From the NCBI GenBank assembly GCA_964640635.1, contig CAZXFD010000001.1:96163-160162 (forward strand): a stretch of DNA of 64,000 nt. Reading direction: 5' to 3'. The position numbers and the translations under genes were made by a program. This DNA is from an uncultured Gammaproteobacteria bacterium. GTDB lineage: Bacteria > Patescibacteriota > Patescibacteriia > UBA1558 > S5-K13. Each line of letters begins with the position of its first letter. Positions within the stretch are counted from its first letter, which is position 1. Shown here one piece after another: positions 1 through 64,000 of the stretch. The notes under the pieces were generated by a model, which did no database searches, had not been told where the DNA came from, and saw only the letters and a list, made by a program, of their open reading frames with translations.

Positions 1-24
1 GTAGTGTTTAATCATTATTAACCT

Positions 25-402
25 ATGGGGCAGAATTATTTTCTGCCCCCGTGTATCAATATGCAATTAATAGAGATAAAATTTTTTTTAAATAGCGATT
101 TTATTAGTACTGAAAAAAATAAGTATAGACTTATTGGTGAAACCACAGAAAAAACAATATTAGTATCTTCTAGAATTAGTGTGTGTAAAAAGTGTGTTCA
201 AAAAAGATTACTTTCTTCAAGTTTTTTTTCTATTAAAAAATATAAGACAACTTCAGAAGAAAATAAAAAAAATATAAGAGAAGTTGTGCAAAAAATATCT
301 AAATATGAAAATCAATTATTTGAATATGAAAAACAGGGTAAAAAAATTATTTTTACAAAAAGACACAATTTAATACCAATACCCGGTTGTAATTGTAAAT
401 AA
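25..402 (+). CDS. Hypothetical small protein (125 aa; alternative start at M13, nt 61) with C-terminus ...IPIPGCNCK; possible precursor or partner peptide for the downstream YcaO
   Basis: ORF track. Its stop is 2 nt before the YcaO ATG, so the two are translationally coupled. No recognisable domain. The Cys-X-Cys C-terminus is a plausible azoline site. No SD sequence. Confidence 0.35.
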   Translation: MGQNYFLPPCINMQLIEIKFFLNSDFISTEKNKYRLIGETTEKTILVSSRISVCKKCVQKRLLSSSFFSIKKYKTTSEENKKNIREVVQKISKYENQLFEYEKQGKKIIFTKRHNLIPIPGCNCK

Positions 403-404
403 CA

Positions 405-1682
405 ATGAATAAATTAATAAAAAATTTAAATGATCTAGACTTCTTTGTTGATGCAGATATTAAATGGATAGATGAAATTTTTAGTGAAAAAACTGGTATT
501 ATTAATGCCATACTAGAAAGATTTGAATTAAAACGATACAATTTTAAAATGTTTCAATCGTTAACATGTAATGCTAAAATAATATTTGATTTAGATAGGG
601 AAATATCCAGCGGAGGACTTGGGGTAAGCAAAGACAGAAAGAATGCTTTTCTTGCTTGTATAGGAGAATCAATAGAAAGATATTGCTTATCTTATTATAA
701 AGAAGGTAAATTATTATTTTCAAAATTCCAAACATTACCAAAAAGCAAGAGAATTGAAGACTTTCAAATATATACAAATCAACAATACAAGAGAAATAAA
801 ATATTTCTTAATCCGAGAACAAAAGCCATTTATTGGGAAAAAATATATTGTATATTTAATAGAAAAAAATATATATATTGGCCAGCTAGTTTAATTTATA
901 TGCCATTCAAAAATGAATCTGTTGCTGAAATTTCATCTACAGGGGTATCCGCTCACAAAAATATAAAAAAATGTATAATTGGGGGTATTTTAGAAATAAT
1001 AGAAAGAGATGCAATAATGATAAATTTCCTTAGAAATCTAAACCCACATGAAATAAATTTAAATACAATTACGGATAAAAACAAAGAATTAATAAGGCTT
1101 ATAAGAAGAGGATATAAAATTAAGATATATAGGTTGTATAGCGATATAGATATACCTATATTTATGGGTCTAATATGGAGGCAGGGTAAAAACGGAATTC
1201 ATTACGGAATAGGAGCGTCTGCAGGTTTAAGTTCAGAAATGGCAATAGAAAAGACACTGAAAGAATGCTTGTTCACATATTTTTATGGAAGGTATTTACT
1301 TAAACAAAAACCCAAAAATAAAAGACAAATAGATGCGTTATTTAAGCACTTTTTATATTATCAGGGAAAAAATTTTAAGAAGCTATTGTCCCTAATGTCG
1401 GTGTCAAAATCTATTAATTATGATAAAATTATAATATCAGAAAAAGAATTGCTGCGGTATTTTAAAAAAAATAAGATCAAAGTATTCTTTAAAGAACTGA
1501 CCACCCCAGATGTAAATAACAAAAAAATTAAAGTTGTAAGGGTTATAATTCCAGGGTTTCTAGATTTAAATAAAAAATATAATTTGACAAAGCTAGGTTC
1601 GAAAAGACTATGGGACGTACCAAAAAAATTAAATTTAAAATCCAATAAATTTATAACAAAAGAACCGCACCCATTTCCCTAA
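405..1682 (+). CDS. YcaO-domain protein (ATP-dependent cyclodehydratase-type)
   Basis: Has the YcaO ATP-binding motifs GLGVSKDRKNAFLACIGESIERY and GGILEIIERDA. A late GIGASAGLSSEMAIEKTLKE segment is also present. The protein ends ...KEPHPFP, a PxPxP C-terminal tail typical of azoline-forming YcaOs. Confidence 0.75.
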   Translation: MNKLIKNLNDLDFFVDADIKWIDEIFSEKTGIINAILERFELKRYNFKMFQSLTCNAKIIFDLDREISSGGLGVSKDRKNAFLACIGESIERYCLSYYKEGKLLFSKFQTLPKSKRIEDFQIYTNQQYKRNKIFLNPRTKAIYWEKIYCIFNRKKYIYWPASLIYMPFKNESVAEISSTGVSAHKNIKKCIIGGILEIIERDAIMINFLRNLNPHEINLNTITDKNKELIRLIRRGYKIKIYRLYSDIDIPIFMGLIWRQGKNGIHYGIGASAGLSSEMAIEKTLKECLFTYFYGRYLLKQKPKNKRQIDALFKHFLYYQGKNFKKLLSLMSVSKSINYDKIIISEKELLRYFKKNKIKVFFKELTTPDVNNKKIKVVRVIIPGFLDLNKKYNLTKLGSKRLWDVPKKLNLKSNKFITKEPHPFP

Positions 1683-1705
1683 ATATTTACTGATAAAATA
1701 ACAAT

Positions 1706-3337
1706 ATGGAAAAAATAGATATAGAACTACAAGAAAATCAACAAGATAAAAATATCGAAAATAACGATCCTTTTGAAATAAAAAAGAAGATTATTCCAGA
1801 TGAATGGAAAGAGGATATTGACAATATACTCACCAAAGACCTTCTTGGTGCAAATAGATATTTTGTACAAACAAATCCAAATATTTCAAAATCTGTGGAA
1901 TTGGAAGCGTCAAAACACCCACGAGATTTTTATAAAGACCTAGTAGAAAGATGGGGTTGGCATAATGAGTTTTATGAAAAACTTCTTGAACCATCAATAG
2001 ATTTTTTACTTGAAGCAAAACATACGGAATTATCCCCAGAACAAATAAAAGTCATAATTCAAGTATATCAAACTGCTTCAATGGTTGATGTTTCTACACT
2101 ACAAATAAGCGGTGCTATAAAAAAGAATATAGATAAATGGATAAATGATCCAATATTTAGCCAACTTTCAGAGAAAGAAAGGAATTTAGCAATTACCCCA
2201 CCACAAGAAAATTTTTGGCTTAAATATCATATAGATCATTTACAATATATAAAAGCATTAAATTTGGGAGATAAAGAGACCGCCAAAAAATTAAAGCTTG
2301 AATTATTAAATAAATATCATATAAATGATGAAAAAATCTTTCTTGGCAGACAAAAGCCATTTTCAAGATATGATGAAAAGTCAATTGAAAAAATAGATAA
2401 AGAGATAGAAAGCTTATCTATTAGTCCAGAACAAAAAATAGAACATTTCTATCTTACAATGGAAAGACCCACATTAAAATCAATAAGAGATATATTAATA
2501 TATGATAATGTAGAAGAATATAGATTATTGACTTCTTTGTTTGGGATTTCTGGATTTATATTAAGAAAAAAAATTCTTGAATATCTTTCTGAATCAAAAA
2601 TATTACCAAATAATGGACAAATATATGAATTTGATGACCTCACAATTAAAAGTGCTCTTGAAAAATTACTTGAATACAGGTGTGATTTTTTCAAAAAAAA
2701 TATAAATACATATAAACAAACTGGGGATACTTGTGGTGCTGCGAGTCTAATGATGGTCTTAAATTACCTATCCAATTTTGATTTAAATAAAGAGAACGAA
2801 GAAATATTAAATAATAAGTCTAAGTCTCAATACATATCAGGAAATCATTTTTCTGCTTTAGCAAATGAAGCAAATAAGTTTAATTTGGAAACAAAACTTA
2901 TTCATTCAGAAAAGAATTTATTCAAAAATGATAGATTTTTTGACAAAGAATTGTTTGTAAAATTAACTAAGGAATATAATGACTATCTAAATTTAGCAAA
3001 ATCATCTGGAACACAAGTAGAAACCAATGTTTTAATTAATAGTAAAACTATAAGAGAATATTTGGATCAAAATTATTTGATTCTATTAGCTGGCAAACTA
3101 GGACAAATATTTCATTCTATAGTTGTATGTGGTCACAATGAAAATGGAATAATAATTAATGACCCACTACGTACAAAGCAAGAGGTGTATAGTAATGAAT
3201 ATATAGAAAATTTTATGTCTACTCAAATAGGTAGGTGGGCACTTTTAATAAGGAAAGATTCATCTAGTGTAAAATTATTACTAGATAATCTTAATTCATT
3301 TCGACAAAAATCCAAAAAATATATGTCAGTAAATTAA
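1706..3337 (+). CDS. Two-domain protein: unknown N-terminal region (~330 aa) plus C-terminal C39-like (papain-fold) cysteine peptidase domain
   Basis: C-terminal YKQTGDTCGAASLMMVLNYLS (Q...C-G-A-A-S-L-M motif) followed by HSIVVCGHNENGIIINDP (His/Asp region). This resembles the Peptidase_C39-like family. Same operon as the YcaO gene. Confidence 0.55.
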   Translation: MEKIDIELQENQQDKNIENNDPFEIKKKIIPDEWKEDIDNILTKDLLGANRYFVQTNPNISKSVELEASKHPRDFYKDLVERWGWHNEFYEKLLEPSIDFLLEAKHTELSPEQIKVIIQVYQTASMVDVSTLQISGAIKKNIDKWINDPIFSQLSEKERNLAITPPQENFWLKYHIDHLQYIKALNLGDKETAKKLKLELLNKYHINDEKIFLGRQKPFSRYDEKSIEKIDKEIESLSISPEQKIEHFYLTMERPTLKSIRDILIYDNVEEYRLLTSLFGISGFILRKKILEYLSESKILPNNGQIYEFDDLTIKSALEKLLEYRCDFFKKNINTYKQTGDTCGAASLMMVLNYLSNFDLNKENEEILNNKSKSQYISGNHFSALANEANKFNLETKLIHSEKNLFKNDRFFDKELFVKLTKEYNDYLNLAKSSGTQVETNVLINSKTIREYLDQNYLILLAGKLGQIFHSIVVCGHNENGIIINDPLRTKQEVYSNEYIENFMSTQIGRWALLIRKDSSSVKLLLDNLNSFRQKSKKYMSVN

Positions 3338-3721
3338 AATTTCTAATCAATAGTAAATCATATGTTAACTTAAGATTTATATATGATAATGGAATAAATT
3401 AGTTTTGCCAAATGCTTTCTTTAGGGATTGTACTAAAGAAAGTGATGTGGGGTAATAAATTTATATATATATTTTAAAATTCGGCGCAAAAACCGTATTT
3501 TTTTGTCGTTGAACTGTATGCTAAAAAGTAGATACAATGTGTCTCTCTTTTATAGTGTGTCATATGCATCACTTTATAGTATATTACACTTATTATTTAT
3601 TCATTATGAATATAAGTGTTATAAAAATCAAGTTGTTTTTTAATCCATTTATATCCATAAAACCCTTTAAACATTGTTAACGTGGAGTGGGGGGTAATGA
3701 ATCTGTATTGGGGGTATCATC

Positions 3722-3752
3722 AAACATCGTTAAAAGCGATGTTTTTTGTTTT
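3722..3752 (+). terminator. Hairpin + T-run terminator in the long intergenic region upstream of tspO
   Basis: AAACATCG-TTAAAAG-CGATGTTTTTTG. Confidence 0.5.
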
Positions 3753-3779
3753 TTAAATACTTGTTTTGATGTATAATTA

Positions 3780-4181
3780 GTGTATATGAACACATACAAC
3801 TGGTATTCACAATTAATCAAGCCTTCTTGGTCTCCACCATCTTGGATTTTTGGTCCAGTTTGGTCATTTCTCTATGTTCTCATTATTGTTTCATTTGGAA
3901 AAGTATTTATAATGACTTTTCAAAAACAAATTCCTTTTGTCGTTGCTTTACCATTTGTTCTTAATATTATTTTTAATTTATCTTTTACGCCACTTCAGTT
4001 TGGATTAAAAGATAATTTATTAGCTGCAGTTGATATTCTTCTTGTTCTAATCACGCTTATTTGGGCAATTGTTGCAATTTATCCTTATATGCGATGGATT
4101 TCATATATTCAAATTCCTTATTTGCTCTGGGTTTCTTTTGCAACTATTTTACAATTAACTATTACATACCTAAACAAATAA
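3780..4181 (+). CDS. tspO: TspO/MBR family translocator protein (tryptophan-rich sensory protein); likely start is the ATG at 3786
   Basis: WYSQLIKPSWSPPSWIFGPVWSFLYVLI matches the TspO signature. Five TM helices. A TATAAT box sits directly upstream, so the transcript may be leaderless. Confidence 0.8.
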   Translation: MYMNTYNWYSQLIKPSWSPPSWIFGPVWSFLYVLIIVSFGKVFIMTFQKQIPFVVALPFVLNIIFNLSFTPLQFGLKDNLLAAVDILLVLITLIWAIVAIYPYMRWISYIQIPYLLWVSFATILQLTITYLNK

Positions 4182-4182
4182 T

Positions 4183-4581
4183 ATGTTTATAAAATTATAT
4201 TTTATAGCTTTACCAGTGTTTCTTGTCATTGATATGATATGGCTTGCTTTAATAGCAAAGAATTTTTATGCCAAACAAATTGGTTTTTTGATGAAGCCAA
4301 ATATTAATTGGGGTGCTGCTATTATTTTTTATCTAATATTTATCGTAGGACTTGTTTTATTTGTTATTACACTAGCTATACAAAAAAATTCTTGGTCGCA
4401 TGCAATTTTGTTTGGAGCTTTGTTTGGGCTTGTTGCCTATGCGACATATGATCTTACAAATTTAGCAACCATAAAAGATTGGCCAGTTATAGTAACAGTC
4501 GTTGATTTGATCTGGGGTATGGTGGTTGCTGGCTTAGTGTCGGTAATAAGTTTTTTCATTGCTTCTAAAATTGGTTTATGA
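4183..4581 (+). CDS. DUF2177-like small integral membrane protein
   Basis: Four predicted TM helices. Overlaps or abuts the tspO stop and the downstream gene start, indicating an operon. Confidence 0.45.
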
Positions 4582-5351
4582 ATTATTATTTAAACATAGC
4601 TTTTATATTATTCTTTTACATGAGTATTTGGTTTGTCATTTCTCTTTTGAAAAAAAGAAATGACGTTGCAGATATTGCATGGGGACTTGGATTTGTAATT
4701 ATTTCCTGGAGCTCATTTTTTATTTCGGGTGAATATAGTATAAGATCTATATTTGTAAATATTATAGTAATGATTTGGGGATTTAGATTAGCTTTTCATA
4801 TTTATAGGCGTAATAGAAAAAAACAAGAGGACTATCGTTATTTGCAGTGGAGAAATGATTGGGGTAAATGGTTTTTAATTCGTTCTTATTTACAAGTTTA
4901 TCTATTGCAGGGATTTTTTCTTTTTTTAATAGTGTTTTCAGTTGTATTTATAAATAGAAATTCTACTGGTGCGATTAATTTTTATGATATTTTTGGTTTT
5001 ATGATTTGGCTTGTAGGATTCTTTTTTGAAGTTGTTGGAGATTATCAATTGGCTAGTTTTATAAAAAATGTAGAAAATAAAGGTAAAATAATGCAAACAG
5101 GCCTTTGGAAATACACTCGTCATCCAAATTATTTTGGTGAGGTAATGCAGTGGTGGGGAATATTTATAATTGCACTATCATTGCCCATGGGGTTTATAAC
5201 AATCATAAGTCCGCTTACAATTACAATTTTAATCTTATTTGTTTCTGGTATTCCATTGTTAGAAAAGAAAATGATTGAGAATCCAGAGTTTAATGAGTAT
5301 AAAAAGAGGACAAGTATTTTTATTCCACTATTTCCAAAAAACAAAGATTAA
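4578..5351 (+). CDS. DUF1295 / ICMT-like membrane protein (steroid 5-alpha-reductase / isoprenylcysteine carboxyl-methyltransferase superfamily)
   Basis: [18 protein letters not shown] contains the RHPxYxGE motif shared by DUF1295 and ICMT-type membrane enzymes. Polytopic membrane protein. 4-nt overlap with the upstream gene. Confidence 0.55.
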
Positions 5352-5499
5352 TAATTTGGGGAGCTAAGTTACAAATCATTACATACCTTAGATTATGAAT
5401 ATATAAATTTATTAAAAAACATAGTTTAGGACTATGTTTTTTTGTTTTACTAATGCTTATTTTTGAGTTATCATAAATAATATAATTTATATTAAATTT

Positions 5500-6246
5500 A
5501 TGATAAAAAGGGGTGTAAAAATCTTTTTAATAATAATTGTTTTGCTTGTCGCTTATTTATTTATAGCTAATTGGCAAATTTATTATAGACTAGATCAGGC
5601 AGGATTAAAATCTACTGATAATAGGCATATTTATATTTTTAATGAAAATGTTGATAACCCTTATTTGATTTATGGATCAATGGGGGATAGTCTTACTTCA
5701 GGAGTTGGGGTTTCAAATTATGAGGAATCTTATACATATCAAGTAGCACAAAAAATAGCTACCACTTCAATAAGGGTCACGCATTTTAATTATTCATATC
5801 CGGGCGCTAAAACAAGTGATTTGATTAAAAATTTATTACCAAGCGTTATTGTTGATAATCCCGATGTTATAACCCTGTTAATAGGCATCAATGATGTCCA
5901 TGGCAATGTAAGTAAAGATAAATTTAGAGAAAATTATCAAACTATCTTATCAGGTCTCAAAAATCAGACAAAAGCAAAAATAAATGTTATTAGCATTCCA
6001 CTTATTGGATGTCGTTCTCTTTTGTGGCCACCCTATAATTATTATTATAAAACAAGAACAATTAGTTTTAATGGAATTATTAAAGAATTAGCAAGTGGCA
6101 ATGATATTAATTATATCGACCTAACTACACCAACCTCAAAATATGCTTATTCATATAGCCCTTATTACTCCAAAGATAAATTTCATCCTTCTTATGAAGG
6201 ATACAAATATTGGGCGAATATAATATATGACAATCTTAGTAAATAA
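5500..6246 (+). CDS. SGNH/GDSL hydrolase family protein with N-terminal TM anchor
   Basis: GDSLTSGVG (GDS(L) block I), GINDV block, C-terminal DKFHPS (DxxH block V). Confidence 0.7.
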   Translation: MIKRGVKIFLIIIVLLVAYLFIANWQIYYRLDQAGLKSTDNRHIYIFNENVDNPYLIYGSMGDSLTSGVGVSNYEESYTYQVAQKIATTSIRVTHFNYSYPGAKTSDLIKNLLPSVIVDNPDVITLLIGINDVHGNVSKDKFRENYQTILSGLKNQTKAKINVISIPLIGCRSLLWPPYNYYYKTRTISFNGIIKELASGNDINYIDLTTPTSKYAYSYSPYYSKDKFHPSYEGYKYWANIIYDNLSK

Positions 6247-7384
6247 TCCCGCGCAAGCAACTCTGATTTTTTCAATAATTTTTTTTGTTGTCTTTATTTT
6301 AACTATTCGTCCAAGAAAAGAGGAGAAGGGTTTCCAGTTTATACACAGCCAAGAATTAAAAGGACTAGCAATGTTTGCTATAATCTTTTCCCATATAGGA
6401 TATTTCTTAGTAAATGGTGATCAATTTTTGTTTCCACTTTCTGTTGCAGCCGGAGTGGGGGTAAATTTATTTTTATTTTTATCTGGATATGGACTTACAA
6501 TTAGTGCTTTTTCAAAACATTTATCAATTGTGGATTTTTACAAGCGTCGTTTATCCAAACTTTATCCTTCCCTGTGGCTTGTTGTTGTAGTTTTTGTAAT
6601 ATTAGATTTTTTTATTACAAAGCGAGTTTATAGTTTTAGCTATATAGCCCAATCATTGCTGGGACTTTTTAGAAGTGCTGATTTATGGTTGGATATTAAT
6701 TCACCACTTTGGTATGTTACTTTAATAATTTTTTATTATTTATTATTTCCACTATTTTTTTCTAGAAAATATTTTTATTTATCAGCTATTTTGTTTTATT
6801 TAGCGGGATATTTTGTAATATTTTGGGACCCTTTGTTTTTAAGTAAGGTTATAAAATTGTATCATTTACATATTTTGGCATTTCCTCTGGGAGTATTTAT
6901 TGGTGGATTGGTTTTTCGTTATAAAGATAGTATTATAGAGACATTTATCAATAAATTTTGGATAAAAATTGAGCCACGTAAAATTTTGAAAAAGATTATT
7001 TATTATTTATTTTTGATATTTTTGTTTTCTATTATAGTTTATGTTTTAAAGAATTCACATGTTGACGATGGATATAAATTGGAACAAGGAACTAGTCTAC
7101 TAACCTGTGGATTGATACTAGTTTTGTTTGCAATGAAAAAGTTTGAAAGTAGATTACTTTATGTATTTGGTTTTTATTCTTATGAAATTTATCTTCTTCA
7201 TTGGTCAATTATGTCTCGTTTCGATATTTTTTATAAGTATTTACCAGCTTGGCTAGCAACTATTTTTTATCTAATATTTTTTGTTTGTATCTCTTGGGCA
7301 TTACGATATGCAATAAACTCATTGATTTGCAAAATACGTTTGAAGATAAGGGGTAATAGTAAATCATTAAAAAAGATAACCTAG
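6227..7384 (+). CDS. Acyltransferase family 3 (membrane O-acyltransferase)
   Basis: About 10 TM helices with typical acyltransferase_3 architecture and N-terminal FxxLxGxAxxxVxxxH-like region. Overlaps the SGNH gene by 20 nt. Confidence 0.65.
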   Translation: MTILVNNPAQATLIFSIIFFVVFILTIRPRKEEKGFQFIHSQELKGLAMFAIIFSHIGYFLVNGDQFLFPLSVAAGVGVNLFLFLSGYGLTISAFSKHLSIVDFYKRRLSKLYPSLWLVVVVFVILDFFITKRVYSFSYIAQSLLGLFRSADLWLDINSPLWYVTLIIFYYLLFPLFFSRKYFYLSAILFYLAGYFVIFWDPLFLSKVIKLYHLHILAFPLGVFIGGLVFRYKDSIIETFINKFWIKIEPRKILKKIIYYLFLIFLFSIIVYVLKNSHVDDGYKLEQGTSLLTCGLILVLFAMKKFESRLLYVFGFYSYEIYLLHWSIMSRFDIFYKYLPAWLATIFYLIFFVCISWALRYAINSLICKIRLKIRGNSKSLKKIT

Positions 7385-7423
7385 AGCTATGTTCTATTTT
7401 ATTAAAAGGAGTAAGATTAATGT

Positions 7424-8434
7424 ATGAGCAAAAAATTACACATAGCATTATTTATAGTTATTTCACTAATAATTGTATTTGGGATTTATGAAACTTTGAA
7501 CAAATCAATGATAGAAGAGGTTATTGTCCCTACTAATATAATTAATTATCTTATTTCGCAAGAGGATGCGGCAAAATATTGCAATGGTGATAATATGGAT
7601 AGCATTGGATACCAAAAAACAATTACTATTTCAAAGTCTGTGGTGACTAAAGAAATTAACTCAACGAAGCTTGATGTAATCAAGCAAACATTAAGCATGG
7701 CAACGGAGGGCATGTGTAAAAGTGTTATAAGTAGTCTCGATATTACAGAAAAGGATGGGATTGTTTATATACCAGAGTTTGATGCTTGGGCAGGGGTATC
7801 AATAGTAATGTGTTATTGTAAACCTCAGATAGAGGTGAATTTACTTCAAATTCCAGGAATTACAAATGTTGTTTGGTCAAAGGCTGTAACTAATTTTGAA
7901 GAGTGTGTTTCTACTGGAAGTCCTGTGATGGAGTCATATCCAAGACAATGTAAATATGGGGATAAAAATTTTATAGAAGATGTTGGCAATGTATTAGAGA
8001 AAATAAATCTTATTCGTCTTGAAAATCCATTGCCAAATCAAGTTATTACTAGCCCACTTGTTATAAAGGGGCAGGCAAGAGGATTTTGGTTCTTTGAAGC
8101 AAGTTTTCCAGTTATGCTAGTAGATTGGGATGGTAGAATAATCTCTGAAGGGGTCGCAAATGCTAAGAGTGATTGGATGAGTGAGGAATTTGTTCCATTT
8201 GAGGCAACCCTTACTTTTGTAGTGGATAAAAATGTATATAGCAATAGAGGAGCATTAATTCTAAAAAAAGATAATCCATCAGGACTACCTAAAAATGATG
8301 ATGCACTTGAAATTCCTATTATATTTGCAACTGGATCTAGTGCTATTGCTTGCACTCAGGAAGCAAAATTATGTTCAGATGGCTCATATGTTTCTCGCTC
8401 GGGAGTAAATTGTGAATTTACAAAGTGTCCATAG
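7424..8434 (+). CDS. Secreted or membrane-anchored hypothetical protein
   Basis: N-terminal TM or signal segment. Cys-rich. No confident family assignment. Confidence 0.4.
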   Translation: MSKKLHIALFIVISLIIVFGIYETLNKSMIEEVIVPTNIINYLISQEDAAKYCNGDNMDSIGYQKTITISKSVVTKEINSTKLDVIKQTLSMATEGMCKSVISSLDITEKDGIVYIPEFDAWAGVSIVMCYCKPQIEVNLLQIPGITNVVWSKAVTNFEECVSTGSPVMESYPRQCKYGDKNFIEDVGNVLEKINLIRLENPLPNQVITSPLVIKGQARGFWFFEASFPVMLVDWDGRIISEGVANAKSDWMSEEFVPFEATLTFVVDKNVYSNRGALILKKDNPSGLPKNDDALEIPIIFATGSSAIACTQEAKLCSDGSYVSRSGVNCEFTKCP

Positions 8435-8495
8435 ATATTCTCAAGTATTTATTGAAATTTAAATAATTAATACTAAACATTAACAAACAACAAAT

Positions 8496-9260
8496 ATGGA
8501 TAATGACAATGTATTTCATGGATCAAAAAGAGGGCATATGTTTATAGTTGCTCTTTTGATTTTGGCAGTTACATCTATTGTGATCATAGCCTTAGTTACA
8601 ACTGGCAAAACAAGTGATCAAGATCGTTTTACTGTTACTGGTTCTGGAACTGTTTATGCTAAAGCAAATATTGCAAATATTGAAGTGGGTTTAAAGACTG
8701 AAGCCAAGAAAACTGCTGCTGAAGCTACAATTGAAAGCACCAAAAAAATGAATGACATCGTAGCTGAATTGAAAAAATTAGGCATTGAAGAAAAAGATAT
8801 CAAAACATCGAACTACAATTTGAGCCCAGTTTATAATTATACCAATCAAAAAGGTCAAGAATTAATTGGTTATGAAGTAACACAAAATTTGACTCTTAAA
8901 ATCAGAGACCTTACAAAAATTGGTGATGTAATTGCAAAGACTACTGAAAAAGGTGCTAATCAAATAGGTAATATAAACTTCACTATTGATGATGAGTTTG
9001 CTCTAAAGAATCAAGCTAGAGAACTTGCCATAGTAAAAGCTCAAGAGAAAGCAGCTTTGATAGCAAAACAATCTGGTATGAAATTGGGTAGAGTAAAGGG
9101 TGTTTTTGAAAATTCTGATTCTACTGTACCCATTCGTTATGATTATACTAATGCTAAAATGGATCTCTCAGCTGGCGGTGCAGAAATTTCTGCTCCAAGC
9201 ATACAATCAGGACAAAACGAAATTAAAGTAGAGGTCTCACTTATTTATGAAATCAAGTAA
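8496..9260 (+). CDS. SIMPL-domain (DUF541) periplasmic or outer-envelope protein
   Basis: TVTGSGTVYAKANIANIEVGLKTEAKKTAAEATIE... then NYNLSPVY matches the SIMPL family pattern. N-terminal TM anchor. Confidence 0.65.
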   Translation: MDNDNVFHGSKRGHMFIVALLILAVTSIVIIALVTTGKTSDQDRFTVTGSGTVYAKANIANIEVGLKTEAKKTAAEATIESTKKMNDIVAELKKLGIEEKDIKTSNYNLSPVYNYTNQKGQELIGYEVTQNLTLKIRDLTKIGDVIAKTTEKGANQIGNINFTIDDEFALKNQARELAIVKAQEKAALIAKQSGMKLGRVKGVFENSDSTVPIRYDYTNAKMDLSAGGAEISAPSIQSGQNEIKVEVSLIYEIK

Positions 9261-9385
9261 TACTTAAAAAGGTTTATCATTGAGCATATCTTATTTTTTA
9301 AAAACATCTCGTTAATTCGGGATGTTTTTTTGGTTTTTTAAGGATTTTTTATATACCAGTCTTTTTATGTTATACTTTTAAGACT

Positions 9386-10687
9386 ATGAAACAAAAAGAG
9401 GCTTTAGCTATATTAAAATTAGGTCACAATGTTCTTCTAACTGGTCCAGCAGGAAGCGGTAAAACATATTTATTGAATCAGTATGTAGATCATTTGAGAA
9501 GAAGAAAAATAGGCGTTGCAATAACGGCTTCTACTGGTATTGCAGCAACTCATATTGGTGGGCGGACTATTCACTCGTGGGTAGGAATTGGTATCAAAGA
9601 TGATCTTAGCAAAAAAGATATTCAAGCTCTCACCAAAAAGTCTTATCTAAAAAAGCAATTCAAAAAAACTGAAGTATTGATAATTGATGAAATTTCTATG
9701 TTACATGCCCATCGTTTGGATATGATAGATAAAGTATGCCAGGCTTTCAAAAAAAACTTTTTACCATTTGGCGGTATTCAAATTGTTATGTCTGGAGATT
9801 TTTTTCAGCTTCCTCCAATTTCTCCTGGTAGGGGAGAGGCAGAGTTTGTTTATAAGTCCAATGTTTGGAAAGAAATGGATTTACATGTTTGTTATTTGAG
9901 CGAACAACATCGTCAAAATGATGAAAAGATGATTCAAGTTCTAAAAAGTTTGAGAGAAAATGCCGTTGATATAGAAACAGTAAAACTTCTTCGCAATAGA
10001 ATGAATCAAAAAACAAAAACAAAAGTTCGACCAGTTAGATTATTTACTCATAATGTCGATGTTGATGCGATAAATAATACAGAACTTCAAAAAATAAATG
10101 CTCCAGAATTTAGTTATTGTATGACTGGTGATGGTGAGAAAAAGTTAGTAGAAGCTTTGAAAAAAAATTGTTTAGCACCAGAGGAATTGGTTTTGAAAAA
10201 AGGTGCTCTAGTTATGTTTGTAAAAAATAAATTTAAAGACGAAAGAGTTATTTATGTAAATGGTAGCATGGGAATAGTTGCTGATTTTGATGACAATGGT
10301 TTTCCAATAGTTCATTTGAACTCTGGAGAAGATGTTTTGGTGGCGCCAGATAGTTGGACAATAGACAGTGAAGATAAAATATTGGCAAAAATAAATCAAA
10401 TTCCACTTCGCTTGGCATGGGCTATTACGGTGCACAAAAGTCAGGGAATGACACTTGAGGCAGCAGAGATTGATTTAAGTCGTTCTTTTGGATATGGAAT
10501 GGGGTATGTTGCCCTATCTCGTTTGACTAGTTTAGAAGGATTGTATTTACTAGGGATTAATGAAATGGCATATAAACTTGATCCACAAGTATATGAATAT
10601 GAAAAAAAATTGTTAATTCTTTCTGAAGAAGCTAGGGGAGATAATAGTCCCAAAGTTCATAAAAAACAGATAAGCCTTACTTGTTAA
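9386..10687 (+). CDS. PIF1/RecD-family (SF1B) ATP-dependent DNA helicase
   Basis: Walker A LLTGPAGSGKTY, Walker B LIIDEISM, and the C-terminal ITVHKSQGMTLE motif typical of PIF1/RecD helicases. Confidence 0.75.
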   Translation: MKQKEALAILKLGHNVLLTGPAGSGKTYLLNQYVDHLRRRKIGVAITASTGIAATHIGGRTIHSWVGIGIKDDLSKKDIQALTKKSYLKKQFKKTEVLIIDEISMLHAHRLDMIDKVCQAFKKNFLPFGGIQIVMSGDFFQLPPISPGRGEAEFVYKSNVWKEMDLHVCYLSEQHRQNDEKMIQVLKSLRENAVDIETVKLLRNRMNQKTKTKVRPVRLFTHNVDVDAINNTELQKINAPEFSYCMTGDGEKKLVEALKKNCLAPEELVLKKGALVMFVKNKFKDERVIYVNGSMGIVADFDDNGFPIVHLNSGEDVLVAPDSWTIDSEDKILAKINQIPLRLAWAITVHKSQGMTLEAAEIDLSRSFGYGMGYVALSRLTSLEGLYLLGINEMAYKLDPQVYEYEKKLLILSEEARGDNSPKVHKKQISLTC

Positions 10688-10796
10688 AATGAGTGTTTTG
10701 TGTTTTTAGTGATTTACTCCATTGATTTTTGGCATTAAATATGAGATTATTATTAGTGTATGAAAATTTTTATAATTAATTATTGATATTAATCCT

Positions 10797-11507
10797 ATGG
10801 AAGAAAAAATAGAAAACAATACAATTAGACAAGAGTCAATTGATGTGCAAGAACCCAAAGAAGAGCTTAAGCAAGAAGAATTAGTAAACGTAGAGAGCGA
10901 TAAAAAAGTTATCGACAAAAAATCAATCAAAATTAGTAAGAAGACTATTGTTATCGTTGCGATAGTATTGGTTGTAGGAATTTTGATTTATTTTTCTAAA
11001 AGTTTATTTGTAGCAGCTACTGTTGATGGTAGTCCTATAAGTAGAATGTCTTTAATCTCCAAGCTTGAAAAAACTTCAGGCAAAAGCTTGCTAGACTCTC
11101 TTATTACAGAAAAACTTATTGAAAACGAAGTTAAAGCAAGAAAGATAGTAATAAGTAGTAGTGATGTTGATATGGAGATAAAAAAAATAGAAGAACAAAT
11201 TGCTACACAAGGATCTACTATTGAAGCAGCATTGTCTGAACAGGGCATGACTATAGAAGATTTGAAAAAGCAAATTAAATTACAAAAAGAAGCAGAAAAA
11301 TTAGTTGCTGATAAAATAGGTGTTACAGATGAAGAGGTAGCAAAATATATAGTAGATAATAAAATAGAAATACCAAAGGGTCAAGAAGTTGTAATGAACG
11401 AACAAATTAAAGCTCAGTTAAGTAGTCAAGCACTTGGCACTGCAATTCAAAGCTTGATAACAGAATTGAAAACAAAAGCAAAAATTAATTATTTTGTAAA
11501 GTATTAA
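10797..11507 (+). CDS. Membrane-anchored protein with SurA-N / PpiD-like chaperone domain (no PPIase domain)
   Basis: Acidic N-terminus, one TM helix, then a region resembling the SurA N-terminal domain. Confidence 0.35.
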   Translation: MEEKIENNTIRQESIDVQEPKEELKQEELVNVESDKKVIDKKSIKISKKTIVIVAIVLVVGILIYFSKSLFVAATVDGSPISRMSLISKLEKTSGKSLLDSLITEKLIENEVKARKIVISSSDVDMEIKKIEEQIATQGSTIEAALSEQGMTIEDLKKQIKLQKEAEKLVADKIGVTDEEVAKYIVDNKIEIPKGQEVVMNEQIKAQLSSQALGTAIQSLITELKTKAKINYFVKY

Positions 11508-11654
11508 TTATTATTGTTTATAGTGCTATTTTAGAAATATCGGGTCTTTTAACCCGGTATTTTTGGTTTTTTATTATTTATTCAAAATATGATAGAATGG
11601 ATATATGATATTTAAGGGGTATAAACAAGAATATCGTTATTAATTAGAACTAAT

Positions 11655-13097
11655 ATGATAAAAATTTACAACACATTAACACGAAAAGTCGAAGATTTTA
11701 TTCCTTTGCAAGAAAAAAAAGTTTCTATTTATGCTTGTGGAGTTACCACTTATGATGAGGTGCATGTTGGACATGCTAGACAAGCTATTTTTTTTGATAT
11801 TGTAAGAAATTATTTTGAATATCTAGGATTTGAGGTGACTTATGTTAGAAATTATACAGATGTAGATGACAAAATCATAAATCGTGCAAATAAAGAAAAA
11901 AAAGAATCTAGTGAGATAAGTGAATATTATATCAAGGAAGCGCTTGAGGATTTTAAAAAGCTCAAAATAAATACAGGAACCCATGAACCAAAAGTAACAG
12001 AATGTATGGATGATATTATTAAATACATAGAAGACTTGATACGCTCTGGAAATGCTTATGAGGCAAATGGTGAAGTTTTTTTTAATGTCGAATCTTTTGC
12101 AGAATATGGAAAATTATCCAATAGAAATCAAAAAGATATGTTGAGCGAAGAGGTTTCGGCAAACAAAAAAAATTCAAATGATTTTGCTCTCTGGAAACCA
12201 GCAAAAGAAGGTGAGCCTTCATGGCCATCTCCATGGGGTAATGGACGACCAGGTTGGCATATAGAATGTTCCGTAATGGCTTATAAATATTTGGGGAAAA
12301 CCATTGATATTCATGGCGGAGGAATTGATTTATTATTTCCGCATCATGAAAATGAAATAGCGCAAAGTGAATCGCACAATATGAAACCTTTTGTTAAATA
12401 TTGGATGCACAATGGTCTAGTTACAGTAAATGGCGTCAAGATGAGTAAAAGTCTGGGTAACTTTGTAACCGTTAAAGATGCTCTAGAAGATAATTATCCA
12501 GAGGAAATAAGATATTCTATTTTAATACAGAGTTATTCCTCAGAAATAGATTTTACAAGAGAATTGTTTGCGGTTGCAAGAAAGAGAATGTATTATTTTT
12601 ATAAAACTTTATACAAAATAGATGAGTTGATTAAGGATAATAATGGTATTGCGTCTATTAAAGATATGCCAGTCATTATAGAAAAATTTGAGGAAAACTT
12701 TATTGAGGCAATGAATGATAATTTTAATACAGCTAAAGTTTTTGCTAATATTTCAGAAGTGTTTAATCAGCTAAACGAAATTATTGTCTCAGATACAATG
12801 CCCAAAGAACAAAAAATATCAATTTTTATATACTTCAAGGAAAAGCTTTCCAAAATAGCACACGTTTTAAGAGTTTTGGAAGAAAATCCAGCAGATTATA
12901 TTAATAAATTAGAAGAATATCAGTTAGCTAAAAACAAAATTACCAAAGAATATATTTTATCTAAAATTGAAAAGCGCAGAGCACTGAAAGTAAATAAGCA
13001 ATATGTTGAAGCGGATAAAATTAGAGATGAATTGTTGGAGAAAAATATCACACTAAAGGACTCTGGAGAGGACGTTGAATGGGAGCTTGTAATATAA
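11655..13097 (+). CDS. cysS: Cysteine--tRNA ligase
   Basis: HVGHAR (HIGH) and KMSKSLGN (KMSKS) class I motifs. Zn-binding Cys and His residues. Typical length. Confidence 0.9.
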   Translation: MIKIYNTLTRKVEDFIPLQEKKVSIYACGVTTYDEVHVGHARQAIFFDIVRNYFEYLGFEVTYVRNYTDVDDKIINRANKEKKESSEISEYYIKEALEDFKKLKINTGTHEPKVTECMDDIIKYIEDLIRSGNAYEANGEVFFNVESFAEYGKLSNRNQKDMLSEEVSANKKNSNDFALWKPAKEGEPSWPSPWGNGRPGWHIECSVMAYKYLGKTIDIHGGGIDLLFPHHENEIAQSESHNMKPFVKYWMHNGLVTVNGVKMSKSLGNFVTVKDALEDNYPEEIRYSILIQSYSSEIDFTRELFAVARKRMYYFYKTLYKIDELIKDNNGIASIKDMPVIIEKFEENFIEAMNDNFNTAKVFANISEVFNQLNEIIVSDTMPKEQKISIFIYFKEKLSKIAHVLRVLEENPADYINKLEEYQLAKNKITKEYILSKIEKRRALKVNKQYVEADKIRDELLEKNITLKDSGEDVEWELVI

Positions 13098-13178
13098 AAA
13101 TAAAAATAAGCATTAATTAATTAAAATTCTAGTCATATAATTGGATAAATCCACGTTTTTGACTGGACAAATAAAATT

Positions 13179-13889
13179 ATGAAAAAAGTTTTTTTGAGTA
13201 TACTAGTTTTTTCTTTGGTATTTGCGTTTGGTGGTATTAGCATTGCTCAGGAGTTAGAAAAAATTCCTTCACCAGATCAAATTAAATATTTCAAGGTAGT
13301 GAAAAAGGAAGGAAAAGCATTATTTGGTATTCGTTTACAAAAACCAAAGCAAGAAATGAATAGTGAGGCCACGACATCGTCTTTAGAAAAAATTCTTACG
13401 CCTGGTGATATGAGCTTATTCGATAAAATAAGAAAAATTGGAAAATCACTTTTTGGTGTTAGAAAAATAAAAGAAAACAAACTTATTTACATAACTCCAG
13501 AAGCAGCTAAGTGTGTAAAAGATGCTATTTCAAAGAAAGATACGGCATTAAAGACAGTTACGACCAATCATAGTCAATCTATTGTGACTGCTATTGATAC
13601 AAGAAGTACTTGTCAACAGTTGGCAATAGATAAGACAACTGCGAAAGAACAATTTGATGCTAACAAAGTATGCGTTAAAGCATTTCAAGAATCTACAAAA
13701 AATGTTAATTCAACAATGGAAAAATCAAAAAATGATGTAAGAAAAACATATCAGATAGATCTAAGAGCTTGTTCTAAACTACAAATTCCTTCTGTTTCAA
13801 GCACTGTTACAGTAAGTCCCACAGAAGAAATAATCATAGATGACGGAGAAAATGGAGAAGATCAGGCACAATCACAAGAAAAAGAATAG
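13179..13889 (+). CDS. Secreted hypothetical protein
   Basis: Signal peptide or TM segment at the N-terminus. Lys-rich, acidic C-terminus. No family assignment. Confidence 0.4.
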   Translation: MKKVFLSILVFSLVFAFGGISIAQELEKIPSPDQIKYFKVVKKEGKALFGIRLQKPKQEMNSEATTSSLEKILTPGDMSLFDKIRKIGKSLFGVRKIKENKLIYITPEAAKCVKDAISKKDTALKTVTTNHSQSIVTAIDTRSTCQQLAIDKTTAKEQFDANKVCVKAFQESTKNVNSTMEKSKNDVRKTYQIDLRACSKLQIPSVSSTVTVSPTEEIIIDDGENGEDQAQSQEKE

Positions 13890-13907
13890 ATAATATTATT
13901 TCGATTA

Positions 13908-13945
13908 AAAAATCAGCTCCGCTATATGGAGCTGATTTTGTTTTG
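13908..13945 (+). terminator. Rho-independent terminator
   Basis: AATCAGCTCC-GCTATAT-GGAGCTGATT (10-bp stem) followed by a T-run. Confidence 0.7.
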
Positions 13946-14061
13946 ATAATTTGTCTAAGTGTGAGAGAATGACTAAGTAGACAAAGAACATGATATTTAT
14001 CATATTTTGTCAAACAAAAATTGATACCTGCCTGCCGGTAGGCAGGAATAACAAAAACTTT

Positions 14062-15216
14062 ATGTTGAAAGTAGCTATAAACCTTACTAGAGAAAATGTA
14101 GGCGGCATAACAGCCTCCAATATTAATCTTATAAAATATTTATATGAATTAGATTATGAATTTTTGGGTATAGAATTAAATAGAAAAGTGCACATGAGGG
14201 GCTCTGCTTTATTTCGACATTTTTCGCCTGAAATTTTTGACCACCACATAATCAATATTCATCATTTACCAATAGAGGCTGTTATAAAAAAGGCTAAAAA
14301 CATCAAGGATATTGAAAATGTCTATAGTGAGTCAATAAAAATTATTAGAGGTATTTTAAGAGAGACCAAGCCAGATGTAATGTTACTTAGTGGCACTTAT
14401 TATCTTCCATGGCTTATATCAATAGCAGCTAAGCAAGAAAAAATTCCAATTGTACTTAGATATGCAGGAGTTCTCTCTAGAGAGATAGAATATTTTAAGG
14501 AAGACTCAAAAAAGATTTTTCGTTTAATGGAGAAATCTGTTGTTTCTAGAGCAGATCAAATCATTTTTCCATCTCAATTATGTAAAAATGTTGTAGAAAA
14601 AGAAGTTGTGAAGAGTAAAATAAAAAATAGTTATGTTATACCGAATTCTGTTTCAAGACTTTTCATTGATCCTTGTGCAGCAGATTATTCACTAGAGCGT
14701 AGAATTGCAGCAGTAGGTCGCTATACAGATATAAAAAACTTTGATTTATTTTTTGAACTTCATAAAAAATTATTGAAACGTGGATGGAGACATAGTGCTT
14801 CTTTTATAACCAATCCAGGTGCGCATATTAAAAAGCTTCCAAAGACAATAGAAGTTTTCCCGTCAATGACTCCTGAAGGTTTGAAAGAGTTTTATATTTC
14901 CCAGGGTTTGATAATTTGTCCATCAAAATTTGAAACATTTGGAAATGTACCAATGGAGGCAGTGTGTCTAGGTATACCAGTTTTAGTAAGCGATCAAATG
15001 GGCTGTGCAGAAATTTTGAAGAAAGTTGGTCTTGAAAACATGGTTATATCTTTTGATGACTTGGATAAAGTAGCCGATAGAGTGCAAAAGCTTTGTGGTC
15101 AGTCAATACTACCAAAACAATTAAACGCATTAAAGCGAATCCTTGATATTAGATTGGTCGGGGAAGAGATCAATGCAGTTTTGATAAATACGGTAAAAAG
15201 ATTTTCTGAAGAATAA
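14062..15216 (+). CDS. Glycosyltransferase family 4 (GT-B, group 1)
   Basis: C-terminal EGFGNVPMEAVCLGIPVLVSD-like motif (E-x7-E region of GT4). The ORF-track N-terminal extension (from 13990) covers a GC hairpin and is probably 5' UTR. Confidence 0.65.
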   Translation: MLKVAINLTRENVGGITASNINLIKYLYELDYEFLGIELNRKVHMRGSALFRHFSPEIFDHHIINIHHLPIEAVIKKAKNIKDIENVYSESIKIIRGILRETKPDVMLLSGTYYLPWLISIAAKQEKIPIVLRYAGVLSREIEYFKEDSKKIFRLMEKSVVSRADQIIFPSQLCKNVVEKEVVKSKIKNSYVIPNSVSRLFIDPCAADYSLERRIAAVGRYTDIKNFDLFFELHKKLLKRGWRHSASFITNPGAHIKKLPKTIEVFPSMTPEGLKEFYISQGLIICPSKFETFGNVPMEAVCLGIPVLVSDQMGCAEILKKVGLENMVISFDDLDKVADRVQKLCGQSILPKQLNALKRILDIRLVGEEINAVLINTVKRFSEE

Positions 15217-15248
15217 TTCCCACCTATAACAGGGGTTAGTAAAATATA

Positions 15249-15273
15249 AACATCCCGTCTGAGGGGTGTTTTT
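15249..15273 (+). terminator. Rho-independent terminator of the GT4 gene
   Basis: AACATCCC-GTCTGA-GGGGTGTT then TTT. Confidence 0.6.
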
Positions 15274-15498
15274 AATATTTATAATTTCTATCATTTTTCC
15301 AGTTATTGGGATTATTTTGTATATATTTTCTACATTTCCACAAATCATTTTCTGTCCTAATAATATGTTCATAAAATCTATATTGCCAATTAAAATCACA
15401 ATGATTATATTGTTTGTTTATTGTTTTTTTACAAATGGATTTGTATGATCTAACTATTGATGACAATGACCCTGATTTTGGAGAAATATTAGACATTT

Positions 15499-15622
15499 GC
15501 GCATTTCCGTAGAGACGTAGCACTGCTACGTCTCTACGTTGTTTGTATTTAATAAACACTATCATATGTATGTGATTTGGCATTATAATAAACGAATTTA
15601 TTTTAATAAAACGGAAATGCGC
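15499..15622. repeat. 12-bp inverted repeat pair (GCGCATTTCCGT at 15499-15510, ACGGAAATGCGC at 15611-15622) bracketing the palindrome, HuH motif and frameshift site
   Basis: Perfect 12-bp inverted repeats 100 bp apart within the RAYT gene. Confidence 0.6.
15508..15538. repeat. Perfect 31-nt palindrome (15-bp arms, 1-nt centre) inside the RAYT coding sequence
   Basis: CGTAGAGACGTAGCA-C-TGCTACGTCTCTACG. Encodes RDVAVLRLY on the minus strand. Confidence 0.8.
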
Positions 15623-15883
15623 ATTTATTTGTTTTTAAATAGTGTTTTACAACATACCCCAATCTGTTTAAGATCATCTTCTCATTTATAATTTCACCAA
15701 ACATCTTTATTCTATTCTTGGTACAGATTGTAACAAAATAAAAACCAGGATTAGAATAATCCCAGCAGTTGAGTCTTGTTGATTTAATTCGATATTTATT
15801 TTTAAATAAGGCCTTGTTTTTCATACAATCGCTTTTCAGGTGATTATATATATCTTATTATTTTAAATGAATATGTCAATAAG

Positions 15884-15913
15884 AAAAAATCACTCTTTCG
15901 GAGTGATTTTTTT
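15884..15913. terminator. Bidirectional terminator between typA and the RAYT gene
   Basis: AAAAAATCACTC-TTTCG-GAGTGATTTTTTT. Confidence 0.6.
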
Positions 15914-15927
15914 AGAGTATATAATTT

Positions 15928-17724
15928 TTATTTCTCTTTCTTTCTTCCAAATCTAGTACGTTCGATTTCAGTAAGATATTGTTTTCTAAGTCTAATATTG
16001 TGTGGTGTGATTTCTAAGTATTCATCATCATTCATTATACTCATGCCACGCTCCAAGGTTATTTCTAAAGGAGTAGTAAGTTTTATTGCTTCATCAGCAT
16101 TTGATGATCTCATATTCGTAAGTTGTTTGCCTTTTATAACATTGACTACCATATCATTTCCTTTTGCAACATTTCCTACTACCATTCCCTCATAAACTTC
16201 TGTATTTGCTTTTATATAAAGCACACCACGTTCTTGAATATTATAAAGTGAAAATCCAAGTGCTTTTCCAGTTGCCATTGAAATCATTGAACCTAGTTCT
16301 GTTTTATCAATTTTTCCAGCATATTGTTTGAATCCTGTTACACGTGAATATAATATTCCTTCGCCACGTGTATCAACAACAAACTCATTTTTGTAGCCCA
16401 AAAGTCCACGAGTAGGAACTTCAAATACCATTCGAAGATTCCCATGCTCTGGCTCCATTTCTGTCATTGTTCCACGACGTTTTGAAAGCTTTTGAATAAT
16501 TATTCCTGACATTTCTTGAGGAACATTAATAATTACTTCTTCATATGGTTCGTGTTTTTCACCATCAATTTCTTTGATGATTACATGTGGTTGAGAAATT
16601 TGAAGTTCATAGCCTTCACGTCTTAGGTTTTCAAGTAATATTGCAATATGCATTTCACCTCTTCCATAAACTTTGTAAAAATCAGATGATCCAAAATCTA
16701 TTTTTAGACCTACGTTTATTTCTAATTCTTTTTCTAGTCTTTCTTTGAGTTGTCTGTTTGTTACAAATTTTCCTTCACGTCCTGCAAAGGGGGAGTTGTT
16801 TATCAAAAAGTTTAGACAAATTGTAGGTTCATCAATACTTATTGCTGGAAGTGAATTTTGCTTTTCATTTTCGCAGATTGTCTCTCCAATGTAGATATCA
16901 GGAAGTCCAGCAATCATTACAATGTCTCCAGCTGAGGCAGATTCAATTTCTTTTTTAATAAGTCCTTCAAAAGTAAATAATTTTGTAATTTTTCCACGTC
17001 TTGCAACTCCTCCTGAGTTTTTGATGATTAATGTCTGAGCTTGGTTTATTGTTCCTTCGTATATACGGCATATTGCCAAACGGCCAAGAAAATTGTCATA
17101 CCCAAGGTTGAATGGTTGAGCAAGAAGTTCTTTGTTGGTTAGCTCAGGACTGGAAGCGACGGGAACTTTTTCTAATATGATATCAAGAAGTGGAGAAAAA
17201 TCTCGCGCTTCTTCGTGTAAATGTTTTTTTGCAACACCGTCGCGTGCTATAGCATAGATTGCAGTAAAATCTAGTTGATCATCGTCAGCGCCAAGATCAA
17301 GAAATAGTTCATATACCATTTCTTTGACTTCATCTGGACTTGCTGCTGGTTTATCAATTTTGTTTATTACTACAATTGGTTTTAGCCCTAGGTCGAGTGA
17401 TTTTTTTAATACAAATTTTGTTTGAGGCATTGGCCCTTCTTGTGCATCGACAACAAGAACAACGGAGTCTATGGAGCGAAGAACACGTTCTACCTCAGAA
17501 CCAAAATCAGCATGACCTGGAGTGTCAACAATGTTTATTTTTGTGCCTTTGTAGTAAATTGAAGTGTTTTTTGAGTATATTGTAATACCCCTTTCTTTTT
17601 CTAGATCATTGCTATCCATGCTTGTCTCGCCAGTAGACATACCAGTTTGCTTCATTAGAGCGTCTGTTATTGTGGTTTTGCCATGGTCAACATGAGCAAT
17701 AATGGCTATATTTCTTATTTCCAT
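15928..17724 (-). CDS. typA: Translational GTPase TypA/BipA
   Basis: AHVDHGKTT G1 motif, DTPGHADF G3 motif, EF-G-like domain order, length ~600 aa. Confidence 0.9.
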   Translation of the reverse strand: MEIRNIAIIAHVDHGKTTITDALMKQTGMSTGETSMDSNDLEKERGITIYSKNTSIYYKGTKINIVDTPGHADFGSEVERVLRSIDSVVLVVDAQEGPMPQTKFVLKKSLDLGLKPIVVINKIDKPAASPDEVKEMVYELFLDLGADDDQLDFTAIYAIARDGVAKKHLHEEARDFSPLLDIILEKVPVASSPELTNKELLAQPFNLGYDNFLGRLAICRIYEGTINQAQTLIIKNSGGVARRGKITKLFTFEGLIKKEIESASAGDIVMIAGLPDIYIGETICENEKQNSLPAISIDEPTICLNFLINNSPFAGREGKFVTNRQLKERLEKELEINVGLKIDFGSSDFYKVYGRGEMHIAILLENLRREGYELQISQPHVIIKEIDGEKHEPYEEVIINVPQEMSGIIIQKLSKRRGTMTEMEPEHGNLRMVFEVPTRGLLGYKNEFVVDTRGEGILYSRVTGFKQYAGKIDKTELGSMISMATGKALGFSLYNIQERGVLYIKANTEVYEGMVVGNVAKGNDMVVNVIKGKQLTNMRSSNADEAIKLTTPLEITLERGMSIMNDDEYLEITPHNIRLRKQYLTEIERTRFGRKKEK

Positions 17725-17920
17725 GATATTGTAATTTTAGATGTGATTTAAGTGTCACAAGAATATCACATAATTTTTGTGTTGTCAATTATTGTATTTG
17801 ACTTATTCATAGATACATGTTATGATTAGATATTAATCTAACTTAATAAAAGATTCCAGAGTTCGCATAGTCATTGAGGTGACCTTCCGAAAACCGGGTC
17901 ACTTATTTTTAAACATAAAT

Positions 17921-19246
17921 ATGTACAACAAAAAAAACACGAAATCAGGCTATCAAAGAGCTTTTAAGCCAAGAGAAATGCCAAAAAAAGAAACTACTAA
18001 AGAAATAAAAGACGTAGTTTTGGAAGATAAAATTCAAGAAACGCTTAGCGAAGAAGTTTTGAAATTTTCAGAACTTGGAATTTGTAGTGAAATTTTAGAT
18101 GTCTTAAAAAGACTTAATCTTGTAATTCCAACTCCAATTCAACAAAAAACAATTCCCATTGCATTACAAGGCAAAGATTTAATAGGTGTCGCTCAAACTG
18201 GGACTGGTAAAACATTTGCATATGGCATTCCAATGCTTGAGCGCATTTTAGAAACAGGTGGTGTGGGTCTTGTTATTGCTCCAACTCGTGAGCTTGCTCA
18301 GCAAGTAGAAGAAAGTATTAGTAAGCTAGGGAGTTCAATGGGATTAAAGACAGCAATTCTTATTGGAGGTGAGGCAATAGATCGCCAACTCTTCGCACTC
18401 CGTAAAAATCCAAATGTAGTAGTGGCAACTCCAGGAAGACTTATTGATCATCTAGAGCGAAGAACATTCAAAATAAACCAGGTAAACACATTGGTTTTAG
18501 ACGAAGCAGATATGATGCTTGATATGGGATTTGCTCCACAGATTCAAGAAATTCTAAGACAAGTACCTTCTGAACGTCAGACACTACTTTTTTCAGCAAC
18601 TATGCCTGATACAATTGTAAAAATTGCAACTAAGCACATGAAACTTCCAGTAAGTATTGAAGTGGCTCGTCCAGGAACAACAGCAACAGATGTAGATCAA
18701 GAAATTTTTATGATAAAAAATGAGGATAGATTTACTCATTTAGAAAAAATTCTAAAAGAATATGAGGGATCAGTTTTGATTTTTGTAAGAACAAAACATG
18801 GTGCAGGCACACTTACTCTTAAGCTTCGCGCAGTAGGATTCAAGGCTATAGAAATCCATTCAAATTTGTCTTTAAGTCGTCGTCGTAGTGCGCTTCTTGC
18901 CTTCAAAAGCAAAAGAGAAAGAATTTTAGTTGCAACAGACGTTGCTTCTCGTGGACTTGATGTAAAAGGAATTGAGCTCGTAGTAAATTACAATTTACCA
19001 GATAATTGCGAAGACTATGTTCATAGAATTGGAAGAACTGGTCGTGCAGGTCAGCTTGGCAAAGCAATTACTCTTGCTACTCCAGGAGAACAAAGACAAA
19101 TTAAAATTATTGAGAAGCTTATTAATAAAAGCTTGAAAACAACAAAATTTGTAGAAACTATTGATGATATAGAATACAAACCAAGTTATGGTAAAAAAAG
19201 AGTATTTTCAAGAGGTGGTGGAAGAAATTATGGAAGAAGGAGATAA
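17921..19246 (+). CDS. DEAD-box ATP-dependent RNA helicase with C-terminal RGG tail
   Basis: Q motif, AQTGTGKT (motif I), DEAD box VLDEADMML, SAT, HRIGRTGRAG (motif VI). Ends RGGGRNYGRRR. The ORF-track start at 17879 is probably too far upstream. Confidence 0.85.
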   Translation: MYNKKNTKSGYQRAFKPREMPKKETTKEIKDVVLEDKIQETLSEEVLKFSELGICSEILDVLKRLNLVIPTPIQQKTIPIALQGKDLIGVAQTGTGKTFAYGIPMLERILETGGVGLVIAPTRELAQQVEESISKLGSSMGLKTAILIGGEAIDRQLFALRKNPNVVVATPGRLIDHLERRTFKINQVNTLVLDEADMMLDMGFAPQIQEILRQVPSERQTLLFSATMPDTIVKIATKHMKLPVSIEVARPGTTATDVDQEIFMIKNEDRFTHLEKILKEYEGSVLIFVRTKHGAGTLTLKLRAVGFKAIEIHSNLSLSRRRSALLAFKSKRERILVATDVASRGLDVKGIELVVNYNLPDNCEDYVHRIGRTGRAGQLGKAITLATPGEQRQIKIIEKLINKSLKTTKFVETIDDIEYKPSYGKKRVFSRGGGRNYGRRR

Positions 19247-19368
19247 TTTAGTATTTAGTGTTTGGTATTTAGAAAAGACATTGCTGAGAAGTGATGTTTT
19301 TTTGTTTTATGAACATAAATAAATGAAAGTGTGTTATAATAATATAGTCTAAGTATTAATTAAAATTT

Positions 19369-22300
19369 ATGCAGATTAAAAAGATTTTTGAAAAATTCTT
19401 AATTTTTTCGCCTTTAGTATTTTTATTATTTATTATTATTTATGTGTCAGCAGCCACTATAGAACTTTCTAATACTCCTGATGTAAATCTTTATACAACG
19501 GATGGTACTGTTAATTCTATAGTTACAGATTCAGAAAATGACAAAATATATATTGGTGGAGACTTTAGTTATGTTGGTCCTTATGCTGGGAAAGCCGTTG
19601 TGGTAGATTTAGATACAGGTGTTTTAATAAATGCGGGTTTGGATATAACTGGATCTGTTTATGCGGCTATTTCAGATGGGAAAGGGGGTCTGTATATAGG
19701 TGGGGATTTTACTGCTATAAATGGATACAATATAAATACCTTGGCTCATATAAATTCTGATTATACATTGGATACAAATTTTTCTTTTGATATAAGTGGT
19801 GTTGCTCTTGCTTTATATTTTTATAATAATACCGATTTATATGTTGGAGGAGATTTTGTTAGTATAAATGGATCAACAGCATCTAATTTAATTTTAATAG
19901 ATGCAAATAAAAATTTATTGAATTCGGATGTTTATCCAGATATTAGTGGTTCTGTTTTTTCTTTGTTAGGTGTTGCAGAGGATTTATATATAGGAGGAGG
20001 ATTTAATAGTGTAAATACAGTGCCTACAAAAGGTATAGCAAAAATGAGCTTGAATACTAAAGTTTTTGATGAAAATTTTAGTATTAATCCAACTGATGGG
20101 GCTGTGTATGCACTCATTCAAGATGGACCTTTTATATATTTTGCAGGGGACTTTGAAAAAGTGGGAGAGTTATCAATTTCTAAATTGGGTAGATTTATGA
20201 TTGAAGATGCAAAATTTGATAGCGAATTTAGTATAGACACTAATGATATTAACGCAATCAAGAGCGTAGTTATGAATGAGCAAGATATTTATTTGGGAGG
20301 TGATTTTAGTATAAAAAATGATAGCATAAAGAATCTAGCAAAAGTTGATAGAAATACTTTATTTATTGATTCTAATTTTAACTATGATTTAGATGGGACT
20401 GTAAATAAAATGTTAATTCAAGATGATTATTTATATGCTGTAGGAAAATTTGGAAATATAAATTCTCCATATATTATAAAAATTAAAATAGGTGATGGTA
20501 CAATAGATGGATCATTCCATCCCAATCCAAATGATAGTATAAACACCATTGTTTCAATAGAGGATAATATTTTTTTAGGCGGTGCTTTTAATCGTATCTG
20601 TGGAGAGAGTATTTCTAATTTAGCAAGAATTGATTCAATAACAGGTATAGTGGATAGGAATTTCAATCTTGGTGTAAATGGGGCTGTAAATACAATGGCT
20701 TTAGCTAACGATAGTTTATATATTGGTGGAGATTTTCTTGAGGTGAATGGAAGCGCATCTCCTTATTTAGCAAAAATTAATAACCAAACAGGAGAGTCGA
20801 CAAAAGATTTTTCAGTTTCTTTAAATGCACCAGTAAAGACATTAATTGCTCATAATAATAATTTATATATTGGTGGAGAATTCGAATTAAAATTATTAGT
20901 TGTAGATGCTTTAACAGGAGAAAAGAGCCTATCCTCTGAAGCGGTTTTGGATGGCCCAGTTTATTCAATGGCAATGTCTGAAAACGGATTGTATGTTGGA
21001 GGCAATTTTACTAATAAAATCGCATTGATAGATTTAAATACAGGGGCTTTTGTAAATGGTTTTAAAGCAAATGTAAATGGAATTGTAAATGCAATAAGTG
21101 TAGATGATGATGCGATGTATATTGGCGGGGATTTTCTTCAGGTAGATGGAAGCGCATCTCCTTATTTAGCAAAAATTAATAATCAAACAGGAGAGTTGAT
21201 AAAAGATTTTTCAGTTTTTCCAGATGCATCAGTCAAAACATTAATGCTTCACAGAGATAATTTATATGTTGGTGGTACGTTTTCTCAAATAGGATCTAAA
21301 AATATTTCAGGATTAGCTAAAATAGATATAAGCACAGAAGAAAGTGGTGTGGATGATGCATTTGTTATTAATCCAGATGGTGGAGTAAATGCATTGGGTA
21401 TAAATGATAATAATTTATATGTTGGAGGAGATTTTAGTTTTGTTGGTGCTTATCGTACTCCATCTTTCGCTAGTTTTTCTTGGTTAGATAAGACCCCTCC
21501 AGTAATAACAATTATAGGAGAAAGTAATGTAAGTATAGAACAGAATTCTTTGTATCAAGATCCTGGTGCTATGGCCTTAGATAATAACAATCAAGATATT
21601 ACAAGTCTTATTGTGACATCTGGTTTGGTTAATACTGCTATCCCAGGTTCATACATAATAAGATATTCTGTCACAGATTCGTCTGGGAGAACATCTACGA
21701 TAGAAAGAAATGTTGAAGTTATCAAATCGACTACTTCTAGCGGTGGGGGATTGCCACCAGAGGCATCTTTAGCACCAATAAACCCAAAGCCAACGGAAAA
21801 TAATCCAGACGGCAAACTTAATTTTATTATAAATAAAAATGAAAAAATAACATATTCCAATCTCGTGACTTTGCAATTTTTTGCAAATTCAGATGTGAGT
21901 AAATTGGCTATTTCAGAAGATAAAGAATTTAAAAATGCTTCTTTAGATGCATATTCAGAAACAAAGCAAATTAAACTCTCCGAGGATTATGGTGAAAAGA
22001 CTGTGTATGTAAAATTTTATACGAAATATGGAGTTTCTTCAGATCCAATATCAAAAACCATTGTATTTGCAAAGGAAAATATTAGTCCAGTAGTTATTCA
22101 AGAAATAAAGCAAAGTATTAATAGCATAACAAGAGATATTAGCTCTGCAAAAGCCATTATAATAGCAAAACCCGTTGTTTCATCACCAAGCTCTACTTTG
22201 AGTCAGGATATCAGTTTAACAAAAGAAATTAAAGCTAATATTAGTGACAGTGTAGATAAAATTGAAAAATCAAAGAATTTGATTGAAAAATCTATTACAA

Positions 22301-22656
22301 ACTCTACAATTCAACAAGCCCCCATATCTTCAAAAACTAAAGAAGTAAAGAAAATTGTTGGCAAAATAGACTCTAATATTAAAGAAATAAAAAACGTTAT
22401 TTTGGAAACAAAAAATAGTGAGCCTATTAAATTAGAGACAAAAGAAAAAATAGAAAAAAATCTTAATGATATCAAAAAAAATACACAAGCTATAGAAGTT
22501 GTTATTAAAAAATCACAAGTTAGTTCAAATGGACCCCATATTGTTGTAAATAATACAAAGATAAACAATCAAAATAATAAAGAAAATAAAGCGTTAAAAA
22601 CTATAAACAGTTTTATAAGAAGTTGGAAGGGTTTTCTAGGAAAAATATTTAGATAA
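19369..22656 (+). CDS. Large cell-surface protein: signal/TM segment, ~12 delta-60-like beta-propeller repeats, DUF5011-like Ig domain, Ser/Lys-rich low-complexity tail
   Basis: Repeated (L)YIGGDF...NG...LAKI units of ~55-60 aa. PPVITIIGESNVSIEQNSLYQDPGAMALDNNNQDITS...GSYIIRYSVTDSSGRTST resembles DUF5011. Confidence 0.6.
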   Translation: MQIKKIFEKFLIFSPLVFLLFIIIYVSAATIELSNTPDVNLYTTDGTVNSIVTDSENDKIYIGGDFSYVGPYAGKAVVVDLDTGVLINAGLDITGSVYAAISDGKGGLYIGGDFTAINGYNINTLAHINSDYTLDTNFSFDISGVALALYFYNNTDLYVGGDFVSINGSTASNLILIDANKNLLNSDVYPDISGSVFSLLGVAEDLYIGGGFNSVNTVPTKGIAKMSLNTKVFDENFSINPTDGAVYALIQDGPFIYFAGDFEKVGELSISKLGRFMIEDAKFDSEFSIDTNDINAIKSVVMNEQDIYLGGDFSIKNDSIKNLAKVDRNTLFIDSNFNYDLDGTVNKMLIQDDYLYAVGKFGNINSPYIIKIKIGDGTIDGSFHPNPNDSINTIVSIEDNIFLGGAFNRICGESISNLARIDSITGIVDRNFNLGVNGAVNTMALANDSLYIGGDFLEVNGSASPYLAKINNQTGESTKDFSVSLNAPVKTLIAHNNNLYIGGEFELKLLVVDALTGEKSLSSEAVLDGPVYSMAMSENGLYVGGNFTNKIALIDLNTGAFVNGFKANVNGIVNAISVDDDAMYIGGDFLQVDGSASPYLAKINNQTGELIKDFSVFPDASVKTLMLHRDNLYVGGTFSQIGSKNISGLAKIDISTEESGVDDAFVINPDGGVNALGINDNNLYVGGDFSFVGAYRTPSFASFSWLDKTPPVITIIGESNVSIEQNSLYQDPGAMALDNNNQDITSLIVTSGLVNTAIPGSYIIRYSVTDSSGRTSTIERNVEVIKSTTSSGGGLPPEASLAPINPKPTENNPDGKLNFIINKNEKITYSNLVTLQFFANSDVSKLAISEDKEFKNASLDAYSETKQIKLSEDYGEKTVYVKFYTKYGVSSDPISKTIVFAKENISPVVIQEIKQSINSITRDISSAKAIIIAKPVVSSPSSTLSQDISLTKEIKANISDSVDKIEKSKNLIEKSITNSTIQQAPISSKTKEVKKIVGKIDSNIKEIKNVILETKNSEPIKLETKEKIEKNLNDIKKNTQAIEVVIKKSQVSSNGPHIVVNNTKINNQNNKENKALKTINSFIRSWKGFLGKIFR

Positions 22657-22665
22657 TCTTACATT

Positions 22666-24393
22666 ATGTTTAAAAAAGTAATTTTTTTAATAGTAGCTTT
22701 TTTTATATTTCCGATTATTATTTTCGCAAGAGAAAATGTAAATGATTGGTATATAAAAGATTTTAAAATAGAAATTCAATTGAATACTGACTCATCAGCT
22801 CTTATTACGGAATATATTACAGCAGACTGTGGAAATGCTAGAGATAAGCACGGTATTTTTAGAGTTTTGCCAATAAATATTAATACCGGTGAAAAAATTA
22901 TACAAATGCCAATAGAGCTTATTAGTATTACGGATTTTAGTGGCAAGCCATATAAGTATCAAGTATCTCAAAATGTTGAAACAAAGATAATTACCTGGAA
23001 AATTGGTGACGCCAACATTTCTGTAAAAGGAGAAAATTATTACAAAATTATTTACAAGGTTCAAAATGTGATTTATAGTCAAGAAAATTTTGATGAATTT
23101 TATTATAATATTTTAGGTGCTTATTGGGATTTAGAAATTGATAATTTTAATGCAAAAATTATTTTACCAAAAGAAATAACCCTAAAGGATGTGCTAGTAG
23201 ATTATTATACGGGAGCTTCTCTTTCAAAAAACAAGGATTTGGCAACTTATAGTTGGTTGGATGAAAATACTATTGAATTTAATTCAGTGAGAATGATTCC
23301 AAAAGCAAATGGTATTACTGTTTCATTATCTATGCCAAAAAATATTTTTACCATTTATTCTGGTAATTTTGAACAAATAAATTATTTAAATGACAAAGAT
23401 AAAGGCTTTCTACCTCTATTATTGACTTATAAAATTATTATTTTTGATTTTTTATTTTCGATATTTGCCTTAATATTTTGTTTGTATATATGGAAAAAAT
23501 ATGGAGATGATGCAAAAGACAAGAGAACAATCATAGCTGAATATGATGTTCCCGATAATTTAGATCCAATACTTTTTGGATCTTTATTTAAGCAGGGAGG
23601 TTTTAAAAATGAATTTATAACAGCCGCTATTATAAATTTTGCGGTTAAAGGAACTATAAAAATTGAAGAAATTGAAAAGGATAACATTGTTTTGCATGGA
23701 AAGGATTATATTCTTCATAGATTAGACAATAAGCAAGCAGAAGATTCTTTAAGCCCCATAGAAAAGGAGTTGTTTTTTAAATTATTTAATAATAATGATA
23801 AATCCGTTAAAGCGTCTTCTTTAAGGAATAAATTTTATAAAGATGTTGCTATTTTGAAAAAAAATACACGCAAAGCTTTAATAGATTTGGGTTATATTGA
23901 AAAAATAGGTTTTAAATGGCAACTTATTTTTTTGATTATTGCCGGAATTTCTTTTTTATTTGGTATTTTTTTTGTAGCAATAATTTTTGTAATTTTTGCT
24001 TCTATAATGCCAAGGAAAACAAAAAAAGGTGTTAGCACGCTAAGAGATATAAAGGGATTAAAGCTTTATATGACTGTTGCAGAAAAAGATAGACAAAGAT
24101 TTTATGAAAAAGAAAATATTTTTGAAAAATTATTACCATATGCAATTGTCTTTGGAATGACGACTTTATGGATAGAAAAAATGAAAAATATTTATGGGGT
24201 AGAGCAATTTAATACTATGATTCCAGCATGGTATATTGGTAATAATTTAAATTTTAAGGGCATTGATTCATTTACAATCAGTTTTAATAGGGTTGTCTCT
24301 GGTGTGTCAAGTTCTCCACATAGCTCTAGTGGTGCCAGTGGAGGAGGATTCTCTGGTGGTGGAGGAGGTGGTGGGGGTGGTGGGGGTTGGTAA
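22666..24393 (+). CDS. DUF2207 family membrane protein with glycine-rich C-terminus
   Basis: N-terminal signal, large extracytoplasmic domain, TM helices. Poly-Gly tail SGGGGGGGGGGGW, characteristic of DUF2207 proteins. Confidence 0.6.
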   Translation: MFKKVIFLIVAFFIFPIIIFARENVNDWYIKDFKIEIQLNTDSSALITEYITADCGNARDKHGIFRVLPININTGEKIIQMPIELISITDFSGKPYKYQVSQNVETKIITWKIGDANISVKGENYYKIIYKVQNVIYSQENFDEFYYNILGAYWDLEIDNFNAKIILPKEITLKDVLVDYYTGASLSKNKDLATYSWLDENTIEFNSVRMIPKANGITVSLSMPKNIFTIYSGNFEQINYLNDKDKGFLPLLLTYKIIIFDFLFSIFALIFCLYIWKKYGDDAKDKRTIIAEYDVPDNLDPILFGSLFKQGGFKNEFITAAIINFAVKGTIKIEEIEKDNIVLHGKDYILHRLDNKQAEDSLSPIEKELFFKLFNNNDKSVKASSLRNKFYKDVAILKKNTRKALIDLGYIEKIGFKWQLIFLIIAGISFLFGIFFVAIIFVIFASIMPRKTKKGVSTLRDIKGLKLYMTVAEKDRQRFYEKENIFEKLLPYAIVFGMTTLWIEKMKNIYGVEQFNTMIPAWYIGNNLNFKGIDSFTISFNRVVSGVSSSPHSSSGASGGGFSGGGGGGGGGGGW

Positions 24394-24438
24394 AAATTAG
24401 AAAACATTAATATTTTCTAATTCTGATAAGGTAAATAT

Positions 24439-25191
24439 ATGAAAATTAACAAAAAATTACCATTGTTTTTGCATAATGAAAAAGACAATGAAATATTTCA
24501 GATTGTTGTTTCTTGTATTCCCAAAAATACAAAAATTTATTTAGTAGGCGGTGCTATAAGAAACGCAATTTATTATAAATATTTTAAGAAAATATTACCA
24601 CAAAGAGATTTTGATATGTTGTTGGTGGGAGATTTTTATAATTTTATAAAAAATCTTAGAGCAAGTGGTTTTATATATGGAAAAATAAGAAGGAAAGAAA
24701 TGGTTGTTTTAAAGATAAAGAGAGTTCCTAAGCCAGAAGATATTTTTAGGGATTATTTGTATTTAGATATTTGTTCATCAAAAGAAAAAACTCCTAAAAA
24801 AATTGCTAGTAATTCTAATTTTACTATTAACGGTTCAATGATATTGTTAAAAAATATTTTTAAAGAAAATTGGTTTGAAAAGATTATATCTTCTCCAGGA
24901 TCATTACAGGATTTAAAAAATAAAAAATTAAAGGTAAACAATATAAGCCACCCTGCTAATTTATTTGCATGTCTTAGATTTATGCATCTAGGATTTAAGC
25001 AACCCACAAAAGAAGATGTGGATTTGCTTTTAAAGAATTTAGGTACTATAGAAAAATGGCGTTATCCTAGAAATATAAAAAAATTATTTAGCTATGTTGG
25101 GGGAGAGAAAAATGCAAGAAAATTAGCAAAAAAGCTTGGTATAAAACAAGACATTTTTGATTTTAAAATAGTTAAAACTTTGAATAAATAA
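24439..25191 (+). CDS. Nucleotidyltransferase of the CCA-adding / poly(A) polymerase head-domain family (minimal form)
   Basis: YLVGGAIRNAIYY ... RDFDMLLVGD corresponds to the GGxVRD ... DxD motif of the PolyA_pol head domain. Confidence 0.45.
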   Translation: MKINKKLPLFLHNEKDNEIFQIVVSCIPKNTKIYLVGGAIRNAIYYKYFKKILPQRDFDMLLVGDFYNFIKNLRASGFIYGKIRRKEMVVLKIKRVPKPEDIFRDYLYLDICSSKEKTPKKIASNSNFTINGSMILLKNIFKENWFEKIISSPGSLQDLKNKKLKVNNISHPANLFACLRFMHLGFKQPTKEDVDLLLKNLGTIEKWRYPRNIKKLFSYVGGEKNARKLAKKLGIKQDIFDFKIVKTLNK

Positions 25192-25229
25192 CATTTTACT
25201 TTTTATTCTATTTATGACAAAATAAGGCA

Positions 25230-25520
25230 ATGGTTATTAAAATACACAAATCATATATTTCACTTATAATAACGGCCCTAGTAATAGTTAGTTTTATGGT
25301 GTCAATTATTAGAAATCAAGAAAAAGAACAAGAAGTTCAGATTTCTGGCGGTGTTATAAGACTTGACAGTGGCTTTTCTATTTCGGGAAAAATTCAAAAT
25401 GCATCTTCAGGAGTTCAAGATATGAAAGTTAGCGGTAGTGGCTTTCAGGGTGCCAATTCAAATTTACAAAGCGCTTCATACGGCACTTTTACAAATACAC
25501 AGAACCTAAATATACGATAA
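25230..25520 (+). CDS. Small secreted or membrane-anchored hypothetical protein
   Basis: ORF track only. N-terminal TM segment. Gly/Ser-rich. Confidence 0.3.
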   Translation: MVIKIHKSYISLIITALVIVSFMVSIIRNQEKEQEVQISGGVIRLDSGFSISGKIQNASSGVQDMKVSGSGFQGANSNLQSASYGTFTNTQNLNIR

Positions 25521-25524
25521 TTAT

Positions 25525-26283
25525 ATGAAACAAGAAATTATTAGAAGTACAAATAATGAAAAAATAAAATATCTAAAAAAGCTTCAGGACAAAAAGACAA
25601 GAAATGAGGACGATCTTTTTTTTGTTGAAAGCTTGACTACAATTTATGACACGATTGAGTTTGGTATTTTGCCAAAGGAATTATTTATAAGAGAGGATTT
25701 ATTAGACAAAAATGGTGAAGATATTAATTTTATCTTATCAAAAGTAGAAACTTTTCACATTATGAATCAAAGGGTAAATGATTATATTTCTTCCCTAACA
25801 ACTTCCTCGGGAATTTATGCTATATATGACAAGATAAATAGAGACATTGATTTTAAAAGTAATACTATTTACTTAAATGGAATAAATGATCCTGGAAATA
25901 TGGGAACAATACTCAGGACCTCTCTTGCATTTGGGTTTTATAATATCGTTGTAGATGATACCTGTGTAGATATTTATAATCCAAAGGTAATAAATGCCAG
26001 CAAGGATTCTATTTTTAAGCTAAACATTTCTTTTGATAAAGATCTAGAAGTATTTCAAAAAATAAAAAAAGAAATGAAAATTTATTCTACTGTTATGACA
26101 GGCGGAATACTACCAGAAAAAATAAAAGACAAAATATATTGTATTGTTTTTGGAAATGAAGCAAATGGTATAAGTCAAGAAATACTTGATAAATCAGATG
26201 GAGTCATTTCTTTAAGTATTGATAAAATTGAATCTCTTAATGTCGCAATAAGTGCAGGAATAATTTTGTATGAATTAAGATAG
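25525..26283 (+). CDS. SpoU/TrmH-family RNA 2'-O-methyltransferase
   Basis: GINDPGNMGTILRTSLAFGF matches the SPOUT motif (DPGNLG.I.R.A.AFG). C-terminal GNEANGIS and LNVA... motifs also present. Confidence 0.7.
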   Translation: MKQEIIRSTNNEKIKYLKKLQDKKTRNEDDLFFVESLTTIYDTIEFGILPKELFIREDLLDKNGEDINFILSKVETFHIMNQRVNDYISSLTTSSGIYAIYDKINRDIDFKSNTIYLNGINDPGNMGTILRTSLAFGFYNIVVDDTCVDIYNPKVINASKDSIFKLNISFDKDLEVFQKIKKEMKIYSTVMTGGILPEKIKDKIYCIVFGNEANGISQEILDKSDGVISLSIDKIESLNVAISAGIILYELR

Positions 26284-26466
26284 TTATAATTGATAAAGTT
26301 TTTATAATTGTTAATATCAAAATATGAAAAACCTCATATTAATATCATTGCATCATAATACAAGATCTTTTTGAGAAGGCTGTTATTTTTATTTTTTATA
26401 AATATAAAATTCCCTTCTCACGGGGGATTTTTTTTGTAAATTATGATTTATTATTAAGTAACTTAT

Positions 26467-27180
26467 ATGAAAAAAAATTTATTATTTACTACTTTAACAC
26501 ATGGCGATGAATTAATAGGGCTTAATGTTATTAAAAAATTGCAAGTCATAAATAAGAAAAATAAAATCAACTATATTATTTCTAACCCAAAAGCATTTTC
26601 TAAAAATGTCAGATTTATAGATTCTGATTTAAATAGAGTCTTTCCTGGTAAGAAAAATGGAGATTATGAACAGAGGAGGGCATATTTTATTAAAAATTTA
26701 GGAAAACAATATAAGCAGGTCATAGATTTGCATGGAACAGTCTCAAATACAGGGATATTTATTATAATAACCAAATTAACAAAAAAGAATTTATTATTAG
26801 CTATAAAATTAGATATAAAAAGGATTGTAATTTGGACAGATGTTAGTGAGGTAACTGGGTCTCTTTCAACTTTTATGTCTAGTGGCATTGAAATTGAATG
26901 TGGTCCTAAAAATAGAGTCAAAACTCAAGAAGATTTATTTAATAAGTTGAATAAATTCTTAAATAATAAAAACGATATTGATGTAGAAAAAGAGCTTAGC
27001 AAAAGAAACATTTTTATTGTTTTTGGAAAGCTAGAAAAAACTAAAAAGAAACCAGTGGATTTAAAGGATTGGAAAAAAAGTAATGATTATTATCCATTAT
27101 TCGTTGATCAATACAAAGATGTTTGGTGTTATAAGTTAAGGAGAATGAAAAACAAAGAATTATTAGATTCATTAAGATAA
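26467..27180 (+). CDS. Succinylglutamate desuccinylase / aspartoacylase (AstE/AspA) family zinc hydrolase-like protein
   Basis: N-terminal LLFTTLTHGDELIG (H-G-x-E zinc motif). Weak overall similarity. Confidence 0.4.
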   Translation: MKKNLLFTTLTHGDELIGLNVIKKLQVINKKNKINYIISNPKAFSKNVRFIDSDLNRVFPGKKNGDYEQRRAYFIKNLGKQYKQVIDLHGTVSNTGIFIIITKLTKKNLLLAIKLDIKRIVIWTDVSEVTGSLSTFMSSGIEIECGPKNRVKTQEDLFNKLNKFLNNKNDIDVEKELSKRNIFIVFGKLEKTKKKPVDLKDWKKSNDYYPLFVDQYKDVWCYKLRRMKNKELLDSLR

Positions 27181-27252
27181 GTTATCGTATTTTTATTTAT
27201 TTATATATTCTAATCTGTTATAATTAATTTATATAATTATTAAAAATAATTT

Positions 27253-28572
27253 ATGTTTGAAACTTTGGTGGGAAAATTATTACTTTCACTTTTATTTGGT
27301 GCTGCTATTGGACTAGAGCGTGAAAATAGTAATCAGGGTATAGGATCTGCTGGTGGTGTGCGCACATATGCAATGATAGGTCTTCTTGGATCTATAGCGG
27401 GCGTTCTTTATTCTAGTCAGTTGTCTTTATTTGCACTTCTTGTATCGGGTGCATTTTTTGTTTTACTTATTTCTTCTTATTTAATGAGTTCTATTATTAC
27501 CAAAGATTTAGGACTGACAAGTGAGTTAGCTATTTTATTTACTTTTTTAATGGGCTTGCTTATAACACTTAATATTTTGCCACTTTATTTAATTATAGCT
27601 TTGTTTGTAGTGGTGATTTTGATTTTGTCTGTAAAAGCAACAACCCAAAAAATTACCCAAAATGTTTCAAAAAAAGAATTGCAGTCTTTCATAAGTTATG
27701 CAATCATAGCTTTGATCGTTTTGCCATTTTTACCAAATTTTGGATATAAGTTAATAGACATTCCATTTTTAGCTCAAATATTTGCAAGTCTCAATGTTGA
27801 TCTCGGAAAGTTTGCCGTGATTGAACTTATTAATCCAAGAAAAATATGGATGGTTGTAGTTTTGATTACTGGAATAGATCTTTTTGGGTATTTATTAGGA
27901 AGACTTATTGGTAATAAAAGTAGTTTTAGTCTTACAAGTTTTGTAGGAGGTTTTGTTTCTTCAACATCTACAACCCAGTCTTTAGCTCAAAGAAGTAAGA
28001 AATCATTGACCGTTAATTATTTATTGGGCGCTGCTATTTTAGCAAACCTTGCAAGTTTCTTCCAAATCTTTTTATTAGTCGGTCCACTTAATGCAGCATG
28101 GCTTATATCTATTCTACCTAGCATTTTAATAATGATAATAACTGCTGCTATCATAGCTACTATATTTTTACGTAAAAAAGAAAAAGAGAAAAAGCAAAAA
28201 GAGGCAGAGGAAAAGGATGGTAAAATATTTGCACTTATGCCAGCACTTAAGTTTGCAGGAATTTTGATAGTTGTAAAAATTGTTACAAAGGTGTGTTTAG
28301 TTTTATTTGGCAAAGCAGGTTTTGTAATAAGTTCTATAATAGCTTCTTTCACAGGACTAGATGCAATACTTGTTTCTCTTGCTGAAATGGCAGGTCGTGA
28401 CATTACGTTTCAATTTGCAACGTTTGTATTTTTACTTGTAAATGCTACAAATTTATTTAGCAAGAGTATTTTTTCTTATACTCAGGGAAGTCGTAAATTT
28501 GCGCTTAGATTTTTTGTATCAGCTCTAATAATAGTAGGGGTTAGTTTTTTGGGATTAATTTTTGTTAAGTAA
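27253..28572 (+). CDS. MgtC/SapB-family membrane protein fused to DUF4010
   Basis: LLLSLLFGAAIGLEREN (MgtC signature) and GVRTYAMIGLLGS. About 12 TM helices. Length consistent with an MgtC + DUF4010 fusion. Confidence 0.65.
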   Translation: MFETLVGKLLLSLLFGAAIGLERENSNQGIGSAGGVRTYAMIGLLGSIAGVLYSSQLSLFALLVSGAFFVLLISSYLMSSIITKDLGLTSELAILFTFLMGLLITLNILPLYLIIALFVVVILILSVKATTQKITQNVSKKELQSFISYAIIALIVLPFLPNFGYKLIDIPFLAQIFASLNVDLGKFAVIELINPRKIWMVVVLITGIDLFGYLLGRLIGNKSSFSLTSFVGGFVSSTSTTQSLAQRSKKSLTVNYLLGAAILANLASFFQIFLLVGPLNAAWLISILPSILIMIITAAIIATIFLRKKEKEKKQKEAEEKDGKIFALMPALKFAGILIVVKIVTKVCLVLFGKAGFVISSIIASFTGLDAILVSLAEMAGRDITFQFATFVFLLVNATNLFSKSIFSYTQGSRKFALRFFVSALIIVGVSFLGLIFVK

Positions 28573-28587
28573 TTAATTTAAAAAAAT

Positions 28588-29067
28588 ATGAAATCAAAAA
28601 TATTAAAGCTAGTTATTTCAATACTAATTTGTCAGGCCGCTGGTTTTTTAGGATCTATTTTTACAACTCCAAAAATAGCCACTTGGTATGCCGGTGTTGT
28701 AAAGCCATCTTTTAATCCACCAAATTATCTTTTTGGTCCTGTTTGGACACTCCTATTTATTTTAATGGGAATTTCTCTTTATATTATTTGGATAAGTAAA
28801 TTTAAAGATAAGGCTTATAAAAAAGAAGTAATTACAATATTCGCCATACAGCTTATTTTAAATATTTTTTGGTCAATATTATTTTTTGGATTAGAATCTC
28901 CAATGCTTGCATTTTTTGAAATAATGGCTTTGTGGATTTCTATACTTGCAACTATAATTGGATTTTACAAGATTTCAAGGATTGCATCATTTATTTTAAT
29001 TCCATATATATTATGGGTAAGTTTTGCATCAGTATTGAACTTTTTTATTTGGAAATTGAATTTTTAG
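28588..29067 (+). CDS. tspO: TspO/MBR family protein (second paralogue)
   Basis: WYAGVVKPSFNPPNYLFGPVWTLLFILMG matches the TspO signature. Confidence 0.75.
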   Translation: MKSKILKLVISILICQAAGFLGSIFTTPKIATWYAGVVKPSFNPPNYLFGPVWTLLFILMGISLYIIWISKFKDKAYKKEVITIFAIQLILNIFWSILFFGLESPMLAFFEIMALWISILATIIGFYKISRIASFILIPYILWVSFASVLNFFIWKLNF

Positions 29068-29112
29068 TATATTTTCAATATAATTAGTCAGTAATAAATA
29101 ATTTTTATAAAT

Positions 29113-31638
29113 ATGGACAAAGTTGATTTTTCTAGATTTTCAAAGTTGGATGCAGAAATTTTGGCAAAAGAATTTAAAACAGATCTACAAAATGGATTAA
29201 GTCAAAAAGATGCTACCGAAAAGCTTGTAAATTATGGTCCTAATGAAATAATCCTAAAAAAAAGCAGATGGTATCATATACTATTAAGGCAATTTAAATC
29301 GCCTTTTATTTATTTACTTCTTGGAGCAGTTGTATTAGCCTTTATTTTAAAGGAAATGACGGATGGAATAATGATCCTGATTTTTATATTTATAAATACT
29401 ATTCTGGGTTTTTCTCAAGAATATAAGTCAGAAAAAACATTAGAGCTTCTTAAGAAATATTCGGCATCACTTACAAAAGTTATAAGAGATGGAAAAGAAG
29501 AACTCATAAAATCTCAAGAACTTGTTCCCGGAGATATTATAAGACTTGTAACGGGAGATAAGGTGCCGGCAGATGTGAGATTTTTGGAAACTTATGATCT
29601 TAGTCTTAATGAGTCCGTATTAACGGGAGAATCTATTTCAGTTAAGAAAAACACAGAAATGGATGCAGAGTTTTCAAATATGGCTTTTTCTAGCACGTCT
29701 ATTGTCTCTGGTAGTGCAAAGGCACTTGTTTTATTTACTGGCAAAAAGACTAGAATGGGGGACATTACAAGTTTAGCAGTTGAAACGAAAAGAGTTAGTA
29801 ATTTTGAAAAAGGAATTGCTAAGTTTAGCTCTTTTATATTAAAACTCGTTTCAATCACTCTAGTTGTAATATTGCTAGCAAATATTTTTATAAAAGGAAA
29901 AGAGGCAAATATTGTTGAACTTATTATTTTTTCTATAGCACTTGCGGTAAGTGTTATTCCAGAGGCACTTCCTGTTGTCATGACATTTTCTCTTTCAAAG
30001 GGAGCTCTTCAGTTAGCAAGAAAAAAAGTTGTAGTAAGAAGACTTTCTGCAATAGAAGATTTGGGAGGTATACAAGTTTTGTGTTCTGATAAAACAGGCA
30101 CTCTTACTGAAAATGAGCTTACTGTTGCAAATTATTATAATCCACAGAATAATAATTTAATTTTATATTCTAATCTCGGAACAACATCTGTTTCTAAAGA
30201 TAAACTAGAACCATTTGATATAGCGCTTTGGTCTCAAATGAGCAAGGACAATGAAAATGATTACGATAAATACAGTAGGATATCTGAGTGTCCATTTGAC
30301 CCCAAAAGAAAAATAAATAGCGTTTTGGTTTCTAGTGGCGAAAGGTATGAACTTATTTCTCGTGGTGCTCCTGAAGCAATATTCCAAATATGTAAAATTA
30401 GCAAACAAGAAATAGACAGTATTAATTTATGGATTAAGGAAGAGGGACTTTTGGGTCATAGGGTTTTAGCAATAGCAAAGAAAAAAGTAGTTTTCTCAAA
30501 AAATAAGGACATCAAAGATTATGAAAATAACTTAGAGTGTTTGGGCGTAATATCTTTTGTAGACCCAATAAAACCAACAACAAATGCCGCTATTAAACAA
30601 GCAGAGGAGCTCGGCGTTAAGATAAAAATTATTACAGGAGATAGTCGTGAAGTATCTGGCGCCGTTGGTAAAAAAGTGGGTCTTTTGAAAAATCCAGAAG
30701 ATGTAATTTCTGGAGAGGAGTTTGATGCTTTGGATCAAGGGGGACAATTAGAAGCAATAGATAAATATTCTGTTTTTTGTAGAATTTCGCCAGAACAAAA
30801 ATTTCATATTATTGAACTTTTACAATCAAAATATCAAGTTGGTTTTTTGGGTGAAGGTATAAATGATGCTCCCGCACTCAAGCTTGCAGGAGTTTCAATA
30901 GTTGTGCAAAGTGCATCAGACATATCTAGAGAAAATGCAGATATTGTTTTGTTGAAGAAAAATTTGAAGGTTATTGTAGGCGGGATAAAAGAAGGAAGAG
31001 AAATCTTTGCAAATACAACAAAATACATGAAAACAACGCTCGCTTCAAATTTTGGAAACTTTTATTCAGTTGCTATAGCTTCTCTTTTTATAAAATATTT
31101 ACCAATGTTGCCAATTCAAATATTGCTACTGAATTTATTATCAGACTTTCCAATGATAGCTATCGCAAATGATTCGGTGGATTCTAGCGAAGTGAAAAAG
31201 CCAAGGTTTTATGATATTAGAGAAATGATGCTTTTTTGTACGGTACTGGGTATTGTAAGTTCCCTGTCAGATTTTATTGTGTTTGCATTTTTCTTTCATT
31301 CTCCTGCGCAAGTTTTGCAGACAAATTGGTTTATTTCCAGCATACTTACAGAAATAGTTTTTATATTTTCGATAAGATCAAGGGGTTTATTTTTAAAAGC
31401 AAAATTTCCAGCATTTTCAATGATCATTCTTTCTCTGGCAGCAACTTTTTTGACAATATTGATACCGTTTACAAGGGTTGGCCATTCTTTGTTTAAATTT
31501 ATTAATCCAAGCTTTAATCATCTTATGATTATTTTAGGAATCGTTACTTTTGAGTTTATTTCATCTGAGTTTGTAAAAATTGCTTATTATAAATATATAG
31601 ATAAAAAAAATAATTTACCAGCTCGTATTGCTTCATAA
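29113..31638 (+). CDS. Cation-transporting P-type ATPase (type II/III; possible Mg2+/Ca2+ transporter)
   Basis: TGES, phosphorylation motif CSDKTGTLT, hinge GEGINDAPALKLA, 10 TM helices. Located next to MgtC. Confidence 0.85.
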   Translation: MDKVDFSRFSKLDAEILAKEFKTDLQNGLSQKDATEKLVNYGPNEIILKKSRWYHILLRQFKSPFIYLLLGAVVLAFILKEMTDGIMILIFIFINTILGFSQEYKSEKTLELLKKYSASLTKVIRDGKEELIKSQELVPGDIIRLVTGDKVPADVRFLETYDLSLNESVLTGESISVKKNTEMDAEFSNMAFSSTSIVSGSAKALVLFTGKKTRMGDITSLAVETKRVSNFEKGIAKFSSFILKLVSITLVVILLANIFIKGKEANIVELIIFSIALAVSVIPEALPVVMTFSLSKGALQLARKKVVVRRLSAIEDLGGIQVLCSDKTGTLTENELTVANYYNPQNNNLILYSNLGTTSVSKDKLEPFDIALWSQMSKDNENDYDKYSRISECPFDPKRKINSVLVSSGERYELISRGAPEAIFQICKISKQEIDSINLWIKEEGLLGHRVLAIAKKKVVFSKNKDIKDYENNLECLGVISFVDPIKPTTNAAIKQAEELGVKIKIITGDSREVSGAVGKKVGLLKNPEDVISGEEFDALDQGGQLEAIDKYSVFCRISPEQKFHIIELLQSKYQVGFLGEGINDAPALKLAGVSIVVQSASDISRENADIVLLKKNLKVIVGGIKEGREIFANTTKYMKTTLASNFGNFYSVAIASLFIKYLPMLPIQILLLNLLSDFPMIAIANDSVDSSEVKKPRFYDIREMMLFCTVLGIVSSLSDFIVFAFFFHSPAQVLQTNWFISSILTEIVFIFSIRSRGLFLKAKFPAFSMIILSLAATFLTILIPFTRVGHSLFKFINPSFNHLMIILGIVTFEFISSEFVKIAYYKYIDKKNNLPARIAS

Positions 31639-31662
31639 AGTATTACGGCGCCAAAAAATAAA

Positions 31663-32142
31663 ATGTTTAAAGCCTTACAAATTGGTTTTAGTTATGGTCT
31701 TAGTTCGGGTGTTATTACGACCCTTGGTCTTATGGTTGGGGTTGCAACAAGTACAAATAGCAAATTAGCGGTCATAGGTTCTATTATTACAATTGCAGTT
31801 GCAGATGCTCTTTCAGACGCACTAGGAATTCATATATCTACAGAATTTTCAGGAGGAAAAGAAACAAAAGAAATTTGGTGGTCAACCTTATTTACATTCT
31901 TGTCTAAATTTATATTTGCAATAATTTTTGTTATTCCCGTTTTGCTTGCCCCCAGTTTATTTTATGCGATGCTTATAAGTATTGTTTTGGGGATTATTAT
32001 ATTGGGTATTTTTAGTTATTTTATGGCAAAACAAAATAAAGCAAATATAAAAAATACAATACTCGAACATATCGCAATGACAATTTTAGTAATAACACTT
32101 TCCTATTTTATAGGTAGGTTAATTAATAATATTTTTGCTTAA
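31663..32142 (+). CDS. Small integral membrane protein (4 TM), unknown function
   Basis: ORF track only. Hydrophobic. Immediately downstream of the P-type ATPase. Confidence 0.4.
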   Translation: MFKALQIGFSYGLSSGVITTLGLMVGVATSTNSKLAVIGSIITIAVADALSDALGIHISTEFSGGKETKEIWWSTLFTFLSKFIFAIIFVIPVLLAPSLFYAMLISIVLGIIILGIFSYFMAKQNKANIKNTILEHIAMTILVITLSYFIGRLINNIFA

Positions 32143-32255
32143 TAATTTTTGTATTATTATTTTTATAATAAATTACCAATTTGTTGTTTTTGTGCTATAA
32201 TTTTTTATATAAAAAGAAAAGAAAATAATTTTTTTATTTTGTAAAACAAAAAAAT

Positions 32256-34583
32256 ATGTCAACAAAAAAAATAATACAAAAACCAATAGTGAAAGAAGTC
32301 AAAACAAAAAAGCCAACTCAAAAAAAGGTAGCAAAAAAAGTAGTTACAAAAAGATCTACTCCTATAAAACAAAAATTAGATAGAAAAATAAAAAAAGCTG
32401 TTTTTCTTCCAGCTCAAGATGATCCAATTATTACAGCTCCTAAATTAGAAGAGATAATAGAACAAAATTCTACTGAAAAAATTATTTACTCTCCAATAAT
32501 ACCTTCTAAAACAGTAGAAAAGAGTATAGAAGTTCAAAAAATTAATACTGTTTTAGAGTCAAAAAAGAATAATAAAATAAACAGCATTTTCGCATGGCTG
32601 ATTATTCTTTTGTTTGTAGTGGGCGGATATGCCTGGGTTACAAAGAATCAGAGAGAAGTAGCTAGTCACAACAACAATAACGTAATTCAATCAAACAAAG
32701 AATTCGACATAAATCAAATTAAACAATTTGCATCTGTAGAGGAATTTAAAAGTTATTTAGCAAAATCTCCACAAGGACAATACGGACAATTTTTGAATGC
32801 TATTGATTCGAGAGAAGTATCTAAAAAGGTTTTAACAACGGTTAGTTCAGATGAAGCATCTTCTGGAGTAATTTCTTCTCCTCAAGTAGCTGAAACCGAA
32901 TTAATAGATAGGGTATCTAATACCAATACACAAGTATTAAATATTGATGAACCAGATATTGTAAAAACAGATGGAGAAAATATTTATTTATCTTCAAATC
33001 AATTTAATATATTTAGATCTGAGCCAGGAATAATGTCTGAAAAAATGATGATTATGCCTCCTTATGATAATGGTGCTAGCGTCAAAATTATTAATGCACT
33101 TCCAATCAAAGACGCAAAGGTTTTGTCAGAGATAAAGCAATCTGGAGAAATGTTTGTGGGTAATGGGATATTGGTAGTTTTCTCTACAAGTGATGTATAT
33201 GGATATGATATAAGTGATCCAAAAAATCCACAAGAAAAGTGGCGTATAAAATTAGAAGACAATACTTATATAATGGATTCAAGATTGTATGGGGATAAAA
33301 TTTATCTTGTATTATCAAATTTTATAAATAATATAAATCCTTGTCCTATCAGACCACTTAGTATCAATTCTACGTCTCTTGAAATAACATGTAGTGATAT
33401 TTATCACCCTGAAATGCCACTTCAAACAGATTCTATTTTTACAGCACTCAAAATAGATATTAGCTCAGGAAGCGTTCTAAATAAAACATCTTTTGTCGGA
33501 TCTCGTGAGTCTTCAAATATATATATGTCTCAAAATGCTTTGTATATTTCTTATTTTTATACAGTTGATAATGTTAAATTCTTTTATGATTTTTTAAACG
33601 CTAAAGCTACGGATTTATTTCCAGAGACGGTATCTTCTAAAGTCGAAAAACTAATTTCTTATGACATAAGCTATGAGGCAAAATCAATAGAGTTATCAAG
33701 CATTATCTCAAATTATTATGCAAGTTTAGATGGTGATGAAAGACTTAGAATAGAAAATGAGCTTACAAATAGAATGTCTAGTTATTATGAGCTAGAAATG
33801 AGGCAATTAGAGAAAACGGGTATAATGAAAATTTCTTTAACAGATTTAAAAATTATTGCAGGTGGTGCTGTTCCTGGAAAACTTTTGAACCAATTTTCAA
33901 TGGATGAGTACAGTGACAATCTAAGAATTGCTACGACAATAGGTCAAAATTCTTGGTATTATTTTGGCAACATAAGTCCAAAAAGTGCCAATGATGTTTA
34001 TGTTTTAGATAGTAAGTTAGATAGAGTTTCTTCTGTGATGAATTTAGGCAGAGAAGAAAAAATTTATTCTGTAAGATTTTTAGGAGATAGAGGATATGTT
34101 GTTACCTTTAAACAAGTGGATCCTTTTTATGTTATTGACCTAACAGATCCAAAAAATATTAACTTAAAGGGAGAGTTAAAAATTCCTGGATATTCATCTT
34201 ATCTACACCCCATTTCCGACAACATTATACTTGGTATAGGAAAAGAAGAACAAAATGTAAAAATTTCTATGTTTGATGTCTCTGATCCTACAAATCCCAA
34301 GGAAATAGATACATATATGCTAAATGAATATTGGACTGAAGTAAAAAATAATCATCGTGCATTTTTACTAGATAGAGAAAATAATATATTTTTTATGCCA
34401 GCCTCAAATGGTGCTTATGTTTTCGGATATGAAAATAATGAGTTAAAGCTTCTAAAGGCAATATCTGAAAATGCTATAAAAAGGGCTGTATATATAAACA
34501 ATTACCTATATGTTTTAAGCGATAATGTGATGATTATATACGATGAAGCGGACTGGAAAGAATTAAATAGATTAGAATTATAG
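32256..34583 (+). CDS. Secreted beta-propeller domain protein (COG4880 / Beta_propel family) with Lys-rich N-terminal region and TM anchor
   Basis: C-terminal FYVIDLTDPKNINLKGELKIPGYSSYLHPISDN... matches the Beta_propel consensus (FYV.DLS.P..P...GELKIPGYS.YLHP). Confidence 0.65.
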   Translation: MSTKKIIQKPIVKEVKTKKPTQKKVAKKVVTKRSTPIKQKLDRKIKKAVFLPAQDDPIITAPKLEEIIEQNSTEKIIYSPIIPSKTVEKSIEVQKINTVLESKKNNKINSIFAWLIILLFVVGGYAWVTKNQREVASHNNNNVIQSNKEFDINQIKQFASVEEFKSYLAKSPQGQYGQFLNAIDSREVSKKVLTTVSSDEASSGVISSPQVAETELIDRVSNTNTQVLNIDEPDIVKTDGENIYLSSNQFNIFRSEPGIMSEKMMIMPPYDNGASVKIINALPIKDAKVLSEIKQSGEMFVGNGILVVFSTSDVYGYDISDPKNPQEKWRIKLEDNTYIMDSRLYGDKIYLVLSNFINNINPCPIRPLSINSTSLEITCSDIYHPEMPLQTDSIFTALKIDISSGSVLNKTSFVGSRESSNIYMSQNALYISYFYTVDNVKFFYDFLNAKATDLFPETVSSKVEKLISYDISYEAKSIELSSIISNYYASLDGDERLRIENELTNRMSSYYELEMRQLEKTGIMKISLTDLKIIAGGAVPGKLLNQFSMDEYSDNLRIATTIGQNSWYYFGNISPKSANDVYVLDSKLDRVSSVMNLGREEKIYSVRFLGDRGYVVTFKQVDPFYVIDLTDPKNINLKGELKIPGYSSYLHPISDNIILGIGKEEQNVKISMFDVSDPTNPKEIDTYMLNEYWTEVKNNHRAFLLDRENNIFFMPASNGAYVFGYENNELKLLKAISENAIKRAVYINNYLYVLSDNVMIIYDEADWKELNRLEL

Positions 34584-34694
34584 CCCCCCACTCATATAAA
34601 AATTGCATCAGATATTCATTTTTATACTAAAAAACACAGTTTTTTTATGAAAATTGTGTTTTTTTTATATTATTTTTATATGAGTGGGGGGGGC
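34583..34694. repeat. 112-bp inverted-repeat element: 21-bp perfect arms (GCCCCCCACTCATATAAAAAT / ATTTTTATATGAGTGGGGGGGGC) enclosing a 68-nt spacer with a nested hairpin
   Basis: Begins at the stop codon of the beta-propeller gene and lies upstream of secE. GC-clamped long stem. Confidence 0.7.
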
Positions 34695-34778
34695 TGGTTG
34701 ACAATTTTTGTTTGATTGTATATAATATTTATAAGTTATAGTTTGTGGACTATAGTATTTTTATTATTAAGAGATTTT

Positions 34779-34970
34779 ATGATAAACAAAATAAAGCAAT
34801 ATTTCATAGATTCAATCAACGAATTAAAGAAAGTAATCTGGCCAACAAAAAAAGAAACTATCAAAAAAACATCCCAAGTGATTTTTTTTAGTTTTTTCGT
34901 TGCTATTTTCTTGGGATTGATAGACTATGGACTTACAAAACTTTTAGAAAAATTTGTTTTATACAGATAA
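34779..34970 (+). CDS. secE: Preprotein translocase subunit SecE
   Basis: ELKKVIWPTKKET then a single TM helix. Located directly upstream of nusG. The ORF-track start at 34716 is probably too early. Confidence 0.7.
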   Translation: MINKIKQYFIDSINELKKVIWPTKKETIKKTSQVIFFSFFVAIFLGLIDYGLTKLLEKFVLYR

Positions 34971-34988
34971 AAAAATAAACAAAATAAA

Positions 34989-35534
34989 ATGTCAAAGCAA
35001 AATGAAAATTTGGGCCTAAGATGGTATGTTTTACATACTTATTCTGGATATGAAGAAAATGTCAAGAGAAATTTGGAGCAAAGGATAGAATCAATGAATA
35101 TGCAGGATAGTATTTTGGAGGTTTTGATACCAACTGAAACCAAAATTAAAATTAAAAACGGAAAGAGAAAGACGATAAGAGAAAAGATTTTTCCAGGCTA
35201 TGTCTTGGTAAATATGCTGGTTACAGATGAATCTTGGTATGTTGTAAGAAATACACCAAATGTTACTGGTTTTATTGGAACAGGAACAATTCCTACTCCT
35301 ATGACAGAGGAAGAAATCAAATCATTACAGAAAAGAATGGGTGTTGAGGAGCCAGAATACAAGATTGATGTTGAAAAAGGTGATACCGTTAGAATAGTAG
35401 ATGGTCCTTTCAAAGAATTCGAAGGTAAGGTTGCAAGCATTGACCAAAATCATGGAAAAATCAAGGTTCTTGTTTCAATGTTTGGAAGAGAAACTCCTGT
35501 TGAATTAGATTTTTTACAAATCAAAAAAGGATAA
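34989..35534 (+). CDS. nusG: Transcription termination/antitermination factor NusG
   Basis: NGN domain (WYVLHTYSGYE) and C-terminal KOW (GDTVRIVDGPFKEFEGKV). Conserved secE-nusG-rplK-rplA order. Confidence 0.9.
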   Translation: MSKQNENLGLRWYVLHTYSGYEENVKRNLEQRIESMNMQDSILEVLIPTETKIKIKNGKRKTIREKIFPGYVLVNMLVTDESWYVVRNTPNVTGFIGTGTIPTPMTEEEIKSLQKRMGVEEPEYKIDVEKGDTVRIVDGPFKEFEGKVASIDQNHGKIKVLVSMFGRETPVELDFLQIKKG

Positions 35535-35544
35535 TAATTTTTTA

Positions 35545-35586
35545 CTTATCTACTCCCGCTTTGGTGGTGTAGGCTTCTTAGATAAG
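35545..35586 (+). promoter_or_regulatory. Hairpin leader upstream of rplK (candidate nusG-rplK attenuator / L1-binding site)
   Basis: CTTATCTA ... TAGATAAG 8-bp outer stem enclosing CTCCCGCTTTGGTGGTGTAGGCTTC. Confidence 0.3.
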
Positions 35587-35662
35587 TATTATGAATTTAA
35601 ATATTGAATAGTAAATAGAAATTCAATTGAAAATTAAAAATGGAAAATAGAAAGTTAATTAT

Positions 35663-36085
35663 ATGGCAAAAAAAATAAAGACAACTCTGAAATTACAAAT
35701 TATGGGTGGTAAAGCAAATCCAGCTCCACCAGTAGGACCAGCACTTGGTCAACACGGTGTAAATATTCAGGAATTCTGTACAAAATTTAATGATGCAACG
35801 CAAGATAAAATGGGAGAACTTACTCCAGTTGTAATAACTGTTTATCAAGACACATCATTTTCATTTGTTTTAAAAACCCCTCCTGCATCTGAGCTTATAA
35901 AAAAGGCAGCAGGAATTACAAAGGGTTCTTCAAATGCGCTTACAACAAAAGTAGGAACACTTACAAAAGATCAGTGTAGAGAAATAGCAACAAAGAAGAT
36001 GGAAGATCTAAACGCATATGACGTAGAAGCAGCTGCAAAAATCATAGAAGGCACAGCAAGACAAATGGGTGTAAAAGTTGAGTAA
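35663..36085 (+). CDS. rplK: 50S ribosomal protein L11
   Basis: [26 protein letters not shown] signature. Confidence 0.95.
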
Positions 36086-36089
36086 GATT

Positions 36090-36180
36090 AGTAGGATTAG
36101 GAAATTAGTAAGACTAGGTCTTATAATCGAGCTATTTAAAAGCCATCCTAATCTCCTAATATTCCTAATTTCCTAATCAT
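36090..36180. repeat. MITE-like inverted-repeat element (GATTAGTAGGATTAGGAAATTAG ... CCTAATCTCCTAATATTCCTAATTTCCTAATC)
   Basis: CTAAT/ATTAG-rich imperfect ~30-bp arms around a near-palindromic core (TAAGACTAGGTCTTA). Between rplK and the inserted membrane-protein gene. Confidence 0.5.
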
Positions 36181-36186
36181 AAATAT

Positions 36187-36606
36187 ATGACAAAGATACC
36201 TTGGGTTAGAATAGTTTATCTGTATCTTATGACAGCGATTGGCCTAATAGTTTTTATTATAGGGTCAGTGACTATCGTAAATACGGGTTTAAAGGCTTTT
36301 GTTTTTACAAAGGCTGATATGAATTACGGTAGTGGGCCAAGTGAGATATACATGCAAAAAACAGTAGATCAGGCTCAAACATTATCAACATGTGATAAAT
36401 TAACAGAATCTGAGAGAGCAAGTATAGCAATGTGGCTAACCGACTATAAGGTTTGGCAGGAAACTCAGAAAAATCAAAACCCAGCTACATCAAATAGACA
36501 AAGAGAGGCAGCAACTGCTATTGCTATGATATTAGTAGGTTTTCCAGTATATTTTATACATTGGAGAATTATACAAAAAGAAAAACATGGTGAAGAATTA
36601 GTTTAA
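36187..36606 (+). CDS. Hypothetical 2-TM membrane protein inserted between rplK and rplA
   Basis: ORF track only. Hydrophobic N- and C-terminal helices. Interrupts the normally contiguous rplK-rplA pair. Confidence 0.45.
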   Translation: MTKIPWVRIVYLYLMTAIGLIVFIIGSVTIVNTGLKAFVFTKADMNYGSGPSEIYMQKTVDQAQTLSTCDKLTESERASIAMWLTDYKVWQETQKNQNPATSNRQREAATAIAMILVGFPVYFIHWRIIQKEKHGEELV

Positions 36607-36618
36607 TATAGATAATGA

Positions 36619-36696
36619 GGGACCTTTCATCTTTTATGGTGAGGGGGTTAATACCTCAAAAGAAAGGACCCACGCTACGGCGGGGTAAAGAATTAT
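36619..36696 (+). promoter_or_regulatory. Structured GC-rich leader upstream of rplA with two mutually exclusive pairings
   Basis: GGGACCTTTC (36619-28) pairs with GAAAGGACCC (36662-71) and encloses TGAGG/CCTCA. Alternatively CCCACGC (36669-75) pairs with GCGGGG (36680-85), 11 nt before the ATG. No canonical SD. Confidence 0.35.
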
Positions 36697-37374
36697 ATGG
36701 CAAAAGTGTCAAAAAGAATGAAAGCAATAAGAGAAAAAGTAGATAGTAAGAAAGTTTATTCTCTTGAAGAGGGTGTAAAAGTTTTAAAAGAAACATCAAG
36801 TGTAAAATTTGATTCTTCTGTTGAAGTTCATATTGCTCTTGGAATAGATCCAAAAAAAGGTGATCAAATTGTAAGATCTACAGTTGTTCTTCCAAACGGA
36901 AATGGAAAGACAAAAAGAGTCGCTGCTTTTACAACATTTGTTAAAGAGGCAAAGGAAGCTGGTGCAGACATAATCGGAGATGAAGAATTTATGGCTGAAA
37001 TCAAAAAAACAGGTAAATGTGATTTTGATGTAGCAGTAGCAACACCTGAAATAATGCCAAAGCTTGCTGTTATTGCAAAGATTCTTGGTCAAAAGGGTCT
37101 TATGCCTAATCCAAAAAGTGGAACAATATCTCCTGATGTAAAGAAAATGATTGAAGAAATTAAAAAAGGAAAAGAAACCTTTAAAAATGATGATAGTGCA
37201 AATGTTCATTTATCAGTTGGAAAAATAAGCTTTGATGATGCTAAACTTATTGAAAATATTAATGTTTTTGTTGATGCAGTTAAAAAAGCAAAGCCAGTTG
37301 GATACAAAGGAACTTATATAAGAACTATCGCAATATCTTCAACGATGGGACCTGGACTTAAGGTTAGTGTATAA
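36697..37374 (+). CDS. rplA: 50S ribosomal protein L1
   Basis: Full-length L1 homologue (MAKVSKRMKAIREKVD ... GKTKRVAAF ... PGLKVSV). Confidence 0.95.
   Translation: MAKVSKRMKAIREKVDSKKVYSLEEGVKVLKETSSVKFDSSVEVHIALGIDPKKGDQIVRSTVVLPNGNGKTKRVAAFTTFVKEAKEAGADIIGDEEFMAEIKKTGKCDFDVAVATPEIMPKLAVIAKILGQKGLMPNPKSGTISPDVKKMIEEIKKGKETFKNDDSANVHLSVGKISFDDAKLIENINVFVDAVKKAKPVGYKGTYIRTIAISSTMGPGLKVSV
37345..37374 (+). repeat. Direct repeat copy 1 (authentic 3' end of rplA: ATGGGACCTGGACTTAAGGTTAGTGTATAA)
   Basis: Matches 37990-38019 at 28 of 30 nt. Confidence 0.8.
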
Positions 37375-37398
37375 TATTTGTTTATACTTATATAAAGA

Positions 37399-37433
37399 AA
37401 AACACCCGCGCATTACACGCAGGTGTTTTTTTG
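37399..37433. terminator. Bidirectional hairpin terminator between rplA and the convergent lipoprotein gene
   Basis: AACACCCGCG...CGCAGGTGTT stem flanked by A-run and T-run. Confidence 0.55.
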
Positions 37434-37441
37434 TTAAATAG

Positions 37442-37876
37442 TTATTCAGGCGTTTTTATTCCCGCTTCTTTAATCGCGGGGCAGTCTCTTACAGTGTCTA
37501 ATATAAATTGTAATTTTGTTTTGTTTTCTAATAAAAGTCTTTTTCCCATTATTATATGCGTTGCCGAACAAGGGGAATTGATTTTAGAAAACTGAGCCAT
37601 ATCGAGAATTTTCATTGTATTGGGATCAACTGGAATACTCCATTGTTTTCCCGATACTTTTTTAGCATAGACACTTTCTTTCGACCACGTCTGATAGAGT
37701 ATTTCGAGACTATCGTATTGAGCAGAGCTAAGTTCCCACTCTGTAATACCAAGGATGAATGCATTAGTGCGTGTGTTTTCAATGCGTACGCCTTTATAAT
37801 AAAAGGTATCTCTTTGAGTACATCCAGTTATGATCGTTAACATGACGATCAATGCAAGAAATATCATTTTTATCAT
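37442..37876 (-). CDS. Putative lipoprotein on a higher-GC inserted cassette
   Basis: Signal peptide with lipobox LTIITGC. Minus-strand SD GGAGGA 5 nt before the ATG. GC content clearly above the flanking DNA. Confidence 0.55.
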   Translation of the reverse strand: MIKMIFLALIVMLTIITGCTQRDTFYYKGVRIENTRTNAFILGITEWELSSAQYDSLEILYQTWSKESVYAKKVSGKQWSIPVDPNTMKILDMAQFSKINSPCSATHIIMGKRLLLENKTKLQFILDTVRDCPAIKEAGIKTPE

Positions 37877-37989
37877 TTTTCCTCCTGAAAAAATATTATT
37901 TTATTTACTAAATTCTCTATTTTATTAAGAATATATTATAATAGCATATATGTAATATTGTGTCAAGTGTTAATTGTGGATAACTTATT

Positions 37990-38019
37990 ATGGGACCTGG
38001 ACCTAAAGTTAGTGTATAA
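37990..38019 (+). repeat. Direct repeat copy 2 (duplicated rplA 3' end, encodes MGPGPKVSV*), followed by a strong terminator
   Basis: ATGGGACCTGGACCTAAAGTTAGTGTATAA. Two silent or conservative differences from copy 1. Confidence 0.8.
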
Positions 38020-38035
38020 CATATTTCAAATGTTT

Positions 38036-38073
38036 GGGGCCTGACCCTTTTGGGGTCAGGCCCCTTTGTTTTT
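38036..38073 (+). terminator. Rho-independent terminator (12-bp GC stem GGGGCCTGACCC/GGGTCAGGCCCC then a T-run)
   Basis: Perfect 12-bp stem with TTTT loop, followed by TTTGTTTTT. Confidence 0.8.
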
Positions 38074-38138
38074 GGACTTGACCTTTTTTAAAAAGTCTGC
38101 TATATTCTGTTTAATAAAATAAAAAAGTGGAGGATACA

Positions 38139-38411
38139 ATGCTTACACACCAAGAAATTAAAAGCAAAATTACCCTGGAAAATGCTGATTCTAGCTGTTC
38201 CAGAGGTATGACAGTTACCAACTGTGTCGTGCTGGAGAGTGTTGAAGATATAAGCGGACATGACCTTGCTTATGTGCTGTCACAAGAATATCAGGACTGT
38301 TTTTGTATGTCTGCCCGGGAAGCCTATTTTCTTTTAAGAGTGGGCGCAGATACACAAAAACTTTACACGTATTTCACGTTAATTCAGCTTTGCGACAAAA
38401 AAGTCGCATAA
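38139..38411 (+). CDS. Hypothetical small cytoplasmic protein (~90 aa), higher-GC
   Basis: SD GGAGGA 4 nt upstream of the ATG at 38139 (the ORF track begins at a GTG at 38127). GC-rich codon usage unlike the host. Followed by a rho-independent terminator. Confidence 0.4.
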   Translation: MLTHQEIKSKITLENADSSCSRGMTVTNCVVLESVEDISGHDLAYVLSQEYQDCFCMSAREAYFLLRVGADTQKLYTYFTLIQLCDKKVA

Positions 38412-38428
38412 CACAAACCCTCATTTAT

Positions 38429-38454
38429 AGGCCATAGCAACATGGCCTTTTTTG
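38429..38454 (+). terminator. Rho-independent terminator after the small GC-rich ORF
   Basis: AGGCCAT-AGCAAC-ATGGCCT followed by TTTTTTG. Confidence 0.6.
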
Positions 38455-38486
38455 TTTGCCATAGTTTCAAATTATTGATAAAATAT

Positions 38487-38597
38487 TGTTAGCTACTTAG
38501 CGTGTTAGTTTCGTAGCTGCGTAGTTACGCAGCCTATTAGCTTCGTAGTTATATTATTATTTAATAATTGAATTTGGTTAAGAAACTACGTAGCTAA
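38487..38597. repeat. REP/BIME-like palindromic element cluster (TTAGCTTCGTAGTT ... CTGCGTAGTTACGCAG ... AACTACGTAGCTAA)
   Basis: Inverted arms TTAGCT(T/A)CGTAG around an AT-rich ~35-nt spacer plus an internal 16-nt near-palindrome. Immediately upstream of dCMP deaminase. Confidence 0.55.
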
Positions 38598-38618
38598 TTA
38601 GCTAATCAAACTAATAAC

Positions 38619-39143
38619 ATGGAAGAAAAAAAATACGATAGACCAACTTGGGATGAATATTTTATAAACATAACAGAAGAAGTAGCAAAAAGATCAAAGG
38701 ATCCATCAACAAAAACGGGTGCTGTTATAGTAGACAGTAAGCACAGACCTATATCTTTTGGTTATAATGGTTTTGTTGGAAACTGTGATGAATCCACCAT
38801 GTCATATGAGCGCCCAATAAAATATAATTTGATTATCCATGCTGAAATGAATGCTATTCTTTTTTCTAGACGAGATTTAGAAGATTGTATTTTGTATAGC
38901 CTTTACGCTCCTTGTGAAAATTGTTTAAAGCATATTATTCAGTCGGGAATAAAGCATATTATTTATAAAAATTTTGTTGTCGAAAGTAAGGCTGAACATA
39001 ATGAGGATTCTATGACAAACTCTGTTACTAATGAAGCGATTACAAGACTGCTATTATCTAGGCCCGACATAGATTGCCACAATGTTAATGGCGAAAGTTA
39101 TTTAAGAGAAATATGGGGAGATAAAATACCTAGCTTTCAATAA
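38619..39143 (+). CDS. dCMP deaminase (cytidine/deoxycytidylate deaminase family)
   Basis: HAEMNAI (H-A-E zinc motif) and PCENCLKHII (PCxxC). Confidence 0.8.
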   Translation: MEEKKYDRPTWDEYFINITEEVAKRSKDPSTKTGAVIVDSKHRPISFGYNGFVGNCDESTMSYERPIKYNLIIHAEMNAILFSRRDLEDCILYSLYAPCENCLKHIIQSGIKHIIYKNFVVESKAEHNEDSMTNSVTNEAITRLLLSRPDIDCHNVNGESYLREIWGDKIPSFQ

Positions 39144-39144
39144 T

Positions 39145-39738
39145 ATGTCTAAAATTATTTTTGGTTTTGTAGGAGAGATTGCATCTGGCAAGGGAACTGC
39201 GGTAAAATATATTGAAGAAAAATATGGAGCAAAATCTCATAGATTTTCTGATATTTTGAGAGATCTTTTAAATAGATTAGAAATAGATAAAACAAGAGAA
39301 AATTTGCAAGACATCTCGACTTTGATTAGAGAAAAATTTGGCCAAGACACTCTCGCAAAGGTTATAGCAGGGGATGTATCAAAAGATTTAGGAGAAATTG
39401 TTGTAGTAGATGGAATAAGACTTAAAGAAGATATTGAATATTTAAAAAAGTTGCCTAATTTCTATCTAATTCATATTTATGCAGATCCTGAATTAAGATA
39501 TAAAAGACTTTTAGATAGAGGTGAAAATGTAGGTGAAGATAAGATTTCTTATGAAGAATTTTTGAAATCTCAAGAAAATGAATGTGAAATTCAATTAAAG
39601 GAAGTATCAGAACAAGCCGATATAAAAATAGATAATAATGGAACACAGGAAGAGTTAGTAGAGAAAATAGAAAGATATATTCAAGAGAAATTAAGGGAAT
39701 TAAATCAAGAAACATCACAAGAATTTAAATTAAAATAA
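39145..39738 (+). CDS. P-loop nucleotide / (deoxy)nucleoside-monophosphate kinase-like protein
   Basis: N-terminal Walker A GEIASGKGT. Size and layout fit small dNMP / CoaE-like kinases. Paralogue of the next gene. Confidence 0.45.
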   Translation: MSKIIFGFVGEIASGKGTAVKYIEEKYGAKSHRFSDILRDLLNRLEIDKTRENLQDISTLIREKFGQDTLAKVIAGDVSKDLGEIVVVDGIRLKEDIEYLKKLPNFYLIHIYADPELRYKRLLDRGENVGEDKISYEEFLKSQENECEIQLKEVSEQADIKIDNNGTQEELVEKIERYIQEKLRELNQETSQEFKLK

Positions 39739-39742
39739 ACTT

Positions 39743-40321
39743 ATGAATAAGTTGATATGCATTGTAGGAATGTGCGGATCTGGCAAGAGCGAAGTGTCGG
39801 ATTTTTTTGTAAATCATGGTTTTTCTTATGTTCGTTTTGGTCAGATTACGCTTGATGAAATAAAAAAAAGAGAATTGGCAGTGAGCGAAGACAATGAAAG
39901 GACTATAAGAGAAGAATTTAGAAAAGAATATGGACAAGGAGCATATGCAATATTAAATATTCCAAAATTTGATGAGTTTTTACAAAATGGTAATGTGATA
40001 GGAGACGGGCTTTATAGCTGGTCAGAGTATAAAATTTTGAAAGAAAGATACGGAGAAAATTTTATTGTAATAGCGGTTTACTCTAGTCCAGATACAAGAT
40101 ATAATAGGCTGGAAAATAGAGCTGAAAAATATAGTGATGATAAGGAAAATAAGTTTCGTTCTATAGGTAGAGATAAGGCAAAGAGCCGTGATTATGCAGA
40201 AATAGAAAATATAGAAAAAGCAGGGCCGATAGCAATGGCTGATTATACTTTAGTAAATGAAACAAGTGTTGAAGATCTAAAAGAAGATTTAGAGAAAATA
40301 TATAATAAAATTTTTAAATAA
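39743..40321 (+). CDS. P-loop nucleotide kinase-like protein (paralogue)
   Basis: Walker A GMCGSGKSEV. Similar length and layout to the upstream gene. Confidence 0.45.
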   Translation: MNKLICIVGMCGSGKSEVSDFFVNHGFSYVRFGQITLDEIKKRELAVSEDNERTIREEFRKEYGQGAYAILNIPKFDEFLQNGNVIGDGLYSWSEYKILKERYGENFIVIAVYSSPDTRYNRLENRAEKYSDDKENKFRSIGRDKAKSRDYAEIENIEKAGPIAMADYTLVNETSVEDLKEDLEKIYNKIFK

Positions 40322-40753
40322 ATGAGCAACGTGAGCATAAAAATTAAAAAACTTAGAGAAGATGTTATTTTACCATCGTATGCTTTGAATGGAGACGCTG
40401 GAATGGATGTTTTTTCTTTGGATGATGTTGTAATAAATTCTGGTGAGAGGCATGTTTTTCCACTTGGTTTTGCGACAGAGATACCAAATGGTTATTGCGC
40501 TTTGATTTGGGATAAAAGTGGACTTTCTTCTAAATATGGTCTGAAGGTCTTGGGTGGAGTAATTGATTCAAATTATAGAGGAGAATATATGGTTTGTATT
40601 ATCAACTTAGGAGAAGATGTTTGTGAAATAAAAAAGGGAAATAAAATAGCTCAGATTTTAATACAGCCAATTATACAAGCTGAGTTTATAGAGGTTGAAA
40701 ATTTAAATGAGACAGACAGAGGATTAGGAAAATGGGGAAGCACAGGCAGTTAG
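40322..40753 (+). CDS. dut: dUTP diphosphatase (dUTPase)
   Basis: AGMDV (motif 1), GVIDSNYRGE (motif 3), C-terminal RGLGKWGSTG (motif 5-like). Confidence 0.85.
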   Translation: MSNVSIKIKKLREDVILPSYALNGDAGMDVFSLDDVVINSGERHVFPLGFATEIPNGYCALIWDKSGLSSKYGLKVLGGVIDSNYRGEYMVCIINLGEDVCEIKKGNKIAQILIQPIIQAEFIEVENLNETDRGLGKWGSTGS

Positions 40754-40809
40754 CTGTCAGCTTTCAGTTTTCAGCAATTAGCTAAATACTAAAATCTAAA
40801 TACTAAACA

Positions 40810-40827
40810 CCCACGCCTTTGGCGGGG
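40810..40827 (+). promoter_or_regulatory. GC hairpin CCCACGCC-TTT-GGCGGGG 12 nt upstream of the ThyX-like ATG (same motif as upstream of rplA)
   Basis: Seven base pairs with an A bulge. Same spacing and sequence as 36669-36685. Confidence 0.35.
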
Positions 40828-40839
40828 CAAACTAAACTT

Positions 40840-42141
40840 ATGGCCAAAATATTTGTTTTTGATGAGTTTAATCCAGAAGACAACGCAATGCTTCAAGCAC
40901 TTTATTCAAGAAGTGCAAGTAGTGTTGTAGATCATGTTGAAAAAGTAAGAAAATCTGGATCTGGAAAATTTATGGAAACTTTTTATCTTGGCTATGGTCA
41001 TTCAAGTATCGCTGATTGTGGAAGTACAACTATTTTTATAGAGAAACTTAGCATATTGGCTGACAAAGCTATTCAAGATTGGCCACTTTACAGTGGGCAA
41101 GAAACAAGTACTCGCTATATTGATATGTCTAAACAAGAAATTATAGATCCATTAGGAACTAAGGAATCAAAATTGATTTTACAAAGTTGGATGGATTTTT
41201 ATATTAATAGTCAAGAAACATTAAAAAATCATATAAAAGGGCTTTATCCAAAAAAATCTGATGAAGATGATAGTATTTATCAAAAGGCTGTTAATGCAAG
41301 ATGTTTTGATATAATGAGAGGATTTTTACCAGCAGGAATTACAACTCAGCTTTCATGGCATAGTAATTTGCGTCAAGCATCTGACAAGCTTTCTCTTATG
41401 CGCCACTGGCCACTTAAAGAGGTTAGAGAAATTTCAGACGGTATTTGGAACAATCTAAAAGAAAAATATTCTCATAGTTTCAGTAATGAATTGTTTGAAA
41501 ATCAAGAAAATTATAGAGAATATTTAATGAAAGAGTATGGTTATTACATTTCAGAAAAAATAGAAAACGATTTTTCATTTTATACTGACATAAAACACGA
41601 CGAGCTTGTAAAGTATTGTGACTTATTTGATAAAAGGTCTAGCAAAACAGGACTTCCACAATTTTTAGCAGAGCTAGGTATTGTAAGATTTGATTTTTTA
41701 CTTGATTTTGGATCTTTTAGAGATTTACAAAGACATAGAAATGGAGTTTGTCGCATGCCACTTCTCACACTAAAGCACGGTTTTAATGATTGGTATTTGT
41801 CACAACTACCAGAAGACTTGAAAGTTCAAGCAGAGGACTTGATAAAAACTCAAATAAACCGTATAAATAAATTAGAAATAAGCGAGGAAGAAAGGCAATA
41901 TTACATATCACTTGGATTTAATGTCGCTTGTCGTGTATCCTATGGTCTTCCAGGGGCATGTTATGTAATAGAACTCCGTTCTGGCACGACTGTTCATCCA
42001 ACACTTAGAAAAATTGCGCACAAAATGAGTAATGAGATTATGAAAATATTTCCAGAATTAAAACTTCAATCAGATATGAGTAAGGATGATTGGGATATAC
42101 GAAGAGGAACGCAGGATATAACAGTGAAGAATGAAGGATAA
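40840..42141 (+). CDS. Divergent, double-length flavin-dependent thymidylate synthase (ThyX / Thy1 family)-like protein
   Basis: NARCFDIMRGFLPAGITTQLSWHSNLRQASDKL resembles the ThyX R..LP...T / N.R.W.H region. S.Q.S.RY-like segment SGQETSTRY. An RHR motif (FRDLQRHRNG) lies in the C-terminal half. The ORF-track TTG start at 40819 overlaps a GC hairpin. Gene context is dUMP to dTMP. Confidence 0.45.
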   Translation: MAKIFVFDEFNPEDNAMLQALYSRSASSVVDHVEKVRKSGSGKFMETFYLGYGHSSIADCGSTTIFIEKLSILADKAIQDWPLYSGQETSTRYIDMSKQEIIDPLGTKESKLILQSWMDFYINSQETLKNHIKGLYPKKSDEDDSIYQKAVNARCFDIMRGFLPAGITTQLSWHSNLRQASDKLSLMRHWPLKEVREISDGIWNNLKEKYSHSFSNELFENQENYREYLMKEYGYYISEKIENDFSFYTDIKHDELVKYCDLFDKRSSKTGLPQFLAELGIVRFDFLLDFGSFRDLQRHRNGVCRMPLLTLKHGFNDWYLSQLPEDLKVQAEDLIKTQINRINKLEISEEERQYYISLGFNVACRVSYGLPGACYVIELRSGTTVHPTLRKIAHKMSNEIMKIFPELKLQSDMSKDDWDIRRGTQDITVKNEG

Positions 42142-42204
42142 AGTTTGAAGGATGAAGTAAAGGGGGTTATATTAAGATAATTTAATTAATAAAATAATTA
42201 AAAA

Positions 42205-42978
42205 TTGGAGGAAGGTAAAATGATTAAAGAAAAATTTGTCGTAATAGACGGTCTTGATGGAATTGGAAAGGGCACTGCAATAAGTGCTATTATTGATTTT
42301 TTATTATCACAAAATAAAAGAGTTTTGGACTTGGATAAATATTGGATTGATAAACATTTTCATCCAGATTTTGAAAATCCAAATTCTCCTTACTTTGTTG
42401 ATATTAATAGTTTTGATTTCATTGTTTCATCAGAGCCAACTTATTGCGGAATTGGTATGGCCATAAGGGATGAAGTTATTTCAAAAAATAGTAGAAAATA
42501 TTCAGCTAGATTTACAGCAGATTGTTATTCGCTAGATAGAGAAATACTTTATAAAAGAGTGCTTTTACCAGCACTAGAACTTGGTAAAATCGTTATTCAA
42601 TCAAGAAGTGTATCAACTTCAATAGCTTATCAATCTTTACAAGCAAAAGAAAGTAATGAAAGCTTAGGAGTTGATCAGATAATGGCGTTGGATGGAAATA
42701 GTTTTACTCTACTTTATCCTTTTGGACTCTTTATTATTCCAACCATAAAAGATGTATCTTCTCTTATGGAAAGACTCAGTAGTAGAGAAAAAAAAGATGA
42801 TTGTTCTTTTGAGAATATTGATTTTCAGCTCAAGCTTAAAGAAATTTATGAAAGCACTTGGTTTAGAGATGTTTTTGAAAGCAGAGGAGTAAAAATAGAA
42901 TACATCGATGCGAGTATCTCCATTGAAGAAACAAAGAAGCAGGCTCTAGATGTTTTTAGGAAGTATCTTGATATGTAA
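42205..42978 (+). CDS. Thymidylate kinase-like P-loop kinase
   Basis: VIDGLDGIGKGT resembles the Tmk P-loop (IEGxDGxGKST). Gene context with dut and the ThyX-like gene. Confidence 0.5.
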   Translation: MEEGKMIKEKFVVIDGLDGIGKGTAISAIIDFLLSQNKRVLDLDKYWIDKHFHPDFENPNSPYFVDINSFDFIVSSEPTYCGIGMAIRDEVISKNSRKYSARFTADCYSLDREILYKRVLLPALELGKIVIQSRSVSTSIAYQSLQAKESNESLGVDQIMALDGNSFTLLYPFGLFIIPTIKDVSSLMERLSSREKKDDCSFENIDFQLKLKEIYESTWFRDVFESRGVKIEYIDASISIEETKKQALDVFRKYLDM

Positions 42979-43038
42979 AAAACAATAAAAATAAAACACG
43001 AATAGATTAATGTTCGTGTTTTTTTTGATATATATAAT

Positions 43039-43869
43039 TTAAAACTTTACTATCAAAACCCTATCAAATCCGGATAGGTCTTTTTTTATTTCTATATCAG
43101 CTTTTGAAGTAAATAATTCTTTGATCTTTTTTGATATTGGCTCAACTTGTTCAGGGCTAATTTCTAGGAATAGATATTGTGGATTTATATTATATTCTTT
43201 TATTTGTTTGAATAGTTTGAAATAATGAACAAGTCCAGATTTCCCAGAATATAGCGCATTACAAGGTTCATGTTTTATAGACTTATCATCCCAGTCGCTT
43301 TTTACATAAGGAAGGTTTGCGACAATGATATTAATTTGGAAGTTTTTAAATTTATTAAGTAAATCGCTTTTTACAAATTTTATTTTTTTGTTTAACCCAT
43401 GTGCTCTAGTATTTTTTCTTGCCATATTTATAGCAAAGGCAGAGTTGTCGCTCGTTATTATCTTAGTGTTTTTTTGATTTTTAGCCAAAGATACTGCAAT
43501 AGCTCCAGAGCCAGTTCCAACATCTAGAATTGTTTTATCATTTGGTTGTAATTTCAATACTTCTTCAACTAGCAATTCTGTTTCAGGTCTTGGAATAAGA
43601 ACGTGTTTATTTACTTTGAATTTTAGTCCAAAAAAATATTTATAGCCCAATATATATGCAACAGGATAATGAGTCGTTCTTTTCAAAATAAGTTTTTTGA
43701 ATTTTTTAAATTGATTTGGGGATAGATTGAAATCAGAATTTGATAAAATCCATTCTTTTTTCTTTTTTATAGTAAAACAAAGTATTAATTCTGTATCTAC
43801 GTGATAGGAGTCAATATTTTTTTCTTTTAGGGTTTGAAATCCCCAAGATAGGGCATCTTTAATTTTCAT
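43039..43869 (-). CDS. prmC: Release factor glutamine N5-methyltransferase PrmC (HemK)
   Basis: SAM-binding VGTGSGAI and catalytic NLPY (NPPY variant). Overlaps the prfA stop, as is typical. Confidence 0.8.
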
Positions 43870-44914
43870 CTCTATAATATTCTTTTAATTTTTCCAAAAA
43901 TTCTTCAATGTCCCCATTTAAAAAACCTTCTAAATTGTGTGAAGTAAGATTAATTCTATGATCTGTAACCCTGTTTTGAGGATAATTATAGGTTCTGATT
44001 TTTTCAGATCTATCACCACTTCCTACTTGATTTTTTCTATCTTTATCAAGTATTGCTTGTCTTTTTTCTTCTTCCATTGCAAGAATACGAGATTTCAAGA
44101 TTTGCATAGCTTTTTCTCTATTTTGACCTTGAGATCTTTCGTCTTGGCAGGAAACAACAAGTCCAGATGGAATGTGTGTGATTCTTACAGCAGAGTATGT
44201 TGTGTTGACAGATTGGCCACCGGCTCCAGAGGAACAAAATGTATCGATACGCATATCTTTTTCTTCTACATTTACATCAATATCTTCTGCTTCAGGGAGT
44301 ACAGCTACGGTGGCAGCGGAAGTATGAATTCTTCCAGCTTTTTCTGTTTCAGGGACGCGCTGTACACGATGAGTTCCACTCTCATATTTCAAAGTTCCAA
44401 AAGCATTATCTCCGTTAATTTGAAATATCAATTCTTTAAATCCGTTTAATTCTGTTCTATTTTCACTTATTATTCCAACTTTCCAGCCCCTATTTTCACA
44501 AAATCTAGAATACATTTTGAATAAATCTCCTGCAAATAGTGCTGATTCATCTCCACCTGTTCCAGCCCTTATTTCCATGATGGCATTTTTTTTATCATAA
44601 GGAGATGATGGATTTATTAGTTCATCTGTGTCTGTTTCGAGTTTTTTGATCTTTTGTTCAAGCTCTGTTTTCTCTTTGTTTGCCATTTCAATAAGTTCTA
44701 TATCTTCTGATTTTATAGCATCCTCACATTCTGCCAACTGCTTTCTAAGTAGTTCTAGAGCATTTATATTGTCAGTAATTTTTTTGATTTCGGCATATTC
44801 TTTTGAAACCAATTTTAGCTTTGAGTTGTCATTAAAAATAGCAGGGTCTTGCATCTGTTGCTCAAGCTCTAGATATTTGGATTTTAATTCCTTTATTTTT
44901 TCTTCGTTTATCAT
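43859..44914 (-). CDS. prfA: Peptide chain release factor 1
   Basis: PET (PxT tripeptide anticodon motif of RF1) and [11 protein letters not shown] (GGQ). Confidence 0.9.
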
Positions 44915-44988
44915 ATATTTATTGTACTAAAATTTTTAGTAAAACAAAAACACCTTAAAATAATATAGGTGTTTTTGCTTGTCTTATG

Positions 44989-45270
44989 TTATTTTTCCTC
45001 TTTTTTTGCTTTTTTTGCTTTTACTGCAGCAACTTTTACTTTCTTACCTTTTCTTACTTTGGATACATCCTCACTTTTCTTTAGTCTATTTTGGTATTTA
45101 TTGATAACACCTGAATCATCAATAAGCTTTTGTTTGCCTGTGTAAAAAGGATGGCATTGTGAACATAGCTCTACATATAATTCTTCTATTGTAGATCCAA
45201 TCTCAAAAGTATTGCCACATGTGCAAGTAACCTTTGTTTTGTAGTATTTTGGGTGTATTTCTTTTTTCAT
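44989..45270 (-). CDS. rpmE: 50S ribosomal protein L31 with Lys-rich C-terminal extension
   Basis: MKKEIHPKYY...CTCGN...CSQCHPFYTG (L31 Zn-ribbon). The ORF-track start at 45309 adds 13 unlikely residues. Confidence 0.85.
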   Translation of the reverse strand: MKKEIHPKYYKTKVTCTCGNTFEIGSTIEELYVELCSQCHPFYTGKQKLIDDSGVINKYQNRLKKSEDVSKVRKGKKVKVAAVKAKKAKKEEK

Positions 45271-45469
45271 TGATATGATATTATTTATAACTGAGTAGAA
45301 TATTAGCACAATACTTTATAAAAGGCAAGGTTTATCTATATTAAGGGGACTATGTTCTATGGGCGGGCCATTGCAATTTTTTTCGTATTATGCTAATATT
45401 TAAACACTTTAAGGCATATATTTAAATAAAAATAATGCTTATTTTATCATTTAATTTTAAGAATACAAT

Positions 45470-46150
45470 ATGAAAACAGTATCAATATTAGATCTTTTGA
45501 AGAGTGGAGCACATTTTGGACATAAAAAATCAAAAAGGTACCCTAAAATGGAGAAATATATTTTTGGTGTCAAAGATGGGGCTCATCTTATCAACTTAGA
45601 AGAAACAATTGTTTGTTTGGAAAATGCAGTTAATTTTGTAAAAAAGACGGTTGCATCAGGAAACAAAGTTTTGTTTATAGGTACCAAAAGACAAGCAAAA
45701 TCAATAGTTAAAGAGGCTGCAGAAAAATGTTCTATGCCATATGTTATTTCTCGTTGGCTTGGTGGAACGTTTACAAATTTTGCAAATATTTATAAATTGC
45801 CAAAGAAACTCACAACATTAGAAGAGGAGAAAGCAGCTGGAATTTATGATAAACATACTAAGAAAGAAAGACTTATTATAGATAGAGAAATTATAAAGCT
45901 TAAGGAAATGGTAGAGGGTATTAGAGAAATGGACAAACTTCCAGGTGCTATTTTTGTTGTCGACATTAAAGATGACAAAACAGCAATAGAAGAAGCAAGA
46001 AATAAGAAAATTCCTATAATTGCTATCACTGATACAAACACAAATCCAGAATTGGTGGATTATCCTATTCCAGCAAATGATGACTCTGTAAATACACTCA
46101 AATTAATTTCTTCTGTTATAAGCGAAGCTGTGTTGGAAGGAAAGAAATAG
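45470..46150 (+). CDS. rpsB: 30S ribosomal protein S2
   Basis: LLKSGAHFGHKKSKRYPKM and later S2 blocks. Conserved rpsB-tsf-pyrH order. Confidence 0.95.
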   Translation: MKTVSILDLLKSGAHFGHKKSKRYPKMEKYIFGVKDGAHLINLEETIVCLENAVNFVKKTVASGNKVLFIGTKRQAKSIVKEAAEKCSMPYVISRWLGGTFTNFANIYKLPKKLTTLEEEKAAGIYDKHTKKERLIIDREIIKLKEMVEGIREMDKLPGAIFVVDIKDDKTAIEEARNKKIPIIAITDTNTNPELVDYPIPANDDSVNTLKLISSVISEAVLEGKK

Positions 46151-46364
46151 GACTTCTTACAAATACGAAACTCTAAACTCAAAATTCTAAACAAACGATA
46201 AATCATAAATTCCAATGTTATAAACGGTTTATTGTTTCGGATTTAAAATTTCAATATTGTTTCGTATTTCGTGTTTCTAATTTAGAATTTATTGACCATT
46301 GTGTGTTAATTTAAAAAATATAAATTATCAGAATAAGTAATTTAAAATTAAAAATAAAAAAGTT

Positions 46365-47147
46365 ATGGATTTATCACAAATAAAACAGTTAAGAGAAATG
46401 ACAGGCGCTGGTGTAATGGATTGTCAAAATGCCCTACAAGAAGCAAATGGTGACATGGATCAGGCTATTGAAGTGCTTAGAAAAAAAGGTCAAAAAATGG
46501 CCGATAAAAAATCTTCAAGAACAGCAAAAGAGGGTGTTATTTCTATTTCAAGAAAAGATAATAAATTAGCAATAGTTTCTCTAAATTGTGAAACAGATTT
46601 TGTAGCAAGAAACGATGGCTTTATTGCATCAGGAGCTGAATTTGCAGATAAGCTACTTGAGTTTTCTTCTTTGGAAGAGTTTGAGGCTTTTGCTAATGAC
46701 AAAATTAAGAATGAACTTATTGTAAAAATTGGAGAAAATTTACAATTAGGTAAATGTGATATTGTTGAGTCTAGTGTTATGGATTATTATATTCATTCAA
46801 ATAGAAAAATAGCAGCAGTTGTTTGTTTAAAAAATGGAAATCAAGAACTTGCAAAAGATATTGCAATGCATATTACAGCAATGAACCCACAATATTTTAT
46901 GCCATCTGATGTTCCAAGTGAGGTAATAGAAAAAGAGAAAGAAATATACAGAGAACAACTTAAATCAGAAGACAAGCCAGCAAATATATTAGAAAATATT
47001 CTAAATGGAAAGATAGAAAAATTTTATAAAGAGAATTGTCTTATTAAGCAATCATTTATAAAAGATGATAAAGTGTCTATTGAACAATTACTTAAGAATG
47101 CTGGGGATAATGTAGAAATAGAAAAATTTACAAGATACAGCTTATAA
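46365..47147 (+). CDS. tsf: Elongation factor Ts
   Basis: N-terminal IKQLREMTGAGVMDCQNALQEANGDMDQAIEVLRKKG (UBA-like EF-Ts signature). Confidence 0.9.
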   Translation: MDLSQIKQLREMTGAGVMDCQNALQEANGDMDQAIEVLRKKGQKMADKKSSRTAKEGVISISRKDNKLAIVSLNCETDFVARNDGFIASGAEFADKLLEFSSLEEFEAFANDKIKNELIVKIGENLQLGKCDIVESSVMDYYIHSNRKIAAVVCLKNGNQELAKDIAMHITAMNPQYFMPSDVPSEVIEKEKEIYREQLKSEDKPANILENILNGKIEKFYKENCLIKQSFIKDDKVSIEQLLKNAGDNVEIEKFTRYSL

Positions 47148-47190
47148 TATATACTAAATTATAGTTTATTATTAACTATAATTTAAGTTT

Positions 47191-47892
47191 ATGAAGAAAT
47201 TAGAAAAAATACTTATTAAATTGTCTGGAGAAACGTTGTCTAACGATGACTTTATTTTTGATTTCAAAAAAGTCGAAGACATTGCTAAGGAAATTAAAGA
47301 TGTCTATAAACTAGGAACAAAAATAGGAATTGTTGTAGGTGGTGGAAATATTTTTAGAGGTAGAATGGTAGAAAATAATGAAATTGGACGTGTTGAATCA
47401 GATACAATGGGTATGCTTGCTACAATTTTAAATGGATTATGTCTTGAAACGGTTTTTAGAAAGTGTGGTATGAAAGCAAGAACACTGGGAAGTGTTTCTA
47501 TAGATGGAGTTGTAGAAAAGTATTTCAACAAAAAAGCCCAAGAATATTGGAAAAATGGAGAAGTCCTTATATTCTGTGGTGGAACAGGAAATCCATTTTT
47601 TACAACAGATACTGCAGCAATATTAAAGGCTATAGAAATGAAAGTCGATGCAGTTTTAAAGACAACTCAAGTTGATGGAATATATGATAAGGACCCAAAT
47701 AAGTTTAAAGATGCTAAGAAATACAAAAAATTATCTTATCAAGAGGCACTAGAAAAGAAATTAAAGATAATGGATCTTACAGCTTTTGCACTTGCTATGG
47801 ATAATCATATGACTATAAGAGTTTTCAAGAATCAAAAGGGAAATCTATTAAAAGCAGTAAAAGGAGAAGATATAGGGACAATAGTTGACTAA
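47191..47892 (+). CDS. pyrH: UMP kinase
   Basis: KLSGETL, VVGGGNIFRG, and GTGNPFFTTDTAA motifs. Confidence 0.9.
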   Translation: MKKLEKILIKLSGETLSNDDFIFDFKKVEDIAKEIKDVYKLGTKIGIVVGGGNIFRGRMVENNEIGRVESDTMGMLATILNGLCLETVFRKCGMKARTLGSVSIDGVVEKYFNKKAQEYWKNGEVLIFCGGTGNPFFTTDTAAILKAIEMKVDAVLKTTQVDGIYDKDPNKFKDAKKYKKLSYQEALEKKLKIMDLTAFALAMDNHMTIRVFKNQKGNLLKAVKGEDIGTIVD

Positions 47893-47902
47893 GAAATAAT
47901 GG

Positions 47903-48742
47903 TTGAGGAACGCTAATAATATGGAAAAAAATACATCAGATAGCTTGAAAGTGGCGGTAGTAAAATTTGTCAGTTGGGATGAGGAAAGATATTTTTTGTT
48001 TGATGAAATAAAGGATGGCAATGCATTTTTGAAAAAAGGATCACAATATCTTTTTGATATATTAATTGGAGAAGACGTGGCTGAGGTCATTGAAATAATT
48101 GACAATATTCCAGAAGATTTTGATCAAAAGAAAATAGAAAAAATGATCAGGATTGCAAGCGATGAAGATGTAGATATTTCAAAAAGAAATAATCTAAACA
48201 ACAAAAAAATTCTCAGAGAATCTAGAAAAATTATCAAAAAATATAATATGGATATGAAATTATCAGATCTCCATATTTCATATGATGACGGAATAATGGT
48301 ATTTTCTTTTATAGCAGATGGTCGAGTAGATTTTCGTGAGTTAGTGAAAGAATTATCTAAAAAATATAAGAAGAAAATTAGATTATATCAACTTGGCGTA
48401 AGAGATGAGGCAAAGCTATGTGGAGATATAGGTGATTGCGGACAAATTTTGTGTTGTAAAAGATTTTTGAAAAGACTAGAAAGTATTAATACTGGCTTTG
48501 CAAGAGATCAACAAATTGCTCATCGTGGGCTAGACAAGCTATCTGGAATGTGTGGACGACTTAAGTGCTGTTTGGCATATGAAGAAAAGCATTATCAAGA
48601 ACTTATATTAAAACTTCCTCAAATTGGAGAAAAAGTAAAAACAAAAGACGGCGAGGGAGTCGTCATAGAATTATTTCCACTCAAACTTACAGCAAGAATT
48701 CGTCTTGATAAAGACGGAGCGATGATACATGTTAAATATTAA
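47903..48742 (+). CDS. PSP1 C-terminal domain protein (RicT/YaaT-like)
   Basis: Cys-rich LCGDIGDCGQILCCKRFL ... MCGRLKCCLAYE fits the PSP1/RicT pattern. Confidence 0.55.
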   Translation: MRNANNMEKNTSDSLKVAVVKFVSWDEERYFLFDEIKDGNAFLKKGSQYLFDILIGEDVAEVIEIIDNIPEDFDQKKIEKMIRIASDEDVDISKRNNLNNKKILRESRKIIKKYNMDMKLSDLHISYDDGIMVFSFIADGRVDFRELVKELSKKYKKKIRLYQLGVRDEAKLCGDIGDCGQILCCKRFLKRLESINTGFARDQQIAHRGLDKLSGMCGRLKCCLAYEEKHYQELILKLPQIGEKVKTKDGEGVVIELFPLKLTARIRLDKDGAMIHVKY

Positions 48743-48748
48743 TAGCTA

Positions 48749-48835
48749 GTTAGCTTCGTAGCTACATAGCAAAATTAGTTTTATGATTATTATGATTTTT
48801 TAATTAACTACGTAGCTAAGTAACTGTGTAGCTAA
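48749..48835. repeat. Second copy of the CGTAG palindromic element family (TTAGCTTCGTAGCTA ... AACTACGTAGCTAAGTAACTGTGTAGCTAA)
   Basis: Same arm sequences as 38537-38597. Between the PSP1/RicT-like gene and the ferredoxin gene. Confidence 0.55.
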
Positions 48836-48847
48836 TATGCTAACTAT

Positions 48848-49072
48848 ATGTACAAAACACAAAAAGAAAACAAAGTATTCATAAACAACTTCAAATATTG
48901 TAAGGGTTGTAGTCTTTGCGTAGAAATATGTCCAAAAAAATGTCTGACACTAAAAGACAATAATAGAGGAGTATATGGCAACGATACTGTAGAATGTAAT
49001 ATTGATTTATGTATTCAATGTAAGGCTTGCGAGAGAATTTGTCCCGATGGTGCAATAAAAATAGGAAATTAG
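48848..49072 (+). CDS. 2x[4Fe-4S] ferredoxin-like small protein
   Basis: CKGCSLCVEICP and CIQCKACERICP (two CxxCxxCxxxCP clusters). Confidence 0.7.
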   Translation: MYKTQKENKVFINNFKYCKGCSLCVEICPKKCLTLKDNNRGVYGNDTVECNIDLCIQCKACERICPDGAIKIGN

Positions 49073-49193
49073 TATTTACCATTCGACGTCGAGGCCTCAT
49101 GGCCGAGAGGGAATTTAGAGTTTAGTTTTTATATAGAGACGGGTTGCCTGTTTTTATTTTGCCTAATTTTGTTATTTCAATTATAATCTTTAT

Positions 49194-50912
49194 ATGCAAA
49201 AGAAAAAGTGGCAAGTTATGCCAAAAATTAGTGAAGAATTTATTAAGGAATTTCCAGATTTGAATCCTATAGTTTTGCAGTTACTTCAAAATAGAAAAAT
49301 AGATACTCAAGTTGCTATAGATGAGTTTTTTAATGCTGATTATATTGATGATACTCATGATCCATATTTACTTATTGATATGAAAAAGGCAGTGGATAGG
49401 GTATATAAAGCGCTAGAAGACAAAGAAGAAGTTCTTATATATGGTGATTATGATGCTGACGGAGTGACAAGTTCAGCACTTTTGGTAGAAGTATTAGAAA
49501 GTATTGGAATAAGGGCAGAGGTATATATTCCTCATAGAGAAAAAGAGGGTTATGGACTTAATTTGAGCTCAGTACAAGAAATAATAGATAGAAAATTTAA
49601 TCTTGTTATTACGTGTGATTGTGCTATTACAAACGTTCTTGAAGTAGAGCTATTTAATAAAAACAATATTGATGTAATAATCACCGATCATCACAAAGAG
49701 CCCGCTATACTTCCAAGTGCCTACGCTATTATTCATGCAGGATTAAAGCGAGAGACAAAATATCCATTTCATATTTTACCAGGAGTGGGTATTGCATATA
49801 AATTTGCAGTTGGTATTTTGCAAAGTGAAAAATGTCATTTATCAGACAAAGACAAGGAAATTGCAGAAAAATGGTTGCTAGATTTGGTGGCTATTGGAAC
49901 TGTTGCCGACATGGTACCTCTTGTCGGAGAAAATAGAACGCTTGTTAAATATGGGCTTATGGTAATGAAGAAAACACGAAGATTAGGACTTGAAAAATTG
50001 TATGAAATAGCTGGCACAAATGTAGAAAAATTAAATAGCACTACAATAGGATTTCAAATAGGACCTCGTATTAATTCTGCAGGTCGCATTGGTCATGCAA
50101 ATACATCTTTTGAATTACTTCGCAGTAAAAATTTAGAAAGGTCTATTGAAATTGCAAATGAACTTAATTTGAACAATAGAAAAAGACAAGACATTACAAA
50201 CAAAATTTTATCTCAAGCAAAATCACAGCTAGATTGTGTGGATAAAGATACGAAGTTAATCTGGGTATATGATAAAAGTTGGAACCTTGGAGTAGTAGGA
50301 CTTGTTGCTGGAAAATTGTCTCAAGAATATTATAGACCAAGTTTTGTTTTTGGATATGATGGAACACTTTGGACGGGTTCTGCTCGCGGAATTGATGAGA
50401 TAGATCTTATGGAGGTTATCACTAAAGTAGGAGATAAATTAGAGAGATATGGTGGACATAAGTCTGCAGCAGGATTATCTGTAAAGGAAGAAAACTTCGA
50501 AGAAATAAAAAATATTATTGAAAATGAAATAAGAGAAAAATTAAAAGATCAAGAACTCAGTCCAAGTGTGACACTTGATTGTGAAATAAATCTTGGAGAT
50601 ATTGATTGGGATCTGTGGGATTATTTGGACAAGTTTGAGCCATTTGGGATGGAAAATAGCAGGCCAAAATTCTTGATAAAAGATTGTAAAATAAATGATA
50701 TTAGTTTTATGGGAAAAGAGGATAATCATTTGCGTTTGCAAGTTGAGCAATTCGGAACAGTTAAGAGGGTTGTTGGATTTTCTATGAGCAAAAATTTTGT
50801 TGATATAAAAAAGGATGATAAAATTGATATGGTGGTAGAGCTTGATGTAAATGAATGGAATGGAAATAGAAGTCTAGAAATATACTTGTTAGATTTTAAG
50901 AAGGTTGAATAA
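49194..50912 (+). CDS. recJ: Single-stranded-DNA-specific exonuclease RecJ
   Basis: DHH motifs (GDYDADGV, ITDHH) and DHHA1 (GGHKSAAG). Confidence 0.85.
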   Translation: MQKKKWQVMPKISEEFIKEFPDLNPIVLQLLQNRKIDTQVAIDEFFNADYIDDTHDPYLLIDMKKAVDRVYKALEDKEEVLIYGDYDADGVTSSALLVEVLESIGIRAEVYIPHREKEGYGLNLSSVQEIIDRKFNLVITCDCAITNVLEVELFNKNNIDVIITDHHKEPAILPSAYAIIHAGLKRETKYPFHILPGVGIAYKFAVGILQSEKCHLSDKDKEIAEKWLLDLVAIGTVADMVPLVGENRTLVKYGLMVMKKTRRLGLEKLYEIAGTNVEKLNSTTIGFQIGPRINSAGRIGHANTSFELLRSKNLERSIEIANELNLNNRKRQDITNKILSQAKSQLDCVDKDTKLIWVYDKSWNLGVVGLVAGKLSQEYYRPSFVFGYDGTLWTGSARGIDEIDLMEVITKVGDKLERYGGHKSAAGLSVKEENFEEIKNIIENEIREKLKDQELSPSVTLDCEINLGDIDWDLWDYLDKFEPFGMENSRPKFLIKDCKINDISFMGKEDNHLRLQVEQFGTVKRVVGFSMSKNFVDIKKDDKIDMVVELDVNEWNGNRSLEIYLLDFKKVE

Positions 50913-51049
50913 TGTCAAATATCAAATTTTCAATTTCAAATCAAAATCAAATATCAAAGCAATAATGACAATTTTTTTGAAATTTGATATTTGAATTTTA
51001 GAATTGATTTGACATTGGATATTGGAAATTTGATATTAACATAATCTTT

Positions 51050-51451
51050 ATGAACAAAATAATAACATTTACTGACGGTGGTTCGAGAGGCAATCCAGGG
51101 CCTGCTGCAATAGGCGGTGTTTTATATGATGAAAATAAAAATCAAATTGACTCATTTAAAGAATGTATTGGAAAAACCACCAATAATCAAGCAGAATATC
51201 GTGCACTTCTTAAGGCACTAGAAATTGCAAAAAAACATAAAGCAGAAATAGTAGAGTGTTTCTTGGATAGTGAGCTTGTTGTAAAGCAAATGAAAAGAGA
51301 ATATAAGGTAAAAGATAAAGGATTGGCCATAATTTTTGTACAAATTTGGAATATTGTAATTGGTTTTAAAAAAATTAGCTTTCATCATATACCACGTGAA
51401 AAAAATCAAGAAGCCGATGCGCTTGTTAATGAGGCACTAGATAATGTTTAG
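51050..51451 (+). CDS. rnhA: Ribonuclease HI
   Basis: TDGGSRGNPGPAAIGGVL, catalytic DEDD pattern, ~133 aa. Confidence 0.85.
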   Translation: MNKIITFTDGGSRGNPGPAAIGGVLYDENKNQIDSFKECIGKTTNNQAEYRALLKALEIAKKHKAEIVECFLDSELVVKQMKREYKVKDKGLAIIFVQIWNIVIGFKKISFHHIPREKNQEADALVNEALDNV

Positions 51452-51501
51452 GATTTAGAGTTTAGTGGTTAGTATTTAGAGCTTATTAAAGATATTAAAA
51501 T

Positions 51502-51530
51502 AAAAAACCGATTTATTGATTCGGTTTTTA
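51502..51530 (+). terminator. Rho-independent terminator of rnhA
   Basis: AACCGATTTATTGATTCGGTT hairpin followed by TTTTT. Confidence 0.7.
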
Positions 51531-51540
51531 GATAAAATTA

Positions 51541-52912
51541 AAAGACCTCAACTGGATTGGATGGGTCTTTTTAAAATTTTCCAGAAGTCCTAAGGAGTCT
51601 AACGACGTGGCGGGCTGCACCTTTCGGTCGCGACTAAGCTTATTGTCGTTTAGAGTCCAAAAGGACTTCTGGATGGTCTTATCTGGGAATACTCTATCTA
51701 GAGGCATATTTCCTCGGCGTGAGGTTCCCAGAGACCTATGGTTTCTTTTATTAACCCCTCTAGTCAATTAGACTGCGGGGGTCGTTTCCTGAAGTCTCAA
51801 GGGGGCTTGTAAGCAATTTGCGTAAGCGAGGTGCGAATTCATCTATACGCTTATCGATTCAAGCCCCAAAGAGAACGGGTATTCAATTCACATTGGGTTC
51901 GGAGGACCCATTGGCCTTGGTCTGCTCTTTGCTGACACAGGCCTGACTTTTTTAAAGTCTTGGTCCGTTTGATCCAATATTGGACCAATGTGAACTGATT
52001 GAATTAGGGCGCCTTCGCAATACGATTCTCTAGCTCTTATCGGAGGTTTTAGTCCGATGAGCAATTGAGCGAAGGCGCCAGGGACAAGGGTCGCGTGTGG
52101 CCAAAACTGTGTTCGCACCAAGCTAGGTACGAAAGGGCGCTCTTAAGCATAAACCCTTAACAAATTTTTGACTAACACGCCGATCGGGGCCTATCTTACG
52201 GGACCGGTTTCGTTCATGGGTATTACCGTTATAAAAAACGGAGTTACCATGTCACAGCCGGCAAATTGGTAGGCGCCGTGGGTTTTTTCTGGAGAGCCCC
52301 CATAGCTATTTCTGAGTGCTATGGGGCGGGTTCATTAAGAACCTGCATGCACATATTATAGCGCTTTTCTGAGTCCCAACAAATTGTTGGGGGTGCGCTT
52401 TGTGCGTATGGGGGCGCCAGGGGTGTCTAATGATCTTCGCTAAAAACTCGAGAGTATTGAATAGACGCGAAGACAACAAGACGGGCGACAAAAGACAGTA
52501 CTCATGCTTCTGCAAACTCCCTTATGCAATGTGCTTTTGGGGGAAAGTGGAGTATATGAGGTATCTTTTGTCAAAAAAATTTTTCTATTCGGAATTTCCC
52601 CCAAGTCTCGGGGGCTTTATTTTATCTGAGACTAGGGCTGTCCACGTATGTTCATGATTACCTCCTTAAAGTTTTTTGATCAAGGTATACCGGCGGCGGG
52701 GTTACGGGCAGATCTTTAATTCCGGATGGTTGGCCATGGGTCTTCCTCGTGCATTCATGATACCTCCAGGGGTATTATGGGGCGGGTTATTCCTCATCTA
52801 CCAATCAACACCTATTCAATAATTGAATTTTGTTGATTTCGGATGAAGAATTAATCGCAGGATGATCACGACTCCTTAGTCAACTAATATTTCTGACAGA
52901 GGGAGTCTTTTT
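51541..52912 (+). ncRNA. Candidate large (~1.37 kb) structured non-coding RNA, unclassified; strand tentative
   Basis: GC clearly above the ~28% flanks and no ORF longer than 90 aa on either strand. Dense nested hairpins (51581-51690; 52008-52081 GGCGCCTTCGC/GCGAAGGCGCC; 52296-52331; 52362-52401). Internal repeated motifs. Three +-strand hairpin + U-run terminator-like ends (52262-52290, 52597-52625, 52868-52912). Sits between the rnhA terminator and the holB promoter. Confidence 0.4.
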
Positions 52913-53181
52913 TTCTTTATAACAGCAAGAAAGCTGTAGAAGAGTGGCTAAAATGGTAATTTGTTTATTTTCAAGGCACCAAAGATTAGCTCCTCTTAAA
53001 GAGTCTTCTACATTTTTCTTGCTGTTAATTTGAAGCGAATTGTTAATGTACAATAGAGCACTATAGCATGTCATAGAGTTCTTGTCAATAGTAGTTATCC
53101 ACAGCTCTAAATTGGTCTAGGATTAGATAGTTCCTGAACTTGGGGTAGTAATTTAACTCAAAATTTGCTATTCTTAAAAAT

Positions 53182-54192
53182 ATGGAAAAAGAAGATAGCC
53201 AAAATATGAATTGGCCTATTTTAGGACATAAAAACATAGTCAAGTATCTAGAAAGGCTTATAGAAAAACAAGACTTTTTGCATACATATTTATTTACTGG
53301 ACCTCGTGATATTGGCAAGAAAACAATGGCCGACCTTTTTGTGAAATCTATATTTTGCTCTGACAAAAACTCTATTCCATGTAATCATTGCAATGATTGT
53401 ATTGAAATATCCAAGTTTTCTCACCCAGATTATATATTTGTAGACAGAGAAGAGGGAAAGAAAAATATTTCAATAGAACAAGTAAGGGATTTTCAAAGTA
53501 GAATGTCTAGAACTCCCATGAGATCAAAATACAAAATTGGCCTCATAAACAACGCCGACTCACTCAACAAAGAATCTGCCAATGCACTACTTAAGACAAT
53601 AGAGGAACCAAGTAAGAGTTCTATGGTGATATTGATGGCAGAAAAAATAGAAAATATTTTGCCAACTATTAGATCTCGTAGTCAAAATATTATTTTTAAC
53701 AATGTTTCAGATAGTGAAATTTATGAACACTTAAAATCTCTTGGATCTAGTGGTGATATGGCGCAGGAGTTATCAAAGTTTGCTGGAGGATCTCCGGGGA
53801 TAGCACTCCATTATTTTAAGAATCAAGAAGATTGGAATGCTCAGAAGATTTTTTTGAATCAAATGCTTGAAATAATAGATAATCCTTTGAATGAAAAATT
53901 TTTTTGGGTAGAGAGCATGGTAAAAAAAATTGGAAGTAAAGATAATCAGTATTTTTATTTTGAAAATTTGTTGGATAATTATCTAAAGATTGTTAGAGAT
54001 TTAATTATCTTTAAGATAGATCCCGAGCTTGACCTTATACATAATTTTTTACAAAGCCCTGTTGCTAAGATTTCTAGAAAATATAGCTATGATGAACTTA
54101 TTTCTTTTTATAAAAATATTTTAAGTGCAAAAAAAATGATTTTTCAAAATGTAAATCCTAGGATTATTTTGGAAAATATTTTAATAATATAA
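53182..54192 (+). CDS. holB: DNA polymerase III delta' subunit
   Basis: HTYLFTGPRDIGKKTMA (degenerate Walker A) and Cys-rich zinc module CNHCNDC. AAA+ clamp-loader fold and length. Confidence 0.7.
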   Translation: MEKEDSQNMNWPILGHKNIVKYLERLIEKQDFLHTYLFTGPRDIGKKTMADLFVKSIFCSDKNSIPCNHCNDCIEISKFSHPDYIFVDREEGKKNISIEQVRDFQSRMSRTPMRSKYKIGLINNADSLNKESANALLKTIEEPSKSSMVILMAEKIENILPTIRSRSQNIIFNNVSDSEIYEHLKSLGSSGDMAQELSKFAGGSPGIALHYFKNQEDWNAQKIFLNQMLEIIDNPLNEKFFWVESMVKKIGSKDNQYFYFENLLDNYLKIVRDLIIFKIDPELDLIHNFLQSPVAKISRKYSYDELISFYKNILSAKKMIFQNVNPRIILENILII

Positions 54193-54202
54193 ACAAAAAA
54201 AT

Positions 54203-55276
54203 ATGGATTATAAAAAAATTATAAATGTATTAGTGATTCTATTTATAGTATTTTTTATTTCGGGTTGTAGTTTTAATTTGTCTTTGAAAAAGAGCCAGCC
54301 AGTTGGAATATTTGCAAGTTATGACAAAGGATCAAAGTGGGTTTCAAAAACAGAACTTTTAAATGTTGGAGAAATGAGAGCATTTTTTAATGGTTCTCAA
54401 ATTACATTTTTGAAAACAGACCCAAATGATTCCAAGATTATCTATGCTGGCACAATTGAAGATGGATTGTTTTATTCACTAGATAAGGCAAACTCTTGGC
54501 AAAGAACTCTTGCTTCAAAGGGTGTTGTAAATGATATCGTAATAGATCCAAAAGATTCATGTACTATTTATGCCCTTGTTAGCAATACTTTATACAAAAC
54601 AACAGACTGTGCTAGAAAATGGAAGGATATTTATTCTGAGTCTGGTAAGAGTTTGAAATCTATAGATCTAGACCCATTTAATACACAAATAGTTTATGTA
54701 GGAATTACAGATGGAAGACTTTTAAAAAGTAGTGATGGAGGATATCAATGGAGTGTTCTAAAGAGCTTCGATTCTTCTATAAATGAAATCTTGATAAATC
54801 CAAAAGATTCAAAGAAAATATATTTAGGATTAAAAAGTGATGGTATTTATAAATCTGATGACAGTGGAGAATCATGGAGAGACATAACAGAAGCTATAAA
54901 AGAAGTTGAAAAAGATGTAGAAATTGTTCCTAAGGGTGTTAAGTCTTTTAGATCTTTAATTCTTGATCCATCTAAGGAAGATTCACTTTTTTATGCAAGT
55001 CAATATGGGTTATTTGTTTCTGAAAACGGAGGAAATTCTTGGACAGGTATTAAGCTTTTGACAAAATCAAAAGCAGTAGATATTTATGCGCTTGCTATCA
55101 ATCCAAATAATTCCAAAGAAATTTATTATTCCACTCCTACTACTTTTTTGAAAAGTGTAGATGGAGGAAAAGAATGGATGAATGTAAAGTCTCCAAGTCA
55201 AAACTTGATTTACAGTATTCTAGTGGATAAAGAAAATGGCAATAATATATTTATAGGACTAAGAAGTCTAAAATAA
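54203..55276 (+). CDS. Lipoprotein with BNR/Asp-box repeats (Ycf48 / sortilin-like beta-propeller)
   Basis: Lipobox FISGCS. Six S-x-D-x-G-x-x-W repeats (SLDKANSW, TTDCARKW, SSDGGYQW, SDDSGESW, SENGGNSW, SVDGGKEW). Confidence 0.65.
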   Translation: MDYKKIINVLVILFIVFFISGCSFNLSLKKSQPVGIFASYDKGSKWVSKTELLNVGEMRAFFNGSQITFLKTDPNDSKIIYAGTIEDGLFYSLDKANSWQRTLASKGVVNDIVIDPKDSCTIYALVSNTLYKTTDCARKWKDIYSESGKSLKSIDLDPFNTQIVYVGITDGRLLKSSDGGYQWSVLKSFDSSINEILINPKDSKKIYLGLKSDGIYKSDDSGESWRDITEAIKEVEKDVEIVPKGVKSFRSLILDPSKEDSLFYASQYGLFVSENGGNSWTGIKLLTKSKAVDIYALAINPNNSKEIYYSTPTTFLKSVDGGKEWMNVKSPSQNLIYSILVDKENGNNIFIGLRSLK

Positions 55277-55303
55277 TAAAATATAATTAAATAATAAAAA
55301 AAT

Positions 55304-55858
55304 ATGTCACCAATACTAGAAATTTTTAAAGAAGAGTATGATAGAGCGATTAATCATTACAAGGAAGAAATAGACAAAGTCAGGGCTGGAAAAGCAATTC
55401 CTGCAATGATTGAGGATGTTATGATAGAGTCCTATGGAACAAAAACCCCTATTAAGCAACTTGCATCTATTTCTGTTCCAGAGTCAACGATGCTTGTAAT
55501 AGAGCCATGGGATAAATCTATTTTAAAAGATATTGAAAGAGGTCTTTCTAAAGCAGATTTAGATATGAGTATTTCTGTTTCTGATAATGTTGTAAGAGCA
55601 AAAATTCAAGCATTGACAGAAGAAAAAAGAAAAGCACTTATTAAAATTTTACATGACAAAAGAGAAGACTCTAGAGTTTCAATAAGACAAATTAGAGATA
55701 AGGCAAGAAAAGACATAGAACAAAGAGAGGCAAACAAAGAAATGTCAGAAGATGAAAAATTTGATTTATTTAAAAAAATTGATGATCTTACAAAAGAAAA
55801 GAATCAGGTTATAGAAGAGATGACAGATAAAAAAGAAAAAGAGATAATGACGGTCTAA
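55304..55858 (+). CDS. frr: Ribosome recycling factor
   Basis: Full-length RRF homologue (184 aa) with conserved C-terminal Arg/Lys-rich helix. Confidence 0.9.
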   Translation: MSPILEIFKEEYDRAINHYKEEIDKVRAGKAIPAMIEDVMIESYGTKTPIKQLASISVPESTMLVIEPWDKSILKDIERGLSKADLDMSISVSDNVVRAKIQALTEEKRKALIKILHDKREDSRVSIRQIRDKARKDIEQREANKEMSEDEKFDLFKKIDDLTKEKNQVIEEMTDKKEKEIMTV

Positions 55859-55970
55859 TTAATATCAAATGACAAATTTCTAATGTCAAAAGATGGAAGA
55901 CGTTTTGTAATTTGTTATTTTAACTTTCCGCCAAAGGCGGATCAGCCTCCGGCTGAGAAATTTATTTAAT

Positions 55971-57077
55971 ATGATATTAACAATAATAGTTTTTTTTATA
56001 GTTTTGGGAGTTTTGGTCTTTGTTCATGAACTAGGCCATTTTTATAGTGCAAGAAAACTAGGAGTTGGGGTTGAAGAATTTGGTTTTGGTTTTCCTCCTA
56101 AGATTTTTGGTATCAAGAAAAATGGTGTTATGTATTCTCTCAACCTTATTCCAATAGGTGGTTTCGTAAAAATTAAGGGAGAATCTGGAGACAATGAAGA
56201 TGATTCAGATAGTTTTATAAATGCGCCAATTTGGAAAAGAATTATTATTCTTTCTGCGGGTGTATTTATGAATTTTGTATTAGCCTTTGTTTTGCTTAGT
56301 GTAGGATTTGGAATTGGTATTCCGTCATCTTTGGGCGGAGACTATGGTGATGCAAAAATAAGAGATCAAAAAATTCAAGTAATAAGTGTATATCCAGGCT
56401 CTCCTGCATATAAATCAGGTATTAAATTAGGAGATTATATAGTTTCTTTAGATGATAAAACATTCAGTACATCCGAAGAGCTTACAAACTATATAGAACT
56501 AAACCAAGAAAAAGAAATCTTAGTTAAAGTAAATAGTGTAAATGATGAAAAAACATTGACATTAAAACCAGAACAAATAGATAATTCCCTCAATAAAAAA
56601 ATTATAGGTGTTTCCTTGTCAGACACTGGTATCGTCTCATATCCTTGGTATAAGGCTCCACTTTATGGCTTTAGGGCAACTATAAATCTTACCGGTGCAA
56701 TATTTAAAGCACTCATTGATTTAATAGCTGGTCTTTTTTCTGGACATGGAGCAGAAGATGTATCTGGTCCTATTGGAGTAGCAGTATTTACTGGGCGTGC
56801 TGTTTCTATGGGTTGGCAATATATTTTACAGTTTATGGCAATATTATCTGTCAATTTGGCGATTATCAATATATTGCCATTTCCAGCTCTTGATGGTGGA
56901 AGAATAATGTTTTTGATTATAGAAAAAATTAGACGCAAAAAAAACAATCAAAAACTAGAAGCCATTATTCATAATATAGGATTTAGTTTTTTGATGCTTT
57001 TGATTGTTTTGGTAACTTTTAAAGATATTAGAACCTATGGTGGAAAGATGATAAGCGGTATAAAAAATATTTTTTAA
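55971..57077 (+). CDS. rseP: RIP metalloprotease RseP (site-2 protease, M50 family) with PDZ domain
   Basis: HELGHF (HExxH in TM1), PDZ region, C-terminal LDGG motif. Confidence 0.85.
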   Translation: MILTIIVFFIVLGVLVFVHELGHFYSARKLGVGVEEFGFGFPPKIFGIKKNGVMYSLNLIPIGGFVKIKGESGDNEDDSDSFINAPIWKRIIILSAGVFMNFVLAFVLLSVGFGIGIPSSLGGDYGDAKIRDQKIQVISVYPGSPAYKSGIKLGDYIVSLDDKTFSTSEELTNYIELNQEKEILVKVNSVNDEKTLTLKPEQIDNSLNKKIIGVSLSDTGIVSYPWYKAPLYGFRATINLTGAIFKALIDLIAGLFSGHGAEDVSGPIGVAVFTGRAVSMGWQYILQFMAILSVNLAIINILPFPALDGGRIMFLIIEKIRRKKNNQKLEAIIHNIGFSFLMLLIVLVTFKDIRTYGGKMISGIKNIF

Positions 57078-57091
57078 TGTAGATTTTATAT

Positions 57092-57394
57092 ATGAAGTTT
57101 AAAATAAAAGCAAATTTTAATGAAAATATCAATACAATTTTAAATGAATGTGGATATAGATTACATCCAAAGTATGCTGATAGTTATCTGCGAAGCATAT
57201 CAAGAGAGTTTTATCCCAGGTGGCATCTTTATATTAAAAATGAAAAAGATGTGATTGAATTTAATTTGCACATTGATCAAAAAAAGGCCTCTTATGAAGG
57301 CACAACTGCTCATAGTGGTGAATATGATGATGGAATCATAAAAGAAGAGGCAAAGAGAATAATTTCTATTTTATCAAAACACGTTGCAAAATAA
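57092..57394 (+). CDS. Hypothetical protein (100 aa)
   Basis: ORF track only. Confidence 0.3.
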   Translation: MKFKIKANFNENINTILNECGYRLHPKYADSYLRSISREFYPRWHLYIKNEKDVIEFNLHIDQKKASYEGTTAHSGEYDDGIIKEEAKRIISILSKHVAK

Positions 57395-57447
57395 TGTTTT
57401 ACAAAATTTGAAATTCTGCTAAGATATATAAAATTTATTAGATAATT

Positions 57448-58506
57448 ATGTTAAAGAACTTTTTTACAAAAATGTCAAAGGATATTGGCGTTGATCTGGG
57501 AACCTCAAACACCCTTTTTTATGTTAGTGGAAAAGGAATTATAGTGAACGAACCTTCTGTTGTGGCAATAAACACAAGAATAGATCAGATTTTATCAGTA
57601 GGTGATGATGCAAGAAGAATGTTGGGAAAAACACCTCCACATATTTTAGCCATCAAGCCACTCAGACATGGGGTTATATCAGACTTCGAGATAACAGAAA
57701 AAATGATGAAATATTTTATTGATAAGATTCATAAAGAATCTTTTTCTATGTTTTTTCGTCCTAGAATCATTATTGGTGTTCCACTGGATATTACAGAGGT
57801 AGAGAGAAAGGCAGTAGAGGATGTTGCTCTTTCAGCTGGCGCAAAAGAAGTTTATCTAATAGAACAGCCAATGGCTTCTGCAATAGGTGTAAGGCTGCCA
57901 ATACAAGAAGCCAATGGAAATATGATAGTAGAACTTGGTGGTGGAAAAACAGAAATAGCTGTTATTTCTCTTGGTGGTATTGTTGCATCCAAATCTCTCA
58001 AAATAGCAGGAGAAAAATTAGATAGTGATATTATTGATTATGTCAGAGAAAAATATAATATTTTTTTGGGAGAGAGAACGGCTGAAAATGTAAAAATAAA
58101 AATAGCTAATATATTACAAATTGAAAATAAAACACAGAAAATAAAAGTGAGGGGAAGAAATCTTTTGACAGGACTTCCAAAGGAAGTAGTTTTAAAAAGT
58201 GAAGAAGTTAGAGAAGCAATAAAAAAATCTACAGATTTAATTATCGGAGCTATAAGAGATGTTGTTGAAAATACACCACCCGAACTCGTTTCTGATTTAT
58301 ATCAAAGAGGCATGGTTCTCTCCGGTGGAGGAGCTAATATTTTAGGTTTAGATAAGATAATATATGAAACTACTCAAATTCCAGTTATAGTAGCTGACGA
58401 TTCTCTGACAACAGTTATAAGAGGAATAGGAATAGTCGTAGAAGATTTTGACAACCTTAAAGAAGTTTTGCTTCCTCCTACATTTGAAAATTCTTATAAA
58501 AAGTAA
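57448..58506 (+). CDS. mreB: Rod shape-determining protein MreB
   Basis: Actin-fold motifs DLGTSNT, ELGGGKTEIAV, LSGGGA. Followed by mreC, mreD and mrdA. Confidence 0.9.
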   Translation: MLKNFFTKMSKDIGVDLGTSNTLFYVSGKGIIVNEPSVVAINTRIDQILSVGDDARRMLGKTPPHILAIKPLRHGVISDFEITEKMMKYFIDKIHKESFSMFFRPRIIIGVPLDITEVERKAVEDVALSAGAKEVYLIEQPMASAIGVRLPIQEANGNMIVELGGGKTEIAVISLGGIVASKSLKIAGEKLDSDIIDYVREKYNIFLGERTAENVKIKIANILQIENKTQKIKVRGRNLLTGLPKEVVLKSEEVREAIKKSTDLIIGAIRDVVENTPPELVSDLYQRGMVLSGGGANILGLDKIIYETTQIPVIVADDSLTTVIRGIGIVVEDFDNLKEVLLPPTFENSYKK

Positions 58507-58519
58507 TAGTTAATTTATT

Positions 58520-59317
58520 ATGCAATCTTCAAACAAAAAAAGAATTATTTGGTTTTTTATTGTAATGATTTTATTAACAATACTTCATTTTACAAAAATT
58601 ATTTCTCCGCTGGAGAATTTTATTGTAAATATAAGTAAACCAATAAGTGGCTTTATTTATAATACAAGTAGGAATATAGATGATTATTTTTATTCAGTAT
58701 TTCACTACAATGATATAAAATCAGAAAACCAATTTCTAAAAGATGAGATATCAAAGAATCTTATTAATCTATCTTATACAAAACAGCTAGAAGGAGAAAA
58801 TGCTAATTTGAAAGAGCAATTGAATTATAGGTCTGGAACTAAGGATGTTCTTGTCACTGCAAAAATCATATCAGGTTTTTATATGGGAAGTGATAGTGTC
58901 GTTAGGATAGATAAAGGATCTAATGATGGCATAGCACTAAAAATGCCCGTTATATATGGAAAGGGTATTATAGTTGGTGTTGTCGCAAAAGTTGAGAAAG
59001 ATTCTTCAGAAATTGTTTTGTTGTCAGATAAAAATAGTGCATTTACAGTTTTTATAGAGGGAGAAGAAAAAATAAGTGGAGTAGTAAGGGGGGATTTAGA
59101 TTATGGTTTACAAATGGACTATATTCCCATTGATTCAAGTGTGAAACAGGGAGATATTGTAGTTACAAGTGGATCTAATGATGGAATACCCATGGGCCTT
59201 GTTATCGGTCAAATTAAAGAATTGATATTTAAAGAAGGGGATTTTTTCAAAAGAGCTATAATTTATTCTCCAGTTGATTATTCGATGCTTGATTTTGTAA
59301 GTATAATTAAAAACTAA
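58520..59317 (+). CDS. mreC: Rod shape-determining protein MreC
   Basis: N-terminal TM, coiled coil, C-terminal beta domains (GDIVVTSG). Position between mreB and mreD. Confidence 0.75.
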   Translation: MQSSNKKRIIWFFIVMILLTILHFTKIISPLENFIVNISKPISGFIYNTSRNIDDYFYSVFHYNDIKSENQFLKDEISKNLINLSYTKQLEGENANLKEQLNYRSGTKDVLVTAKIISGFYMGSDSVVRIDKGSNDGIALKMPVIYGKGIIVGVVAKVEKDSSEIVLLSDKNSAFTVFIEGEEKISGVVRGDLDYGLQMDYIPIDSSVKQGDIVVTSGSNDGIPMGLVIGQIKELIFKEGDFFKRAIIYSPVDYSMLDFVSIIKN

Positions 59318-59318
59318 A

Positions 59319-59828
59319 ATGAAAAATATTTTTTTGATCATAATCCCAGCTATTTTTGTAGCATTTATTCAATCTAATTTAATACACGACATAAGAGTAA
59401 ACTTTATTTTTAGCATAGCTTTATTTATTATGTTTTTTATTGACTTCGACGAGTCAATTCTTTTTTTATTTGTATCTAGTTTGTTGATGGATATCTTCTC
59501 TCTTTATTTTGGTGCTTATTTTTTTGCATTTTTCACTTCTTTCTTAATTATGTATTATATATCTAAAAATCTTTTATCAAGTGATAGATCTTCGACATAT
59601 TTTATCTTAACTTGTATAGGGATCATTTTGTTTAATTTTATTTTTTATTTCTTAGTGTCTTTATTTGCTTCGGATTCTTCACTTTTTTATACACCCAAAA
59701 TGAACTTTATTTTGAATGATTTTTTTAGAGAATTTATTATGACATTTATATTTTCAGGATTATTGTATGTATTGGCAAATTTATTTTCCAAAAAGACAAG
59801 AAATAGATTTATAATAATAGGAAATTAA
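59319..59828 (+). CDS. mreD: Rod shape-determining protein MreD
   Basis: Small polytopic membrane protein immediately after mreC. Assigned by synteny. Confidence 0.55.
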   Translation: MKNIFLIIIPAIFVAFIQSNLIHDIRVNFIFSIALFIMFFIDFDESILFLFVSSLLMDIFSLYFGAYFFAFFTSFLIMYYISKNLLSSDRSSTYFILTCIGIILFNFIFYFLVSLFASDSSLFYTPKMNFILNDFFREFIMTFIFSGLLYVLANLFSKKTRNRFIIIGN

Positions 59829-59829
59829 T

Positions 59830-61770
59830 ATGGATTTTTTTGAAGTAACAGATTTTATTCCACGACCAAGAGACGAAAGTGATTTAATGGTTAAGGATTA
59901 TAGTGCCCATAGAGAAGAGGGTAACTCTTTTAATGTGTTTGGAGATGGTAGAAATCTAGGCGTTATTATGAATAGAAAAAGATTTTTTGTTTTCATTACT
60001 GGCTTAATAATCTTGTGGGGATTGATTTTTGTTAGAGCTTTTTATTTGCAAATAATAAAAGGAGATTATTATAGGTCTCTTGCAGAAGGTAATAGAATTA
60101 GGGTAGAAAGAATAGATCCAAAAAGAGGAATGATATATGATGCCTTTATGAATCCACTTTTAAAAAATGTGGCCAATTTTTCACTTAGAATTATTCCAGC
60201 AGACCTTCCCAAAGATGCGCAAGAATTATTTGAAACCCAAGAGGCTGTAAATAGAGTTATCGTTGGTCAAAAGGTTAATCTATTGGATTATATTTCTAAA
60301 GATGCTTTAGAAAATTATCAGCCTAGAATAATTAAAGAGTCACTAGAGTATGAAGAGGCTATGAAATTTATAGCTCTATCAAAAGATCTCAAGGGTATAT
60401 CCGTTGTAACAGGAAGCAAGAGAGAATATAATTTAGTTGGTTATTTTTCTCATATGTTTGGGTATCTTGGTAAAATATCAGAAAAAGAATATAGCACACT
60501 ATCTAAAGAAGGGTATTATTTAGACGATAAGATAGGGAAAAGTGGTTTAGAATATGTTTATGAAAAAAATTTAAGAGGTCAATTTGGAAAATCTAAGATA
60601 GAAATTGATTCTCTTGGAAGAGAGAAAAAGATTTTGGCAGTAGAAAAACCAGTAGATGGAGAAAGTATAGTTTTGTCTGTAGATGGACCGCTACAATTGA
60701 AAATAACAGATCTTTTATTGAATGTTTTGAAAAAAAATAATTTGAATAAAGCTTCTATAATTGCAATTGATCCAAGAAATGGGGCTGTTTTAGCACTAGT
60801 TTCTATGCCGACATATGACAATAATATTTTCTCAGGAAATCTTAGTCAAGAACAATATTCTGCACTTGTAAATGACAAAGATCAACCTATGTTTTTTAGA
60901 GCAATATCTGGAGAATATCCACCAGGATCTACTTTTAAAATAATGATGGCAAGTGCAGGACTTGAATCAGGTATTGCAGACGAAAATACATCTTTTTTAA
61001 GCACTGGAGGAATAAATGTTGGGGCATGGTTTTTCCCAGACTGGAAATCTGGAGGTCATGGAATGACCAACGTGAAAAAGGCAATAGCAGAATCAGTTAA
61101 TACTTATTTTTATAATATAGGTGGTGGTTATAATGATTTCCATGGACTTGGTCTGGATAAAATAAATTTTTATGCAAAACAATTTGGATTTGCATCAAAA
61201 ACAAACATAGACTTACCAGGAGAGGCAGAGGGTTTTATGCCGACAGAAGAATGGAAAAAGCAACTAAATGGAGAGCCATGGTATATAGGAGATACATATC
61301 ATGTAAGTATTGGTCAGGGAGATGTTTTAGCTACTCCACTGCAGATAGCAATGATGACTTCTGTTATAGCAAATGGGGGTACTTTATATGAACCAAGAGT
61401 AGTTGATAAAACTGGAAATATAGATTCATTTATAAGAAGACCAGCGCTTATAAGAAATTCTAATTTTATTTCAGAAAAAAATATCAAATTAATTCAAGAG
61501 GGAATGAGAATGGCTGTAACAGATGGAAGTTGTCGTGGTTTATCTATGCTTCCTATTGAAGCTGCTGGTAAAACAGGCACAGCTCAATTTGCTAATAATA
61601 GTAAAACTCATGCATGGTTTACGGGATATGCCCCATATGGTGATCCGAGTATTGTTTTGACGGTTTTAATAGATGGAGGGGGCGAGGGAAGTTCTATCGC
61701 CGTGCCACTTGCCAGAGACATTCTATTATGGTATTTTAAAGATAGGTTTGGTGAACAAGTAGCTCAATAA
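59830..61770 (+). CDS. mrdA: Penicillin-binding protein 2 (elongasome transpeptidase)
   Basis: PGSTFK (SxxK), SxN, and KTGTAQ (KTG) transpeptidase motifs. N-terminal TM and PBP dimerisation domain. mreBCD context. Confidence 0.85.
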   Translation: MDFFEVTDFIPRPRDESDLMVKDYSAHREEGNSFNVFGDGRNLGVIMNRKRFFVFITGLIILWGLIFVRAFYLQIIKGDYYRSLAEGNRIRVERIDPKRGMIYDAFMNPLLKNVANFSLRIIPADLPKDAQELFETQEAVNRVIVGQKVNLLDYISKDALENYQPRIIKESLEYEEAMKFIALSKDLKGISVVTGSKREYNLVGYFSHMFGYLGKISEKEYSTLSKEGYYLDDKIGKSGLEYVYEKNLRGQFGKSKIEIDSLGREKKILAVEKPVDGESIVLSVDGPLQLKITDLLLNVLKKNNLNKASIIAIDPRNGAVLALVSMPTYDNNIFSGNLSQEQYSALVNDKDQPMFFRAISGEYPPGSTFKIMMASAGLESGIADENTSFLSTGGINVGAWFFPDWKSGGHGMTNVKKAIAESVNTYFYNIGGGYNDFHGLGLDKINFYAKQFGFASKTNIDLPGEAEGFMPTEEWKKQLNGEPWYIGDTYHVSIGQGDVLATPLQIAMMTSVIANGGTLYEPRVVDKTGNIDSFIRRPALIRNSNFISEKNIKLIQEGMRMAVTDGSCRGLSMLPIEAAGKTGTAQFANNSKTHAWFTGYAPYGDPSIVLTVLIDGGGEGSSIAVPLARDILLWYFKDRFGEQVAQ

Positions 61771-61860
61771 TGGCTTGTTTTAAACCAATATAACAATAAA
61801 AAAAGAGAGCCTTGTGCTATCTATTTTTTCATTTTAAGAACAAACAAACCAAATATAAAT

Positions 61861-62325
61861 ATGGAAAATCAAAATTATCTTACAGAAGATGGTCTTAACA
61901 AGTTGAAAGAAGAGCTTGATCTTTTGAAAAACACAAAAAGACCAGATGTAATTAAAAGAATAGAAATAGCAAGAGAATATGGAGATCTTTCTGAAAATGC
62001 TGCTTATCACGATGCTAGAGAAGAGCAAAGTTTTTTAGAGGGTAGAATTTTGGAACTAGAGGATATGATTAAAAAGGGTGTAGTCGTTGATACTGGAGAT
62101 TTCAAAAAAGATACAGTCAACATTGGTAAAAAAATAAAAATGTTGCTTGATAACAAGGAACAAGAAATTGAACTTGTAGGTGCAACTGAAAGTGATGCTT
62201 TAAACGGTTTGATTTCTTATATTTCTCCACTTGGAGAAGCTATTATGAACAAAAAAATTGGGGATGAATTCGAATTTAATACTCCAAGAGGGGCTGTAAA
62301 ATGTAAAATTTTAGAAATAAAATAA
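61861..62325 (+). CDS. greA: Transcription elongation factor GreA
   Basis: N-terminal coiled coil with acidic tip (DLSENAAYHDA), C-terminal FKBP-like domain. 154 aa. Confidence 0.9.
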   Translation: MENQNYLTEDGLNKLKEELDLLKNTKRPDVIKRIEIAREYGDLSENAAYHDAREEQSFLEGRILELEDMIKKGVVVDTGDFKKDTVNIGKKIKMLLDNKEQEIELVGATESDALNGLISYISPLGEAIMNKKIGDEFEFNTPRGAVKCKILEIK

Positions 62326-63338
62326 TGTTTAGAAAAAAAATAGGAATAGACTTGGGTACAACAACAACTCTTGTTTATGTGCCAAAAAAAGGAATTATTA
62401 TAAATGAGCCTTCTGTTGTGGCTATTTCTTTGATTGATAAAAAAGTTTTAGCCGTTGGAAACGAAGCAAAAGAAATGATTGGCCGTACTCCGGACTCTAT
62501 AGTTGCGCATCGCCCCTTGAAAGATGGTGTTATAGCAGACTATAGAACAACAGAGAGCATGCTTAGATATTTTATAAACAAGGCTTTGTCTGGTGTGAAA
62601 TTGTTTAGACCAGAGGTAATGATCTCTGTTCCCGCAGGTATTACTTCTACAGAACGTCGTGCCGTAATTAGTGCTACACTTGCCTCAGGCGCAAAAGCTG
62701 CATATATAATCAAACAACCACTTGCAGCTGCTATTGGAGCTGAAATTCCCATAGGATCTGCCTCAGGACACATGATAGTAGAACTTGGTGGAGGAACAAC
62801 GGAAATAGCTGTTATTTCCCTTGGTGGTATTGTAACAAGTAATTCAGTGAGAATTGGCGGAACAAGATTTGATATGGCTATAATGGAGCATATAAAGAAA
62901 AAATATGGTCTTGCAATAGGTGAATCAAGTTCAGAAGCAATCAAAATAAAAATAGGCTCTGCACTTTTCTTAGATGAAAAAGATAAAATGAGCACAGAAA
63001 TTAAGGGTCGTGATATAGTATCTGGATTGCCAAGAATTTTGAGAATTACTTCTGACGATATTACAGAAGCTCTTCAGAATGAGTTGTATGGTATTATATC
63101 TGCCGTAAAGTCAGTTTTATATAATACACCCCCAGAATTATCAGCAGATGTAATGGAAAAGGGTATGATCTTATCTGGTGGAACTTCTCAGCTTAGAAAT
63201 TTAGATAAATTATTCACTCAGACAACTGGAGTTCCATGTTATGTTGCAGATAAACCATATTTATGTGTTGCAAAGGGCACTGGAGTTGCGCTTGAAAATT
63301 TAGATTCATATAAGAGAAGTATACTTTCAACAAGATAA
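62325..63338 (+). CDS. MreB-like actin homologue (second paralogue)
   Basis: DLGTTTT, ELGGGTTEIAV, LSGGTS motifs. About 45-50% identical to the first mreB by eye. Confidence 0.85.
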   Translation: MFRKKIGIDLGTTTTLVYVPKKGIIINEPSVVAISLIDKKVLAVGNEAKEMIGRTPDSIVAHRPLKDGVIADYRTTESMLRYFINKALSGVKLFRPEVMISVPAGITSTERRAVISATLASGAKAAYIIKQPLAAAIGAEIPIGSASGHMIVELGGGTTEIAVISLGGIVTSNSVRIGGTRFDMAIMEHIKKKYGLAIGESSSEAIKIKIGSALFLDEKDKMSTEIKGRDIVSGLPRILRITSDDITEALQNELYGIISAVKSVLYNTPPELSADVMEKGMILSGGTSQLRNLDKLFTQTTGVPCYVADKPYLCVAKGTGVALENLDSYKRSILSTR

Positions 63339-63415
63339 AAATAGGATTTAGAATTTAGGATTTAGTCATTATGATTTAACTAAATACTAAATTCTAATAA
63401 CTAAAAGCTAGTCCA

Positions 63416-64000
63416 TGCGAATTGGAATTGATGCATCAAGATTAAACACACAAGAAAAAACAGGTACAGAGTGGTACTCATACTATTTAATTAAAAATAT
63501 TTTAGATATTGATAAACATAATCAATATTTTTTATTTTCCAAAGAAAAATTAGACGATGAATTTTTGAAACATGATAATGTAAAAAATATAGTTTTACCT
63601 TGGAAGTTGAAATATTTTTGGACAATTTTAAAACTCAGCTACTCCATGAGAAAATATGAGCTAGATATGTTTTTTGCTCCAGCACATTATGTGCCATTTT
63701 GCAGATGTAAAAAAATAGTGACATGGCATGATTTGGGATATGAATATTACAAGGAATATTATTCTAGAAAACAGCTTATTTCACTTCAATTTGGGGCAAA
63801 TGCTTTAAAAAAAGTAGATGCTATAATAACGCCGTCATTTTTTACAAAAAAAGATATAGTCAGTAAATATGATATAGATGATAAAAAAATATTTGTAACA
63901 CATTTAGGTATAGATTTTAATAAATATCAAAAAGAATATTTTGAAGAATTTTATAAGTTGATGTTAGAAAGGTATAGTTTAAATAATAATTATTTTTTAT
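63416..64000 (+). CDS. Glycosyltransferase family 4 (N-terminal part; runs off the window)
   Basis: MRIGIDASRLNTQEKTGTEWY is typical of the GT4 N-terminal (Glyco_trans_4) domain. No stop codon within the window. Confidence 0.55.

What the first reader, a model, noticed from the sequence alone, without database searches (positions are those of the whole stretch)
25..3337. Unannotated RiPP-like operon: Cys-terminated small ORF, YcaO cyclodehydratase with PxPxP tail, and a protein with a C39-like peptidase domain
The three genes are tightly coupled: the small ORF's stop is 2 nt before the YcaO ATG, and the third gene starts 23 nt after the YcaO stop. The YcaO has the ATP-binding motifs (SxxxxxAxxxAxxESIER; EIIERDA). 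It terminates in ...EPHPFP, the proline-rich PxPxP C-terminus reported to be essential in azoline-forming YcaOs. That feature argues against an E. coli YcaO/RimO-helper type. The upstream 113-125 aa ORF ends ...HNLIPIPGCNCK, so two Cys residues at the extreme C-terminus are candidate thiazoline sites after a long leader. The downstream 543-aa protein ends in a papain-fold C39-like peptidase domain (QTGDTCGAASLMMVLNYL ... HSIVVCGHNENG...NDP), a plausible leader protease. No E1-like / Ocin-ThiF partner, no FMN dehydrogenase (which would favour thiazoline over thiazole) and no ABC exporter are visible. That makes it a minimal and atypical architecture, possibly a new RiPP class in a reduced-genome bacterium. 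The cluster may continue upstream of the window.
Basis: partly seen in the sequence, partly recalled or inferred. Interest (0 to 1): 0.75.

Follow-up and report, generated by a model that had tools for sequence, protein, structure and literature searches.

The report
Compact YcaO peptide-modification operon, precursor misassigned

Summary
The YcaO is of the azoline-forming type. Its best matches are the SagD/TOMM model and the cyanobactin heterocyclases, and its C-terminal PHPFP is invariant across the family. The 543-aa protein ends in a C39 domain with Gln/Cys/His/Asp intact, closest to double-glycine leader peptidases.

The interpretation needs two corrections.

1. The 113/125-aa ORF is not the precursor. 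It is a conserved folded protein. Its four Cys are present only in the CPR-type (Candidate Phyla Radiation) copies and absent from all gut-Bacilli copies, which suggests a structural zinc site. Its model resembles the E1-like (ThiF/MoeB) part of LynD, so it is probably the "missing" partner.
2. A tiny ORF, consensus MRKLMKKFNRKYDMLCTA, is the likely substrate. It has a strong ribosome-binding site in the Bacilli loci, excess synonymous variation and an invariant K-x-D-[LM]-x-C-[TS]-x-stop end. It lies next to the module in essentially every locus with enough flank.

In this genome two copies (MKKMNQKTDLLCTA and MKKFNQKTDLACSV) lie upstream, and the second ends at window base 11. A reverse search with the peptide's DNA pattern recovered the module in 25 of 27 hits.

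This is a new, unusually compact variant of azoline-type RiPP biosynthesis. The product and its role are unknown.

The parts
1..11 (+). Last 11 nt of the second tandem precursor gene, A2 (MKKFNQKTDLACSV). The window holds the final 2 nt of the Cys codon, then Ser, Val and TAA. The rest of A2, and copy A1 (MKKMNQKTDLLCTA), lie upstream of the window at L044 1978-2022 and 1768-1812. Window position = L044 position - 2011.
   Evidence: The same tiny ORF is found in nearly every related locus. Coding signature. Reverse search.
61..402 (+). Small conserved protein (113 aa from ATG 61; 125 aa if ATG 25 is used). It is the proposed miniature E1-like (ThiF/MoeB-type) partner of the YcaO. The CxxC is at nt 184-195 and the CxC at nt 388-396, forming a likely structural zinc site. 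Arg49, Tyr61, His102 and Pro108 are invariant.
405..1682 (+). YcaO cyclodehydratase (425 aa) of the azoline-forming type. ATP/Mg-binding motifs are GESIERY and EIIERDA. The invariant C-terminal PHPFP is at nt 1665-1679.
   Evidence: Pfam YcaO 3.1e-37. TIGR03604 SagD at 178 bits, below its 219-bit cut-off. PDB profile hits MusD 1.6e-23, TruD, LynD. 20-sequence alignment.
1706..2695 (+). N-terminal all-helical domain (about residues 1-330) of the 543-aa protein. It is an orphan fold with invariant His86, His178, His205, Asp208, Glu253, Asp267, Asn268, Glu271 and Arg287. Its role is unknown; leader binding and tailoring catalysis are both possible.
2696..3337 (+). C39-type papain-fold peptidase domain (residues about 331-543). 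Gln338 is at nt 2717-2719, Cys343 at 2732-2734, His470 at 3113-3115 and Asp486 at 3161-3163. It is the probable leader peptidase.

Best explanation
This is a compact, vertically conserved azoline-type RiPP pathway with four components.

1. **Precursor.** An ultrashort peptide of 14-18 residues, encoded by an unannotated gene. It has a basic N-terminal part (MRKLMKKFNRKY in gut Bacilli, MKK[MF]NQKT here) and an almost invariant C-terminal core, D-[LM]-x-C-[TS]-x-stop. This genome has two tandem copies just upstream of the window.
2. **Cyclodehydratase.** The YcaO (405..1682) acts together with the small protein (61..402), which is a stripped-down E1-like partner. They would use ATP to activate the amide carbonyl preceding Cys, so that the Cys thiol closes a thiazoline. 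The following Thr/Ser may also form a (methyl)oxazoline.
3. **Large protein.** Its C39 domain (1706..3337) would then remove the basic leader. Its novel helical N-terminal domain either presents the peptide or performs a further step.
4. **Product.** With no FMN dehydrogenase, the product is expected to be a very small azoline-containing peptide.

**Shown here:** the genes, their linkage, the motifs, the coding status of the tiny ORF, and the fold similarities.

**Inferred:** the substrate assignment, the chemistry, the cleavage step and the partner role of the small protein.

The biological role of the product is unknown. The near-invariance of the core across CPR bacteria and gut Bacilli, and the lack of a linked exporter or immunity gene, favour a conserved small molecule such as a signal, metal binder or cofactor-like compound. 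A hypervariable bacteriocin is less likely.
For: **Tiny ORF next to the module.** It was found in 36 loci, counting duplicate contigs. It lies upstream of the large gene in Bacilli loci and between the large and small genes in CPR loci. The loci without it are cut at that side, apart from L040, where none was found upstream of an apparently truncated large gene.

**The tiny ORF is coding.**
- AGGAGGTG lies a few bases upstream of the ATG in Bacilli loci.
- Nucleotide identity is 0.76 within the ORF against 0.33 in the flanks.
- Differences per codon position are 2.7 / 2.0 / 5.6.
- In the six core codons there are 791 synonymous against 386 nonsynonymous pairwise differences.

**Core residues fit heterocyclisation.** One CPR locus has Ser in place of the Cys (…KLDLLSTA). 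That exchange is tolerated by heterocyclisation chemistry.

**Reverse test.** A degenerate DNA pattern for the peptide found 27 metagenome sites. Of these, 25 are followed by the large, small or YcaO genes in the expected order, one lies at a contig edge, and one is a chance hit.

**YcaO type.**

**Small protein is not a substrate.**
- The Cys residues covary (CxxC together with PGC) and are lost together in Bacilli.
- The CxxC-to-C-terminal-Cys spacing of 65 residues resembles the roughly 69 residues between the two zinc CxxC pairs of E. coli MoeB. That figure is from memory of the MoeB-MoaD structure paper and was not checked here.

**C39 domain.** Catalytic residues intact.

**Minimal core.** Locus L035 has the precursor, the small protein and the YcaO but no large protein. 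These three are therefore the constant core.
Against: - No biochemical data exist, and none of the proposed chemistry was tested.
- The YcaO scores below NCBIfam's trusted cut-off for the SagD family (178 bits against 219).
- No RRE or leader-binding domain was recognised.
- The precursor has no Gly-Gly site, although the closest structural relatives of the peptidase cut after Gly-Gly.
- No exporter, immunity gene or dehydrogenase is linked.
- A 14-residue precursor is unusually short for a leader-dependent YcaO system.
- The CPR-type tiny ORFs, including both copies in this genome, lack an obvious Shine-Dalgarno sequence.
Confidence: 0.72

Rival explanations
1. The 113/125-aa ORF is the precursor: a long leader followed by two C-terminal Cys residues that the YcaO converts to thiazolines. 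The C39 domain then removes the leader.
For: The small ORF is translationally coupled to the YcaO and is always adjacent to it. In CPR-type copies the Cys after Pro-Gly is invariant.
Against: - All gut-Bacilli copies lack every Cys (PGENDEKK, PGENL and similar endings) yet keep the YcaO, including its PHPFP tail.
- The C-terminal Cys co-occurs with an internal CxxC, the pattern expected of a zinc site.
- The fourth position varies between Cys, His and nothing.
- The body of the protein is conserved, with invariant Arg, Tyr, His and Pro, and is predicted to fold as an E1-like domain.
- A separate, far better conserved Cys-Thr peptide gene is present.
Confidence: 0.04
2. The tiny ORF is a regulatory upstream ORF (an attenuation or arrest peptide) that controls the operon. 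The YcaO, small protein and peptidase would act on a protein substrate encoded elsewhere, for example a housekeeping protein. This would parallel YcaO-dependent thioamidation of McrA or of ribosomal protein uL16.
For: - The peptide is very short, highly conserved, and sits at the 5' end of the operon in Bacilli loci.
- The hosts have reduced genomes, in which housekeeping functions dominate (1.1-1.5 Mb chromosomes or contigs).
- No exporter or immunity gene is linked.
- YcaO enzymes that modify cellular proteins are known (abstract of PMC13063428, seen).
Against: - In CPR loci the tiny ORF lies between the large and small genes, not at the operon start.
- This genome has two tandem, slightly different copies, as RiPP precursors often do.
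- The conserved end is Cys-Thr/Ser, the classic azoline substrates, with one Cys-to-Ser exchange.
- The YcaO groups with azoline-forming RiPP enzymes rather than with thioamide or E. coli types, and no TfuA is present.
- A leader-type C39 peptidase is linked.
Confidence: 0.1
3. The tiny peptide is the substrate, but the YcaO performs different backbone chemistry, such as amidine or macroamidine formation or thioamidation. Alternatively, the papain-fold domain acts as a transpeptidase or acyltransferase rather than as a leader peptidase.
For: - YcaO enzymes are known to catalyse all three reaction types (general knowledge of the family).
- There is no Gly-Gly site for a canonical C39 cut.
- Lineage-specific neighbours suggest extra tailoring: a nucleotidyltransferase-like protein, an alpha/beta hydrolase and an APH-like kinase.
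Against: - Cys (or Ser) followed by Thr/Ser is invariant, and the PxPxP tail and closest relatives are those of azoline formers.
- No TfuA or sulfur-delivery gene is linked.
Confidence: 0.12

Closest known systems
Cyanobactin heterocyclases (LynD, TruD, PatD, MusD)
   Same: They are the best solved relatives of the YcaO domain (1.6e-23 to 7e-20). They are azoline-forming, ATP-dependent, and work with an E1-like module. LynD is also the top structural match of the small protein.
   Different: - In the cyanobactin enzymes the RRE, the E1-like domain and the YcaO are fused in one roughly 780-aa protein. Here the E1-like part is a separate protein of about 110 aa with no recognisable RRE.
- Precursors here are 14-18 aa, whereas cyanobactin precursors are much longer (from memory).
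- Cleavage here would be by a C39 cysteine peptidase rather than by the subtilisin-like PatA/PatG (from memory).
Linear azol(in)e peptide / TOMM synthetases (SagBCD, McbBCD, BalhCD), including F-protein-dependent systems with a truncated C domain
   Same: Both have split C (E1-like) and D (YcaO) proteins. The best NCBIfam match is SagD, and McbB and McbD appear among the structural and sequence hits. A truncated C domain has precedent in heterocycloanthracin, thiopeptide and haloazolisin clusters (PMC4603692).
   Different: - There is no FMN dehydrogenase (B protein), no Ocin-ThiF-like F protein and no ABC exporter.
- The SagD score is below the family cut-off.
- The precursor is ultrashort and nearly invariant, rather than long and variable.
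Double-glycine C39 leader peptidases (LahT150, the ComA peptidase domain, PCAT1)
   Different: The domain is fused to a novel helical domain of about 330 aa, not to an ABC transporter. The candidate substrate contains no Gly at all.
RiPPs with very short or strongly conserved precursors that work with E1-like enzymes or give small-molecule products (microcin C7 MccA/MccB, pantocin A PaaP/PaaA, PQQ PqqA)
   Same: They share a tiny or highly conserved precursor and a small final product. MccB and PaaA appear among the E1-like structural hits of the small protein.
   Different: The chemistry differs: those systems use adenylation or oxidation rather than YcaO cyclodehydration. Here the E1-like protein lacks the nucleotide-binding half. 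The comparison is by analogy only and comes from general knowledge.

Membership tests
Azoline-forming YcaO cyclodehydratase (TOMM D protein) | YcaO domain with the conserved ATP/Mg-binding acidic motifs | tested here: met
   Pfam PF02624 scores 3.1e-37 over residues 75-385. Glu88, Glu91, Glu197, Glu200, Arg201 and Asp202 are invariant in 20 homologues.
Azoline-forming YcaO cyclodehydratase (TOMM D protein) | Proline-rich PxPxP C-terminus | tested here: met
   PHPFP forms the last five residues and is invariant in all 20 aligned sequences.
Azoline-forming YcaO cyclodehydratase (TOMM D protein) | Score above the curated cut-off of NCBIfam TIGR03604 (SagD family) | tested here: not met
   It scores 178.4 bits against a cut-off of 219.25. 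It is nevertheless by far the best-scoring model (next best 64.5 bits).
Azoline-forming YcaO cyclodehydratase (TOMM D protein) | A nearby precursor peptide with Cys/Ser/Thr in its core | tested here: met
   A tiny ORF ending in D-[LM]-x-C-[TS]-x lies in or next to the module in every locus with enough flank except L040.
Azoline-forming YcaO cyclodehydratase (TOMM D protein) | ATP-dependent cyclodehydration activity (-18 Da per ring) | not testable with these tools
   Requires expression and mass spectrometry.
E1-like / ThiF-MoeB-type cyclodehydratase partner (TOMM C protein) | E1-like fold | tested here: inconclusive
E1-like / ThiF-MoeB-type cyclodehydratase partner (TOMM C protein) | Sequence-level match to ThiF / Ocin-ThiF / SagC models | tested here: not met
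   No Pfam, NCBIfam or PDB sequence match was found.
E1-like / ThiF-MoeB-type cyclodehydratase partner (TOMM C protein) | N-terminal RRE (PqqD-like winged helix) that binds the leader | tested here: not met
   No PqqD or RRE family hit. The protein is too short to hold both an RRE and an E1-like part. No dedicated RRE-Finder run was possible.
Peptidase family C39 (double-glycine leader peptidases) | Papain fold with catalytic Cys and His (plus the oxyanion Gln and an Asp) | tested here: met
Peptidase family C39 (double-glycine leader peptidases) | Gly-Gly (or GA/GS) cleavage motif in the substrate | tested here: not met
   In 35 of the 36 copies listed the peptide contains no Gly. The exception ends in Thr-Gly (L027).
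Peptidase family C39 (double-glycine leader peptidases) | Fusion to, or linkage with, an ABC exporter | tested here: not met
   The N-terminal partner is an orphan helical domain. No transporter family is conserved next to the module.
TfuA-associated thioamide-forming YcaO / E. coli-type YcaO | Best match to these clades, or a linked TfuA | tested here: not met
   methan_mark_1 scores 64.5 bits and TIGR00702 47.6 bits, against 178 bits for SagD. The archaeal YcaO MJ1094 scores 3e-11 against 1.6e-23 for MusD. No TfuA-like gene is among the conserved neighbours.

The most novel reading that the evidence does not exclude
The module would make one specific, phylum-spanning small molecule. This would be a di- to hexapeptide-sized thiazoline (and possibly oxazoline) compound cut from an 18-residue peptide. 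It would serve a conserved physiological role, such as metal binding, a cofactor-like function, or a signal to the host or partner cell, in genome-reduced CPR bacteria and gut RF39-like Bacilli.

The enzyme would be a minimal YcaO with a half-sized E1-like subunit. The orphan helical domain, with its invariant His, Asp and Glu residues, would be a new tailoring enzyme or a new kind of leader-recognition domain replacing the RRE.
Probability: 0.22. Interest if true: 0.85.

Novelty: new variant of a known kind. Interest (0 to 1): 0.62.

Why it matters
- **A possible minimal cyclodehydratase.** If confirmed, this would be among the smallest leader-dependent YcaO systems known. It has a 14-18-residue precursor, a partner of about 110 residues that keeps only part of the E1-like fold, and no recognisable RRE. 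That would help define what a cyclodehydratase minimally needs, which is useful for enzyme engineering.
- **An unusual distribution.** The operon is kept, with an almost unchanged core peptide, in two unrelated groups of genome-reduced bacteria: CPR/Paceibacterota and gut 'Mycoplasma sp. CAG'-type Bacilli. Such organisms discard most biosynthesis, which argues that the product matters to their lifestyle.
- **A lesson for genome mining.** The real precursor is unannotated and invisible to ORF callers, while a neighbouring Cys-ended small protein is an attractive but wrong candidate.

Tried and rejected
1. **Small ORF as precursor.** Rejected on conservation and fold.
2. **Other precursor candidates in the window.** I looked in the 440-nt gap after the large gene (3338-3779) and ran a regular-expression scan of all six frames of the window. 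Neither gave a hit.
3. **Word-indexed homologue search with the small protein.** It found only itself. The exhaustive phmmer search gave 10 relatives.
4. **Structure prediction with locus-derived sequences.** The alignment of phmmer hits was accepted.
6. **Sequence-level link of the small protein to E1/ThiF or RRE families.** None found.
7. **Literature.** I searched for YcaO with CPR or Mollicutes terms, for C39, and for the peptide strings themselves. I also checked the 2015 TOMM survey. No description of this system was found in the searchable library.
8. **Promoter and terminator scans around the precursor genes.** Uninformative.
9. **Organism identity of the window.** It could not be established. 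The cluster look-up returned no names, and the closest named YcaO relatives are labelled Candidatus Paceibacterota.
Full report
**1. Observation**

The three ORFs, their spacing and every quoted motif are present as described.
- The small ORF is 25..402. An in-frame TAA at 19-21 blocks any upstream extension, and an alternative ATG at 61 gives the 113-aa form that NCBI annotates.
- The YcaO is 405..1682, starting 2 nt after the small ORF's stop.
- The 543-aa gene is 1706..3337, starting 23 nt after the YcaO stop.
- Pfam confirms a YcaO domain (3.1e-37) and a C-terminal C39 / C39_2 domain just above the curated cut-offs.

**2. The YcaO**

NCBIfam's best model is the thiazole/oxazole maturase SagD family, at 1.9e-52 and 178 bits. 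That is below the 219-bit family cut-off. It is still far ahead of the McrA-thioamidation type (64.5 bits) and the generic YcaO kinase domain (47.6 bits).

A profile of 20 homologues matches the solved cyanobactin heterocyclases best: MusD at 1.6e-23, with TruD and LynD at about 1e-20. Next come the archaeal YcaO MJ1094 (3e-11) and McbD (1e-6).

The acidic ATP/Mg motifs and the terminal PHPFP are invariant across the family.

**3. Distribution and synteny**

The YcaO has more than 120 relatives at 45-56% identity, clustered at 90%.

A scan of one genome per species found 33 loci.
- Most are gut MAGs labelled 'uncultured Bacilli', 'Mycoplasma sp. CAG:776 / CAG:472' or 'Tenericutes'. Their complete chromosomes or long contigs are 1.1-1.5 Mb.
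- The others include Candidatus Paceibacterota and Woesebacteria, which belong to the CPR.

I built models of the three proteins and ran them over all loci. All three genes are present in 37 of 41 loci. The four others are three loci cut near the YcaO (L001, L014, L036) and L035 (see section 8).

The usual order is [large][small][YcaO], often with overlapping stops and starts. The window carries a permuted order, [small][YcaO][large]. Flanking genes differ between lineages, so the module is the conserved unit.

**4. The small ORF is not the precursor**

Thirty-two distinct copies align along their whole length. Arg49, Tyr61, His102 and Pro108 (113-aa numbering) are conserved, and the family shares a motif H-x-[IL]-x-x-[IV]-P-G.

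The four Cys of the window copy (CKKC and CNC) are absent from every gut-Bacilli copy, which ends in sequences such as PGENDEKK or PGENL.
- Within the CPR-type clade, the CxxC and the Cys after Pro-Gly are invariant together.
- A fourth ligand position varies between Cys, His and nothing.

Joint presence and joint loss of this kind is what a structural zinc site shows. A modification site would not behave this way.

There is no sequence-level support, so I treat the assignment as probable rather than proven.

It is reduced to about half a domain and has no RRE.

**5. The likely precursor**

A Logan contig from the same genome (L044; window position = L044 position - 2011) extends 2 kb upstream. 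Between a divergently oriented PLP-dependent enzyme gene and the small ORF lie two tiny tandem ORFs:
- MKKMNQKTDLLCTA at L044 1768-1812
- MKKFNQKTDLACSV at L044 1978-2022

The second ends at window base 11, so the window starts inside its Cys codon.

A scan of all loci found the same ORF nearly everywhere.
- In gut Bacilli it reads M[RK]KLM[RK]KFN[RK]KYDMLCTA and lies roughly 40-130 nt upstream of the large gene.
- In CPR loci it lies between the large and small genes (MKFIKKFDKKYDLLCTA, MKKINKKFNRKTDLLCTA, MKRLQKFKVKVDLICTA).
- The divergent L035 has …NNKTDLLCTS.
- One CPR locus has …KLDLLSTA, with Ser in place of Cys.

It behaves as a coding gene.
- Bacilli copies carry AGGAGGTG a few bases before the ATG. 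CPR copies do not, this genome's two included.
- Nucleotide identity is 0.76 in the ORF against 0.33 in the flanks.
- Differences per codon position are 2.7 / 2.0 / 5.6.
- In the six core codons, synonymous pairwise differences outnumber nonsynonymous ones 791 to 386.

Across 15 distinct peptide variants, Lys-12, Lys-8, Asp-6 and Cys-3 are invariant. Position -5 is Leu or Met, position -2 is Thr (Ser once), and position -1 is Ala, Val or Gly.

As an independent reverse test, I searched the metagenome collection with a degenerate DNA pattern for K-F-x-x-K-x-D-[LMI]-x-C-T-A-stop. Of 27 hits, 25 are followed by the large, small or YcaO genes in the expected orientation. One lies at a contig edge and one is a chance match inside another gene.

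**6. The large protein**

The AlphaFold model is confident (pLDDT 88, pTM 0.85). Residues 22-327 are all-helical and residues 330-540 form a papain fold.

The helical domain has no structural or sequence relative. It carries many invariant polar residues: His86, His178, His205, Asp208, Glu253, Asp267, Asn268, Glu271 and Arg287. This is compatible with either catalysis or specific binding.

The candidate substrate contains no Gly-Gly, so the cleavage specificity must differ from that of canonical C39 enzymes.

**7. Mechanism proposed**

1. The YcaO and the mini E1-like protein form the cyclodehydratase.
2. ATP activates the amide before Cys, and a thiazoline forms. The next Thr/Ser may also cyclise.
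3. The C39 domain removes the basic N-terminal part of the peptide.
4. No FMN dehydrogenase is linked, so azolines rather than azoles are expected.

All four steps are inferred from family knowledge. Only the parts list and its conservation are shown here.

The product's role is open. The near-invariant core across very distant hosts, the absence of a conserved exporter or immunity gene and the reduced genomes all point towards a conserved small molecule rather than a variable bacteriocin.

**8. Variants and accessory genes**

- In 29 loci, counting duplicate contigs and all Bacilli-type rather than CPR, a gene of about 290-330 aa follows the YcaO by 7-55 nt in most of them. In L033 and L034 it follows the large gene instead. 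It has a G…HHDLD motif and weak NTP_transf_5 hits in 5 of 12 members.
- Two Paceibacterota loci have an alpha/beta hydrolase in that position.
- L035 has the precursor, the small protein, the YcaO and an APH-like kinase, but no large protein, and sits near an integrase.
- None of these accessory genes is present in the window.

**9. Comparison and novelty**

The system works like a split C/D azoline synthetase with a leader peptidase. It differs from every characterised family I could compare it with in four ways:
- the ultrashort, near-invariant precursor
- the half-sized E1-like partner without an RRE
- the C39 domain fused to an orphan domain instead of a transporter
- its host range

No description was found in the searchable literature. 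That library omits most subscription journals, so prior description cannot be excluded.

I rate it a new variant of a known kind.

Noticed in passing
window 1-64000: ARAGORN finds no tRNA or tmRNA gene, and no Rfam family reaches its gathering score anywhere in the 64 kb. Of the 50 ORFs of at least 150 aa, 46 are on the + strand, and GC skew is positive in all but one 2-kb bin. The window therefore appears to lie entirely on one leading strand.
   Followed up: partly
L004 9300-10169 (and 28 other loci, e.g. L009 7236-8102; in L033 at 3214-4182): A fourth gene of about 290-330 aa travels with the module in the gut-Bacilli loci. It lies directly after the YcaO in most of them, or after the large gene in L033 and L034. 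It has a G…HHDLD motif and weak NTP_transf_5 hits in 5 of 12 members, so it may be a nucleotidyltransferase-type tailoring enzyme. It is absent from the window.
   Followed up: partly
L002 9308-9970; L042 8221-8886: In two Paceibacterota loci an alpha/beta hydrolase of about 220 aa (Hydrolase_4 / Peptidase_S9 hits) follows the YcaO by about 20-27 nt. It may be a lineage-specific accessory enzyme.
   Followed up: no
L035 5452-8056 and 9898-11358: This is a divergent form of the module: precursor (…NNKTDLLCTS), a 112-aa small protein with CxxC, a 449-aa YcaO, then an APH/choline-kinase-like protein. There is no C39 protein. A tyrosine-integrase-like gene lies 2 kb further on, which hints at mobility.
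   Followed up: partly
L043 about 3700-3745: The tiny ORF here reads MTMFEQKLDLLSTA, with Ser where all other copies have Cys. Several Bacilli copies (L011, L052, L056, L058) carry a second Cys at position -7 (RKCDLLCTA).
   Followed up: partly
L028 5658-6614: A second, shorter paralogue (318 aa, 4e-67 to the large-protein model) lies about 1.8 kb downstream of the YcaO, in addition to the full-length large gene.
   Followed up: no
e.g. L010 8141-8767 (17 loci): In 17 gut-Bacilli loci a conserved ORF of up to about 225 aa lies just downstream of the fourth gene. By eye its N-terminus resembles thiamine-phosphate synthase (ThiE), and RelA/SpoT is conserved upstream in 24 loci. This is probably lineage synteny rather than function, and neither the identity nor the linkage was tested.
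   Followed up: no
window 3338-3779: This is an unusually long (about 440 nt) gene-free stretch after the large gene. It contains a perfect 10-bp inverted repeat (ctttctttag…ctaaagaaag, about 3415-3445) and a terminator-like hairpin followed by a T-run (about 3724-3750). No conserved small ORF or Rfam match was found there.
   Followed up: partly

What the first reader, a model, noticed from the sequence alone, without database searches (positions are those of the whole stretch)
51541..52912. About 1.4 kb of GC-rich, ORF-free, hairpin-dense sequence between rnhA and holB: a candidate giant structured ncRNA of unknown class
This stretch stands out from a ~28% GC genome with 90% coding density: roughly 45-50% GC and no ORF longer than 90 aa on either strand. 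It is packed with long local helices. Examples are the ~25-bp imperfect hairpin CCAGAAGTCCTAAGGAGTCTAACGACG...CGTCGTTTAGAGTCCAAAAGGACTTCTGG (51581-51690), GGCGCCTTCGC...GCGAAGGCGCC (52008-52081), CCCCATAGC/GCTATGGGG (52296-52331) and CCCAACAA/TTGTTGGG (52372-52390). Motifs recur internally: TATGGGG(G)CG three times (52321, 52406, 52776), AAGTCTC(A)AGGGGGCTT twice (51793, 52600) and TTCTGAGT twice. Three hairpin + U-tract elements on the + strand (ending about 52290, 52625 and 52912) suggest +-strand transcription ending by ~52912. The rnhA terminator lies just upstream. The remaining intergenic DNA up to holB (52913-53181) is ordinary AT-rich sequence. I could not match the rRNA, tRNA, tmRNA, RNase P, SRP or group I/II intron hallmarks that I checked by eye. 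In size and ornateness it resembles GOLLD, ROOL or OLE-type large bacterial ncRNAs, but it may be a new class.
Basis: seen in the sequence. Interest (0 to 1): 0.85.

Follow-up and report, generated by a model that had tools for sequence, protein, structure and literature searches.

The report
Modular structured noncoding RNA island in CPR bacteria
A 1.4-kb GC-rich, gene-free stretch in a tiny-genome Komeilibacteria (CPR) bacterium is a conserved, heavily folded non-coding RNA locus that matches no known RNA family, with fixed ends but an interior that is swapped and reshuffled even between close relatives.

Summary
Window 51541-52912 is the only sustained GC-rich stretch in 64 kb (46% vs 30.5%), has no real ORF, and folds far better than shuffled controls (z -5 to -11). 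It is not a pseudogene. W-vs-relative substitutions show no 3-periodicity (p=0.37; flanking genes p<1e-19), and six-frame Pfam finds nothing. It is under selection: about 87% identity to Komeilibacteria S5_K13, where synonymous sites are 60% identical. Its helices covary (hairpin H1: 14/36 pairs doubly compensated; core junction: 7/30). Rfam 15 finds nothing, even at E<=10, in six homologous loci.

New findings: the island is an insertion between rnhA and holB, seen only in a narrow Komeilibacteria clade (six genomes or contigs). All six share a near-consensus sigma-70 promoter on the MINUS strand, a 108-nt hairpin, a terminal hairpin (H1) and a bidirectional terminator. The interior is mosaic: modules are gained, lost, duplicated and incongruent with genome phylogeny, yet it stays over-structured.

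Its + strand call is doubtful. Strand and function remain unresolved. My best reading is one roughly 1.0-1.5 kb minus-strand modular ncRNA, a new family.

The parts
53060..53088 (-). Near-consensus sigma-70 promoter reading leftward into the island: -35 TTGACA (53088-53083), 17-nt spacer, extended -10 TGcTATAGT (to 53060). Inferred start near 53053.
   Evidence: 11/12 match with TG. TTGACA invariant, spacer 16-17 nt with different sequence between lineages, -10 TAnnnT in 6/6 genomes.
52920..53027 (.). Deeply conserved 108-nt hairpin (24-bp basal stem) between the promoter and the GC-rich body. It would be the 5' domain of a minus-strand transcript.
   Evidence: I1; six genomes, 36 pairs, 3 with compensatory changes, nearly invariant sequence..
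52870..52914 (.). Hairpin GACTCC..GGGAGTC followed by T7 on + (terminator-like on +; an A-rich linker plus hairpin on -). It has a compensatory change in S5_K13 (GGCTCC..GGGAGCC).
52795..52845 (.). AT-rich hairpin block. It is the most conserved sequence inside the body: near-identical in W, rel96 and rel85 (one 1-nt indel, one substitution), and differs at 2-3 positions in S5_K13.
52702..52758 (-). Micro-ORF 2 (MNARGRPMANHPELKICP*) with a GGAGG Shine-Dalgarno. Status uncertain.
   Evidence: the first 7 codons form one of 4/674 windows with only synonymous variation. Absent from S5_K13, rel60 and L020.
52632..52655 (-). Micro-ORF 1 (MNIRGQP*; MSIRGQP* in two relatives) with a GGAGG Shine-Dalgarno (the + strand reads CCTCC at 52661-52665). 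Status uncertain.
   Evidence: The Arg codon is CGT, CGG or CGC in three genomes.
52597..52624 (+). Hairpin CCCCC..GGGGG + T-rich tail. Terminator-like on the + strand and conserved in S5_K13 and rel85.
52423..52574 (.). Two-hairpin module present in W and S5_K13 but absent from rel85. An example of a whole-module indel.
52086..52194 (.). 'Core' three-way-junction module with an invariant hairpin loop AAGNUA (+ sense). One copy each in W, S5_K13 and rel96; two paralogous copies in rel85.
   Evidence: 90% of cells paired vs 33-51% when slid; 7 doubly compensated pairs, 0/500 shuffles.
52008..52079 (.). Long hairpin GGCGCCTTCGC..GCGAAGGCGCC preceding the core junction.
   Evidence: (I14).
51683..51731 (.). 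Hairpin H2 with a compensatory change (CTGGGAA/TTCCCAG to CTGAGAA/TTCTCAG in S5_K13).
51580..51673 (.). Hairpin H1, the only body domain conserved across all three sub-lineages. It would be the 3' domain of a minus-strand transcript.
   Evidence: 5 genomes, 14/36 pairs doubly compensated, 89% paired vs 22-44% when slid.
51540..51580 (.). Bidirectional intrinsic terminator AAAA-GACC..GGGTC-TTTTT abutting the island. It reads as stem + U-run on the minus strand in 6/6 genomes.
   Evidence: In S5_K13 it is a good terminator only in the minus direction.
51504..51528 (+). rnhA's own terminator hairpin. It is flank, not part of the element.
   Evidence: (I2 arm).

Best explanation
The island is a lineage-specific gene for a long, densely folded non-coding RNA that belongs to no described family.

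Most likely it is transcribed leftward, on the minus strand. Transcription would start at a strong, conserved sigma-70 promoter (53088-53060). It would run through a conserved 108-nt 5' hairpin and a roughly 0.8-1.4 kb GC-rich body made of many local stem-loop and junction domains. It would end after the conserved hairpin H1, at the intrinsic terminator that also faces rnhA (about 51570-51540).

What is shown:
- It is non-coding.
- Sequence in retained modules is under purifying selection.
- Helices covary.
- Promoter, 5' hairpin, H1 and terminator are conserved in all six genomes.
- The body is mosaic between genomes but always over-structured.

What is inferred:
- The two long terminal hairpins cap the ends of an abundant, nuclease-resistant transcript.
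- The interior domains are semi-independent functional units, either processed into domain-sized RNAs or acting as binding platforms or decoys. They can be duplicated, lost or exchanged without disturbing the rest.
- That rapid modular turnover at a fixed, strongly expressed locus is the pattern expected of an RNA interacting with fast-evolving partners such as phage, host or mobile elements, rather than of a housekeeping ribozyme.

The exact molecular function is not established.
For: - Non-coding: no 3-periodicity in 140 collinear W-K substitutions (49/39/52, p=0.37), against p=7e-20 for holB and 2e-38 for recJ. No ORF opens under alternative codes. Six-frame Pfam gives 0 hits.
- Selection: about 87% identity in aligned columns W vs S5_K13, against 60% at 525 four-fold sites. 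91% and 84% vs rel85, where four-fold sites are 54%.
- Structure: z -5 to -11. K threaded on W's MFE gives 9 double compensations vs 2.8 expected (P=0.003), and 26 broken pairs vs 47 expected (0/2000 permutations). H1 and the core junction covary. The unalignable interiors of rel60 and L020 are still z -6.4 to -8.9.
- Minus-strand transcription unit: promoter 6/6 and terminator 6/6. The scan finds no minus-strand terminator inside W's island. Unpaired bases are 44% A on the minus-strand fold. There are SD+ATG micro-ORFs with synonymous-type variation.
- Modularity. 96% of the MFE is retained with a pair span of <=150 nt.
- Novelty: Rfam finds nothing. No phage, plasmid or viral match. No literature found.
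Against: - The strand is not settled. The + strand has a lower raw MFE in all lineages (for example -507 vs -447 kcal/mol) and about twice as many G.U pairs. Both could simply reflect the G+T richness of the + strand.
- Hairpin + T-run sites on + are conserved (51746, 52614, 52907).
- The 108-nt hairpin has two G.U positions on + that would be A.C on -.
- On the multi-genome alignments the two strands are indistinguishable.
- There is no expression data.
- Only six genomes or contigs carry it, so covariation statistics rest on few sequences.
- rel60 shows one minus-oriented internal terminator-like site.
- The proposed function (stable modular scaffold, decoy or precursor) is inference only.
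Confidence: 0.55

Rival explanations
1. Plus-strand reading. The island is a cluster of three or four separate small or medium RNAs transcribed in the same direction as rnhA and holB. Each ends at its own intrinsic terminator (~51746, ~52290, ~52624, ~52912). The minus-strand promoter makes only an antisense or regulatory transcript.
For: - Conserved hairpin + T-run sites on +, one with a compensatory stem change. L020 also has an internal + oriented hairpin + T8.
- Lower MFE and more G.U on +.
- G.U to A-U variation in the 108-nt hairpin is compatible with +.
- Gain and loss of modules would be natural for independent genes.
Against: - No conserved + promoter was found ahead of any unit. The only + promoter-like hit (52168-52197) is not conserved in S5_K13.
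- Composition-normalised z-scores are equal or better on -.
- It does not explain a consensus promoter conserved 6/6 pointing the other way, nor a second terminator after rnhA's own.
Confidence: 0.22
2. Both strands are expressed as a sense/antisense pair. A long minus-strand RNA carrying tiny translated ORFs would be controlled by plus-strand RNAs that end at the internal terminators, in the manner of type I toxin-antitoxin or excludon-like arrangements.
For: Signals for both orientations coexist and are conserved. The + strand reads UCAUGAUUACCUCC, exactly antisense to the SD + AUG of the micro-ORFs.
Against: - The micro-ORF peptides (7-18 aa, Arg/Gly/Pro-rich) are not hydrophobic like type I toxins.
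- The micro-ORFs are absent from rel60 and L020.
- No + promoters were found.
- 1.4 kb is far larger than known type I loci (my own knowledge).
Confidence: 0.12
3. Not an RNA gene. The island would be a junkyard or insertion hot spot of decayed mobile elements or foreign DNA, or a DNA-level structural element, that merely happens to be GC-rich and palindrome-rich.
For: - The locus is insertion-prone. S5_K13 has an extra 323-aa gene here. rel96 and rel85 each have a different inverted-repeat element next to the DnaA box, where their contigs break.
- Module content is mosaic and incongruent with the genome tree.
Against: - Retained modules are far more conserved than synonymous sites.
- Substitutions are compensatory in helices.
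- No other copies exist in the 64-kb window.
- No match in phage, plasmid or viral collections.
- No transposase remnant.
- GC content is held about 15-20 points above a strongly AT-biased genome in lineages whose synonymous sites are saturated.
Confidence: 0.06
4. A decayed or unusually coded protein gene (pseudogene, prophage remnant, alternative genetic code).
For: Gene callers placed ORFs here in relatives: 144 aa in rel60 and 77 aa at the end of L010.
Against: - No 3-periodicity of substitutions, and no long frame even with TGA, TAG or TAA read as sense.
- Six-frame Pfam gives 0 hits at E<=0.1.
- The rel60 ORF has no counterpart in L020 or the W group and no PHROG hit.
Confidence: 0.02

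Closest known systems
Large 'ornate' bacterial ncRNAs of unknown function (OLE, GOLLD, ROOL; Rfam families; cryo-EM structures in PMC12286853)
   Same: It is a long (about 1 kb scale), non-coding, heavily base-paired RNA candidate that stands out as a GC-rich, long intergenic region in an AT-rich genome. It is supported by covariation, has no assigned biochemical function, and appears to be an accessory rather than a universal element.
   Different: - No match to any of their covariance models, even at E<=10.
- No tRNA or prophage neighbourhood, which from my own knowledge is typical of GOLLD and ROOL.
- No OLE-associated protein genes nearby. The neighbours are recJ, rnhA and holB.
- The architecture is dominated by local domains and varies in module content between close relatives, instead of one conserved global fold.
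- It is restricted to one small Komeilibacteria clade.
Arrays with a fixed leader/promoter and variable content (CRISPR arrays, TIGR arrays of CPR bacteria and phages PMC12045711, integron cassette arrays)
   Same: There is a conserved promoter plus a conserved leader-like hairpin at one end of a fixed chromosomal locus. The interior is modular, turns over rapidly, and differs between closely related strains.
   Different: - No regular direct repeats or spacers.
- No family of repeated attC-like hairpins.
- No cas, tas or integrase gene in the neighbourhood.
- Modules are 100-400 nt structured domains that are themselves under purifying selection.
Tandem families of paralogous regulatory small RNAs, and dual-function sRNAs that carry a small ORF (e.g. 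RNAIII, SgrS; own knowledge)
   Same: Paralogous structured modules sit side by side (two core-junction copies in rel85). There are hairpin + U-run elements, and possibly tiny translated ORFs inside a structured RNA.
   Different: The total size is an order of magnitude larger. Only one convincing promoter serves the whole region. No target or partner protein can be inferred.

Membership tests
GOLLD / ROOL / OLE / HEARO / raiA and all other Rfam 15 families (incl. RNase P, tmRNA, SRP, 6S, group I and II introns, riboswitches) | Sequence-plus-structure match to the family covariance model at or near the curated gathering score | tested here: not met
   There were 0 hits at gathering score in the whole window. 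At E<=10 on 51300-53300 there were only chance-level hits of <=20 bits to unrelated miRNA and sRNA models. At E<=5 there was nothing inside the islands of the homologous loci L010, L012, L013, L006, L017 and L020.
GOLLD / ROOL | Typical genomic context next to tRNA genes and/or in prophages (own knowledge of the family descriptions) | tested here: not met
   No tRNA or tmRNA in the 64-kb window. No similarity to 50,697 phage records or to IMG/VR contigs. Neighbours are recJ, rnhA and holB.
Group II intron | Domain V/VI ribozyme core and usually an intron-encoded reverse transcriptase ORF | tested here: not met
   No Rfam intron hit. No ORF longer than 85 aa and no Pfam hit in six frames.
CRISPR / TIGR-type guide arrays | Regularly spaced direct repeats and an adjacent effector gene | tested here: not met
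   The only tandem repeat is a 7-nt AT-rich unit outside the island. Direct-repeat families are short and irregular. No cas/tas-like neighbour.
Integron cassette array | Adjacent intI integrase and recurring attC hairpins bounding the cassettes | tested here: not met
   Flanking genes are recJ, rnhA, holB, a BNR-repeat protein and frr. There is no recurrent hairpin family.
MITE / IS-derived repeat | Multiple dispersed copies, terminal inverted repeats and target-site duplication | tested here: not met
   The island has no other copy in the 64-kb window. Module boundaries show no TIR or TSD (read). Whole genomes could not be scanned.
Protein-coding gene or pseudogene | Codon periodicity of substitutions, an open frame, or residual protein homology | tested here: not met
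   Substitutions mod 3 are 49/39/52 (p=0.37), against p<1e-19 for the flanking genes. No frame opens under alternative stop sets. Pfam gives 0 hits. The rel60 ORF is not conserved.
Chromosomal replication origin | Cluster of DnaA boxes with an AT-rich unwinding element at a GC-skew switch | tested here: not met
   There is one perfect DnaA box only. Matches with <=1 mismatch number 103 vs 106 expected in the window. GC skew is positive throughout with no inflection.
Structured non-coding RNA (generic) | Conservation above neutral rate, compensatory base changes, folding energy beyond shuffled controls, no coding signal | tested here: met
Structured non-coding RNA (generic) | Evidence of transcription and defined strand and ends | not testable with these tools
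   Only sequence signals are available: a conserved minus-strand promoter and terminator against plus-strand hairpin + T-run sites. No RNA-seq was accessible.

The most novel reading that the evidence does not exclude
This is the first member of a new class of CPR-specific 'modular' long ncRNAs. It would be a highly expressed transcript with invariant capped ends, whose interior is a cassette-like string of independently folding RNA domains. Those domains would be exchanged, duplicated and replaced between strains on the timescale of synonymous divergence. In effect it would be an RNA-only hypervariable locus, for example an RNA decoy or immunity array used in conflicts with phage, host or competing symbionts, with tiny leader-type ORFs that couple it to the ribosome.
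Probability: 0.2. Interest if true: 0.85.

Novelty: new variant of a known kind. Interest (0 to 1): 0.62.

Why it matters
CPR/Patescibacteria have tiny, streamlined, AT-rich genomes, and very little is known about their non-coding RNAs. This clade keeps 0.8-1.4 kb of GC-rich, densely folded, non-coding sequence under selection and drives it from a consensus promoter, which implies an important RNA-based function. It would add a new large ncRNA family to the short list of OLE, GOLLD and ROOL. Its combination of conserved ends and a rapidly reshuffled, modular interior is unusual for large structured RNAs. That combination could point to an RNA-level arms-race or regulatory system in episymbiotic bacteria. 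The caveat is that it has been found in only six genomes or contigs of one narrow clade, without expression data, so its general importance may be limited.

Tried and rejected
1. Known RNA family. Rfam at gathering score and at a permissive threshold, on the window and on all homologues, found nothing. ARAGORN found nothing.
2. Pseudogene or alternative code: rejected.
3. Phage, plasmid or virus origin. BLASTN in distant mode and four IMG/VR pattern scans found nothing.
4. Replication origin: rejected.
5. Repeated-motif or protein-sponge idea. k-mer recurrence is not above the null and is not conserved.
6. Extra copies of the core junction module in W, rel60 or L020. A covariance model found only the 5 training copies. 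Hits of ~11 bits with filters off fall at non-equivalent positions.
7. Strand calling by wobble asymmetry, consensus energy and tetraloops was inconclusive.
8. The 323-aa ORF next to the island in S5_K13 gave no Pfam, NCBIfam, PHROG, PADLOC or PDB hit. It looks like a secreted beta-barrel protein and seems unrelated.
9. L021 from the metagenome scan is a chance match inside a coding region.
10. One Python run with full-length shuffles timed out and was replaced by the folding tool.
11. Literature searches for CPR or Komeilibacteria ncRNAs returned nothing relevant.
Full report
**1. Observation**

The window is a ~30.5% GC genome fragment with nearly all genes on the + strand. Between rnhA (51050-51451, PF00075) and a holB-like delta-prime gene (53182-54192, PF13177) lies a 1730-nt intergenic region. 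Its core, 51541-52912, is 46% GC (42-50% in 200-nt windows). It is the only long stretch above 40% GC in the 64 kb.

No ORF inside exceeds 85 aa. Both halves fold far better than dinucleotide shuffles on both strands: z -8.2/-11.4 and -5.2/-5.1. The claimed recurring motifs are not above chance and are mostly not conserved.

**2. Not a known RNA, not a gene, not foreign DNA**

- Rfam 15 gives no hit at gathering score in the whole window. At E<=10 in the region it gives only chance-level hits.
- The same holds for six homologous loci.
- There is no tRNA or tmRNA in the window.
- BLASTN against phage and plasmid collections and four pattern scans of IMG/VR find nothing.
- Substitutions against the closest full-length homologue show no codon periodicity (49/39/52, p=0.37). 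holB and recJ give p=7e-20 and 2e-38.
- No frame opens when TGA, TAG or TAA is read as sense.
- Six-frame Pfam gives nothing.
- An ORF called in one relative's island is not conserved in the next relative.

**3. Distribution**

The flanking proteins place the organism in Patescibacteria. One relative with the island is named Candidatus Komeilibacteria bacterium S5_K13.

Relatives with HolB about 53% identical, or RnhA 72-74% identical, have rnhA abutting the next gene. In L007 the gap is 38 nt, and L018 and L019 have no island. So the island is a lineage-specific insertion.

It is present in six genomes or contigs:
- the window (W);
- S5_K13 (L017);
- a relative with HolB 96% identical (rel96 = L010 + L003);
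- a relative with HolB 85% identical (rel85 = L012 + L004);
- a relative with HolB 60% identical (rel60 = L013 + L006, which overlap perfectly);
- a JGI contig, L020, roughly equidistant from the others.

**4. Selection**

| Comparison | Identity at four-fold degenerate sites in flanking genes |
|---|---|
| W vs S5_K13 | 60% (n=525) |
| W vs rel96 | 80% |
| W vs rel85 | 54% |
| W vs rel60 | 47% |

The island aligns collinearly with S5_K13 over 51521-52665 at 83% including gaps, or about 87% in aligned columns. It aligns with rel85 at 91% (52008-52422) and 84% (52575-53093). Retained modules are therefore under strong purifying selection.

**5. Structure**

I threaded S5_K13 onto W's single-sequence MFE structure.
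- 57 pairs are changed, against ~80 expected.
- 26 pairs are broken, against ~47 expected (0/2000 permutations did as well).
- There are 9 double compensations, against 2.8 expected (P=0.003).
- The minus strand gives 6 doubles (P=0.05).
- Limiting pair span to 150 nt keeps 96% of the energy, so the fold is a string of local domains.

Hairpin H1 (51580-51673) is recognisable in five genomes spanning all three sub-lineages.
- 14/36 pairs are doubly compensated.
- 89% of cells are paired, against 22-44% when partners are slid.

A 'core' three-way junction (52086-52194) with an invariant AAGNUA loop occurs once in W, S5_K13 and rel96, and twice in rel85.
- 7/30 pairs are doubly compensated (0/500 shuffles).
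- A covariance model finds no further copies.

The interiors of rel60 and L020 cannot be aligned with anything (about 45% identity). They are still 52-53% GC and fold with z -6.4 to -8.9.

**6. Mosaicism**

- rel96 shares only the ends with W (89% and 93%) plus a 77% core piece. About 870 nt of W's middle is replaced by ~440 nt of other sequence, although synonymous sites are 80% identical.
- rel85, a much more distant genome, has W's middle at 91% but lacks H1/H2 and 52423-52574. It also has a second, divergent core module.
- S5_K13 lacks 52666-52790.

Module similarity is thus incongruent with genome relatedness. This implies either exchange between lineages or differential loss of paralogues.

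**7. Conserved frame of the locus and the strand question**

The AT-rich tail is not ordinary. It contains a 108-nt hairpin (52920-53027) that is nearly invariant in six genomes, with 3 compensatory pairs.

Next to it is a sigma-70 promoter on the minus strand: TTGACA, 17 nt, TGcTATAGT, at 53088-53060. In all six genomes the -35 is invariant, the spacer is 16-17 nt but differs in sequence between lineages, and the -10 is TAnnnT after TG.

At the other end, all six genomes keep a hairpin AAAA-GACC..GGGTC-T(n) abutting the island. On the minus strand it reads as stem + U-run. In five genomes it follows a separate hairpin that I read as rnhA's own terminator. In S5_K13 it is a good terminator only in the minus direction.

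Further support for minus:
- The scan finds no minus-strand terminator inside W's island.
- Unpaired bases are 44% A on the minus-strand fold.
- There are two SD+ATG micro-ORFs: 52655-52632, M(N/S)IRGQP*, and 52758-52702, MNARGRP.... Their variation among orthologues is almost entirely synonymous. They exist only in the W group.

Support for plus:
- Lower raw MFE and about twice as many G.U pairs. Both are confounded by G+T richness.
- Conserved hairpin + T-run sites.
- Two G.U positions in the 108-nt hairpin.

On the multi-genome alignments the strands are indistinguishable. I lean towards the minus strand (about 55%), with plus at about 22% and both strands at about 12%.

**8. Interpretation**

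What this clade maintains is a unit made of a promoter, a 5' hairpin, a long GC-rich domain-dense body, H1 and a terminator. The body's sequence and module set turn over quickly, while each retained module is constrained.

I read this as a new family of long modular ncRNA. The terminal hairpins probably stabilise an abundant transcript. The interior domains probably act as semi-independent units, either processed RNAs or binding and decoy platforms. The function is inferred, not shown.

It resembles OLE, GOLLD and ROOL in kind (PMC12286853). It fails their membership tests and differs in architecture and evolutionary behaviour. It resembles leader-plus-array loci (CRISPR; TIGR, PMC12045711; integrons) in layout. 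It lacks their repeats and their proteins.

**9. Verdict**

This is a real, selected, structured, non-coding element, and it is new to Rfam and to the searched literature. Its strand assignment, motif argument and 'single giant ornate RNA' picture are not. Interest is moderate to high, tempered by the narrow distribution (six sequences), the unresolved strand and the lack of expression data.

Noticed in passing
window 53095-53103: A perfect DnaA box (TTATCCACA) lies about 80 nt upstream of the holB start. It is conserved at a similar distance in W, S5_K13, rel96, rel85, rel60 and L020. It is not part of an origin: there is no box cluster and no skew switch. It may put holB (DNA polymerase III delta-prime) under DnaA control.
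   Followed up: partly
window 53166-53181 (and L007 9983-10000): An extended -10-like element, TGCTATTCT, sits only ~8 nt before the holB ATG. It is conserved even in the island-less relative L007 (which reads TGGTATTCT). This suggests a leaderless or very short-leader holB mRNA.
   Followed up: no
L010 11507-11559 with L003 1-54; L012 2032-2060 with L004 1-20 (equivalent to window ~53093): In rel96 and rel85 the contigs break at the same point, between the minus-strand -35 and the DnaA box. The two contig ends carry ~14-22 nt inverted matches: GCACATACAT(A/T)TG(G/T)CGGTTT in rel96 and ACATAGGTAACAC in rel85. These look like two different inverted-repeat (IS/MITE-like) insertions at one hot spot, with a possible AGTT target duplication in rel96.
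   Followed up: partly
L017 2410-3381 (- strand): Komeilibacteria S5_K13 has an extra 323-aa gene between rnhA and the island. It has a signal peptide and a C-terminal Phe (beta-barrel or outer-membrane-like), its own promoter and its own terminator. It has no hit in Pfam, NCBIfam, PHROGs, PADLOC or the PDB. That is odd for a CPR bacterium.
   Followed up: partly
window 51446-51485: A short 7-nt tandem repeat (GTTTAGA x 5.7) lies right after the rnhA stop codon, before its terminator. It is also present in rel96 (L010 10403-10445).
   Followed up: no
window 52320-52332 and 52776-52788: There is an exact 13-nt repeat, TATGGGGCGGGTT. The first copy is altered in S5_K13, whose sequence also lacks the region holding the second copy. 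It is probably a remnant of an internal duplication that also produced the two micro-ORF copies.
   Followed up: partly
L016 / L003 record title (CAZWVD010000013.1): The public record for the 96% relative is titled 'uncultured Gammaproteobacteria bacterium'. Its genes are clearly Patescibacteria-like and syntenic with the window, so the taxonomic label of that MAG is probably wrong.
   Followed up: no

Follow-up and report, generated by a model that had tools for sequence, protein, structure and literature searches.

A conserved Shine–Dalgarno-led seven-codon unit in a putative structured minus-strand RNA between rnhA and holB

Why should a genome in which nearly all genes start without a Shine–Dalgarno (SD) sequence carry, at a single locus, two strong SD elements in front of reading frames of only 7–18 amino acids? 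The question arises from the 64,000-nucleotide stretch of DNA analysed here (the window). The original prediction described two C-rich motifs on the + strand that resemble the 16S rRNA 3' end, equivalent to SD-led mini-ORFs on the minus strand, and offered anti-SD elements, leader peptides or degenerated gene starts as explanations. The first motif, TTCATGATTACCTCCTTAAAG, was confirmed in sequence and position (52651–52671). The second, TTCATGATACCTCCAGGGG, has the sequence described, but lies at 52754–52772, as its start had been placed one base early at 52753. GGAGGT and ATG were likewise found on the minus strand at both motifs, with the spacing and the two ORFs as described. On the best reading of the data, held with moderate confidence, the motifs mark a translated, cis-acting mini-ORF within a new structured minus-strand RNA of ~1.5 kb, in a tiny bacterium of the Candidate Phyla Radiation (CPR).

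The resemblance to 16S rRNA is accurate, as GATTACCTCCTTA (52656–52668) is identical to the 16S 3' terminus GATCACCTCCTTA at 12 of 13 positions, but taken alone it is weak evidence and near chance. At up to one mismatch to the 13-mer, the estimated chance expectation in 128 kb is ~0.08; at up to two mismatches, four matches were observed versus 1.07 expected, a number reached by 3 of 100 shuffles. The second copy resembles the tail only as ATACCTCC, outside of any tail context, and the repeat TTCATGAT(N)ACCTCC is by itself without significance. Such a match is to be expected from the complement of an extended SD, AAGGAGGTAATC. Covariance models of the SSU rRNA (helices 44–45 and tail) gave zero Rfam matches over the whole window at gathering thresholds, and an Rfam scan of 51300–53250 at E<10 returned chance miRNA and sRNA matches only. 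The locus shares 12 of 13 tail positions with 16S rRNA but neither helix 44/45 nor any similarity to the SSU models. Searches for OLE, GOLLD, ROOL, HEARO, raiA and all other Rfam families were without relevant matches, both in the window (E<10) and in the relatives L006, L012, L005 and L016 (E<1). An rRNA fragment or another known RNA is ruled out by these nil results at gathering (window) and E-value thresholds (locus and relatives); a search for tRNA and tmRNA genes found none. What lifts the motifs above chance is the combination of three observations: the two sites are the sole occurrences of TACCTCC in 64 kb, just one of the window's 58 gene starts has GGAGG, and the unit described below is conserved in three further genomes, with changes that are for the most part synonymous. 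Two of three metagenome pattern matches (L017 and L018) are located inside coding DNA and were dismissed as chance.

On the minus strand, SD1 and its start codon (copy 1, 52653..52665) read GGAGGTAATCATG, retained as GGAGGTAACATG in L002 and L006. They lead into mini-ORF 1 (52632..52655), ATG AAC ATA CGT GGA CAG CCC TAG or MNIRGQP*. SD2 and its start codon (copy 2, 52756..52767) read GGAGGTATCATG, for which the ortholog in L019 (hereafter W2, at ~5170) has GGAGGTAATCATG. The corresponding mini-ORF 2 (52702..52758) encodes MNARGRPMANHPELKICP*, with conservation limited to the first seven codons. The two motifs are best explained as paralogous copies of one minus-strand unit, GGAGGT-N3–4-ATG plus seven codons, that specifies the peptide M-(N/S)-(I/A)-R-G-(Q/R)-P and is present twice in the window and once each in W2, L002 and L006. 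Each of the five copies has its ATG 4–5 nt past GGAGG. Orthology links copy 2 with the single W2 copy, and copy 1 with the L002 copy. The ~125-nt segment that holds copy 2 (52666..52790) is missing from L002 and L006, and its right part, from 52736 onward, is present in W2. That copy 2 arose by simple tandem duplication is ruled out, because the units share just ~25–30 nt and have different orthologs (W2 versus L002).

Conservation in homologous loci was confirmed in these three relatives, but not in two more distant versions of the locus, K2 (L012 and L005) and K3 (L016). As K2 and K3 do without the unit, it is not essential to the putative RNA. The L002/L006 ortholog of mini-ORF 1 is MSIRGQP*, with four nucleotide changes, three of them synonymous; the W2 ortholog of mini-ORF 2 is MNARGRPIISLTSFRI*. 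Of six substitutions within the lineage, five are synonymous when read in the ORF frame, against 0/6 and 1/6 in the alternative frames (P≈0.005, from six substitutions only). The codons used are CGT, CGA or CGG for Arg-4 and AGA or CGA for Arg-6. In every one of the five copies, SD, ATG and codons 4, 5 and 7 have remained intact; beyond codon 7 comes a stop or unrelated sequence, and the homology between window and W2 ends at 52736, directly past that codon.

This pattern bears on the degenerated gene starts of the original prediction, according to which the SD–ATG units would be what is left at the 5' end of an SD-using gene that was acquired horizontally and has decayed, kept by a constrained RNA or DNA element or by recent recombination. 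Such an origin would be in line with the tiny size of all the ORFs and with the location of the other strong SD-led starts of the window, a minus-strand ORF at 37876..37442 and an ORF from 38139, both in another inserted island. Moreover, the gap between rnhA and holB, in which the motifs reside, is an insertion hot spot (38 nt in L007/L008, other ORFs in L009 and L002), and the interior of the island around them is mosaic. However, decay is a poor fit to substitutions that are synonymous in exactly the mini-ORF frame, and to an SD, start codon and three codons that stay intact in five copies next to unrelated sequence. Furthermore, no residual similarity to a protein family emerged from a six-frame search, and a long ORF at this position is missing from every lineage. 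We therefore consider vestigial starts rather unlikely. The mini-ORF is most likely translated.

The motifs sit inside a GC-rich (0.462 versus 0.305), ORF-free island between rnhA and holB. The original prediction had recognised a GC-rich region, but missed the larger context, namely that the whole region is conserved and structured in the way of an RNA. Its column identity is 0.88, compared to 0.53–0.74 at the fourfold-degenerate sites of six flanking genes, and by this comparison the island is under purifying selection. A hidden or decayed protein gene is ruled out by 23–30 stops per frame in the six-frame translation, by the lack of a Pfam match for these translations, and by the lack of any ORF common to the window-type sequences and K2/K3. 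The candidate RNA is without a protein conserved across its lineages. The relatives retain both ends of the island while their interiors are mosaic or unalignable, and a 323-aa ORF of L002, missing from the window, lies past the terminator hairpin described below.

Two elements at the island's ends suggest a direction for it. On the minus strand at 53060..53088, a sigma-70-type promoter consists of TTGACA, 17 nt and TGc TATAGT, i.e. 11 of 12 consensus positions plus the TG, from which transcription would start at ~53052. It is located 290–390 nt upstream of the SD units. Over six sequences the −35 element TTGACA is invariant, and the −10 element is TATAGT, TATGTT, TATATT, TATCAT or TATGCT, each preceded by TGC and differing at positions 4–5 only. 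This variation pattern is a signature of selection. At the opposite end, hairpin 2 (51544–51567) with its U-run (51531..51567, minus strand) would act as terminator of a minus-strand RNA; in L002 the T-run on the minus side is kept (TTTTTTATTT), and that on the + side is gone. As a conserved minus-strand promoter and a terminator hairpin bracket it, the island is probably a structured minus-strand RNA of ~1.5 kb.

The predicted fold can be followed from the promoter onward. The most conserved element of the locus is I1, a three-way-junction hairpin (52920..53027, minus strand) that would form the 5' domain; it comprises 39 pairs, four of them compensatory, with unbroken main stems, and in the relatives its model matches the syntenic position only. 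A palindromic hairpin (52803..52838) separates the terminator-like element T2 (see below) from the mini-ORFs. Downstream of these follows the GC-rich, strongly structured core (51700..52596, minus strand), mosaic or unalignable across lineages. The "left" domain (51575..51700, minus strand) would be the 3' domain, composed of helix P1 (51580–51591 with 51662–51673), helix P2 and an inner hairpin. Comparison of the window type with K2/K3, read by eye from the alignments, shows covariation in both helices. Fold z-scores range from −3 to −7 in window, K2 and K3, far better than shuffles, and their sums lean to the minus strand in the three lineages. Eight base pairs are changed on both sides and still paired, versus 3.2±1.3 in shuffles and 0–1 in slid controls, a comparison drawn from few sequences and a structure derived from the same sequences.

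These numbers also speak to the possibility that island and motifs are a DNA-level or selfish element, e.g. a leftover of a mobile element, and are similar among genomes owing to recent transfer rather than selection. The island is indeed narrowly and patchily distributed, in a few Komeilibacteria-like MAGs, with a variable insertion site; IS-like insertions adjoin it in relatives, its interior is mosaic even among genomes with 96% identical HolB, and wobble pairs prefer neither strand. A transfer scenario, on the other hand, leaves unaccounted for that three lineages whose interiors cannot be aligned have z-scores as low as −7, that pairing is preserved through double substitutions, and that the promoter bears the mark of selection. 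Neither a transposase nor terminal repeats of its own were found in the island, which is single-copy in the window, as is I1. The contig breaks are hence not due to a multi-copy repeat and are attributed to the IS-like insertions next to the island. Phage, plasmid or viral origin is ruled out by the absence of blastn matches to phages and plasmids and of exact-pattern matches in viral contigs. Taken together, a selfish element appears very unlikely.

Which strand carries the function is addressed by several further features. The + strand has two terminators of its own, at least in appearance, both terminator-like on this strand only: T1 (52597..52625), a CCCCC-AAGTCTC-GGGGG hairpin followed by a T-rich run, and T2 (52870..52914), a GACTCC...GGGAGTC hairpin followed by T7, the stem of which covaries to GGCTCC...GGGAGCC in L002. 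T1 and T2 bracket the motifs. A + strand RNA might display CCUCC in anti-SD-like, C-rich loops, either as a 3' extension of a + strand core RNA (T1–T2) or as a small RNA, with GGAGG-like sequences of mRNAs or the island's own GGAGG at 51901 and 52042 as partners. In predicted + strand folds CCUCC is found in or beside hairpin loops, two local hairpins near the motifs (stems UGAUUA/UGAUCA and CAUGAUACC/GGUAUUAUG) have G·U pairs in the + reading only, and in L002 the palindromic hairpin has undergone a C-to-T change that yields U·G on the + strand. In addition, minimum free energies are lower for the + strand, on which C is the rarest unpaired base. Other strand indicators are balanced, with one-sided changes yielding G·U split into 13 on each strand, a strand-neutral scan giving 4 versus 4, and GNRA/UNCG tetraloop counts and loop composition favouring neither strand clearly.

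Against a + strand RNA, neither the stretch from T1 to the motifs nor the island's left edge contains a recognisable + strand promoter, and the period-3, synonymous-type variation would be left unexplained. The hairpins themselves are not stable in evolution: local folds around CCUCC differ between window and L002, and the window hairpin has a counterpart of just 3 bp in W2, as read from its sequence. A conserved hairpin sequestering the SD is rejected on the same grounds, the predicted pairings being different in window and L002 and, by the reading of its sequence, not kept in W2. Partners are scarce as well. The GGAGG at 51901 is deleted in L002, and the genome offers almost no SD-bearing targets, with 57 of 58 gene starts in the window (~98%) lacking an SD. 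Nor was CCUCC found to pair with the SD of a co-transcribed gene, as holB, the downstream + strand gene, has none (ttcttaaaaatATG); T2 is located between the motifs and holB. A + strand RNA is therefore judged improbable, and the proposed mimic of the anti-SD or 16S 3' end finds no support, with no SSU similarity, almost no SD targets and no + strand promoter found.

The preferred minus-strand reading implies the following sequence of events. An RNA would be transcribed from the promoter at 53088..53060 through I1 and the GC-rich, paired core to the 3' domain and terminator hairpin (~51535), with the SD–ATG unit 290–390 nt into the transcript. The SD would recruit a ribosome, an exception in this SD-poor genome. 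Seven codons would be read, after which translation of copy 1 would terminate and that of copy 2 would continue into unconserved codons. The benefit would probably come from translation itself, or from a pause at R-G-x-P, with an effect in cis on the RNA that could lie in blocking 5'-to-3' decay or in remodelling the adjacent fold. We infer minus-strand transcription, translation, pausing and the role in cis from the features given above. The ribosome of an SD-poor lineage may, however, not use SDs at all: the anti-SD motif is present in only 48% of Parcubacteria 16S genes (PMC9297842), and the 16S gene of this genome lies outside the window. In Bacteroidetes, SDs that were retained are regulatory exceptions (PMC7797042).

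Among known systems, the units are close to the mini-ORFs of leader and arrest peptides (ermC, cat and cmlA leaders; SecM, RAPP-like), which share a very short ORF, a strong SD of its own, a position in the 5' part of the transcript and conservation of few codons. As in leader-attenuators, SD and ATG are suitably spaced and conservation is codon-aware, albeit in a small sample. Pro is the last residue of the unit, with a stop or arbitrary sequence after it, and the R-x-x-P spacing recalls the arrest cores RAGP, RAPP and RGPP (PMC12992588, PMC10951233). The RAPP-like family is defined by a C-terminal core of RAPP, RGPP, RAPG or RAGP (PMC12992588), and the cores found here, RGQP and RGRP, fall outside this definition. 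Of the options originally considered, minus-strand leader peptides are best supported, given the conserved promoter and the five of six synonymous changes, but not in the classical form, because there is no downstream gene and there are no conserved alternative hairpins. No regulated gene was found downstream on the transcript in window, W2, K2 or K3, and no conserved, mutually exclusive hairpins over the mini-ORF, the folds of window and L002 being different. The conserved peptide is also just seven residues long, and its host is a structured, non-coding RNA of ~1.5 kb in a genome otherwise without SD-led initiation.

Another parallel is provided by 5' stabilisers of Gram-positive mRNAs, such as the STAB-SD of cryIIIA and the stalled-ribosome stabiliser of ermC. 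A perfect SD upstream is common to STAB-SD and the present unit, and by analogy a bound 30S subunit or ribosome could shield the downstream RNA from 5'-to-3' decay. Shielding of this kind would explain why conservation is limited to the SD and the first codons. STAB-SD, however, has no start codon at functional spacing and is close to the 5' end, whereas here ATG follows 3–4 nt past GGAGGT, and the unit is 290–390 nt away from the presumed transcription start.

The island as a whole is reminiscent of the large ornate ncRNAs OLE, GOLLD and ROOL (PMC12286853), which are likewise longer than 0.5 kb, GC-rich, ORF-free and heavily paired within AT-rich genomes, and have their own promoter and terminator, both predicted in our case. 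Unlike these, the island has no Rfam match even at E<10, is longer (~0.9–1.5 kb), is conserved at its two ends only around a mosaic interior, has a narrow distribution and holds an SD-led mini-ORF. Dual-function RNAs (RNAIII/hld, SgrS/SgrT, SR1/SR1P) also combine a structured RNA with a small ORF, which in the present case is putatively translated. Their peptides comprise 26–43 aa and have functions of their own, in contrast to seven conserved codons in an RNA several times larger.

If the motifs were decayed starts, they would be an ordinary finding and the island would stay a candidate for ncRNA discovery. If the preferred reading is true, the locus would represent a new family of large structured RNAs from the CPR, whose repertoire of non-coding RNA is almost unknown. 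Its architecture would be unusual, in that the 5' and 3' domains are strongly conserved and the GC-rich core between them changes fast and recombines. A decidedly doubtful extension is that a new RNA class of ~1–1.5 kb exists in Komeilibacteria-like CPR, one sub-lineage of which gained an SD and a stall-prone heptapeptide (M-N-x-R-G-x-P), making the RNA one of the very few partners of the 16S anti-SD in a cell whose mRNAs have given up SD-led initiation; it might then serve as sensor or sponge of free anti-SD or 30S, or hold a parked ribosome as a functional part. Under the preferred reading, the unit would also be a natural SD-led, peptide-constrained ORF of seven codons where ~98% of the starts in the window do without an SD, and would bear on what the 16S anti-SD still does in SD-poor lineages.

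The GC-rich island between rnhA (51050–51451) and holB (53182–54192) has 46% GC in a window of 30.5% GC, from a genome of the Candidate Phyla Radiation whose nearest named relative is Candidatus Komeilibacteria S5_K13 (L002, HolB 87% identical). It holds no ORF, each of the six frames having 23–30 stops per 510 codons and no Pfam match. Rfam gave no match for the whole window at gathering thresholds and nothing meaningful for the island at E < 10, and no tRNA or tmRNA genes were found in the window. Membership of rRNA was likewise rejected after failed tests, and the locus fits no Rfam family. At the right end of the island lie the two motifs that the original prediction had likened to the 16S rRNA 3′ end. 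TTCATGATTACCTCCTTAAAG occupies 52651–52671 as predicted; TTCATGATACCTCCAGGGG is also present, although it spans 52754–52772, so that it begins one base further right than predicted. The 12 of 13 identity between GATTACCTCCTTA and the 16S tail GATCACCTCCTTA was borne out, as was the minus-strand reading, in which GGAGGTAATCATG and GGAGGTATCATG start MNIRGQP and MNARGRPMANHPELKICP, each closed by a stop codon. Taken as mere sequence matches, the motifs are not remarkable: the 16S-tail 13-mer with up to two mismatches is matched 4 times against 1.07 expected, and the 15-nt repeat shared by the two motifs is inside the shuffle range. In a window search, TACCTCC occurred only at the two motif sites.

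The island itself is structured and probably functional. Its column identity to L002 is 0.88, against only 0.53–0.74 at fourfold-degenerate sites of six flanking genes. Folding z-scores in 200-nt windows reach −3 to −7 on both strands over 51500–52500 and are about 0 across the motif-bearing segment. Among 253 predicted pairs (strand-neutral set), 8 are double-changed yet still paired (shuffles 3.2 ± 1.3, 0 of 500 reaching 8; slid controls 0–1). Indel lengths are not divisible by three, and in some cases hairpin tips are deleted. That the island is a non-functional or selfish DNA element is regarded as improbable.

The rnhA–holB gap is just 38 nt in the more distant relatives L007 and L008 and is occupied by other genes in L009 and L014; the island was thus inserted, in particular lineages, at a site that varies. 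From a few metagenome-assembled genomes, six versions of it were recovered: that of the window (100% identical in L020), W2 (contigs L019 plus L001, HolB 96%), L002 and L006 (HolB 87%), K2 (L012 merged with L005, HolB 60%) and K3 (L016, from a metagenome scan). Common to all six are a predicted terminator hairpin, an adjoining ~125-nt rnhA-side domain, whose helices P1 and P2 covary (partly by reading alignments), and a ~190-nt holB-side block. The interiors of K2 and K3 cannot be aligned with the window, and largely not with each other, but still fold well (z down to −7.7). Despite 96% HolB identity, the W2 island matches that of the window over just three stretches, 300 nt at the left end (89%), a block of 120 nt (77%) and 360 nt at the right end (93%), so the core evolves by segment replacement. 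Two interior segments (window 51750–52065 and 52180–52736) have as their W2 counterparts unrelated sequence that is shorter but also rich in GC (L019 4707–4897 and 5015–5150), whereas in L002, although it is more distant, the window-type interior persists at 83–88% identity, which implies recombination or cassette-like exchange inside the island. Two relatives carry beside the island an IS-like element bounded by terminal inverted repeats (~GCACATACATnTGnCGGTTT; L019 5507–5559 with L001 1–54; L015 tail with L006 1–29). Its insertion site in W2 is AGTT, just ahead of the −35 on the minus strand; in the L006/L015 genome the site is AGATT, to the left of the island. In L003, foreign sequence ends at the same TTATCCACAG site. 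Many assemblies break at the island because of these adjoining insertions.

The holB-side block contains I1 (52920–53027), a 108-nt three-way-junction hairpin with 39 pairs, 4 of them compensatory, and unbroken main stems. It occurs once in the window, and its model matches relatives only at the same syntenic position. No other non-coding part of the locus is as well conserved as the stretch 52920–53110, which comprises I1 and the divergent promoter region ahead of holB: it is near-identical between the window and L002, retains 74–77% identity to K2 and K3, whose interiors are unalignable, and has no Rfam match. Just beyond I1 lies a minus-strand promoter sequence, TTGACA, 17 nt, TGc TATAGT. 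Its −35 and TG are invariant in the six sequences, and the −10 (TATAGT, TATGTT, TATATT, TATCAT or TATGCT) varies only at the least critical positions, a pattern typical of an active promoter, which would drive transcription leftwards into I1 and then the island. At the opposite end, a U-run follows hairpin 2 (51544–51567) on the minus side; in L002 this run is kept (TTTTTTATTT) whereas that on the + side has decayed, and no + strand gene now precedes it. Summed z-scores lean to the minus strand in three lineages. Taken together, the conserved promoter, the minus-side U-run and the z-score sums point to a minus-strand RNA of ~1.5 kb in the window and ~0.9–1.4 kb in relatives. In L002 (3410–4381, minus strand) and in the L006/L015 genome (L015 3269–4240), the interval from rnhA to the island contains a 323-aa ORF whose N-terminus resembles a signal peptide (MKKMIFIIMSVCLFAGLVAQ...), on the same strand as the putative RNA and downstream of its predicted terminator; it has no Pfam match and is missing in the window, W2, K2 and K3.

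Other measures are neutral as to strand: one-sided helix changes give 13 G·U on the + strand, 13 on the minus strand and 12 other mismatches, a second strand-neutral scan gives 4 versus 4, and neither tetraloop counts nor loop composition gives a clear answer. The hairpins T1 (52597–52625) and T2 (52870–52914), each with a T-run, would be terminators only if read on the + strand and, with some + strand-specific G·U pairs, speak for the motifs being CCUCC loops within a + strand RNA. This reading is nevertheless unlikely, as such an RNA has no recognisable promoter and almost no targets and leaves the period-3 variation described below without a reason.

Read as a unit of SD, start codon and seven codons, the motif has a single copy in each of L002, L006 and W2, two in the window and none in K2 and K3. 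Copy 1 is orthologous to the L002 copy and copy 2 to the single W2 copy, the segment carrying copy 2 (52666–52790) being missing from L002 and L006. On the minus strand, copy 1 (ORF 52655..52632) consists of SD and spacer GGAGGTAATC followed by ATG AAC ATA CGT GGA CAG CCC TAG (MNIRGQP, stop), and its L002 and L006 counterpart of GGAGGTAAC and ATG AGT ATT CGG GGA CAG CCC TAG (MSIRGQP, stop). Copy 2 (ORF 52758..52702) reads GGAGGTATC and ATG AAT GCA CGA GGA AGA CCC ATG... (MNARGRPM...), and W2 GGAGGTAATC and ATG AAT GCA CGT GGA CGA CCC ATC... (MNARGRPI...). Over these two orthologous pairs, five of the six substitutions are synonymous in this frame (P = 0.005 under random placement) versus 0/6 and 1/6 in the others. 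Beyond codon 7 each copy either stops or continues into unrelated sequence; window–W2 homology ends at exactly this point. No conserved hairpin sequestering the SD or ATG was found (local folds; W2 by reading the sequence). The codon pattern counts against the motifs being vestigial starts of an acquired gene, which is rather unlikely. With about even confidence, we favour the motifs being the SD and start codon of a mini-ORF of seven codons that is translated and present as two paralogues within a new large structured minus-strand RNA, where translation or pausing would act in cis. An exact 13-nt direct repeat, TATGGGGCGGGTT, occurs at 52320–52332, inside a core hairpin, and at 52776–52788, just upstream (minus sense) of the SD of copy 2; it hints that the copy-2 segment may be partly patched together from core sequence.

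In its predicted workings the locus comes closest to a mini-ORF of the leader or arrest type, or to a 5′ stabiliser, set within a large, ornate RNA. Unlike classical attenuators, it has no downstream gene and no alternative hairpins. The R-x-x-P spacing recalls the arrest cores RAGP, RAPP and RGPP (PMC12992588, PMC10951233), but the cores RGQP and RGRP fall outside the set of RAPP-like peptides. Placed in the 5′ third of the minus-strand RNA, the mini-ORF may matter in cis through the act of translation, or through a putative pause at R-G-x-P, whatever codon or stop comes next; either could shield the RNA from 5′-to-3′ decay or remodel the adjoining fold.

Across the window's 58 gene starts, whose upstream regions are A/T-rich, GGAGG precedes one and any SD-like 4-mer three; the genome is essentially without Shine–Dalgarno sequences. 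GGAGG is common within genes (36 on the + strand versus 13 CCTCC). The genome's own 16S gene lies outside the window, and an anti-SD motif is detectable in just 48% of Parcubacteria 16S genes (PMC9297842). A second inserted region (37380–38620), between the L1 and deaminase genes, holds two of the window's few other SD-led ORFs and a GC-rich hairpin (GGGGCCTGACCCC...GGGTCAGGCCCC): a lipoprotein-like 144-aa ORF (37876..37442, minus strand; caGGAGGaaaaATG and a strong TTGACA-17-TATTAT promoter) and a 90-aa ORF (start 38139, + strand; SD sequence GGAGGATACAATG), neither with a Pfam match. The ORF given as 42205..42978, with a TTG start, may truly start at ATG 42220 behind an SD, as GGAGGAAGGTAAAATG at 42207–42222 suggests; it would then be one more rare SD-led gene. 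In K2 (L012 ~7465–7478, + strand), GGAGGAATCGTATG opens a ~30-aa ORF (MWALFSKAPFEVLYRCPNHGGIAMTAGGF) unrelated to the heptapeptide and on the opposite strand; it is probably a coincidence, and illustrates that chance can produce SD–ATG pairs in GC-rich sequence. Since SDs are nearly absent from the window's gene starts, the perfect SDs at the motifs would either signal for a special purpose or be baggage of foreign origin.
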